This document shows, piece after piece, positions 1-64,000 of a stretch of 64,000 nucleotides of DNA. Position numbers and translations under genes: made by a program. Every line of letters begins with the position of its first letter. Positions within the stretch are counted from its first letter, which is position 1. Source of the DNA: Eledone cirrhosa. Taxonomy: Eukaryota. Below the pieces are notes generated by a model that saw only the letters and a program-made list of their open reading frames with translations, made no database searches and was not told where the DNA came from. The stretch spans positions 930,001-994,000 of the forward strand of contig OZ024748.1 of assembly GCA_964016885.1 (NCBI GenBank), in the 5' to 3' direction.

Positions 1-769
1 GTAATGAAATTTGATGTTTCTAGAAAACCGGTTTTATGTGACTGTTGCTATCCTGAAAACTGAAGCATCAATTTCTTGTTTGAAATAAGATATTGAACCT
101 TCATTGATTTTCGTCTTCTATATCAATAATGGAAATTATGAAATATACCTTGTTAGCTTTATAGTTGTATATATATGACTTGAAGTGTATGAAAACAAAT
201 CTATACAGATAAACACACGCATAGACTTACACATGTATATACATGATTTTATGACTCAAACCACCACATCAGACACATTAACAACACTTTTTATTCAGTT
301 GACCATGCATTTACAACAAGGAGCCATCACAGCACATTATAATGGAATATAACAAGCATTTTGAGGCCACATTTCCAGCAAAAGCTGGGGTTAGCCTTGT
401 AGGCTCCAAGACAGGTTTTGTATTCACCATGGGGTCCTTTTTTGAGGCAATGTTTTACTGCCGGATACCCTTCCTGTCACCAACCCCATTTAGTTTCCTC
501 ATATGACCTGCACCTATTCTAAATCAAAAACACTGTGTGATATTACTATAGTATCTTGTATCTGTGTGTATATGATTAGATGCATGTATGTATGTGTATA
601 TATAGATGTATGAATGTATATATATAGGTGTATGCATATGCAATAGTCTTATATGGAATGAAGGAAGGTGAATAACTATTATCGTCTGAGTTATCCTTGT
701 AGTTTTCCTTTTGTTTTTGTTGACTTTTCTAAAATACTGGTCTACTGTATAATTGTTCCCTATATATGG

Positions 770-880
770 AGACACTGTTCCCTAGGTATATATACAGTTC
801 CCTATGCATATATACACTGTTCCTTATGCATATATACACTGTTCACTATATATGGAGACACTGTTCCCTGTGTATATATA
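770..880. repeat. Short tandem repeat (tatatacactgttccctatgca-like)
   Basis: About 5 units. Confidence 0.7.
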
Positions 881-1025
881 CAAATGAATTGTTGTTTTGA
901 AAGCTAGTGAAGATTGAAACATATAGCTATTTATTTTAGTGTAATAAATAATTATATTCTCATAATCTTAGTATTGAGTTCTTTAGCTGAAAGTAGCTTC
1001 TAGTTTATAACTGACCATTAATATA

Positions 1026-1065
<40 letters not shown>

Positions 1066-1329
1066 AGAGTCAGGACCTGATACTTGCCATATATATTGAT
1101 GTATGGTGGTGATAGGGGAGATAGAAAACAAACAGACCCAGTTCCATTCTACATTATACAGGTGGGACAGCACAGTGAATGGGAGAGAGAGAGAGAGGGG
1201 GTGGTGAGTGATAGGTGAGAGAATAATAAATAAGGGAGTAGCTGAAAAGTTAGAAGGAATATCATATAATGGACAAGAGACCCAAATTAAAATATATTAT
1301 TCATACCAACCTTTATCACCACTGCCACT

Positions 1330-2250
1330 CTCTTAACAGCCATTTTGTCATACTAACACGGGATGGGTCTTCACCAGCAGCACTCATTGTGGCTCTTTGT
1401 TATCCTCTTTGTAAGGTTCAGCTTTTTGAGATTACCTTTCACCATATTGTGCCATGTCCCTTTTGGTCTCTCTCTTCCATAGGTTCCATTCACTTTGAAT
1501 GCTTATCTCTGCTTTATACAGTTGTCATCTTCCATATGTGTCACATGTTTGTACCAGCTCATTCTACTTTCTTGCACACTATCACAGATTCTTCTTCTTC
1601 TTATCTAGCTTTTCTCTCAAATCATTTGTGCTTCAGCATTCATGCACGCTAACATTGCACATCCAGCAGAGCATGCTTGCCGCTTCATTTCTTTCTAGCT
1701 GTTGTAAATCTTTGGCATTCAAGTCCCATGTCTTGCCACCATGCTGCATCACATTTTGTACACGTGCATTATGTCCCCTGTTGTTCTGAGAGAGAAACCC
1801 TTTGTTACCAGCAGAGGTAATAGCTTCCTGAAAATTTTGGCTGCTATGCTTTCAGTACATCCACCTCTATCACTAATTAGGTAACTTTGGTATAAAAAAT
1901 AAATAAGTAAATAAAGGCTATTAATTACTTCTAACGAGCCTTCCATGCATTTGAAGGGTTTTCTTTCATTGTTTTCTTATTGTTAACTACTCTTGTACAT
2001 CTGCTACATACAAAGTACCCTTTCCCTGTCAGGCTGCCTGCCATCTCAGTCCACCCTCTGTTCCCAACATCTCAGTCCTCTTTACACTGTATTGCAATCC
2101 AGAACACCTCATACCCTTGATCATCACATTGAAGAATAAATGCAACCTCTTAATTTATGTTTCCCTACTTGCTAAATATACTTGATGTCTAGCTTCTCTC
2201 CTAACTGCTTGATATTTTTCTCTGCTGCCCCCTTTTCTTAAAGAATTTCG
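1330..2250 (-). mobile_element. Degenerate RTE LINE fragment
   Basis: Minus-strand peptide ISDRGGCTESIAAKIFRKLLPLLVTKGFSLRT resembles the young RTE copy; many stops and indels; ends approximate. Confidence 0.8.
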
Positions 2251-2873
2251 AAGCAAGTCTTTTAGCTTTCATTGCTGTATCTACAGTACTATTCCACCAC
2301 CCTGTCACCTTCCATTTGGCTGAAACCTTGCACCAACCAGGGATCTGGTCTGCAGCCCTTAGTAGGGCTTCTCCCAAAGCAACTCCCTGTTGTCCTCTAT
2401 ATTATAAGCTTCTATCTCTTCCTCCTCCTTCCAGTCATATTTGTCAACTATATATTACTCTGAACTTACAAGAGCTCTTTCAGCTTCCATATCTTCCTTC
2501 TCTGGATCATGTTGTGACTTTGGATCTGTCTAGCTCTCACTTTGGAGTCACTAATCAATAGTTTATGTTGAATGCTCTATCCTTTAAACAGGGAAGGATT
2601 TAGCTTTTCATAGCATGTCTATTCTGTTTCCTGAAGTTTATCTGTCTGGTTGATTGACTGATTAGTAGGCAAGTAAGTGACTGGTTTCCTGAAATTGGTG
2701 TTGCAAATAGTTTGGTCATTTGCATCATAGAACTCCAGGAGCCTTGATCTCTCCTCATTCCTTGTGTACCATGTCTGTAGACTCCATATACCCTGGGGAA
2801 GTCATCATGGTGTTACCTAACATGTCCATTTAAATCACAAGTTGCTGACACATACCACCATGGTATTCTACAG

Positions 2874-2932
<59 letters not shown>

Positions 2933-2959
2933 GCACTCAAACACATAATCATTAGCATT

Positions 2960-3960
2960 ATCACCATCATATGAATTTTATGTCTGTTTTTCCATGCTTG
3001 CATGGAAAAGCATATATATATAAAACAGCATCTTGCCACTGGTTGCATTACTTTGTCATCTACTTTGTGAGGTTCAGCATTCTGAGATTAGCTTTCACCA
3101 TGTTTGCACATGCCTTTTTGCTCTTCCACTTGGAACACCTTGCACTTCTTCACCCAGCTGTCATTATCCCTACCGACACAGTATTCTTTTTTTGGCACAC
3201 AACATCCAGCTCCTTTTTTTTTTTTTTTTACCCAGTTTTTCTCTCAACTCATTTGTGCTTCATCGTTTATGCACACTAACATTACACATCTAGCTGGATA
3301 TGTTTGCTTTGTTCCTCTCCGGCCTTTACACATCCTTTGCATTCAATGTCCATGTCTTGCTACTATGCAGCATTGCGCTGTGTACACCCACCAGCATCAT
3401 ACAATCTCCCTTTGTTGTCAGCAGAGCTAGTATCTCCCTGAACTTCTTCCATCCTGTTCATATTCTAGCTATTATGCTTTCAGACTACCTTTTTCTACTG
3501 CTGATTAGGTCACTTAGTTAACCAAAGCTTTCAACTACTTCTATGGTGCTTTCAGAGCATAGGAAACATTTTATTTTATTGGTGCTCTGAGTACTGACTA
3601 ATTTTGTGCATCTGCCATGTACAAGAGAGTGTTGAAAAGTTTGGGGGAAATGGTTTAAGCAAAGAACCTTTCAGCACCCTCTTGTGTACAGTCTGTCTTT
3701 TCTGTTAGCTTGCCTGCAATCCCACTACATCTTGTGTCCCCATATTTTACATTGAGTACACTGTACAGAATTCCTACCTCCCCCTTTTCTGCATATTGAG
3801 CACAGCCATTTCCCTGATAACAACAGGGTCTTGTCTACTTTACTACCTACTAAAACCTTAGACTTTGCTAAGCTTATTCTGAATCCTTTTGATTCTAGAT
3901 TTTGTTTCCATGTTTGGAATTTCTTCTTTGGATCTTCCACAGATTCGGACATAAGAAATA
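2960..3960 (-). mobile_element. Degenerate RTE LINE fragment
   Basis: WKQNLESKGFRISLAKSKVL...KWLCSICRKGGGRNSVQCTQC matches the RTE ORF2 and its finger; 3' tail-like sequence near 2960-3005. Confidence 0.85.
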
Positions 3961-4799
3961 GATAGCATAAATCATTTATATATATATTTATGTATATAAT
4001 ATATATGTTATAAATAACATATCCAATATATATATATATATATGTATAAAATACATACATATATAAATTGTATATGTTCTCAGATACGTTTCACATTTCT
4101 CTAATATTTCAGCTGCAATAGAGGTGTATGCTTATGATTTTACTTTCAGGAACACGTTCTGTTTGTATATAACTTTTAACAGTTCCTATATCTTCTTGTA
4201 CCTTCTAAAATAATCTCTGTATAGGCCCAAATTTTTTATAATGAACATCACTTCGACTTGATTAATATATATTAACAAATACATACATATATATATATAT
4301 ATACGCATATTATTATTGTGACTGTAAGAGCTGTTGCTGGTAAGAAATCCATTATTTGATCCATCTGCATGGCTTAACTCATTGTTGGTCTCTGTTTTAT
4401 AACTTATCTCCCTTGCCCTGCCCTCTGAATTTCTCAATATTTTTTTCTGACATGTATTTGAAGTAAAATTATTCATATAATTTTGGTGTGCATGGGACTA
4501 TATAAATGTGTGTGTGTGCGTAATTTTAACAGGTTATAACTTTAAGCACAGAATTTCTGCTTTCACCCTTTGAAGAGATCTAAAATTCCGTGGATGCAGA
4601 TATTTACATTTCAAAATATTATTGGCAAATATCATCTTCAAAATTCAGAAATACATATTGGATGAATGAGAGAACATAAAGTATAACTTAGTTGCAGTTA
4701 TGAAAATAGAGTAGATTGAATGAATTATCTTAGTTATTAGCATAGAAGTGTGAAAAATTGACCTAGGCAAATTATCTGGTATAATCCACCATATAATTA

Positions 4800-5460
4800 G
4801 ATGTGGCCACCCCAATAGCAAAACATTTCTGTTAATTGGAAAGCATTTTTTTTATGGAAGATAAATACCATATGTTTAACAGAAATACTGTTAAAATATC
4901 TTACTACACCACATCTAACCATGCTCAAAATCCAGTTAGAAGAAATATGACTTCACTTTTGGCTTACATCTGCAGCTTGAAAGCCAGGAACATTCAATAT
5001 AGGTTATATTGGGAGACCTTGGCAAAGGCTAGATCTTATAAAGGTAACAGAAAACCTTGCAATCTTTGTACTGCTGAAGCACTGGAAAGGAGTGTATACA
5101 CGAAATTTTAGTATATGTGCAATAGTTCTTTTCACCCTGTCAAATGATGTAGAATTTATTATATCTAATTTATATTTATTCCTCCAGATGAAGTTTTACT
5201 TCAAATTCTCTCATTCATCTGTTATCTTTCTGAATTTTGAATATCTTGAAATATTTATGATGCGTCCACAGTTTTTAGAATATTTTAATTTCCAAAAAAT
5301 CCCCTGGAAAGGTGAAAGAAGCAATTCTGTGTTTAAGCTTATAATTTGTTCAAATTGGAAATATTTGTACTACGGATATATATGCTAATATATATGCATA
5401 TATATATATAATATAATATATACATATAACTTTTATCGAGTCATCTCTGGATTTTGAGTG
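4800..5460 (+). mobile_element. Decayed Penelope-like (Naiad-type) 3' fragment with a degenerate pLTR
   Basis: YHMFNRNTVKISY...YRLYWETLAKARSY...CNLCTAE is homologous to the 25505-26245 ORF; 5287-5457 aligns by eye with the hammerhead-containing segment at 44506-44645. Confidence 0.75.
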
Positions 5461-5524
5461 CTGTACTTATGTGTGTGTGTGTGTGTGTATATATTTATAT
5501 TTATATGTATATATATACACACAC

Positions 5525-5563
<39 letters not shown>

Positions 5564-5769
5564 GCACACACATATATATATATGTGTATATATACAAGTA
5601 TATATATAATTTGAAAGAAGTATGGTACATGGAGATTAGCACTAGGGCAATAATGGATTATGGTTATTTTTTTAAATATGTATATTGCATATTAATTTAG
5701 ATAATGTTTATAGGTTGTCAGTACTTCTGTACCTATTCACATATATGTATGTGTAATATATATATATAT

Positions 5770-5947
5770 AATGAAGGAATTGTGGTAAGGAACCAGATGG
5801 ACCATAATGCACCAAAGTACTCAATACTTAGGGTAGTAGAGTGGGTAATAGGAACAAGTATGTCCCCGACAGCAGAGCTCAAGCCGTTTCAACGGCTATT
5901 TCCGTCGAAACGGCTTGAGCTCTGCCGTTGGGGTCATACTTGTTCCT

Positions 5948-5949
<2 letters not shown>
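5770..5949 (-). mobile_element. Short fold-back element: 48-bp-arm hairpin (5848-5949) plus ACTCTAC..GTATTGAGTAC tail on the minus strand, inserted in (TA)n
   Basis: ataggaacaagtatg...catacttgttcctat inverted arms with a 6-nt loop; tail motif at about 5816-5843 (minus). Confidence 0.6.
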
Positions 5950-5981
<32 letters not shown>

Positions 5982-6186
5982 GTGTGTGTATGCATGTATG
6001 TATGCATATGTGTGTGTGTTTGTGTGCATACAATCCAACTGAGTCACTCACCTCAAGTTAGTCAAAAGCGCCCTTGCTGACATCTCTCTGTTCGCTTGAG
6101 TTCTTTTTTATTCAGATCATATCTATATTACATTTTGATTAGAGTAACTTTGTATTTTTTCTAACTGTATTCCTGATGCTTTTATT

Positions 6187-6218
<32 letters not shown>

Positions 6219-6259
6219 CACACTTAGCATGATAGAATGTAAATGTTTATTAAGTACCG

Positions 6260-6313
<54 letters not shown>

Positions 6314-8579
6314 TTATATATATAATATATACAGTATACTATAAGATGGTAAGTAAATATGTTTTTTTTTTTTTTCCTCTGTTATTGTCCTTCTGCTCTG
6401 TTTTACTCACATATTAACGCATTCATGGGGTTTATCTGGTGTCAACTTTTTAAAACATGGAAGAATATTAGATGAAGTTTTTATAGTGCAAAATATTCAC
6501 TCAAGCTTTTTAATAAAACATGCTTTTACCTGACATTGTTTTAATCCATGGCGATTCATGCAATATTTTCAAGTGTTCTTTGTGATCCTTATTTTTTAAA
6601 TATTTGTTATTATTATTATTATCATTATTATTATTCTTTTTTTTTTTTAAACAAATTTGAGCCATTAAAAAAATTATTTCATTTGCTAAATTAAATTTGG
6701 TATGAATTTTAACAGTGAATATAACAGTAGGATAGCTTGATTTCATATATCATTTTAACATTTTTTTTTTATTTGTATTGTTTGTCAGTTTTATAACCCA
6801 AGGTAAGTATTAGCTCTTTAATAGGCTTATGTGTAATTTGAGAATTAGCAAATCGTCTTTCTACAAATGTATTTCTAGAATTTGGTCAAATTAATCATAG
6901 AACAAATAACTGCAAACATACATACAGGAAGGCTTTAATATTTTTTTTTATTATTTGATTTTTTTTTTTTTTTATCATATAGTTTGAAATTAGGTTCATT
7001 TCAAACATTTTAATAGTCTTATGTGCAATTTGAGATTTATTTATTAATTAATTATAGAAAGCAAATCATCTTTCTACAAGTATATCTCTAGATTGTGGTC
7101 AAATTAATTATACAGCAAATGATTGCAAACATATTCCTTGTTTTGTTTTTTCATCCCATAATATAGTTTGGTATTTTTATTTCCTAAAATCAATAAACAA
7201 AGGAAAAACCAGTACATCATACAAATACTTCATGGTTCAGGTGAAACAGAATGAAGTGTGTGTTACCCCAAATGATGGTCATGGGGATGAGCGGAAACAG
7301 CTCAACTACCTCATGGGGCTTGGTTTTAGATAACCATCTCTAATTTGATCAAACTGGGTTGTGAGGTGAATCAAGGGCAAGGATGCCAGAAAGGCCCAAG
7401 AAACCTATCAGAAAATGGCCAGTATTTTGTCTGCTTGGGGTTTTCAGCCTGCTGGGTGGTTAAGTCTAAGGCTTATTTCACCAGGTTGTTGTTGGGGAAA
7501 GCACCACTGCAGATCACTTCCCAGCTACAATGGGAAACTGATATGTCTAAACTGTGTGAAATGATATCATTAATTATTGTTTGAAATTTAGTTCATTCTA
7601 AACATTTTAATAAAAACTTCTGCTATTTCATTATAGTAGAGCCTTCTAAGCCATATATTCTTGTCTTGAGATATTTTTGGTCATATAGTTCTATAGTTTA
7701 GTTTAGTTGATGGATGGGGTGGAGCATGGCTGGGAACATCATTTTAAGTTATCTGGAAAAATGTCTTGTTTAGTATGGATCATAGATGTGTGTTTATTCA
7801 TACATTTTGTTGTAACATCTCTAATTGTTAAAATACTCATATACAGATATACAAATGCAATATATATATATATATCTGACATACACACATACACACATAT
7901 ATAAATACTTATATATATATATATATATATATACACTAACATACACACATATAGATCATGAATGCTTTATAATCTCTTAAGATTCTTTGTGTAACCGTTG
8001 TACTTGAAGTGTAGTATCATCACATTTCTCTTCATCTCTTCTTCCTCCTTTGCTGCACATTTGCTAATAATAAGCTAAATAATGATGATGTGTTGGTGTT
8101 CCTCTGCTAAATGCATGTCTTCTTGTTATTATTATTATTATTATTATTATTGTTGTTGTTGTTGTCGTTGTCAACATTTGACAGTAGTGTGTGGCTGCTA
8201 GTAACAACAATACCAGCTCTGCCTAATGTCACTTTATATATAGTATTTGTTCACTTGAAGAACAACATTATAGAAGTAAGATACTACTACTACTACTACT
8301 ACTACTACTGGTCATATACTGCTGATTCAACTGTAGTTACTAGTAGTTACAACTGCATCTCCATCATTTTACCTGTGCTTCACAATGAAACGGTCTATAA
8401 TTGATATTACATTTAGTTGGGTTGTTTTTTTTAAGAAAAAAGCAGCTTCTTATACATGTATTTTAATAGTTGTCATTTGAAATTTAAATAAAAATTAGTT
8501 TTCATATTTTTACAATATTTATGAAATCTAATTTTCTACCATTCTTCTTCATGATTTCTTTTTTATTCTATTTTCTTAA

Positions 8580-8828
8580 CCCTTTTGTTACCATTTTTCT
8601 AATCAAAAAACGCTGCTGTTAATTTTCTAATCGTTTTTTAAAATATTCAAGAATTTTTAGGGATTTAGTAATATAACTTTCTCGTTAATAATCTGATGTT
8701 TGGAGCATAACTTAATTAAGGTTATTTCATAAAATTATGATGGAAGGTTTTTTTAGATAAATCTGAACACTTTGAAATAAACATAATTGTATCATCATAG
8801 AACCAGGGCTGGTTTGGTATCAAAAGGG
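8580..8828. mobile_element. piggyBac-type MITE
   Basis: TTAA|CCCTTTTG ... CAAAAGGG|TTAA; internally similar to 51670-51915. Confidence 0.8.
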
Positions 8829-9458
8829 TTAAGTATTGATTCTGATAAAAATGTTCAAACTAATTACAGTTTGAGCATTTTTCTCTCTTAGCTTTTTATT
8901 TGATTACATTTTAGCAGTGAAAGGGATTATGAAGGCTGACTAACACGTTGACCTCACTATCTTTCTCTCTCTTCTTGCGAACAAATTCTATTCTATGTGG
9001 CACTCTTTCTATGGTAGGCTGCTTCTAGTACACCTTTTCTAATTTACTTTTAACTCGTCATCTTTTTAATTGTCATTCCTGTAGCATCTACGATTCTTCG
9101 TTTCTTTTTAAAATTCTTTCTATAAAAGTTTGTTCATAAAAAGAAAAAAAAAATGTTATATCACTAGCATTTAATGTAGCTAATCTTTCTCTGTCTATCT
9201 CTCTTTAACTATTTTTCTCTCCTCGTTGCTTGCATACTTTTAACAATGAATTATTATTATGTTTTTTTTTTTTACTAAAAGTATTAGCTTAGTTTGTTAT
9301 AAAGCTTAACTTTCCACCTTTAGACTATTAATATTTCAGTGGGGCTAACTGCTGTCTAAATCATTCATTCTGCAACAAATTTAACATCTATTTTGATTTA
9401 TCACTTAACATATTTTTTTTTATATTATCATCAATATTAGTAGTAGTATTTTTTCATT

Positions 9459-9492
<34 letters not shown>

Positions 9493-9664
9493 CAAATTAT
9501 AATTTTTTGTTTATTATTTTTATTCTGTCTCATCTTTGTCACATTTTCATGTCTAAATTAGTATATGTATTGTAGCTAATATATATTTTTTTTTGTTTTT
9601 ATTTTTTTATATAAACATTTTTTTTTGTTTCAAATATATATGTGATGATGAATCTTATGTGAAA

Positions 9665-9706
<42 letters not shown>

Positions 9707-10131
9707 ACATTGCCATGTTTGTATTTGTAGTTTTTTTTTGCATATATATATTTCTGTGAGTGCCTCTATGTGTGTGTCTGTGTGTCTCTGGGTGTGTGTG
9801 TGTGTTGACTAAGATAGCTAAAATGGAGAATCACAAATGAGTGCTTTGATAACGAAGATTGGTTGTTACAATAATTGTGCATGTGTGCCTTTCACCATAG
9901 TTGTTCTCTCTCTCTCTCTCTCTCGTTAAAAAAAAAATCTAGGACCCCCTTCCCCCCTCCTTTTTTTTTCTATAAGTCTGCTGCTGCTGTTTCTCCTGCT
10001 AACCATTCACTCACCGAATTGTGTTATTTAGGAGTTGTTTTATTTGTCATTATGCAATTGCTCATGAAAAAAAAAAAACAAAGAAAAATTTCTACATCAA
10101 TGCTTTATTTTTTCCTACTTCTTTTTCCTAC

Positions 10132-10174
<43 letters not shown>

Positions 10175-11464
10175 ATGGGTTTTTGGGTGTTGCCTTGAAT
10201 ATTCCTTGTGTAGCCTTTTGTGATGTCTTTCTGCTTTAATGTTTATACAGTTGACTTATCTCCTCCTGTAGAGGTTTACTTTTCTAATGCAAGGATCATG
10301 TTGCATCAATTATTCCCTATACCAGTGTCAATCTCCTCTCCTTTCTTTCATTTTAATTTATCCACTCCAACCAATATATTATATTATACTATATTATATT
10401 CTCTGTATTATGTTTATTTATCTGCTTGTTGCTATTTCCTTTTTCCCTTCATCTCAACCTTTTCTTGATATCATGTTTTAATCTCTAGTAAACGTTAGCA
10501 TAACCCAGTGAATTATTTATGAATTTTTTTAATTATATAACACACATGTTCTCTCTCTATCTATCTATCTATCTCTCTATCTCTCTCTCATGGAGGGTCT
10601 CTTAATTGTTGTCAATATCAATGTTTTGTCCCTGTTTGATTGGACAGATATTAGAAGAAACTGCCATGAACATGTTTATAAACCAACTGGACTTTTAAAC
10701 AAACTACCATGAACTTGTTTTTGTCCTACAGGACTTGAGTGACATATATATACTAAAAAATTTATATTCTTCAGTTGGCAGGCTTTAAAAACCTGCTTCA
10801 AACTTGATTTGGTGTTTAATGTTAGCTGAGAGAATTGTGGCATGTTTTAGCTACTACGATCAGCACTTCTTTTTACATATATTATATATATTAAACAAAC
10901 GCCACCTCTTTCAATATATATTAAACAGATACCACTTCTTTTAACATATATTAACAGACACCACCTGTATTTATATACAATAACAATCACCACCTCTATT
11001 TACACGCATATATATATAATACAAACATATATATAATACACACATATATATAATACAAACACCTCCTCTCTTGACATATATTAGACAAACACCATCACCA
11101 TCTCTCATTTGTACTTTCCTGTTACAATTTATCCCCAAAATTAACTTTGTCTACCCCTAGCTTACAGTACTTTACACTGATGTTAATAACATATGTTACT
11201 AAGTTGCTGAGTAATATATGTAGCAATATCTGCTTCAACACACAATTTCACATTAAAAATCTTGAAAAACAAATACAAATATATATAAATACCTTTACCA
11301 AATGACTCTTACTTCCTTGCTAACTCAATGACTATACAAGGATGTATGTTGTTCTATGGACAGGTGTGTATACATATACACACATATATAGTCATTAATA
11401 GTGAACATATTGTGGCTACAGAAACTGTTTATATATATATACACTGAAATAGTTCATATACATA

Positions 11465-11639
11465 CTGCATATACTCATGTATACCGTAAGACCAGTAGAT
11501 GAGGCATACCTTCAATTTACACAGCATTTACTTGTACCATATATTGTGAATTGAGGATGTATATGTCCTGTAAATTCACAAGATGATTATTCACATATTT
11601 TCATTGAAAAATGTGTGACCTATACACAAGTATATACAG
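11465..11639. mobile_element. pogo/Tigger-like MITE
   Basis: TA-flanked imperfect TIRs ctgcatatactcatgtata / tatacacaagtatatacag. Confidence 0.55.
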
Positions 11640-11830
11640 TATATATATATAGATATATAATGTTAATGAAAGCCATACTAGATCATAACAATGAAATAGA
11701 TACTTGTTTCCACAGAGACCTCTTGAAAAAAATACATAAATGTAAACTGAAATATTCCTCACCATAACTGTCTTATTTTAGCCCTCTTACAAAGGTGACA
11801 TTGTGACCCAGAAACATATCATTAAGGACA

Positions 11831-12050
11831 ATGGATTGGTAGAGTCAGTAAAGCATCAGACAAACACTTAGCTGTATTTGTTACAGCTTTTTATGTTCTG
11901 AGTTCAAATCCCACTGGGGTCAATTTTTCCTTTCATCCCTCTGAGGTTGATAAAATAGAGTACCAGTCAAGTACTGGGGTTGATATAATTAACTTTACTC
12001 TCTCCTGATCCCCCATGAGTTACTGGTATTGTGCCAATGTTAGAAAGAAT
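11831..12050 (+). mobile_element. SINE, second family
   Basis: gagttcaaatcc...cctttcatccctctgaggttgataaaatagagtaccag. Confidence 0.7.
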
Positions 12051-12652
12051 GAATTATAGTGGATTGACAGAATTGTTGAGAGTATCAGGTATTTGATCCA
12101 GCTTTTTGCCTTCTATGTTCAAATCCTGTTCTACCCTACTTGAGCAGTAGACTTAATCTGTCACCTAAATCTTGGATATCTTTAGTGGATTCCATTTTGT
12201 TGCAAGCATTTAGATCATGCTTTTGATTAGTGGATACCTTCTCCCCACCTAAATCAAAGGCCTTAGAAAGGGGTATGGACACCGAATGACGGTGTCCATA
12301 ACCCTTCTTGACTAAGCAGTAAAACAAACCCCCAAAAAAACATGAAAAGTATAGGTTTAGCATAGCTAACCTTCTCATGAAGCAGTTGTTGTCTTTCAAT
12401 CCTACCTATAATTGATTCAACATTGCTTCTAATGCTGTTGTGAAAGGCATAGTGAGTGTTACAACTTGCTGAAATATATGACCAACTGTTTATAAGTAAG
12501 TGAACCTCTATTGATTTTAATGATGAGTGTTGTGGTTGTTCTCATCAACTGAACTACGTATGCATTGACTTTTAAAGGAACTGTGTCAGCAACCAGGTCA
12601 GAAAGAGGGCCATGAATATTTTGGCCCTATGATATTATTTTGTCTTTTCAAT

Positions 12653-12845
12653 GGGCGGTGGATTGGCAGTATCGGTAGAGGGTCTGACGCCATGCTTTGC
12701 AGCAAAGAGTTACGCCCCTTTATGGTTTGAGTTCAAATCCCGCCGAGGTTAACTTTGCCTTTCATCCTTACGGGGTCGATAAAATAAAGTACCAGTAATG
12801 CACTGGATAATTGCTGGCCTTGTGCCAAAAATAGAAACAATTATT
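12653..12845 (+). mobile_element. tRNA-derived SINE, second family (central gcctttcatcctt..ggtcgataaaataaagtaccag domain)
   Basis: Box B gagttcaaatcc; related copies at about 11831-12050, 13707-13935, 13940-14280, 17027-17235, 19549-19700 and 63355-63535. Confidence 0.75.
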
Positions 12846-13706
12846 TTGTCTTTTCAATTGCTAAGCTAATACTGCCACAACATCATTGCTTCAGATTCAA
12901 CACTCAATCTTAAAACTATATTTATTTATTAAGTTTGATCTTCACTCACACAACAAAGAGAGGTTGTTTGGGCACAGCTTAGCTTGCTTTTAAAACAAAA
13001 TATTAACCACCATCACGATTTTTCTCTACTCTGTTTCCATATTCTCATCACCACCTCTGTTAGTCACAAACATACACACATACTAATTCTACTTATTTCA
13101 TCAAGGCTGTACAATTTCACCTAATTAACAAGTGCAATGAACCTTGTTTGATAGAATTTAGCCCTGACCCCCACCCATCATCATTGATTAGTGAGAAGGG
13201 GCTGAAGGTTTCAAACAATATTAAATTTGTTGTTGTTTTTTTGTGTTATTTATTTATCTATTTTTTGTTTAAACATTGGTAAGAAGTGACTTCAGGTAAG
13301 TTATCTTCTTCCCATTTCATTTCTGTCATATTTTTTAGTTCTTTTTTCTTTTTCTTTTTCTTTTTCTTTTTTTTTCTCCCTTAAACTTTGCTATAGGTGA
13401 GTGTGGTTGTGGGTGTGTGTGTTTTGCATTCTAAACTTATTTAAATATAATTAAAAAAAACAAAAAGAAACTAAATTGAAAAACCAATGATGTTAGAACA
13501 TTCTTGAAGTTTTTCTCAATTGCATGTCTTCCTAAATTTTCAATAACACATCATCACCATCATATTCATCATCAACTATTCCATTGCTAATGATGTGGTG
13601 GCTGTTCTCATTATAATAGAGATTGTAGCTTATAATTCACTGTCCTCCGTTTAGAGTAGAGATAATTTTGATTAAATTATTATTATTTCTATTATTATTA
13701 ATGTTG

Positions 13707-13935
13707 TGGGGGCAGTGGATAGGCAATGTCGGTAGACGGTTGGACATCAGACATGCTTTGTGGCATATAGATATGGCCCTTTATGATTTGAGTTCAAATC
13801 CCGCAAAGGTTAGTTTTTCCCTGTTATTTTACAGGGCTAATAAAATAAAGCATCAGTAACACACTGCGGTTGATTTGACTGATTTTATTTTTCCCTTAAA
13901 ATGACTGGCCTTGTGCAAAATGTAGAAAGAATTAT
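13707..13935 (+). mobile_element. SINE, second family (further decayed copies follow to about 14280)
   Basis: Colinear with 12653-12845. Confidence 0.7.
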
Positions 13936-14775
13936 TATTAATGTTGTGCTAGAAAAATTGTCTTGTAGTATTTTTAGTGATGTTCGGGGTTTTAATCCTC
14001 GTGCCCTGGTCAACTTTGGTCAATAAAATACCTGCCAAGTACTGGGGCAGATATGATCAAACCCCTCACTCAAATTGTTGGCCTAGTGTCTAATTTATTA
14101 TTATGTCCAAATCATTTTTGTAAGAGAAAATGCCTTGTATTTGCTTTAGCTCTTTACGTTCTTTAAATCTGCCCGAGGTGACCTTCCAGAGTTGACAAAC
14201 TGACATTCAAGTATTGGGGTTTATTTAGTTGACTAACCCCTTCCATATTTCTGGCCTTGTGCCTCTGTTAGAAATGTCTTGCTAACGCAGTTTCATGTGA
14301 CACAGAACATTAAGAGTTATATTAGAGTTCAGCTATGGACATATTTGAAAGATAAGGTCCCTGAGCAGCTTGAAGGTGATAGATAGGAGTTGGTTATTAC
14401 CAGTCCTCCCTAGACCACACCTACAATCTTGTTACCTTCGATATGTATGAATACTTCAAAGTGAATGTTTTTGTATCTTAGACAGGGATGGGAGTTGGCC
14501 TTAGATATGCTAATATCATAAGGGTTAAACACCTTTTACTTTAAAAAATAGTTTATGTATATATATATACAGACAGTTTCATATAAATATGCAATGTAAT
14601 ATGTTTATTGTACATAAGAGAGAATGCATTGAGAGCACTACTTCTTGTATGTTCCTTTTGTATTTCTATTGAAACTCCACTCATATGATCGCTGTTCATT
14701 ATTAGTTTCCAGTCCAGCCAAAATAGTATTTTTTATTGCATGGTAATTTTATGTTTGTTAATTTCAATTAATTTG

Positions 14776-15628
<853 letters not shown>

Positions 15629-17026
15629 ATACATAACATAAGTATGCTGTTTGATCTATCTGTCTTTACTACCTAATATCTCTCTATACAATACATATAT
15701 AATATGTGAGCTAAAGCAATATAAATTCCACATTGTTCTAGCTTGTCATATATTTATGTATCATTTTCATATAGTTTTCATATAACTTAGAAAGAAAGAA
15801 GATATTGGTTTAACCCTGTTGTCATAGTGTTTGTATGTGTATGCACTGCTGAGTACATCATATATGTTAGAAATGCTGCCTCTTTCTGTCATGTCTATTT
15901 TCAATTATTATCAGTAAAGCTATGGTATGAAACCACTACCTTTCTAGTGATTTTCTCACACAGTGCTACTAAGCACCCTTTTCTCTTAATATATATATAT
16001 GTATATGTAATTTCAAGCTCGACACCTGCATTGTTTTATTCCAGCAATAATGCCTTACATATGTACCTTTCTGCTGGAGCTTATATGAAACTTAAAGTAA
16101 CATTTTTTGACAAGATTCTACATAAATATCAAATATATTATAGATATATCTTTGTTTTCCTCTGAAAAGAACACCAGCTTATATATATATATATATATTT
16201 CATTTTTATAGGATAATTTTCAACTTTTATTTATCGTGTATTGTTGTTAATATTTTAGCTTTTATTTAAATTATATATCTTTTAAAATCATCCTTTTTAT
16301 TATTACTCTTATTCTAGTTCTTAAGTTGTATGTATGTGTGTACGCATATGTTTGAGTATGTATGTATGCATATGTGTTTATGTATATTATACATGTGGGT
16401 GTGTATGTACATGTCTATATAAACATGAATATACTTTGAATTTTTTGTTTGTTTTTAAGAAGATTTAGTTGGATTTGTAAAGTGTTTTTATGGTGGCTGA
16501 TAGAATTATTGTTTTTGATATTAAATTCTCATTTTATTTTAAAAAATTTCTATTTTCCATTTTCCATAAATAATTTGAATTAGCTCAAACAGTCTTTTTT
16601 TTTTAAAAACAACATATTAATTGGTTACAAGTTTCTTAAATCTAAATTTACATCTCTAAATAGAATCATTTTGGTCACTGTTAATAATAATGATTTCTTT
16701 ATTAACCACAATAATAATAATAATAATAATAATTGTTTCTACTTTTGGCACAAGGCCAGCAATTACCTAGTACATTAGATCATTCTTGACTACTTGAAGA
16801 TAATTATTTCAGCTAGTTTCCAAAGTATGTTTAGTGTAAATTATATAGTTTCATGGAAAAGAAAAAAAAAGCCAATCATAATTCAAGGTTCTGAAAAATA
16901 TATTTTACTCTGTCGTATTTAGAAATTTCAAATACTTCATCAATATTCTTAGTAACAGTAATATTAATAAATACCTTCTTTAAATTATAACTCTATTATT
17001 GTGTCAAAAATAGGAACAATTATTAT

Positions 17027-17235
17027 TTGGCAGTATCAGTAGAGCATCGGACACCATGCTTTGCAGCATAGAGTTATGGTCCTTTATGTTCTAAGTTCAA
17101 GTCCCGCCGAGGTTAGTTTTGCCTTTCAACCTTACGGTTAATAAAATAAAGCACCAGTAATGCACTGGGGTCGATTTAATCGACTTCCCCTCCCCCAAAA
17201 TTACTGGCCTTGTGCCTATAATAGAAATTATTATT
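17027..17235 (+). mobile_element. SINE, second family, with (TTA)n tail
   Basis: Colinear with 12653-12845. Confidence 0.75.
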
Positions 17236-17501
17236 ATTATTACTATTATTGTTACTATTTGCGTGCATCTCTTCATTATTTTGTTGGATTTAAGTAAATA
17301 TTGCTCAAACTATATCATGTTTTTTTGTCCATTTACAATATTCTTGTAGAGAAATATTTTGTTGGGTGGTTGCAAACCTTTCTTTGCTTACCACCTAGTT
17401 CTGTGTGACTAGGTAAGCCATGATCCCAAATTTATGATCAGTCTGCTTTAGCTATATCTGACTTCTCTCCCGACCCTTTATTTCTCTCCAGACCACATTG
17501 C

Positions 17502-17544
<43 letters not shown>

Positions 17545-17638
17545 TGTATGTATATGTGCCATCTCATCTATCCACGTTGCTTCTTTCATATTTGCTTACC
17601 TTTTTTTATACATGCCATGTACATGTGTGTGTATGTGT

Positions 17639-17960
17639 GGGAAAGCGTATGGTTTAGTGGTTAGAGCATTCAGCTCATGAGTTCGATTCCTGGCGGTGCG
17701 TGGGGTCCTTGAGCAAGGCCATTTATTTCACATTGCTCCAGTCCACTCAGCTGGCAAAAAATAAGTTTAGCTGAAATTTAAAAGGCTAACCTTGTCTCAC
17801 ACACACTGTGTCCTGCTGAATCTCTGAGAACTACATTAAGGTTGCATGTGTATCTGTAGAATGTTCAGCCACTTGCATGTTAATTTCAGAAGCAGGTTGT
17901 TCCCTTGTTTTTGACAACTGGAGCACTCATTGTTGGAACTAATGGAGATCCAACACACAC
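17639..17960 (+). mobile_element. tRNA-derived CORE-type SINE
   Basis: tggtttagtggttagagc, gagttcgattcc, ccttgagcaaggccattt; 3' end approximate. Confidence 0.7.
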
Positions 17961-18260
17961 ATATACACACATATGGATGTGTGTATGTATGTATGTATAT
18001 AAAACCTGCGACTTCATTTGCATCCAATGGTGTTGACCTGTTCTTCTTTTTGTGGTAAATGCACTGATGTTCAGAGAGTGCAAAGCCTTTCCTCACTTAA
18101 AAAAGCTTCAAGCACAAGCATTGCTTGATATGTGGCATTCTTTTTGTGATGCATGATATAGCTGGCCATAGGCAAGTCCCTAGCTGGACTAAAAAGCGAC
18201 GTCCATGATGCTCATGCTTAAGTATCAAGAGATGGCATTACTCGAAATCGAGTTTGCAGC

Positions 18261-18323
<63 letters not shown>

Positions 18324-19322
18324 GTATGTATGTATATATCACTGCTTTACTCACCTACTTGTTTATGTTATGTTATATATATATATATATATACATCAAT
18401 CCAGAATATTCTGGAAGCATTTCTCCTCCTTACAACCTTGCAAGTGGTTGTTTCTTCCTTGTTGCATTTTTATAATAACAATCTTCTGCAGCATTTCTTT
18501 GCATCCCATATCTTTCCTTGTGCCTATGTTGTGATATGCAGTTCTTCAAATTATTCAACATGGAGATGGGATTTTTTTTTTAATTATTGTTATTGTTATC
18601 ACTATTTAGTCAATCTCTGAGATTAGAAACAATAACAGCTACAGCTAGTTACAGCTATTTACTCTGTATTGGCAGAAAAACTCCTCTTTCTCTCTACCTC
18701 TCTTTCTCTCTCTACCTCTCTTTATATATATATATATGTGTGTGTGTATCATAAATATATATCATGGATATAACTTTTCTAACCCATGCTAGTGTGGAGA
18801 AAATGGATGTTAAACAATGATGATATATATATATATATATATATATAGTGTGTGTGTATGTATAATATATGTGTGTATTCTGTGAGTGTATCATAATACA
18901 TCATAGATATAGTGCTTAATGTTTGTTGCACTTTTGACTTGTCCTTTTATTTTATTTTTTGTTTTTTCCCTCTTTTTTATTTATTGTGTTGCCCTTTATT
19001 TGTCAATATCCTAAATGTAGGCATTTTCCTTCCCCCTTTTTCACCTTGAAAATCCCATAATATAACTAACAAAAGCTGACCCCTCTTTTTATCATATCAT
19101 ATCATTCATTTTTGTATTTTATATGAAAGTTCTTTTTTTCTTTCTGTAACGGTCATTTAATTGCTCCCATGTTCCTCACTCTCTCATTGTGAGTGTGTAT
19201 ATATATATATATATAGCTTAACAGTATTGTCACCCTCTGTAGGAGAAATTTCACATTTATTTCTATTAAGAAAAAAGAATATATATAAATCTATATCAAA
19301 TAAGAAAGGACCCTTTAAAAGA

Positions 19323-19357
<35 letters not shown>

Positions 19358-19949
19358 GTAACTTTAAAATAGTTTCATGATCCTAATCATGGAATGAAAT
19401 GATTAAGGGAGGGTCAGAAGAATGTTAACTGAATTTAAGCCCTTTAGCTGATATCATCCACTGTTACACAGTTTTTTCTAACTGAGAATGGCACCATTTT
19501 CCAAGCTGTTTACAAGTATTATTACAGATATATTACAATTTCTATTTGGCAGCAAATTGGCAGAGTTCTTAAGACATTGTATTTGTTCTGATTCTCTGCA
19601 TTCTCCGAGTTCAAATCCATTCAGCATCAACTCTGCTGTTCATCCTTCCGAGATAAAAAAAAAAAAAAGAAGAATGTGCTAGTCCAGTATTGGAGTCAAC
19701 ACTTCCTCTATATAACTCTCTCTCTCTGGAAGATATCGAGTGAGTTCTGACCTGGAAAGGGAATGGGCTTTGCCAGGCTTAAAGTACCCAAGACATACCT
19801 ACATCTCTACAACTTTATCAAGAGTTACAGATCCATCCATGTGTCACAATTTCTTTATGAAATATATTAACTTTTATATTAGATCTTAATTCACCATCAT
19901 CATTCTCAGTCATCAACCCACCACAAGGGGAAGAACTCGCCAAGCTGGT

Positions 19950-20360
19950 ACCAACTGGTTATATCCTGTGCCACTTTCATCTATTTAATGTCTATGAAAT
20001 TATCCATCTCATTTTATTTTCCTCAACTACATGACCCTACTCCAGTTGTCTCCATTCTACACATAACTGTCCTCCTCCTATTGTCATTCATTCATGTCAC
20101 ATGTCTTCCCCACTTTCATTTTATATCCTGTACCTTTGTTTTCTTTCTTATCATCCATTGACAAGTTTTTCTGTCCTTTTTTGTGATTCCTAACTTGTAT
20201 TTTTCCCTGTTAATTAAATAATTACTTTATATAATTCATCTGGTAATCACCACCATTTGACATGATTGAAAATATTTCCAAGTGTAGTTTAGATGTATGT
20301 TGTTGAGAAATTGATATGAGAAGTCATTTCTTCACTACATGTATTCATTCTTTCCTAGAT
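19950..20360 (-). mobile_element. Highly decayed LINE (RTE-like) 3' fragment
   Basis: Minus-strand remnant resembling KWGRHVTR...WRQL; heavily degraded. Confidence 0.4.
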
Positions 20361-20372
20361 GGTCTTCTATGG

Positions 20373-20574
20373 CTGGCATGTCAAACTGAGGGTCCCCCAA
20401 GGGCCACATGAGTCACATATGTGTTGTCTGAGGGCCACACACGACAGCTAATTGCACACATTGCAACTAATTTTTTTTCGTTTTATATTACAAAGATAAA
20501 ATATACTCGCTCTGTAAAAATCTTTGTGCAGGTCACTAGTATGCTTGTAAAGGGTCGCATGTTTGATATGCCTG
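20373..20574. mobile_element. hAT-type MITE
   Basis: TIRs ctggcatgtcaaac / gtttgatatgcctg with a perfect 8-bp target-site duplication TTCTATGG on both sides. Confidence 0.85.
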
Positions 20575-20589
20575 TTCTATGGGATATGG

Positions 20590-20649
20590 CACATCCATAG
20601 ATATAGATATATATATATATTTATATATTTATATATATATTTATATATA

Positions 20650-20724
<75 letters not shown>

Positions 20725-21099
20725 ATATTTATATATATATATATATATAAATATATTTATATATATATATTTATATATATATATTTATATATATAAATAT
20801 TTATATTTATATATATATATTTATATATATAAATATTTATATTTATATATATTTATATATATATATATTTATATTTATATATATATATATTTATTTATAT
20901 ATATATATATATTTATAGATATTTATATATATATATTTATATATATATATTTATATATATATTTATATATATATTTATATATATTTATATATATATATAT
21001 TTATATTTATATTTATATATATATATATATATATTTATGTATATTTATATATATATATATATTTATGTATATTTATATATATATATATATTTATATATT

Positions 21100-21130
<31 letters not shown>

Positions 21131-21147
21131 ATATATTTATATATATT

Positions 21148-21180
<33 letters not shown>

Positions 21181-21229
21181 ATTTATGTATATTTATATAT
21201 TTATGTATATTTATATATTTATGTATATT

Positions 21230-21260
<31 letters not shown>

Positions 21261-21275
21261 ATATTTATGTATATT

Positions 21276-21306
<31 letters not shown>

Positions 21307-21430
21307 ATATATTTATATATATTTATATATATATATATATATTTATATATATTTATATATATATATATATGTATATATTTATATATATATTTATATATAT
21401 ATTTATATATATATATATTTATATTTATAT
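20590..21430. repeat. (TA)n microsatellite with TT interruptions
   Basis: Direct reading. Confidence 0.95.
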
Positions 21431-22893
21431 ATCATCATCATCATCATCATCATCATTTTACGTCCGCTTTTCCCTGCTTGCAAGGGTGGGACGGGTCTTA
21501 TTCAGCACAGCATCTCTCCACTCGTCACGGTCCCTCGTCATCTCCACCGTGAGCTTCAATGATCTGAGGTCTGTTCTCACCACCTCCGCCCATGTTTTTC
21601 GTGGTCTACCTCTACCACGTCTTCCTTCAACTGGCATTTCCTGGCACTTCTTCACCCATCGGTCATCCTCCATGCGCATCACATGTCCATACCACCTCGG
21701 TCTCCTCTCCCGTACACTACATTCTATCCCTCTCAGACACAGTTTCTCTCTCAACACATTTATGCTGGGTCGTTCACGCACATTTACACTGCACATCCAA
21801 CGGAGCATGCTTGCCTCATTTCTCTCCAGCCGTCGCATATCTTCTGCGGTAGCTGCCCATGTCTCACTACCATGCAGCATCGCGCTCCTCACACAGGCAT
21901 CATACAACCGGCCTTTCGTACGCAGGGAGAAACCCTTCTTCGTCAACAGAGGAAGCAGCTCCCTAAACTTCTTCCAACCCGTCCTTATTCTAGATACTAT
22001 GGCCTCGGAACACCCTCCTCCCATGCTAATCTGATCTCCTAGGTACTGGAAGCTATCCACCACTTCTATAGCGCCCTCTCGCATTTGAAAAATGTGTCTA
22101 TCAGTGCGACTTCTACTGTCTAATTTCCCTGTACATCTACTGCATACATATTTCTCCCTACCTGTTAGTTTGCCTGCTATCCCGCTACATCTCTTGTGTA
22201 CCCAGGACCTACATTGTGTGCATTTTATAGAATTTATGCCAGTTCCTTTTCTGCATATCGAACATGGCCATTTCCCTGACGGAATCAGGGTTTTGTCCTC
22301 TTTTCTACTCATCAACACTTTTGTCTTAGCTAGATTTACTCTCAGTCCTCTTGCTTCCAACTGCTGTTTCCATAGCCGGAATTTATTCTCTAGCTCCTCT
22401 ACTGATTCTGCCATAAGAGCCAGATCGTCAGCATAGAGAAGTTCCCATGGACAGCCAGTCTTAAACTCCTCTGTTATGGCTTGGAGGACTATAATGAACA
22501 AGAGCGGGCTGAGGACCGAATTCTGATGTACTCCTACTTGTATCTGGAATTCCTCACTAAACTCCATTCCTACCCTGACTTTACTCAGAGTACCTCTGTA
22601 CAAAGTTTGCACTGTCCTTACAAGCCATTCCTCAACACCCAGCTTCCTTAGGGACCACCAGATGACAGATCGGGGTACCCTATCAAAGGCCTTCTCTAGG
22701 TCAACAAAGGCTAAGTATAGTGGCTTATTCTTCTCTAAGAACCTCTCTTGCAATTGTCTCACCAAGAAGAGGGCATCTGTTGTACTCTTCCCAGGCACAA
22801 AACCAAACTGCATCTCATCTAGTTTGACCCTTTCTCTAATTAGTTGTGCTAAAATCCTTTCTGCCACTTTCATAACCTGATCTATCAGTTTTA
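21431..22893 (-). mobile_element. RTE-clade LINE, 5'-truncated and young; uninterrupted 471-aa C-terminal part of ORF2 (RT plus PHD-like finger)
   Basis: RT motifs QFGFVPGKST, FVDLEKAFD, LLYADD, FQYLGD; RTE-type C-terminus RWYGHVMR and GRRGRGRP; (TGA)n tail; embedded in (TA)n on both sides. Confidence 0.95.
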
Positions 22894-22913
22894 TATTTAT
22901 ATATTTATATTTT

Positions 22914-22970
<57 letters not shown>

Positions 22971-23017
22971 ATATATATTTATATATGTATATATATATTT
23001 ATATATATTTATATATG

Positions 23018-23058
<41 letters not shown>

Positions 23059-23097
23059 GTATGTAAATATATATATTTGTATATATATGTATATTTA

Positions 23098-23128
<31 letters not shown>

Positions 23129-23145
23129 ATATTTATATATGTATG

Positions 23146-23176
<31 letters not shown>

Positions 23177-23351
23177 TTATATATATATTTATATATATAT
23201 GTATATATATATTTATATGTATATATATATGTATATTTATATGTATGTATATATATATTTATATGTATATATATATATATTTATATGTATGTATATATAT
23301 ATTTATATGTATATTTATATATATTTATATATATATATATTTATATATATT

Positions 23352-23382
<31 letters not shown>

Positions 23383-23443
23383 TTATATATATATGTATAT
23401 ATATATTTATATGTGTATATATATTTATATGTATATATATGTA

Positions 23444-23512
<69 letters not shown>

Positions 23513-23551
23513 TTATATATATATATATATTTATATATATATGTATATATG

Positions 23552-23628
<77 letters not shown>

Positions 23629-23637
23629 TTATATATG

Positions 23638-23696
<59 letters not shown>

Positions 23697-23721
23697 GTAT
23701 ATATATATGTATATATATATG

Positions 23722-23754
<33 letters not shown>

Positions 23755-23801
23755 GTATATATATATATGTGTATATATGTATATATATGTGTATATATGT
23801 G

Positions 23802-23834
<33 letters not shown>

Positions 23835-23862
23835 TTATATGTATATATGTATATATATACAT
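22894..23862. repeat. (TA)n microsatellite with TT/TG interruptions
   Basis: Direct reading. Confidence 0.95.
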
Positions 23863-23864
23863 GT

Positions 23865-24419
23865 AAAGTTATATTTAAAATTGTTGGGTTACAACTAGTA
23901 AATATTTATAACTGATATAAAAGCACTCGACAAATACTTGGAGTATATTTACAATATTAAATAAATGGAAAACTATATTTATAAAACCATATTTATTTCA
24001 TTATATATATTTCGGGGATATCATATTAACAATATGCTATGCCTTCATCAGACAAAATACAATATAAACAGTTTTATAGATAAATATATTCGACATACCG
24101 TAATAAACATCAACTTCATTTGAAGAGGTTCACTCTAGCAGTGAAAATACAGAGAGAAAGAAAGAGAGAGAGAAAAGAGGGAAATAAGAAAGAAAAAAAG
24201 AAAGACAAAACGAAGAAAAGGAAGAAAAAGAAGAAATGCATGGGACAAAATAGAGAGATGGAAAAATAGATAAAGCGAAGAGCTTCATGTAAAGAGACCG
24301 AAAGAGATATATATATATATAGAGAGAGAGAGGAAATAGAGATAGATACATATATAAATATAGATATAGAAAAATTAGGTAGTGGGAGGTCATTTTGAGT
24401 AAGTGTATCAATGATGCAT

Positions 24420-24454
<35 letters not shown>

Positions 24455-26245
24455 GCTCAAGTATTAATGTAAGGGAGATATATAGAGAGATATAGAGAGA
24501 GAAAAATTTAAAAATAGCCAGACATATTCGAGGCGTAGAAAACCCTATGTTTTAATGTATTAGTATTTATAAAACTTACACTATATTGTAAATATCAGTA
24601 TTCCTGAATGAAACAAGTATTCACAATGCGTGAAAATTCATTATCTTATGTTTAGTTTTTTTAAAAAAATTCATATGTCTATGTGAATCCAACTGATTCA
24701 CTCCGCAAATTCAAAGTTACCGGAAAACATTCTCAATGTGGTATAAAAATTTGAGCGTATTATTATTCTCTACAAGATTATCTATCAAGCAGAAATAGAG
24801 AGCAGATTTCAATATACTAATCGAAAATATATATTATATTATAAGCAGAGATAACAATAATAATGATAATAAGTAAAAATATATAAAAATATAAAAATAT
24901 AGAATAGAAAACTAAAAAAGAATATTACGAAAGAATATTACATAATAAAAATATTGCATATTAAAAATACTACGTATTAAAAATATTACGTATTAAAACA
25001 ATGTGGTATAAAAATATTAAAAATAAACTTACATATAAAAATATTAAAAATAAAAATAAAATAAAATAAAAAATAAAAAACAAAAATATAAAAATATTAT
25101 AGAATACTACAATACTAAAAGAATAAAAATAAAAGTAAACCACAAAGAACAACCCTTCAAGGTTAATTGACAATATATTGCCAAGTTCACTACAAGACAA
25201 AGCCAAAAATTATCTATCAAATCACATCTAGCAAGGAATATCGCAAAAAAGATTATGATGTCCAATAATGTCTACATATGTTCCTATATTTAATATATAA
25301 GTTTATCAAGTGTAAGGTTAATTCAGAAAATTTGGAGCATCGGCTTTTAGGGTAGCTTAATTTTTCATGAGGAATGTTTAGATAAAAATAAAAATAAATA
25401 AAATAAAATAAACAATAAAAAGAGTAAAAAGAGGGAATCAAAGATTTAGGAATCAAAAGATTTATCGGCTAGTTCTCATATAAATATAAATCAAACTAAA
25501 TATACTACATTTTAAATTTAAATTTATATTTAAACGTTGAGTTTAATCTATGTTTGCAACAACTGAATAAATTTGTCCGTAGGTTAAGGGAATTTTTAGA
25601 TTTTAGTATAAAGAATATCTCCTCTGCGCAGAGGTCACATGTCTCAGAGGATGAATTAAAAGGAATCCCTCTTGAGACTATATTCCAAGCCGTCGAATAT
25701 CTAACGTTATCTAGCTTAAGTTGCCAGAGTACACCTGATAGTGCCGTTGAAGATTTTTTATTTGGATCTGTGAAAGAATTCTTGTGGTTATTATAGCGAA
25801 GTTTAAATTCCGTCGATGTGGAACCGATGTAGTTAAAAGAATTAGAGTCAGTATTAACATTACAATTGTATACTATATTTTTAACTAAGCAGTTGTTATT
25901 TAACGGACATTTAGATCTATCTCTACAGTTACATTTGTTAACTTGTATATTATTTATGCTATTATCAGTAGGTTTTAAGTTCCTATTATTTATTCTATTA
26001 ATATTTTGTGCTAAATTTTTGGTGGATGAGTAGGTTAATTTAATTGTATGCCTATTGAAGATTGAGTGGTACCTATGTGTTCTAGGGAAGCGATTATCAA
26101 GAGCTTTGAAAAATAATTTAGCGATGTGCGTTTTAATGTTTAGTGAGAAAGGGGGGGCAAACCAAATTATGTTCCTAGTTCTATTTCTTTTTTGTCCTTT
26201 GGAATTATTGTAATGCTTTCTATTATAGTTGTTAATGTTGTTGCC
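23865..26245 (-). mobile_element. Penelope-like element (probably Naiad clade), 5'-truncated: thumb/linker plus GIY-YIG endonuclease (25505-26245), long AT-rich 3' region and hammerhead-bearing pLTR
   Basis: RNIIWFAPPFS...SIFNRHTIKLTYS, CNCRDRSKC (CxCx5C) linker, NIVY...YIGST...RYNNH, CDLC...E and terminal CCKH; hammerhead motif at 23994-24059 on the same strand; ends in (TA)n. Confidence 0.85.
23994..24059 (-). ncRNA. Minimal type I hammerhead ribozyme in the Penelope/Naiad pLTR
   Basis: UAUUUUGU-CUGAUGA-stem II (14 bp, 3 mismatches)-GAAA-UAUAUA-UA-AUGAAAUA; stem I is 8 bp with two G-U pairs. Confidence 0.75.
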
Positions 26246-26334
26246 ATAATTAAAAAAGTTGTTACTTTGTTTAGTTTGTTTATCATTATCTATGTATATA
26301 TATATATATTTATATGTATATATATATATATTAT

Positions 26335-26673
26335 GGAGGCACATGGCTTAGTGGTTAGAGCATTGGCCTTACAATCGAAAGGTTGTGAGTTCAATTCTCG
26401 GACCGAGTGATGTGTTGTTTCCTTGAGCAAGACACTTTATTTCACATTGCTCCAGTTTACTCAGCTGTAGAAATGAGATGATAGGGACTGGGGTCCATAT
26501 CATACCACTGCCAAGTGGTCGTGGAGGTGCCACGGTAAAAAAGCACCCAGCACCCACTGTAAATGAGGTTGGTGTTAGGAAGGGCATCCAGCTGTAGAAA
26601 TCAAGCCAGCATCAGTTCCCGTCCCACCCTTGCAAGCAGGGAAAAAGTGGACGTAAAATGAAATGATGATGAT
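26335..26673 (+). mobile_element. tRNA-derived CORE-type SINE with an RTE-derived 3' tail
   Basis: Box A tggcttagtgg, box B gagttcaattc, CORE-like ccttgagcaagacacttt; 26618-26673 matches the 3' end of the RTE LINE including (TGA)n. Confidence 0.85.
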
Positions 26674-27838
<1,165 letters not shown>

Positions 27839-27974
27839 TTGCGAGGTTTTTTATATGAAATCGTGTGTCGAAACAAATATTGTTATACTTGGGGAGGGTC
27901 ATATTTGTGTAATATTGCCAGAATTAATAACAGAACACACTCACTGTTTCGTTGGTTTTCGCTTTTCGCTTCTG

Positions 27975-28379
27975 TGTCTTTTATATCGGTAATCTAATTT
28001 ATTTGGTCCTCAATGTTGCCATTGACTGACCGACGGTCAAAAATATTACAGATACAATATAGACACAAACACATATATATAGTGTATCAAAGTTCTTTCG
28101 TTGCACATCTGCAACATCGCCAGTGGTGCTATTGTTTCCTCCCGTTACATTGTATGTCTAGGCCATTTTTGTTTAGTCTCAATAAAAATGGCGTAGACAT
28201 ACAATGTAACGGGAGGAAACAATAGCACCACTGACGATGTTGCAGATGTGCAACGAAAGAACATTGATAAACTATATATATGTGTTTGTGTCTATATTGT
28301 ATCTGTATTATTTTTGACCGTCGGTCAGTCAATGGCAACATTGAGGACCAAATAAATTAGATTACCGATATAAAAGACA
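27975..28379. repeat. 405-bp near-perfect palindrome (about 200-bp arms)
   Basis: Centre at 28177; mirrored ORFs 28013-28225(+) and 28129-28341(-) encode almost the same peptide. Confidence 0.97.
28225..28270 (+). ncRNA. Degenerate hammerhead motif inside the 405-bp palindrome; mirror copy in the left arm
   Basis: CUGACGA-U-GUUGCA-GAUG-UGCAAC-GAAA; stems I and III eroded. Confidence 0.4.
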
Positions 28380-28383
28380 TATA

Positions 28384-29035
28384 AATTTATTGACACGTGT
28401 TTCAATAACAGTTACATAACCTGAAAACAGCTGCTATCTACAAAGTATTAATTATGCAGACACTCAATATTTCAATGTTATTATCAACTATCATTTCATC
28501 AGAATAATTTTATTGAGAACCTGTTTGGTTTTTATAGAGAATATTAAGAGGGAGGGGTGAAGATGTTAGAAGAATAGTTAAGGGAGTGGATAGAGATTTT
28601 TTTGATAGCAGTGAGAATTTTTGGTAGCAGTGAGTAATTAGATTCCCATCTGTTGTTTTGACATTTTTATAGAATACATTATTTGGCGTTGGTTATTTTT
28701 TTAAATCTATAGAAGGATTAGAGACAGTAAAGATATGCATGGTTGGTTTTGTGTTTGCACTTAATTAACATACAGACTTAAATTTTTCTTTCGCCCACAC
28801 ATTCATACACAAACATATATGCACAACTCTACAAAATACATACACTCACATATACATACTTACATGCTCATACTTATATACATATATACCTGCACACATA
28901 TATATATACATATATATACACATATATATGTACACACATACGCATTCATGTATATACATTTTCATACTCAACTTATCTTCATATACACACGTATAGACAC
29001 ACACATATATACATACATACTCCTGTCTATGTGTA

Positions 29036-29089
<54 letters not shown>

Positions 29090-29526
29090 CACTTTAATAC
29101 ATGAATACACATACATCTAACTATCCACATCAAACATATATATATATATTTACTTATTTATATACTTTTTTCACATATATATACATACATATGGTCGCTT
29201 TTAGACACATTCATTATAGCATATTAGCACCTATTCTCATCAGCCTATCTATCCATTATTAGTGTGGTAATTTAAGGTTATTAATATACATATATATGTT
29301 GAGAAGAGATTGTTTTTATATTTTTCTAACTAGATTGAGGTTTATATAGTTGGGGGGATGTCCCTCTTTTATGTAATATTCAGCTTGTAGTGGGAAATAA
29401 AATTATTCTGATGAAATGATAGTTGATAATAACATTGAAATATTGAGTGTCTGCATAATTAATACTTTGTAGATAGCAGCTGTTTTCAGGTTATGTAACT
29501 GTTATTGAAACACGTGTCAATAAATT
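28384..29526. repeat. Inverted repeat pair with 131-bp arms (28384-28514 and 29396-29526), about 880-bp spacer
   Basis: Arms read as exact reverse complements (aatttattgacacgtg...tcagaataattttatt). Confidence 0.95.
29401..29460 (+). ncRNA. Degenerate hammerhead motif; mirror copy on the minus strand at 28450-28509
   Basis: CUGAUGA-AAUG...CAUU-GAAA-UAUUGAGU-GUC; stem I only partly paired (AAUUAU/AUAAUU). Confidence 0.5.
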
Positions 29527-29557
29527 CCTTTTAACTGAACTGTATCCATTTAAATCC

Positions 29558-29560
<3 letters not shown>

Positions 29561-29605
<45 letters not shown>

Positions 29606-29628
29606 ATATTTATATATATTTATATATT

Positions 29629-29659
<31 letters not shown>

Positions 29660-29786
29660 ATTTATATATATATATATTTATATATTTATATATATATTTA
29701 TATATATATATATTTATATATATATATATTTATATATATTTATATATATATATATTTATATATATATATTTATATATATATATATT

Positions 29787-29821
<35 letters not shown>

Positions 29822-29824
29822 ATT

Positions 29825-29857
<33 letters not shown>

Positions 29858-29872
29858 ATTTATATATATATA

Positions 29873-29929
<57 letters not shown>

Positions 29930-29970
29930 TTATATATATATTTATATATATATTTATATATATATATATT

Positions 29971-30001
<31 letters not shown>

Positions 30002-30018
30002 ATATTTATATATATATT

Positions 30019-30051
<33 letters not shown>

Positions 30052-30148
30052 ATTTATATATATATATATTTATATATATATATATTTATATATATATATA
30101 TTTATATATATATATTTTTATATATATATATTTATATATATATATATT

Positions 30149-30187
<39 letters not shown>

Positions 30188-30372
30188 ATTTATATATATA
30201 TATATTTATATATATATTTATATATATATATATTTATATATATTTATATATATTTATATATATTTATATATATATATATTTATATATATATTTATATATA
30301 TATATATTTATATATATTTATATATATTTATATATATATATATTTATATATATTTATATATATTTATATATA

Positions 30373-30417
<45 letters not shown>

Positions 30418-30468
30418 TTATATATATATTTATATATATATTTATATATATATATTTATATATATATT

Positions 30469-30503
<35 letters not shown>

Positions 30504-30532
30504 TTATATATATATATATATTTATATATATT

Positions 30533-30565
<33 letters not shown>

Positions 30566-30679
30566 TTATATATATATTTATATATATATATATATTTATA
30601 TATATTTATATATATATATATTTATATATATATATTTATATATATTTATATATATATATATTTATATATATATATTTAT
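29561..30679. repeat. (TA)n microsatellite of pure A/T
   Basis: Direct reading. Confidence 0.95.
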
Positions 30680-32325
30680 ATCATCATCATCATCATCATC
30701 ATTTTACGTCCGCTTTTCCCTGCTTGCAAGGGTGGGACGGGTCTTATTCAGCACAGCATCTCTCCACTTGTCACGGTCCTTCGTCATCTCCACCGTGAGC
30801 TTCAATGATCTGAGGTCTGTTCTCACCACCTCCGCCCATGTATTTCGTGGTCTACCTCTACCACGTCTTCCTTCAACTGGCATTTCCTGGCACTTCTTCA
30901 CCCATCGGTCATCCTCCATGCGCATCACATGTCCATACCACCTCAGTCTCCTCTCCCATACACTACATTCTATCCCTCTCAGACACAGTTTCTCTCTCAA
31001 CACATTTATGCTGGGTCGTTCACACACATTTACACTGCACATCCAACGGAGCATGCTTGCCTCATTTCTTTCCAGCCGTCGCATATCCTCTGCAGTTGCT
31101 GCCCATGTCTCACCACCATGCATCATCGCACTCATCACACAGGCATCATACAACCGGCCTTTCGTACGCAGGGAGAAACCTTTCTTCGTCAACAGAGGAG
31201 CAGCACCCTAAACTTCTTCCAACCCGTCCTTATTCTAGATACTATGGCCTCGGAACATCCTCCTCCCATGCTAATCTGATCTCCTAGGTACCGGAAGCTA
31301 TCCACCACTTCTATAGCGCCCTCCTGCATTTGAAAAATGTGTCTATCAATGCGACTTCTACTGTCTAATTTCCCTGTACATCTACTGCATACATATTTCT
31401 CCCTACCTGTTAGTTTGCCTGTACCCAGGATCTGCATTGTGTGCATTTTATAGAATTTATGCCAGATCCTTTTCTGCATATCGAACATGGCCATTTCCCT
31501 GACGGAATCAGGGTTTTGTACTCTTTTCTACTCATCAACACTTTTGTCTTAGCTAGGTTCACTCTCAGTCCTCTTGCTTCCAACTGCTGTTTCCATAGCC
31601 AGAACTTATTCTCTAGCTCCTCTACTAATTCTGTCTGCTATAAGAACCAGATCGTCAGCATAGAGAAGTTCCCATGGACAGCCAGTCTTAAACTCCTCTG
31701 TTATGGCTTGGAGGACTATAATGAACAAGAGCGAGCTGAGGACCGAACCCTGATGTACTCCTACTTGTATCTGGAATTCCTCAGTAAACTCCATTCCTAC
31801 CCTGACTTTACTGAGAGTACCTCTGTACAAAGTTTGCTCTGTTCTCACAAGCCATTCCTCAACACCTAGCTTCCTTAGGGACCACCAGATGACAGATCGG
31901 GGTACCGTATCAAAGGCCTTCTCTAGGTCAACAAAGGCTAAGTATAGGGGCTTATTCTTCTCTAAGAACCTCTCTTGCAATTGTCTCACCAAGAAGAGGG
32001 CATCTGTTATACTCTTCCCAGGCACAAAACCAAACTGCATCTCATCTAGTTTGACCCTTTCTCTAATTAGTTGTGCTAATATCCTTTCTGCCACTTTCAT
32101 AACCTGATCTATCAGTTTTATACCCCTATAATTGCTCCTCTCCAGACCATCCCCTTTACCTTTGTAGCAATTTATGAGAATACTGCTGCACCAGTCTTTG
32201 GGTATGACACCACCATATATAGCCTGATTGATGATGCGTGCAACCAGTTTAGCATCTCAGCAACTATTCCCGATGGTCCGGCAGCCTTACCATTTTTCAT
32301 TTCCCTAATTGCCTCTTGGACCCTA
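30680..32325 (-). mobile_element. Second copy of the same RTE LINE family, 5'-truncated and frameshifted
   Basis: Nearly identical to 21431-22893. Split into ORFs 31606-32100, 31189-31494 and 30704-31192, with a 22-nt deletion in the zinc finger and a (TGA)n tail. Confidence 0.95.
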
Positions 32326-32406
32326 TATTTGTCATTTATATATTTATATTTATATATTTATATATATATATAGTTATGTAATAAGTGGTTTCTTAAAAGC
32401 AAAAAA

Positions 32407-32443
<37 letters not shown>

Positions 32444-34409
32444 GATTGCATGATTCTGTATGTTTAGTTGTATTTTTTAAAAAAATATTTATTGTTTGTT
32501 ATTTTATTTTTGGTGTCTTTTCATCCTGAGTATGTTATAGATGATTGTTTCGTCATTGGGAAACATTAAAGCATGTGTGTAGATAGATGAATAGTAATGT
32601 GTGTGTGTGTGTGTATATATATATATGCATAAGTGTAGATGGGTGACAATGTGTGTGTGTATACACATGTGTATTGGTATAGATGAAAAGAAAACAATGT
32701 ATGGCTGCGAATTATCAGTGTTTTTAGGGAGTTGGGTAGAATGCTTCAGGAGTTGATAAATAAATTACCTGTCTCACTCTCTCTCAAGTTGACTATGGTC
32801 AGGTCTGTGGTAGAATGGGCCCCGACAATTGTAAATACTCAATTCATGCCTATGTCGCAATATTAACCCTTCAACTTCATCAGGAGTTAAGGGTTCAATG
32901 AATGAAATAATGTTTTAATATAAGTTACCCTGCTAAAACAAGGGTTAACTTTGTGGGCTCCATGAAAGATGATGTGCTCGTCATGGGGTCCTTTTTTGAG
33001 GCAATGGTTTATGGCTAGATGCCCTTCCTGGCTCCAACCATTTTAGATGCTCTCCTTTACGAGATGCAGGATTATGGTGTACTTGTTTTAAACCATATAC
33101 ACACAGTAGACTGAACGACTGTAACATAGGTGTGTGTTCTGTGTGTGTGAATTTGTCTGTATATATGTTCTGTGTTTTTATGTTGTGTGTATATGTATAC
33201 TATTCATATTGCTACACTTGCTTTAGTTTTTTTTTGTTCCCAAACATTGATTTATTTTTCCTCTCCCATCTCCTAAATATGTTTCCAAAATATAACAATA
33301 ACAACAACAACAATAATATTAATATAGAGAGACTGACAAGAGTAGTTGAATGTCTATATTGTATTGTTTGGAGCAATATAGGCAAATTGATTCTTCGCTA
33401 ATCACTGTTTCCTCCACCCTCTCCTCCTCTCTCTTATCTCATCTTTTAGACAGATTGTCTGTGTGGTAAAGCACTGCTAGGTAGATCTCTACTACTACAG
33501 TTTGTAAAGTAAGCTATATCATCTTGTGAATTCTGTTCCCTATATTATATAGCACTCACTTCAAGGCATCATAGTTTGCTATTTTCTGCTGCTGCTAAGA
33601 AAACTTGTTTCTTTCTTCTTACACACACACATACTGCCTTAATACAAGCATGAGCTAGATATTAGAAACCCACTATTGTCCAATAATATAACCCCAGAGT
33701 ATATATATATACATATATGTATATATGCTTATATGTATGTATATATACTTATATATATATATATATATATGTCAAGTCACCAGTTGGTGCTACTGGTAAC
33801 ATGTATCCCATTACAACCTGTCTCATGGTCGGGTCGTTGCGACTAAACTGGCAACCCCACCAAGGTTTCTTGGTGAGGAGGGTGACTTTAGACATTCTAC
33901 AGGACTAAAAACAAAACCTGTCAAAGGGCAAAGGAGCTCTTAAGAGTCAATGGCCATCCAAAATCACCGGGAGAGATGAACCCTTAGCCTTTGTCAAGGC
34001 AAAATTCTAGGAGAAGAAAAACTCTGATATAACACCTGCAACCCTGATGGTTTCCAATGATGTTGACTTGTTCTTCTTTTTGGTAAATATCATCTTGGTT
34101 AAGAGAGTGGGACTGGCTTTGTGTAGTGCCTTTGCTCACTATAAAAGCTTCATGGCACAGGCATTGCTTTATATCTGGAGATCTCTCTGCACTTGTCGTC
34201 ACATGGTACCATGGGCCCAGCACTATGTGTAGTGTTTGTACCAGAGTTTTCAAGTCGCTGGACTAAAAAGTCACACTCGTTCAGCGCATCGGTAAGGGTT
34301 CTGCTACATGGATATAAAGTAGTGGCCGTACTCGAAAACGAGTTGGCAGCCACCATATATATATATATATATACATACACACATATATGTATGTATAGAT
34401 GTATATGTA

Positions 34410-35535
34410 CAGGGCTGCTCAGTTCTTTGAGGACATTTGCATAAATTTAGTAAAAGACATGAAAGAAAAGATTTATTTAAGAAAAAATTGGCATGGATAA
34501 TAATGGGACTCTTCTTGATATTCTTGATGCATCTACTCAATGAATCGGTCTGAAACATTGATTTTATCCGAATCAGGTGATCTTTATGCATTTTGGACAC
34601 ATTGTGCTAGTTATGGCAAACTTCAGAGATTTTATAGTATTCTGGGAGTATTGATTGACTTCCCTCATGACTACATCCCATACATAGTAATCTAATAGAT
34701 TCAGGTGTGGAGAGCTAGGAGGTTATGTTTGGGAATTGTGACTCATCCATGCTTGGGTTGTCTTGGCATTATGAGATAGTGCTGAGTCTTGTTGGTAGGT
34801 GTATGGTCTTCCTTTCTTCACGCTCACTATTCAAGGCCTCACAACCCTCTCCAACACCTCCTTATACTCAACAGCATTGACCCTTAAGCCCTGAGAAAAG
34901 AACTGAGAAGGTATTGCATCTCCTTCATTGCTCACGACTTCCAGAACCACCACAGTTGCCAGAAACATTCTATGCATGACTGTTGAAATGCATAACCATC
35001 TGTCATCCCTTTGGTCAACCTTTTGGTCCTGATCAAAGTTTTTTTCATCAGAGAAAAACCAAAGCATTCATCACACTGTTATCTTTTGTCTTTGCAGACA
35101 TTACTTTACCTCTCTGCATCACATCTGACTTGTATTGAAGGTTCTAATGTACAATTCTTTGGATAGTGTGTCTTGTAACCTTGAGCTCCTTAGCAATGGC
35201 ACTAATTGACTTTCTTGGGTTCTTATCAATAATTTTCTGCACCTTTCATATAAATTTTGATGTTCTGATAATATTAGGACCCTCAGCAGTCGTTTTATGT
35301 TTAACTACTGCTGTAGAATCCCCATCACTGGCTTCCAGCTCTTTGCTAACTTTGACAACAAATGACTGAGCAACTTTCTAGAAGTGAACAATCTCTAAAT
35401 CACTACGCTCTGTCTATAAGGCAATGATTACAGTGTACCTTTGCATTTGCTGAGTTAGTTTGATATCTGTCGTCATTTATCTGAAAAGAAATAGAGCAAT
35501 TAAAAGACATGTCCTCAAGGAACTGATCAGTCTTG
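34410..35535 (-). mobile_element. Decayed Tc1/mariner-superfamily transposon (maT/DD37D-like)
   Basis: About 27-bp TIRs (cagggctgctcagttctttgaggacat / atgtcctcaaggaactgatcagtcttg) flanked by TA; remnants WFFSDEKNF, YQQDSA, SPHLNLLDYYVW. Confidence 0.85.
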
Positions 35536-37321
35536 TATGTGTATATATATGTGTGTGTTTATATGTGTGTTTATATATATATACATGTATATATATGTAT
35601 ACACACATGTATATATATATACATACATATATATATAAATTTATATACATATATATATAGACACACACACATGTATGTATGTTAATGTAAACTATACATT
35701 ATATATTCATACCCTTTGGTGTTTGTTCTTCTACATTTCTGCTCCTTCCCACCCTCAACCCCTATCTCTCTGTATTTACATTAAATCAAAACTGCATTCT
35801 TTGCTTCCATGGATTTCAGAATTAATCTTAATTTCATGAAACTGAATTACAAGACTTAACTTAATCACTTGATGATGTAACATTAAGCAAACTTTAACTG
35901 TCATCCAAAGTTATATAGAATGAATTTTAATAGGAAATAAACCAAGAATTTTAATTCATTTCTTCTTTTTATGCTTCCATATATTGTCGATATGTAATGA
36001 ACATTTTTCCTTCATATTTTCTGATGAATTTTTATCGTTAATTCTCATAGTTTTGGGTTTTTTTCTTCTTCTCGTTTCTGTTCAGTTTTTCTTTATTTTG
36101 CTAAATCCTGCTTTTAAAAGCATGTATGTGTAAATTATAAAGAACATTTTTGTCACTCATTAAATTAAATTTTGAAATATATGAAAAAAATGAAATAAAA
36201 CTGTTTTGGGGGTTTTATTCATAAGTTTATTTAGGAAGAAAGAATAATTTTTATTTGAAATGAAATTAAAAAATCTCATTGCTTCGTTTGATAATTTGTT
36301 GATTGAACCTCACTGCAACCCTTGTATTGTGACTCTGAGAATTGAACCAGAAACTGAAATGATTTCAATTGTAATTTTCACTGGTGTGTAGGCAGTGCTA
36401 GGTAGGACATCTCCAGCTGTAGAAAATGTTGCTTCAACAAACAAAACATCTCCCCGCCCCCCACATGTTAGTCTTTCTGAAGCCCATTGGTTCCTCAGGC
36501 TGAAGTGTGTTTATCCATGTTTCATGTAGCATTAAGTAACTGAGAGTGCAAGACTTCCGCTTGAGAGTGTGATGTTGGTTCAAGCCCAAGGTTAACTCCC
36601 AGCTGCTACTGATGCTAATTGTGTCAGCCTAGTGGACTGAGGTAACACGAGATGCTTTGTGCAAGGATTCAGTGTGAACCCATTGCCTTATGACCTTAAG
36701 CCGCACACTTTAACTACTAGACTACATACTTTCACTATTAGCATGCATGGAATAGATTTTAAATAGCATAAATAGAAAGTAGTAGTGATAGTAACAACAA
36801 CGGTGATGATGATACAAAATCTTTGGACATTCTTCTTTGTGGGTTTTGTTCCAGTCCACTTTTCAACAACCATTTTTCATAGGAGCGAGTGGTGTGATGT
36901 AGTGGTGTGTATGGCTGTCAGTCCTATTGATGAATACAGTTTATTAGAAGCTATTGCAAGAAAAAAAAGAACTTGTGTATCTATGGTGTGTATGCTGATG
37001 TATGCTTCTATCAAAACATTATATTGATTTGTTCTGGTCAATGTGGGCAGAAATTCAGTGAAAACAAAAACCCCCAAAAAAGCAACTCATAAATTGATAT
37101 ATGATGATGGTACGTACCATGGGAAGGAAATATATATCTTAAGGCTTGCTGTTCTCCAGTAGATTGTGTTTTTATTTTCTTCACAGAGCACCAAATTAAC
37201 ATTTTTTCTACCATATTGTTATTTTGATTAGTATAGAGTTAGATGTACATTGTGGAGTTTATATTAACAAGTAATATTTCGTAGGATACCATTGAAGAAA
37301 TACTTTTTCTTTATCATCTTT

Positions 37322-40278
<2,957 letters not shown>

Positions 40279-40714
40279 AGAGATTACAGTGATCAAAGTT
40301 CAGTTTAAGTCATTTATTTGCTTACAATTGTTTCCTCCAAACCGAGGTTTGGATTCTTCGGAGCAGTTATTTATAACATACTTGACCTCCTTTTCAACCC
40401 AAGAGACACATAAAACATATGCGCATATTGATCAACAGTGGGGTGACATTCATCAAATGAAATAGCATGGCAATTTTCATATAAAGTGTTACATGATAAA
40501 AATAAAGTGTTACATGATAAAAATAAAATAAAATAAAAGCAAGAGTGAAAATAAAGATAAACATGAAGCGTTGGCAGTCTATGAAGATAAAGCAAGAGGA
40601 AAGCTTAGAGTAGTCAGTGCATGAAGCAATCTCCCGTGTAGCATGCACGCTTGTCTTATCTATACATGATTAGAGTGCGTCAGAATGATATATGCAGGGT
40701 CAGGCAGTTGAAAT

Positions 40715-43070
<2,356 letters not shown>

Positions 43071-43268
43071 TTATCTTCATAGACTGCCAACGCTTCATGT
43101 TTATCTTTATTTTCACTCTTGTTTTTATTTTATTTTTATCCTGTAACCTTTATATGTAAATTGCCATGCTATATCATTTGATGAATGTCACCCCACTGTT
43201 GATCAATATGCGCATATGTTTTATGTGTCTCTTGGGTTGAAAAGGAGGTCAAGTATGTTATAAATAAC

Positions 43269-43315
43269 TGCTCCGAAGAATCCAAACCTCGGTTTGGAGG
43301 AAACAATTGTAAGCA
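43269..43315 (+). ncRNA. Hammerhead-like motif with variant core (CCGAAGA); mirror copy on the minus strand at 40319-40365
   Basis: UGCU/AGCA stem I, UCCAAAC/GUUUGGA stem II, GAAA, palindromic ACAAUUGU stem III, GUA triplet. Confidence 0.6.
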
Positions 43316-43360
43316 AATAAATGACTTAAACTGAACTTTGATTACTGTAATCTCTCTCTC

Positions 43361-43409
<49 letters not shown>

Positions 43410-43464
43410 GTAATATAATTCTGGCAATATTACGCAAATATGACCCTCCCCAAATATAACGATA

Positions 43465-44505
<1,041 letters not shown>

Positions 44506-44509
<4 letters not shown>

Positions 44510-44556
44510 TCAGAAGATCCCGTTAAGGGTGAAAGCAGCGATTCTTTGCTTAAACT
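44506..44556 (+). ncRNA. Hammerhead-like motif with variant core (CAGAAGA) starting a solo pLTR-like segment (to about 44645)
   Basis: AGUUU/AAACU stem I, CCC-GUUAA-GGG stem II, GAAA, AGCA...UGCU stem III, CUU triplet; AATAAA downstream. Confidence 0.6.
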
Positions 44557-45589
44557 TTAATCTGTTATTTTAATAAATATTTGCTCTACGGTTCTTATAT
44601 ATTTGATATATATTTATCCTTATCGAGCCCTCTTTGGATTTTAGTCTTCAAATTTATTATTATTACTATGTTTTTCCATAAACTAAAGTGAAGGGAAAGT
44701 TCGATTAAAAAAAAGATAAAAAATTGAGACTTGAATCAAAATTTAATTTAACCCCACCAAAATTCAAAATAATATTTTTTTTAAAATTTGGATTGTGTAT
44801 TTGACCATCAGCTTCTATTTTTTTAATCAAATTTTGATTTGAGTTTGACTTTCAATTCCATATTTTACATATTTTATCATTTAAAAAAAAAAATTTAATT
44901 TCTCCCTTTTATTTTTATAAATGAAAAAAAATGTTTTTATCATTTGAAATATTAGATTTAAAAAAGTTTAGGGAAAAAACATGAATCACCAAGGGTTTTT
45001 TTTAGGGGGAGGGGTGGGGTGGGGACTTCAATTTGTATTTAGGAAGGGTCATTTTTCAATAAAATACATATGCACTAATTATTTCCACTTCTTTCTTGTT
45101 AGTTCATTTTGTTATTGTTGACCAACTTCTTAATCAGTTTGTTAAAAAAATGTTTCTCACACTACTATGACCTCTACCACCAATTTTCTCAAAATCTGAT
45201 TTTTCTTTGGTTTTTGTGTTTGCTATGGTTGACAAACTGATTAAAAAGTTGGATAGAAATATGTAAGAGGAAAAACCAGAAATAAGTGGACTACAACGAG
45301 GGTGTGTATTTAATTGACAAAATGGCCCTTCCCCTAAAATACAACAGTATTAGTTACAATATAAGGTTTCACGTTTAAAAAAAACTCTGCAAAACAAATG
45401 CAAAAATGAAATATCGCAAGTTTTTTTTGGCGGGGTGGGGTGTACGATTTGTTAATTTTTCATTATTAATTGCTATTGTTGCAAATGATAATGATGATGT
45501 TACCTTCTAAGAAACAAGGAAGATTGTTTTGAAGATGACATAACTTATTCAATCGATGATTTCTTCAAGTTCTTAAGAAATTGATTTTA

Positions 45590-45770
45590 TTTAATTTACA
45601 CTCCACATAGTATATTCTACAATATATATATTTTTTAAACTTTACACTCCACATAGTATGTTCTACATTGCATATAGTATAGCCTACAATATAACTTTAT
45701 ATTCCACATAGTATATTCGACTATATATATAACTTTATACTCCACAAAGTATATTCTACAATATGTATAA
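45590..45770. repeat. Degenerate minisatellite (actccacatagtatattctacaatatataacttt)
   Basis: Four or five recognisable units. Confidence 0.75.
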
Positions 45771-46330
45771 CAACATTTGTACTACATCTGTGGGAGGACT
45801 ATATCCGAAACTATATTATATACAGTATGTAATGATTTTTTCTCCTGTAGTTGTGCTACATCTAAAGCTATATTCTACAATATATAAGATCTCTCTTCTG
45901 TACTTGTTCTGCATCCAAAGCTGTATTCTGCAATATATATATATATAACAATTTGCTGCTATACATGTGCTGTTACATCTAAAACCATATTACATTCAAT
46001 ATATAACATTTCTCTGCTGTACATCCACTACATCTAAAGGTATATTATGTAATATACACACACACACACACATACGCATACATATATATATAGGGAAAAG
46101 CAGACGTAAAATGATGATGATATATATATATATATATATATACATACACACACACATATATACATACATGCCCGTCTAACCCATGCTAGCATGGAAGAAC
46201 GGACGTAAAACGGTGATGATGATGATATATATATATATATACACACACATATATAAACACTTCTCTGATATATATATATATACATACATATATATATATA
46301 GGGAAAAGCGGACGTAAAATGATGATGATG

Positions 46331-46361
<31 letters not shown>

Positions 46362-46509
46362 TTTTGAGTATATGTTGGTTGTATACCAACACCTCAGTAT
46401 GCAGATTGGAGCACGCGACGAAGTGCGCAGGTTGGTTTGGTTACTCTGGAGTAATGTAAAATAAAATAAAATAAATAAGTCAAATGTTTAAAATTTAGCT
46501 TCGTTTATT

Positions 46510-46564
46510 ACTGCTATATATATTTCGGTGACAGCCATCTTTGGCTGTGACCTCTTCAGGCAGT
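46510..46564 (-). ncRNA. Mirror copy of the same hammerhead ribozyme on the minus strand
   Basis: Exact reverse complement of 46797-46851 within the 448-bp palindrome. Confidence 0.8.
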
Positions 46565-46796
46565 CCGAATTAGTGTGGTATAGACAAGTACATATGTTGT
46601 TGAGGTGTATAACTTTGTCAATACTCTGATATGCCCAGTTCCTGGTTGGGTTGTTATTTCACAGAGGAACTGGAATCGTATATGATTGCAGTTCCTCAGT
46701 GAAATAACAACCCAACCAGGAACTGGGCATATCAGAGTATTGACAAAGTTATACACCTCAACAACATATGTACTTGTCTATACCACACTAATTCGG

Positions 46797-46851
46797 ACTG
46801 CCTGAAGAGGTCACAGCCAAAGATGGCTGTCACCGAAATATATATAGCAGT
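46797..46851 (+). ncRNA. Minimal type I hammerhead ribozyme with intact core
   Basis: Stem I ACUGC/GCAGU, core CUGAAGA, stem II GGUCACAGCCA-AAGA-UGGCUGUCACC, GAAA, palindromic stem III UAUAUA, cleavage triplet AUA (after 46846). Confidence 0.8.
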
Positions 46852-46902
46852 AATAAACGAAGCTAAATTTTAAACATTTGACTTATTTATTTTATTTTAT
46901 TT

Positions 46903-46933
<31 letters not shown>

Positions 46934-47120
46934 AATACACATATATATAAACACTTCTCTGATACATAAAAATATATATTACAAATACAATATTTGTCTT
47001 TCTCTCTCCCTATATATATATAATCCCTTCTCTGCTGTTCGTGCTACATCTAAACTATATTTTATAAAATATATATATTTCTCTGCTGTTCTTTTACTAC
47101 ATCTAAAAGTATAATTATAC

Positions 47121-47181
<61 letters not shown>

Positions 47182-47974
47182 CCTTTCTCTGCTGTACATG
47201 TACTACATCTAAATGTATATTTTATTTTAAACACTAGATACAAATAAAAGTCAACAATTTGCCACAGGAACCACAAATATCAATTCCACTGATATTTTCT
47301 ATAATGTTGTAAAAAAAAATGTTTTCTTCTGTATTTAAACTTGTGTTAAAGCTGTATTAGATGCTATTTTGCTCTTTAATTTAGTGGTTTCAAAGTCTTT
47401 ACATTTCTGCTGGAAAGCTTGTTTCACTCACTGTTTCTTTCACCACCCTCCCCACTACTACTACCACCACCACTACCTTTTTATTGCATGAGTAATGATT
47501 AATTAATTAATTATCTATTTAATCCTATTGTCAGGCAGCTTTTTGTTTGTTTGTTTGTTATTTTTTTTTTGTTTCTATTTTATTTTATTTTTTGTTAATT
47601 ATTTAATCCTCCACCTGTATTCTATTTTTGATTTTCATTCTGCTTCAAAAGTTGGGAGATTGCGATGATCCAGTTGGTTGTCCCATCTGAGCACTTGTAT
47701 TGTGTTTTTTTAGCCCGCTCCATTCCATCTCTCTCTCTCTCTCTCTACATATATATATATAGATCTTTCTCTCTATATCACTCTGTCTATCCATCTGTCT
47801 TAACATTACAACACAACTCACCTTTCATTTTCCTCTCCTTTCTTTCTCTGTCTACATATATGATGATATTGATGATATTTATGTAGTAGATCTGCTTGCT
47901 CCACTTAGAAACTTGGGCTTATATCTAATTCCTTTACTAATATCATTGTTTGACATGGATTTATATATATACAT

Positions 47975-48011
<37 letters not shown>

Positions 48012-48012
<1 letters not shown>

Positions 48013-49172
48013 CAGGTTGTACTGAAAGTTCTGTCCGTTTTGGTTTTTTTTAAAGTAAATCTCGAGTTAGATTTAAAGATGTCTAACTTCTCAATTATAT
48101 TTGGAATATGTTGAAATCAGTAATATGTTTCATTTTCTTTCAGAATTTGTCAAATTTATCTTTATTGAGACTGTTGTACTGGCACCATGTTCACTCCAAA
48201 GTAGAGAACACATTTGTCGTGTTATTCTTTATGAGTTTCAAAAACTTAATGGTGCAAGTACAGCAGCAAAATTACTCCCAAACCTTTAAGGGGATGGTGT
48301 AGTGAATGAAAGAACATGCAGGAGATGGTTTTCACGGGGACTACAGCCTGCTCAACAAAACTGGGTTCTGGTGCATTGGGCCGCTGTTACGCAAACCCAA
48401 CCGTTAGAGTTTGGGAACATATTTCAATGTTTACCATACCACAATTTATTGTGAACTAAAAAGGCTTGGTAAAGTGTCAAATGTTCTACATGATCTCTGT
48501 GCAGACAATCACAAACAATGTATTGACTGTTGTACACCATTGTGTTCTTGTGAGCTGCAAATGCCTCTTTTGAACAGAATCATTATTGGAGATGAGAAAT
48601 AGATACTTTATCATGATGTTAGTGAAGACATCGTGGTGAAGAGCCAGCTCAGCAGTCCAGAAGTGGCCTGCATCGAAGGAAGATTCTTCTGAGTGTGGGT
48701 TGTTGGATATGTGGGACAAGCTGCTAGGTAATGATCAAACAATAACAGCTGGAGTTTATTGCTAACAGCTAAGATGTTTGAAAGCAACTTTGCTGCAAAA
48801 ACACCCATGATTAACAAACAGAAAAGAAATCATCCTTCATTATGATAATGCTAGACAAAAAAAAAACCGAAAGATCTAGAAAAATATGCCTTGGAAATTA
48901 TGCTTTACTGACAATATTCCCTGGACCTTGCACCAACAGGTTACCATCTCTGTATAAGTTTGCAAAATCATTTGAGTGAATTAAGACTTCAAGAGAAGTT
49001 GAAAATGAGTTAGTTTAATTTTTTTAGTTCAAAAAATTAAAGAATCTAATATATGTGGCAATAAAAAGCTTATTGTTGGGAGAGGTCGTAGAGAAGAATG
49101 GTGGCTATATTAACAATTGAATAAATCAGATATTGAGACTTAAAAGCGGACAGAACTTTTGTTACAACTTGA
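48012..49172 (+). mobile_element. Decayed mariner element
   Basis: About 30-bp TIRs (tcaggttgtactgaaagttctgtccgtttt / aaaagcggacagaacttttgttacaacttga); remnants REHICRVILYEF, RIIIGDEK, HYDNAR, YSLDLAPTGYHL. Confidence 0.9.
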
Positions 49173-49653
49173 TATATGTATGTGTGTATATATATATGTG
49201 TGCGTGTGTGTATATATATATGTATATATATACATACACACACACAAATATATATTTATATATACACACACAGACACATACACACACACACATAAATATA
49301 TCATGAAGATATACATACATTTATATATATATGTATAAAATGGGAGAGCTTCTATTTAAAATTTTTTTAAAGAGTGCGGTGATGAATGAAGTCTTCATAA
49401 CTGCTCCTAAGTTTCATCAAGCACAAATTAAAATTTTAAGATATAGTCCCACTTTTTTTAAATTTTAATTTGAGTTTGAACTTCATTTCAAACTGACCAC
49501 TGCTGTTACCACCACCACCACCATAGTGTTGGTTTAATAAAGACATCCCTGTTAATACATTTGAGAAGAATTTTTATGGGTAATTTCTCATCTATATATA
49601 TGTATATATGTGTGTTGTATGTGTGTGCGTACATATATATGTGTGTGTGTATG

Positions 49654-49721
<68 letters not shown>

Positions 49722-49723
<2 letters not shown>

Positions 49724-49800
49724 AGATGTCTCCCCAAAATGTATACACACTTCAACAGTATTGTAATCAAAGTGTCTATACATTTTTTAGGGACACACTG
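49722..49800. mobile_element. Tiny Tc1-like MITE (about 80 bp)
   Basis: Imperfect TIRs of about 31 bp: caagatgtctccccaaaatgtatacacactt / aagtgtctatacattttttagggacacactg. Confidence 0.55.
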
Positions 49801-50084
49801 TGTATATATATATAAATGAAACATGCTAATTTCTGAAAGAGAAAATAAAATATAAGTGAAGGTTCATCATTTCTTGTCATTTTAAGTTGAGACTTTTTCT
49901 GCTCAATAATTTTTTTTGTGGTTGATTAGAGATGATTTGTCATAAAATATTACACACATACACACCTTCTCTTTCTCTGTCTCTGTCAATATACATACTG
50001 ACTCCCTCTTTCTCTCTGTCTCTGTCAATATACATACTGACTCCCTCTCTCTATATATATGTATGTATATTCATATATTTATTT

Positions 50085-50290
50085 TATTATAGAAATGACT
50101 TCTACAGGACTAGATCTGTTTCATTCATTAAAAATTATCAGGAAAGTTAGGACTTTCCTGATAATTTTTAATGAATGAAACAGTTCTAGTCCTGTAGAAG
50201 TCATTTCTATAATAGAATCAATATGCCTATACTCTACTAACGTATTGAGTACCTTTTTCTAACTGTGGTCATCTAATATACATTGGAAAG
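50085..50290 (+). mobile_element. Short fold-back element: 63-bp-arm hairpin (50085-50214) followed by an ACTCTAC..GTATTGAGTACC tail; probable pLTR relic
   Basis: One mismatch between arms, 4-nt loop; decayed core CTGATAA...GAATGAAAC; same family as 59707-59860. Confidence 0.6.
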
Positions 50291-50301
50291 CCATCCATTC
50301 A

Positions 50302-50338
<37 letters not shown>

Positions 50339-50402
50339 AGTGAAAAATTGAACGGGAACAAAACAGAGAGGCAGTACGAACAAAGTTTATTAGTTTCACG
50401 TT

Positions 50403-50466
<64 letters not shown>

Positions 50467-50772
50467 ATGCTTGCTCTTGTATACATACATACACCCTCAC
50501 TATATATTCACACATACATGAATACATTCATTTGAATAAATAAAGTTTGCATGTTTCTTTTTTCTTTGATTTACTTGTTAATATAGTAATCATTTTAAAG
50601 AAATCAAAACACTGTTAGGAGTGGGTTTCCTTCATATTCCTTCATATTCCTTCATCTCTCATTGATTGATGTTAAAAATATCTTTCTTTCAATTTCTTCT
50701 ATATTTTGTTTGCGATATTTTACTCAGATTCATCTCTCCGCTCTCCACTCTGAGCATATATATAAATATATG

Positions 50773-50819
<47 letters not shown>

Positions 50820-50826
50820 ATTTATA

Positions 50827-50873
<47 letters not shown>

Positions 50874-50906
50874 GTGTATATATATGTCTGTATATATATA
50901 TATATG

Positions 50907-50942
<36 letters not shown>

Positions 50943-51669
50943 TGTGTATATATATGTATAAGTGTATATATATATATTTATGTATATCCCTCCATGACAT
51001 TTGTGTAAAGAATTGTTGAAATGTATTAGGTTTGATAGATTTTTTTTTTAGAATAAGCAAATTAATTAATTAGAACAAAAGATAAGAAAAACTTTGGTTG
51101 GATTTCGATGTGGGTAAATATTATTTCTCCAAAAGTTCAGCCACAAAAAATTATCTCGAGAAGAAGAAAAAAATTCTGCATTATTGAACTTTTTTCACAT
51201 ATATTTTCAAATATATATAAATGTATGTGTATATATACATTAGATATATATTAGATATATTATATACATATATATATAATGTGTATATATATATGATATA
51301 TATTATGTATATATATTATATATATATATATTAGGTGTGTGTGTATATATATGAATGTATAACTTCCACTTTGATCATTCTCTGAGAATTATTAACACAA
51401 TTTTATTTTATTTTTTTGTTTTTTAGAGATAAACATGATTTTTCTGTGGAAAAGATAATATATGTTTAAATATATGGATTAATTATAAATCAAGCGTTTA
51501 CTGAGAAAATTCTTATATCGCCCCTTCTTTTGTAAGAGGGTCGGGTGTTAATCCAGAAAACAGTTTAAGATGAATAGTCAGACTTTTGTAAACAACTTTT
51601 ATTCAAGTCATTGATAATTATTTTATCAATTTAATCTTCTCAATTTAATATTTTATCTATTTCTCTTAA

Positions 51670-51915
51670 CCCTTGCTTTACCATATTTCAAATGAAAAAC
51701 ACTGCCTTATAACTTTCAAATCATTTTGAAAATAATCAAGAATTTGTATGCATTTTTAACTTTCTAATTATTAAGCTGATGTTTGTAACATAGCAAAGGT
51801 TCTTATGTAAAATTATGATGGAAGGTTTTTAAACATAAAAACATAAACATGTTGAAACAAGAGGTTTCATATTTTAATACCAGGGGCAGCTTCACTAGGT
51901 TTGGTATCAAAAGGG
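51670..51915. mobile_element. piggyBac-type MITE (same family as 8580-8828)
   Basis: TTAA|CCCTT ... GGTTTGGTATCAAAAGGG|TTAA; shared internal aaattatgatggaaggttttt. Confidence 0.8.
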
Positions 51916-52474
51916 TTAAAGAATTAATGTTAAAACTACCACCAATATGTCATTGAGGGATATATTGTCATAAATAATGTAATTAATCTATATATCTATG
52001 TATATATATATGTATTTATATGTATATATATATATATATATTTATTGGATGATTTATTTTTTCACTTTCTCTATATATATGTATATATATTTATACACAC
52101 ATATATGTATATATATATATATATTTATTGGTATATATATATTTTTTTATATTGTATCTATTTTTATATCTATATATTTTTTAAAAGAAAAATTTATATT
52201 TTCTTCCCTAGCAAACTAGCATCTATTTTTGCATTGAATCATTTACTAAAACCACTGCAATGAGCTTTTAAATGATTTATGTTATTTGGGGTTGTTTTAT
52301 TTTTTTTTTTTTTTGTTTTCTATTCAAGCTATTCATGTGTCTTTATTTATGAATTTGTTTGCTATAAAGAGTTTTTACTTTCTTTAAAAAACAACAAACA
52401 AACAAAAAAACTTTTTTATTTTAGTTTTATTTCAAAACATTCTTAAGTTTTGTATTGTCTTCTTTTCTCTTCAG

Positions 52475-54015
52475 AAAATTGTTGGTAGCCAAGGATCTAT
52501 CCTGCAGTGCACCACTGTGAATGTTAGCAGCAACAGTAGCAAAGGTGATGGCAAATTCAACGCCGTTGCCCAAAAGACTCCAGTGGTTCCGGCTGTTGAA
52601 ACTGCAGCAAAGAAAAACGATGGGCCTTGCCGAACAAGTGACTTAGAAGGAAGTGCAGTTAGCAGCTGTTCTGCTGTCAAGACAAACTGCAAAAAAGCTG
52701 GAAGTTCTGTCGGGTCAGTCAATGCTAGCTGTACTTTAACAACAGCTGGCTCAGTACGAAAGGACGGAGGTTTTGCTGGGAGAGGAAATAACGCTCCGCA
52801 GATTATTAACACTGGTTGTATTAACAAAGGGAAGATTCTCACAAGATCAACTGCGATTGTTCCCCCTCCTTTGAGACCTAACGATAATTCCAAGACTATG
52901 AGACGTAATTCAGGTTTCTCAAACATGAGACCAGTAGTTCCGACTCCCGGCAATATATTCCCTGGTTCTAATCCACCGAGGGTTCGAAATCCTGGAGCAA
53001 ACTTCAACAACCCTCGACCAGGCGTTTGTGTCCAAGGAAGCTTATATGGCAGACCAAATGTTCCAATGGGCAATGTGAGGAATGCAAGGCAGATGGGTAT
53101 GGTGAATCGTTTCAGTGCTCCACCGCCTCGAGCCAGTGGTGGGATCCTTGGGAGGCCAACAGGCTCTCAGATGATGAGACCCACATGTCCTGGAACTGGA
53201 AATAAGGCCAATCAGATGGTCATCACAAACGTCCCCACGAATATTGTGAATCAAAAAGTTCCTGGTTGTAACAAACAGAACATGAAACCAAATTCTAATA
53301 CCACTACCACAACTGCCGCTGTCACCACTACTACCACTACTTCAACTACTATCTCTACTACTTCTACTAGTACTACTACTATTAATAATGTTAATATTAA
53401 AAGCAATGTGACTTTTACCAACTCTCGAAACAAGACTTTGGTATTGTCAGAAGGGAATAGTAGCAAGGCCATCAACAGTGGTAAGAATTTGGTGAAAGCA
53501 AAAGGTGAAACAGGTAAAATGGTTAGTAAAATGAAAGGCCAGGTGAACGCAGCTAATAACTCTTCTACTGTTGATTTAGATGTCACTAAAAAGATGAGTA
53601 ATAATAATAAAAGTGGCAATGTTGGTGGTGGCAGTAGCAGTAGTGGTGCCACTGTAACAAGGTCTTCTAACAGCAGTCAAGTGAGTGTGACTAGTACTAG
53701 CAACAACAACACTAATAACAAATCAACAAACATTGTCAAAATAGATAGTAGTGGTCCAGCAATACAGCATGTAGCACCACCTACCAGCAGCTCGTCCATT
53801 ACCAATGTCAAGTTAATGCCCACTACTGCCACTACAACTACCATTTGCACCACTTCTGGCAGCATCCCTACCGCTACTACTACCACCAATAATACTACTG
53901 CTACTGCTATAAAACCAAGTCCCAAACCAAGTGGAACTCTTTCTACAAGTGTTGGCCCTATTGTAGCGTCAATTAGTGGAGAAACACAAACTTCAACGAC
54001 CGAATCTAAAGAAAA
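52475..54015 (+). CDS. GPATCH8: Penultimate coding exon (1541 nt; Asn/Thr/Ser/Gly-rich low complexity) of a GPATCH8/ZNF804-family gene
   Basis: Polypyrimidine tract and CAG acceptor ending at 52474 (tcttttctcttcag|AAAATT). Frame is open throughout (ORF 52517-54019). Donor AA|gtaagt at 54015/54016 is phase 2 and matches the next exon. Confidence 0.75.
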
Positions 54016-54798
54016 GTAAGTTGTAGTGTATTATATATATTTATTTGTTGGCTTTACTTGTTGCAATCATCCTGGGGCTCTACCTTAAAGTATATAGATA
54101 AATAGTAGATTTGTTGTACTGGGGCTCTCTACCTTAAAGTATATAGATAAATAGTAGATTTGTTGTACTGGGGCTCTCTACCTTAAAGTATATAGATAAA
54201 TAGTAGATTTGTTGTACTGGGGCTCTACCTTAAATATGTAGATAAATAGTAGATTTGTTGTACTGGGGCTCTACGTTGATGTGGGTAAATGGTTGAGTTT
54301 TTTTACTGGTTGTGGTGATACTGAGGCGTTACCTTAAAGTTTGTAGGTAAATAGTAGTAGTTTTACTGGTTGTAGTCATCCTGGGGCTCTATCTTGATGT
54401 AAGTAAATGGCAGAGCTGTTTAAGCATTAAATTTAATATTACGTCTTACAGTATTTGGTCAGGCTGATTGTGCTCTAAGTTTAAATTCCGTTGGAGTCAC
54501 ACTCTGCCTTTAATGTAGGATTATATATACACATAACAAACATTTGGTATATGTTATACCAAATGTCTGTTATGTGTATATAAAGTATTTAAAGTGTGTA
54601 TATTCATATATAAAGAACAGTGTGCTCATGCGTGGAGATGCTATAAAATAGAGTGAAGACCCTTAATGACAGGAAAAGAAGTTATATATTATTCCCCAGA
54701 AAACACACCTTTACTCCATGTTTGTAATATTCCTTAATTGTTTGTATTTCCTGTCTGTCTGGGATTGTAATTATCTCGTTTGTTTTTATTTAATTTAG
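54016..54798 (+). other. GT-AG intron (783 nt) between the two coding exons
   Basis: gtaagt ... tttaatttag boundaries; phase-compatible; contains a minisatellite and a short hairpin. Confidence 0.75.
54071..54400. repeat. Minisatellite, unit about 48-50 bp (ctggggctctaccttaaagtatatagataaatagtagatttgttgta), 4 good copies plus decayed ones
   Basis: Direct reading in the last intron. Confidence 0.9.
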
Positions 54799-57700
54799 GG
54801 AGCAACATCCATTAGAATCTACTGGTGCAGAAGAGGGCTGTGATGCATTGGATGACTGTGAAGGATCTAAAAGTGGGATTTCATTCTCCTTTCGGCGAAA
54901 AAGGGGACAAAAATTACCATCTTCAGTTCCGTTTGGTAAGGAAAGAGATGAGAAACTCTTACATTCTGGTGAGATGGAGCGAGAAGCTAAAGACAGTAAA
55001 ATGTTGGAAGAAACCAACAGCGTTGGGAAAGGTGATGTCGAGAAGTGTGAGAAGTCAACTGAAGACAAGCCAGCTACTAAAGACATGCCTCCTGCAGGAA
55101 TGCCATTCTTGAAGGTCCTCAACAAAGAACAAACACTGGAGCTAGATTGGCCAGTGGAGATGATTCAATATACAAAGACTTTGCCATCCATAACTTACAG
55201 CTGTAATCCTCTCTTCTTTGACTTCAGTGAATTACTGCCAAAGAATAAGTCACAGAAGAGTGGCGACGACGCTTCTAAGAATAAAGCCAAAAGTAATAAA
55301 ATGGAGGAGGTGTCAACTAGTGCAAAGGTGACGGAGTTAAACAGCTTGACAGCTGCTGCTAGTATGAAGGATAGTAAAGAGGAAAGTAAGTCTTCACTGA
55401 CAAGAAAGTCTAAGAAGAAGAAACGGAAATTGTCAGTCCAACGTCACTCTGATGATGATGAACCGAAGACGAAAAAGAAGAAGAAGAAAAAGCATAAGAA
55501 GAAGGAACATAAGGGTGAGGAAGGAGTTTCTGGTAAAGATGAAGGTAAGAATGTCTCTGTTGAAAGTGGAAAGAATAAAAGACATAAGAAGAAGAAGAAG
55601 AGATCTCAACAATGCAGCACCAAGTCTGACGTCGAGTTAGGAGATGGTGGAGAAATTGTTCGGAGTAAAAGTTCTCACAAAAGCAAACACAAAAAACACA
55701 AATCAAGAAAATCTAAGAAGAAGAGGCACAAAAGTGATGACTTTGAGAAGCATTCTCAAAGTGGTGGGGGCCATGAGACTGAAGAGGAAGGTACAGGTTC
55801 GTACGGTGGTCTGAAAAATAAACAGTTGAAAAGGAGAAAATCTCAATTAAAAAATGAATCTGGTAATATTACTTCGGAAGATGAGTCTACAGTGGTGCCC
55901 TCTGATAGCAAGGTTTTCAAAATACACAAAACTAAAGGGAAAATGATTGGTGTTGATCGAAGTGAGTTAACTGAGCCTGACTCTAAGCAGTCAGCTACTG
56001 TTGCTGCCATTTCAATGTGTGAAGATGAAAAACCTGAGTTCAGTAAGAAAAGACCCGGGAGCATTGGTAATAGTAATAATAATAATAATGCCGGTTCTTT
56101 ATTTGAATCTATGGACGATTGTAAGAAGAGTATCAAAGAAGAAGGTGTTTGTGTGAAGGCTGGTTCTAGCAGCGAATGGAAACGCAATTCAGGAGACACT
56201 GAGTCTCCTGTAAATAGCAAGAAGAAATTACCTAGAACCACCACAACTACTGCAACTACTAATACTACTGCTACTACTACAACTACTACTACTACTACAA
56301 CTACTACTGCCTGTATAAAGAGTGAGGACACGTGGAGTAAAATGGAAAATCTATTTGAAGCTCGCTTCGACCCACAAGGAAACAAAGCATCATGGGACAC
56401 AAGCAGTGACAGTGATGTTGAATCCCCTGTTAATGCATGTTTAAAGTCTAAAACCAACAACGATGGTTTTAAGAGGAAGAAGAGTGGTGATGGTTCCGTA
56501 CAGACTGATAAAAAGGACACTACTAAAAATAACAGTAACAATACTAATAATAGCAACAACAACAACAATAGTAATACTAATAGTAATAATACTAACAAAA
56601 GTGCTTTTTCAACGTCAAAAGTTGATGCCCGTATTGAAAACTATCATCAAAGCTCTGGAAGTGATACGGATCAGCCATCTTCCTCTGTACAGAAGAGTTA
56701 CAAGAGAAAGAAATGTTACTCTGGTGAGAGTCAGCACAGTGCAAGTCAGTGTCGGAGCAGAGAACATTCTTACAGCTCATCCTACAGCGACAGGGACTCC
56801 CATTATTCAGATAAATCGAAACACAGGCACTCTAGGTCACACTCATCCAGCAACTCTCGGTCGAGGTCACGGTCAAGGTCAGTGTCCTACGAAAGACATG
56901 GTTCTCACAGAGGTCGGCGATACTCCTACAGTAGTTACTCGGAGGATGACTATCGCTACCGGCGCAGACGCACGGCCTCGCGGTCTTGCAGCCGGCATCG
57001 GTCGCGAAGTCGCTCCAGCTCGTATAGTCGTTCTAGAAGATACCGATCCTATTCCAGTGAACACCGGTCATACACTAGCAGCAGTAGCCGATCGAGAAGT
57101 CGATCGGAGTCGCGGGGTCGTTCCCGCTCGTATTCCTACTCTCGATCACACTCCAAATCTTCCTCGTACTCGAGGTCCCGGTCGAGGTCACGATCATACC
57201 ACAAGTCTCACTCCAAGTCGCGGTCGCCTCACAAATCTAAGTCGGACTACCGACACAAAAGCAGTCCAGAACCCCGATACAGTTCTTCTTACTCGACCAA
57301 GAAATATTCTAGAAGTCTCCAGAGTAAAAAGAGCGAAAGTGATAAAAGCGGGAAACTCGACCCTGCCAAGATTCCTATGCCTGGTGATATCAAGGAAGGA
57401 GGGGGTGACCAAGGGGACAAAAATAAAGGGAAAAGTTCTGCAGGAGGAGGAGGAGAAAGTTTGACAAAATCTTCCACGTCTCAGAGTGAGGTGAGCACTG
57501 TGTCAAACAGTGCCACTGGTAAGGCTGACCCAGCTGGGCAGGGTAATGCCACTGAAGCGAAACCAAGCAGCAGTGGCTTGAAAAACATCCCATTGCCTCC
57601 TTTCCAGGTGGCAGAAGCTGCACAGGTAGCTCAGGTAGCCCACCTGGCGGTGCCTGATAATCAAACTCGTCCTCCACCACCCCCTCCGCAGATCATACCT

Positions 57701-58906
57701 CCGCCCCACTTTCCGGCGCCTGCCAGCGAGGCCCTCTTGCACCCGCTTCCCGACCTTTCACAGCCACCACCCTCTGCGGCCATCATCCCCAACTGCCCCC
57801 CTCCTCCTCCTCCTCCACCGCCACCACTCAACATGACCATGCCCACGCTGCCCCCCACGAGGATGGGGGGTCCTTCTTTGTATGGCCACCTTGGCCTTCC
57901 TCCCCGGGAGGCGACGCCAATGAATGTGCCACCCCCGCCACCTCCTCCCAGAACTCTGCCATTCACGCCCCGGTCAGTGACACGTCTGGAGCAGACCAAG
58001 GATGGCACCATCATAAAACCCTCAATAGAACCAAATATGCAAAGCCTGCCGATGCAACCCAGTTTACTGCCTTTAGTTGTAGAGGCTGTGGAAAAAGAGA
58101 TGACTCCGCCTCTTCCACCCCCCAAGTCCCCACCCCCCCAGCCACCGCCTCCACCCAAGAAAGAGGATGAGAAGAAGAGCTGTGAGGAGATCTCTCCCAT
58201 GCCTCTTCCTATCATCCCTCCAGAGCAGGCGGAGCAATACAAACACTTGCAGGAGATGGCCCAGAAGCATGCTCTGAAACAACAGAGACGTCAGCAGCAG
58301 AAGGAAACAGGCCAAGTTGAAGAGAGTGATGACGATGAGTCAATGGAAATGGAAGGGCAGGTTTCGGCAGTAGTGTCTGATGAAGAGATTGACGAGCAGC
58401 CAGGAATCCTGGCTTTGCCGGAGCCTGAACCTCAGCACTTACAGCAGCAGATCCTCTTACCTCAGGCGCAACACGCGGGTAGCCCGGTGATTGCTCACCA
58501 CCCCATGGTGCCGTTCAGCCAGCAGCAGCAAATTATGATCCCTCCAAGCGCGTTGCTCCAGTCGCAGGGCACGTTTCCGATCCAGGCCGGAGGTCCCGTC
58601 ATCGCCATTCCACAGATGTCGCACGGAGCTGCCCATCACCACCACCACCACCATCCACACCCGGCGTTGGCGGCGGCTGGTCACCACCACCACCACCACG
58701 CCCTCCACCATCACCTCCACGCCACTGCTGCCGGGCTACCAATAGCTGCTGCAACCCATCCATTTCATCATCAACTCATCGCGGCTCCCAGTCAACTGAT
58801 GCCCCTGGCTTCACCACAGCCAGTCCTCACTCAGATACATCACCCAGGCTCAATAATTATAGGTCATCAGGTATACATCCCAAGATTCCCCAGAGCTCCT
58901 ATTTAA
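54799..58906 (+). CDS. GPATCH8: Terminal coding exon (about 4.1 kb) of a GPATCH8/ZNF804-family protein with Lys-rich NLS-like tracts, RS domain, poly-Pro and His-rich C-terminus
   Basis: Acceptor tttaatttag|G at 54798/54799 gives AA+G=Lys in frame with the 1352-aa ORF. The motif PFLKVLNKEQTLELDWPVEMIQYTKTLPSITYSCNPLFFDF matches the conserved WPxE...YSCNPLxFDF block of GPATCH8/ZNF804A, and SGISFSF precedes it. The order Lys tracts, RS repeats, His/Ala-rich tail follows vertebrate GPATCH8. Stop TAA at 58904-58906. Confidence 0.85.
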
Positions 58907-59706
58907 TAATAATAAAAAAAATAATAATAATTATAATTAAAATAATAATTAAAGACATTGACTTTTTTTCCTGTTTGTTTTCATTTTGTCGAAAAGAAGA
59001 AAAAAACATAACCTAAGGGGACGTGAAAATGCAAAAAAAAAAAAAAATAATAATTATAATAATAATAATAATAAGAGATTCTAAAAATCTAAACTGACCC
59101 ATCTTATTTATACAATCTCTTGTAGTGTATTTCTACTGATGAAGTGGTTTCTTGTGTTTTAAAGACAAGGAATAATAAAAACAAAAATAAAACAAAACAA
59201 AACAAATAACACTTAAAATATGAAAAGAAAGACATTAGCTTGTGCTGTGATTTCTTCTTCATCCTAACACAGCTCAGGCCAGCCTAGCCCAGCTCAACCC
59301 AGCTCAGCTCAAACACAACCCAACCCAGTCGGGTCAGCTTAGCTGTTTTGTTTTAGTCATATAACCATGGTTATGTAATAAACATCAGTTTTAAAAAAAA
59401 TTGGTCATCAAATTTTTTTTTTTTCAGGTACCTCCCCTCTTTGACTCTCTCTGTATCTCTTTATCTCTGCTTTCTATAATCAATCAAAATCACTTGATCC
59501 CATCTCATCTCATTTGATTTTTGTAATGATATTTTGTTTTGTTTGTTGTTGTTTTCATCTCTCTTCTCAGGCCTGTTCCATGCTTTTCTTTATATTTTAT
59601 GTAAAATATTGTAAGTTCTCTTGCCGGGGGGTGTTATGATCTGAGACTCTGTGTGTGTATCTATTCCTCTCTCTCTCTATATATATATATGTGTGTGTGT
59701 GTGTGT

Positions 59707-59860
59707 AATATTTGATATAGAAATGGCTTCTACAGGACTAGAACTGTTTCATTCAAAGGAAATCAGTAGTCATGTAGAAGCCATTTCTATATTAAATATT
59801 GTATATACTCTACTATGTATTGAGTACCTTACTGTGGTTACCCCCGATTGAACCCGGGAT
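59707..59860 (+). mobile_element. Second member of the 50085 fold-back family (arms 59707-59734 and 59773-59800)
   Basis: Shares atagaaatg(g/a)cttctacaggactaga(a/t)ctgtttcattc and tactctacta..gtattgagtacc..ctgtggt with 50085-50290. Confidence 0.6.
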
Positions 59861-60239
59861 ACAAACATATATATATATACTGAAAAAATTAGCATGGTCT
59901 CTATATGAATATGACATGCACATTTATGAAGCGTTCCATATTTTTTCAACCAGTAATACACACAAACGCATATTCACACATACATATATATCTGTCTGTG
60001 TAAGAGATGATTTATCACTGAATTTTGATAATTATAAACAGAATATGCAGTTTATTAAAATTGACAATTCACATAAGTGACAAAGACAGAGACCAATTCT
60101 GGCCAGACTTGTCTCTCGGTGTGAATGACCCATCTAACCCTTGAAAGCATGGAAAATGGTGATGATATATATATATATAATGTGTGTGTATTCATTTTAT
60201 TAAGACTAATAGTGAGTCTTGTTACTCAGGAGTAACTCT

Positions 60240-60280
60240 CTGATGACCCTGTGATAGGTGAAACTCCAAAGTAACTATTT
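60240..60280 (+). ncRNA. Hammerhead core in a pLTR-like fold-back relic (60193-60330)
   Basis: CUGAUGA-CCCU-GUGAU-AGGU-GAAA-CU-CCAA-AG-UA; flanked by inverted arms 60193-60213 and 60274-60296, then AATAAA and TCTAC..GTATTGAGT. Confidence 0.5.
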
Positions 60281-60619
60281 AGCCTTAATAAAATGTATAT
60301 TATTAAAATTCTACGTCGGTATTGAGTCCTCTTTTCTCTCAGCCATCAACCACATACAGATATATATATATACACACATATATATATAACACAGATTCTT
60401 ATCATTATTTTGTACTTGTTGGATTATAGTTTGTATTTAATGTCATAATAATGTGAGGAATGTGATAGCTAGAGACACAGATGAGTGTCATAGCTGGAGT
60501 TACATCTGATGTGACTGTCATCCATTGTGACTAGTTACATGTAATGTGACATCCAGTCACTTCTCATGTGACATCTAAGGTCAAATCCAATGCTTTAACA
60601 GGGAAACTGGTATTTCTTT

Positions 60620-60865
60620 ACTTGTTTGTACACTTATTGTCAAGTGTTTGTCCACTTATTAACAATGTCTGTACACTTACCAACAGTCTGTACACTTATT
60701 GTCAAGTGTTTGTCCACTTATTAACAATGCAATTGTTTTGTTTGTACACTTTTCAAATGTTTGTAGAGTTATCAACATTGTATACTTATCAGGTGTTATC
60801 TACACTTACCAATCAAATGTTTTCTACACTTACAATCAACAGTATTTGTACACTTATCAATCAAC
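60620..60865. repeat. Degenerate tandem repeat, unit about 20-22 bp (tttgtacacttat...)
   Basis: Direct reading. Confidence 0.7.
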
Positions 60866-62163
60866 AATGCAATTGTGTTATGTGCAAGAAATACAGAAAC
60901 TTAGCACAGAACTAAACTACTTTATACAATCTGTTATTGTTGACTTGACCTTTCATCCCACTGGGGTATGTGGGGAAGGGCAATATCACTGATCTACTCC
61001 ACTATGAATAGCAGTGCAGGTCTGTGCCTAGTCCAATCATTTATTGAGAGAGAGAGAGAGAGAAAGATGTGATTTGAAATGATTTTGTAATCAGTGGCTG
61101 TCATTTCCATTTTTTTTACTATTGTACAGTGTCTATTCCCATAATATCTATGGAACTTCATAATTATTTCATACTTCAATGATATTTATTTGTGTCAACT
61201 GGCCTAAATAGCAATAGAATGTTTAAAAAAACTGTCTTCTTTGAGTCCCAAGGAAATGATTTTGGTCATTTGTCTTTCCAAAAACATCTTACAAAATATA
61301 TATATATATAGGTACATGTATGTATATATGTAAGTATATATATAAAATCAAAGGTGAACCAGAATTTGCACACCATAGTGATGTGGAATTGATCAGAGAC
61401 AATGTAAAAAGGACTACAAAAAATATCTTTATCCCTATGGTGCACAAGTTCTTATTCCCCATGTATGTGTGTGTATGTATAGGCATATATATATATATAC
61501 ACATACACTTCCTTTCCACGCTCTCCCTCTTTCTCTCTCTCTTCCTGTTATTTCCAAACATGAACTGAAAAAGAAAAAAAAATCAACAAAATTCCATTTT
61601 TCAACATTTGAGGAGAAGCCTGGAGAAACACTTTATTGGTTGCTGTACCCATTATTGCAGTTTTGCTTAATTAATTAATTTCAGAATTTTAACTAATGGA
61701 AAAAGAAAATGCTAACCAAATTACTCTGCAAATAATTTTTTTTCCCATTAAAAATTTTTTTTAATTGTTTTTTTTTTTTGTTTGTTTTTTTTAATTTTCT
61801 TTTGTAAACCCCCACCCCATTATATTTCAACTGTAATGATGTTCTGTGTTAAAGAGACTTGCCTAAACATCTCTTCCAGTTTCAGTTGTCAGTTGAAGAA
61901 CTGCCACTAATAATAACTGACTCTGAATTAGTGAACAGTTTGGTTTAAATCCTCCCACTACTACTACTATTGCCACTGCTGGAACTGGCAATATCTATCT
62001 AGGTATGTATGTGTATATATATATATATTTATATATATGTTCATACACAGAACAAAAGTGCTACCCAAGGTTTCAAGACCCAATGTTGACCATATCTCCA
62101 GAATACCAGCGGCATCAAATTGAGACCTACATTCAGGCACTTATGAGTTCTGTGTGAGAACAT

Positions 62164-62194
<31 letters not shown>

Positions 62195-62749
62195 ATATAT
62201 ATATAGTTAAGGTCATGTCAGTGGCTAGCATGTTTCAACTCTGGGTTACAGGGTCTTCTAACAGTACTATGGTCTGAAGACCGTGTAAATGTGTGAAGAA
62301 ATTCTAAAGGAAAAAGCCCCCTGACTCAACCTTGATAAAATATAAATCTCCTCTACTATGGTATTGAGTACTCATGTTCATCAATACCAATTGGATATAT
62401 ACATACATACACACACGTATATTATATATATATATAATGTGTAATCTTGAGTGGGTGGGCTGTATTGTCAATATTTCACAATAGTCTTTCATCTTCAATC
62501 TCATCATTTTAGCAACTGACTAGTATTGCAGATCATTTTTGGGTTATTTTATTTTATTTTATTTTTTTGTGCGTTTTTATTTGGCATATTGCCATTCACC
62601 CATGTGAAAATGAACTTTTTCCTGTCAAATAAAAACATTTGATTAGATGTTGGCTTGTTTTTCTTTTGTTATTGTTTTGTTAATTATTACTACTGCTTAA
62701 CCCTTTTTAACCCTTTAACATTTATATTACTATATATATATATATATCG

Positions 62750-62967
62750 ACAGTTGATCAACTTTCGTCAAATCAGACCGAGAAAACAATGTTCCCGTTG
62801 GTCTTTCCAATTGCTAATACACTCTATCGGTCGCAACTCCAAGTAGAAAGAGAAATGTGAAATAAAGTGTCTTGCTCAAGGACATAACGCATCACCCGGT
62901 TCAGGAATCAAACTCAGCCTCATGATTGTGAATCCAATTCTCTAACTACACAGCCACGCACATTCAC
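62750..62967 (-). mobile_element. SINE, same subfamily as 27508-27729
   Basis: Colinear similarity over about 220 bp. Confidence 0.8.
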
Positions 62968-63354
62968 TTACTTTATATATACTATTATATTTACTGTTGT
63001 ATTTTCACGGTAAAGGCTTTACCTCACTTGATTATCTCACATAATATTTTCATTACTCTATATTTATTGTTGTATTTTCATGGGAAAGGCTTTACCTCAA
63101 ATAACATTTACATTACTCTATATATACTATTGTATTTTTAATTATCTCACATAACATTTACATTATTCTATATATACTATTGTATTTTCATGGTAAATCT
63201 TTATCTCACATAATATCAAATCTATGAGATTTTTCTATTATTTATTTTGAGAACAATACCTTAACATAAGTATGAGTGGCTGGTTTGAACAGAAAGAGGT
63301 GAATGAATTCTGGCTGGATATAGCCAGTTTAAATGCTAAAGTGTTAAGGTGTTG

Positions 63355-63535
63355 CAGGTTGGCAGGGTCGTTTGAATGTCTGACAAATGCGTAACAGCAT
63401 TTGCCTGGCTCTTTACATTGAGTTCAAATTCCACCAAGGTCAACTTTGCTTGTCAAGTACTGGGGGGGGGGGGGGGGGGGGGTAATCAGATTTCCTCTCA
63501 CCCCAAATTACTGATCTTGAGCCTAAAGTTGAAAG
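63355..63535 (+). mobile_element. SINE, second family, decayed and interrupted by poly-G
   Basis: ttggcagggtcg...gagttcaaattccaccaaggtcaactttgc...caagtactgggg. Confidence 0.6.
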
Positions 63536-64000
63536 CATTGAAGGTTTTTATTCTTAAATGCTAGAGGGTTAATAATGGAAAAATCAGTTATTACTAAATT
63601 CCTCCAAATTCTTGATTATTTTTGAAAGTCTTAAGCAATTTCTTTCATTAGAAATACGGAAATAGAATTGCTCTCGTTAATTAGAATCCAATTAACCAAG
63701 TAAAATAATCCACCAGCCCCTCTCTCTCTCACCTGATTATTGATGCCACTGCTGCCAACACCAACCAATCCACCCTCGACCCACCTGCCCATACCTAAAA
63801 ACACACACACATAAACCTTAGTTATCTCCCCTTCCTCACCCACACTCCACCAGCTCTAAGATAGATAACCGGAAGTCAGTAATAATAAAAAGAGTATTTG
63901 TTCTCCAGTAATAAACAGTGTTGCTATTTTAACCAGCCATGTTAGCAAAGCTGTTCACCATGAAGGTCAGCTGCCAGGGCTGAGTGTTTGTACAAAGAAA

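Follow-up and report, generated by a model that had tools for sequence, protein, structure and literature searches.

The 64,000-nucleotide stretch of Eledone cirrhosa DNA analysed here (contig OZ024748.1, positions 930,001 to 994,000; hereafter the window) is AT-rich animal DNA crowded with (TA)n, and at 46457-46904 it contains a 448-bp palindrome. The two arms, 46457-46680 and 46681-46904, are 224 nt each, abut with zero spacer and differ at three pairs (46678/46683, 46673/46688 and 46663/46698), in agreement with a sequence-only reading that had described 224-bp arms with about three mismatches. The outer 206 pairs are perfect and all three mismatches lie no more than 18 nt from the centre, a clustering with a chance of about 0.0005 (0.006 without the central one). 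The term 'loop-less' in that reading holds for the DNA, whereas folding of the palindrome transcript predicts that the RNA apex opens into a 6-nt loop. The inserted unit is bigger than 448 bp and covers approximately 46353-46909: the minus-strand arm runs on for 104 nt (46456 to 46353) up to (TA)n, while the plus-strand arm reaches (TA)n within a few bases. (TA)n abuts both ends of the unit and the head-to-head joint of an inverted copy is confirmed; no target-site duplication is readable within these flanks, and self-comparison of the window found no tandem unit at the palindrome. The features used below are as follows.

46329-46352, unstranded: (TA)n target on the left side, after a LINE 3'-end remnant (sequence).
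46353-46456, minus: one-sided tail of 104 nt, the inferred 3' end of the element, prolonging the minus-strand arm and ending in (TA)n.
46365-46396, minus: predicted AC-rich stem-loop near the tail end, a candidate RT start region (folding; analogy to the PAc element, PMC11167929).
46390-46412, minus: tail stretch in which 19 of 23 nt agree with the published consensus of Hydra-1_Crog at its 3' end (sequence comparison).
46443-46453, minus: ACTC..GAGT hairpin at the tail start, 4 nt past the end point of the short arm (motif common to three other palindromes, where it lies 5-6 nt past the arm end).
46457-46680, minus: long arm, a pLTR-like 3' segment with its sense on the minus strand (self-alignment and read families).
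46510-46564, minus: type I minimal hammerhead, predicted cut between 46515 and 46514 (mirror copy, descriptor scan).
46663-46698, unstranded: apex with all three arm mismatches, each private relative to the family (arm comparison, run X1).
46681-46904, plus: short arm, a tailless inverted copy whose sense strand is the plus strand (self-alignment).
46797-46851, plus: type I minimal hammerhead, predicted cut after 46846 (folding, descriptor scan).
46852-46857, plus: AATAAA directly after stem I, with its mirror at 46504-46509 on the minus strand.
46905-46932, unstranded: T-run and (TA)n target on the right side, no duplication readable (sequence).
~5848-5949, ~50075-50224 and 46457-46904, unstranded: long palindromes in the window (palindrome scan).
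52475-58903, plus: host context, two large exons at ~52475-54016 and 54794-58903 (protein homology).

Each arm carries a hammerhead motif, the two lying on opposite strands with 233 nt between them. On the plus strand, a 5-bp stem I (ACUGC/GCAGU, 46797-46801 and 46847-46851) encloses the core segments CUGAAGA (46802-46808) and GAAA (46835-46838), the latter followed by UAUAUA and then U16.1-A17, and stem II, capped by an AAGA loop, is paired at all of its 11 positions but one, a C-C mismatch; every element named in the earlier description (core nucleotides, 11-bp stem II with one mismatch, UAUAUA stem III, AATAAA) is present. The motif is not a product of chance, because the 59-nt fold reaches z=-3.9 with 0 of 200 shuffles equally good, and because a relaxed descriptor matches three times in the window (the two palindrome copies and one site at 24051) as against 0.05 matches per shuffled window; over 100 shuffles no match had a stem III that was palindromic. 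One intact hammerhead per strand, as had been proposed, is what the letters spell, yet the Rfam hammerhead covariance models give no match at the gathering score, nor at E up to 10, and below the gathering score only miRNA-hairpin look-alikes appear at the palindrome. Stem III is predicted to form in the monomer with P=0.006, and a trans dimer to gain 7.2 kcal/mol; together with published work (PMC4209133, PMC6765202), this bears out the suggestion that the ribozyme belongs to the dimer-dependent minimal class. Minimal hammerheads of metazoan Penelope-like elements (PLEs), in which stem II is long and stem I short, gave no cleavage as monomers and low cleavage as dimers (PMC4209133; dimer cleavage is reviewed in PMC6765202), and the hammerhead of PAc, also a PLE, cleaves only together with the PLE protein (PMC11167929). 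On the folding model, a lone ribozyme at this locus is probably near-inactive. Since the two motifs occupy opposite strands, no dimer would arise within one RNA, leaving pairing in trans only.

We assign the unit with high confidence to a PLE insertion, an origin that the sequence-only reading overlooked along with the 104-nt tail. As published, PLE insertions form partial tandems, include a 5'-truncated copy in inverted orientation, bear a tail of 30-40 nt on one end and target microsatellites (PMC8557442), and palindromes at their head-to-head junctions have been read as self-priming (PMC3846280). Like the units described in these sources, the one found here has a head-to-head inverted copy, a junction palindrome, a tail at one end only, an arm of pLTR size (~200 nt) and a microsatellite target, (TA)n, without readable duplication, and it contains a type I hammerhead whose stem III is short and palindromic. 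Unlike them, it has no ORF body between the repeats, only two 3' segments, and its tail measures 104 nt (67-77 nt in three other palindromes of the window) rather than the 30-40 nt published for Penelope, Poseidon and Naiad; tail length is an optional trait that lowers the fit to those three clades and not to PLEs as a class. Dual minimal hammerheads on opposite strands, 100-700 bp apart, have been described (PMC4209133), a range that includes the spacing found here, and Penelope-13_HM combines an inverted copy with a hammerhead on both strands (PMC8557442). With the minimal type I motifs of PLEs (PMC4209133; PAc, PMC11167929) our copies share the 5-bp stem I, the long stem II, G10.1-C11.1 and the palindromic stem III, and they differ in that stem II lacks an unpaired base at its 5' end and that, in about half of the family, a G-U replaces G10.1-C11.1. 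Against the PLE reading stands the fact that the family is known here from the repeat alone, with no RT-endonuclease ORF linked to it. The structure is most likely one already known in kind, the palindrome being the ordinary head-to-head scar of a PLE insertion into a TA repeat.

The clade is probably Hydra, whose members target (TA)n and include one in Octopus bimaculoides (PMC8557442); in another cephalopod, the giant squid, 235 hammerhead loci have been counted (PMC6962438). Likenesses to this clade are the (TA)n target, a hammerhead 100-200 nt from the 3' end (162 nt from cut site to tail end in our unit) with a short palindromic stem III, the occurrence in cephalopods, as for Hydra-1_Obim, and the tail match to Hydra-1_Crog, for which a rough estimate of chance is 0.002-0.013. 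The differences lie in stem II (11 positions versus 3-7) and in the stem III region, an 8-nt AU palindrome here versus 9-11 nt with 3-4 pairs in the motifs listed in PMC8557442; published Hydra hammerheads have a stem III of 3-4 bp and a loop of 1-3 nt, and ours can be drawn as three A-U pairs with a 2-nt loop, yet it remains at least 1 nt shorter than all the listed ones. The ribozyme sequence of the palindrome is not present in the PMC8557442 supplement. A further likeness to the clade is a Hydra-type ORF end elsewhere in the window, separate from the palindrome family. This 5'-truncated GIY-YIG ORF end (25508-26347, minus strand) starts at a (TA)n tract, is 43% identical to protein P0005 and has no Pfam match. 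Hydra-clade proteins have a CxCX5C linker and CxxC and CxH around the E and N residues, and lack CCHH (PMC8557442); the ORF has the linker and the CxxC and CxH pair. An older, frameshifted fragment of a Hydra-type endonuclease ORF lies at 4797-5108 (plus strand). P0005 itself has no match to the arms or the tail.

The 104-nt tail is very likely part of the element, judging from its sequence, because its hairpin motif recurs and because it shares matches with the 3' ends of Hydra-2_Amil and Hydra-1_Crog. The ACTC..GAGT motif, defined post hoc after the data had been seen, has 14 matches at 10 places in the window versus 3.2 expected, and 0 of 100 shuffles reach 14; the four palindromes considered below account for four of the 10 places and a solo hammerhead copy (24051) for a fifth, and the remaining five are unexplained. 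A stricter form gives four matches (three palindromes and a solo copy), none in 100 shuffles, and is also found 3' of the hammerhead in the 3' end of the published Hydra-2_Amil consensus. The predicted tail fold has z=-2.55. The tail has no second copy within the window, and our comparison with sequencing runs masked 46340-46485, so that its membership of the arm family is not directly seen there. A 66-nt GT..AG intron on the minus strand (46511-46446), linking an ATG in stem II to the sole open frame of the tail, was considered and set aside as unsupported, the donor being weak and a subfamily carrying ~8 extra nt at that site; the 32-aa tail peptide, compared with 1.84 billion proteins, had only two matches, both false hits to repeat proteins.

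Scanning for long palindromes other than microsatellites yielded three in the window, and BLAST added a fourth (~59709-59800). Each of the four has a tail at one end only: a microsatellite lies at or close to the end of one arm, and the other arm is prolonged by 67-104 nt. In all four, which represent three families, the short arm stops 4-6 nt before the ACTC..GAGT hairpin. The palindrome at 5771-5949 has 48-nt arms head to head, a 6-nt loop, a 77-nt left tail and (TA)n on both sides, and its apex, which directly precedes a GAAAC word, may fall within a truncated ribozyme. Those at 50075-50300 and 59709-59867 belong to one further family, with head-to-head arms of 73 and 43 nt, respectively, and right-side tails; the former retains a decayed Hydra-like hammerhead core and the latter shows an 8-nt offset at 59709-59800. 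The tail and (TA)n of the latter are followed by the 3' half of a U6 snRNA match (59842-59945, plus strand, 47.7 bits), the convincing part of that match and probably a truncated retro-pseudogene beside or fused to the PLE insertion. Solo copies also occur. One, of another family (23860-24063, minus strand), lies 1.45 kb downstream of the 25508-26347 ORF on the same strand. Its decayed type I hammerhead shares the UAUAUA stem III, and the ACTC..GAGT hairpin and (TA)n follow the cut site at 56 and 142 nt, respectively. A second, short one (62208-62396, plus strand), bounded by a (TA)n tract on either side, has its tail hairpin at 62351 and a CUGAAGA core, now decayed, at 62274, and a hammerhead-like core, CUGAUGA ... 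GAAAC (60223-60290, plus strand), fails the descriptor and is probably a decayed copy.

From this boundary rule we tentatively propose that Hydra-type PLEs of cephalopods have tails of ~70-105 nt with a conserved ACTC..GAGT hairpin at their start, and that this hairpin may fix the end of the inverted arm and signal either a second RT start or endonuclease resolution, although the odds are against the proposal as a whole. A hairpin with this role was not found in print in title-level literature searches or in parts of the PMC8557442 supplement. If the idea is right, the family, which is young and probably numbers thousands of copies, would allow genome sequence alone to separate copy-back from a two-cDNA route. 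The origin of the inverted arm and one-sided tail of PLEs is stated to be open in PMC8557442 and PMC11167929, and a fixed short-arm end offers a concrete test; as a locus the palindrome matters little, while a usable mechanistic lead comes from the length of the tails together with the fixed boundary of the short arm.

Sequencing runs place the arm in a large family. Among 22 listed runs, 19 contain part of the palindrome stretch and three contain at least half of the sampled words; none of those containing it is an RNA run, and the run with the largest share may derive from the very source of the window. Four of the 22 were compared in detail over 46340-46720, and 14 of the 19, with shares below 0.2, were left out. 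Matches to the arm number 1,735 of 16.5 million contigs in X1, 182 of 0.76 million contigs in X5, 26 of 8.3 million contigs in X4 (which carries another organism label) and 5,738 of 12.5 million reads in X20, so the arm is a member of an abundant repeat family; exact-pattern scans found it in 0 viral and 0 metagenome contigs. Summed depth in X1 peaks at ~8.9e5 over the ribozyme and drops several-fold toward the apex, which would translate into ~9,000-87,000 copies if one copy had a depth of 100-10, summed depth not being the same as copy number. A subfamily with ~8 extra nt at the AATAAA site is indicated by loose ends at 46509. Pile-ups of molecule or loose ends in X20 at 46492 and 46568-46572 were rejected as element ends and regarded as restriction-library artefacts, since they fall on the only two AATT sites of the compared stretch, and X20 loose ends at 46681 were discounted on the same ground.

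The ribozyme is under constraint in this family, as the variant pattern suggests: sites variable at ≥5% make up 3 of 55 positions in the ribozyme versus 23 of 98 upstream (Fisher p=0.0036, an optimistic value given that the count pools related subfamilies), and none lies in the catalytic core. The count omits one row downstream of the ribozyme and rows 46663-46712, and takes two-allele positions once. Two of the three ribozyme variants are in loop II, and the third, present in about half of the depth, replaces G10.1-C11.1 by G-U. At 46663, 46678 and 46688 the other allele makes up >99% of X1 depth, and all three apex mismatches are private to the palindrome locus. Across 46485-46662 no change is both private to the locus and common to both arms; the insertion therefore looks young rather than homogenised later, and an old insertion evened out by gene conversion was rejected on this ground. 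It is very likely both young and dead.

Contigs of X1 and X5 that pass 46681 continue with GAAT and then diverge, which indicates that the native sequence is a short imperfect palindrome around CATATG. One X4 contig follows the mirror sequence for 16 letters beyond 46677 and then ends, one X1 contig crosses a similar apex with different central letters, and seven X20 reads join the opposite strand to 46681 from 46533 and 46544 (three and four reads). These turn-rounds with differing letters show that head-to-head joints at the apex boundary recur and were formed more than once.

Our preferred account, to which we give a probability of roughly 0.55, is that the palindrome is a dead PLE insertion, probably of the Hydra clade, formed by copy-back of its own cDNA strand. 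From the observed anatomy, (TA)n flanks, abundant family, conserved ribozyme and recurrent apex we infer the enzymatic steps throughout. A GIY-YIG endonuclease would nick (TA)n, and RT would start inside the RNA at the tail end (~46353) and copy tail, ribozyme and upstream segment, ~330 nt in all. The new strand may then turn back at the nearly self-complementary stretch around CATATG and be copied into an identical second arm; this copy-back would stop, or be cut, 4 nt before the tail hairpin and be joined to the other (TA)n end. Host repair would render the product double-stranded, with later apex repair leaving the three mismatches. The two ribozymes would be passengers, their conservation reflecting selection in the RNA of the parent element and not at the palindrome locus. 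Copy-back is favoured because the arms are identical and because the tail is on exactly one end in four of four palindromes; it also predicts what is seen in the outer 206 pairs, which match throughout in a region where the family itself varies. It leaves unexplained the difference private to the long arm (46663), for which a later event is needed, and it does not say why all three private changes lie so near the apex, where hairpin-tip repair and sequencing error are both possible.

The asymmetric joints (46533 and 46544 to 46681) and the 8-nt offset of the 59709-59800 palindrome count against copy-back, since they fit an insertion through two cDNAs at least as well. By this route, the chief rival of copy-back and less probable than it, both nicked target strands would prime RT on identical RNAs, one at the tail end and the other at the tail start, and both cDNAs would run to the same 5' boundary and be end-joined head to head at the self-complementary apex. 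The protein of PAc, which cuts and extends both strands, is predicted to dimerize and starts inside the RNA at two sites bracketing the tail (PMC11167929), would suit such a route, as would the apex letters that differ among three events and the arm-private differences on both arms; the asymmetric joints and the private change of the long arm are better explained by it than by copy-back. The PAc start site shows no strand difference, however (PMC11167929), so that tails on both ends or on neither would be expected where four of four palindromes have one, and identity of the arms over 206 pairs also counts against two cDNAs. Literature searches on PLE twin priming or inversion, at the level of titles, found none on this route.

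It is improbable that the palindrome moves whole, as a non-autonomous unit (retrozyme-like, or fold-back or MITE-like) using both ribozymes. The recurrence of the apex in other runs and the abundance of the family would suit such a unit, but depth falls several-fold from ribozyme to apex, contigs pass 46680/46681 into unrelated sequence, the apex letters vary between events, and the run data suggest single arms of variable length for most copies; the locus moreover has asymmetric ends with neither tandem array nor target-site duplication. Non-LTR retrozymes, which are defined as tandems (10.64898/2026.07.22.740005), resemble our unit in being short, non-coding, PLE-related and equipped with a type I hammerhead, and differ in being head-to-tail tandems with both ribozymes on one RNA, where ours is head to head with one ribozyme per strand; as the palindrome lacks the two or more head-to-tail hammerhead units, this identity was rejected. 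In MITEs and fold-back DNA transposons the terminal inverted repeats are symmetric and immediately abut a target-site duplication. That identity was likewise rejected, the ends being asymmetric by 104 nt with no duplication readable in (TA)n.

The sequence-only reading had proposed that the fold-back masks self-cleavage and so allows the insertion to be tolerated in an intron. The first half has a basis in prediction: in a read-through transcript of the whole palindrome, from either strand, the ribozyme fold (stem I) is abolished (P ~1e-55), the masking being thermodynamically complete at -389 kcal/mol; the insertion plausibly lies in an intron. The idea that masking explains why the structure exists or is tolerated found no support, the masking being symmetric on either strand, a consequence of the insertion geometry, and accompanied elsewhere in the window by palindromes of the same layout with decayed, truncated or cut-through ribozymes. 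The monomer is predicted to be without stem III and the minimal hammerheads of PLEs do not cleave alone, which may leave hardly any activity to be masked. The insertion itself appears recent, and there is no indication of selection on the palindrome locus. We therefore regard a fold-back kept for silencing a self-cleaving ribozyme in a host intron and for supplying functional dsRNA as quite improbable, a shade more so than a mobile palindrome. Least probable of all is an assembly or library artefact (a fold-back chimera), for which speak the three mismatches at the apex, where hairpins sequence poorly, and the fact that among the reads and contigs compared over 46340-46720 no listed piece spans the locus, and against which stand a mirror that stops at 224 nt, flanks that differ inside one continuous degenerate host repeat, similar turn-rounds in contigs of two other runs, and three more palindromes common to one non-random boundary rule.

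The host ORF at 54794-58903 has a cuttlefish protein as its best named homologue, which also matches an exon beginning at ~52475 with an acceptor; the upstream exon, corresponding to homologue residues 1-75, was not found within the window. Because the exon starts at that acceptor and the first 75 residues are absent from the window, the palindrome probably lies upstream in a plus-strand host intron of >52 kb, and the intronic part of the earlier claim is thus plausible, separate from tolerance through masking. The product encoded at 52475-58903 (plus strand) is of low complexity, rich in Ser, Arg, Lys, Pro and His, with no match in the Pfam copy searched, and contains a conserved WPVE..SYSCNPLFFDF motif that we take to be the one of GPATCH8/ZNF804 proteins. 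If the position is intronic, the two arms would pair in the pre-mRNA over 224 bp almost without mismatch, and such a duplex would be a likely target of A-to-I editing or source of small RNAs in cephalopods, a group with heavy RNA editing; it is plausibly a side effect.

The window also holds other repeats. The LINE 3'-end remnant to the left of the palindrome matches repeats at 21314-21495, 26618-26809 and 30567-30741. One LINE, with matches to RT and PHD-finger domains, is present in two truncated copies (21461-22912 and 30707-32256, both on the minus strand), each of which ends near a (CAT/GAT)n-(TA)n tail; three remnants of such tails are present at 46094-46330. A 7.2-kb (TA)-rich satellite occupies 37323-44506, and over part of it G is confined to the plus strand.
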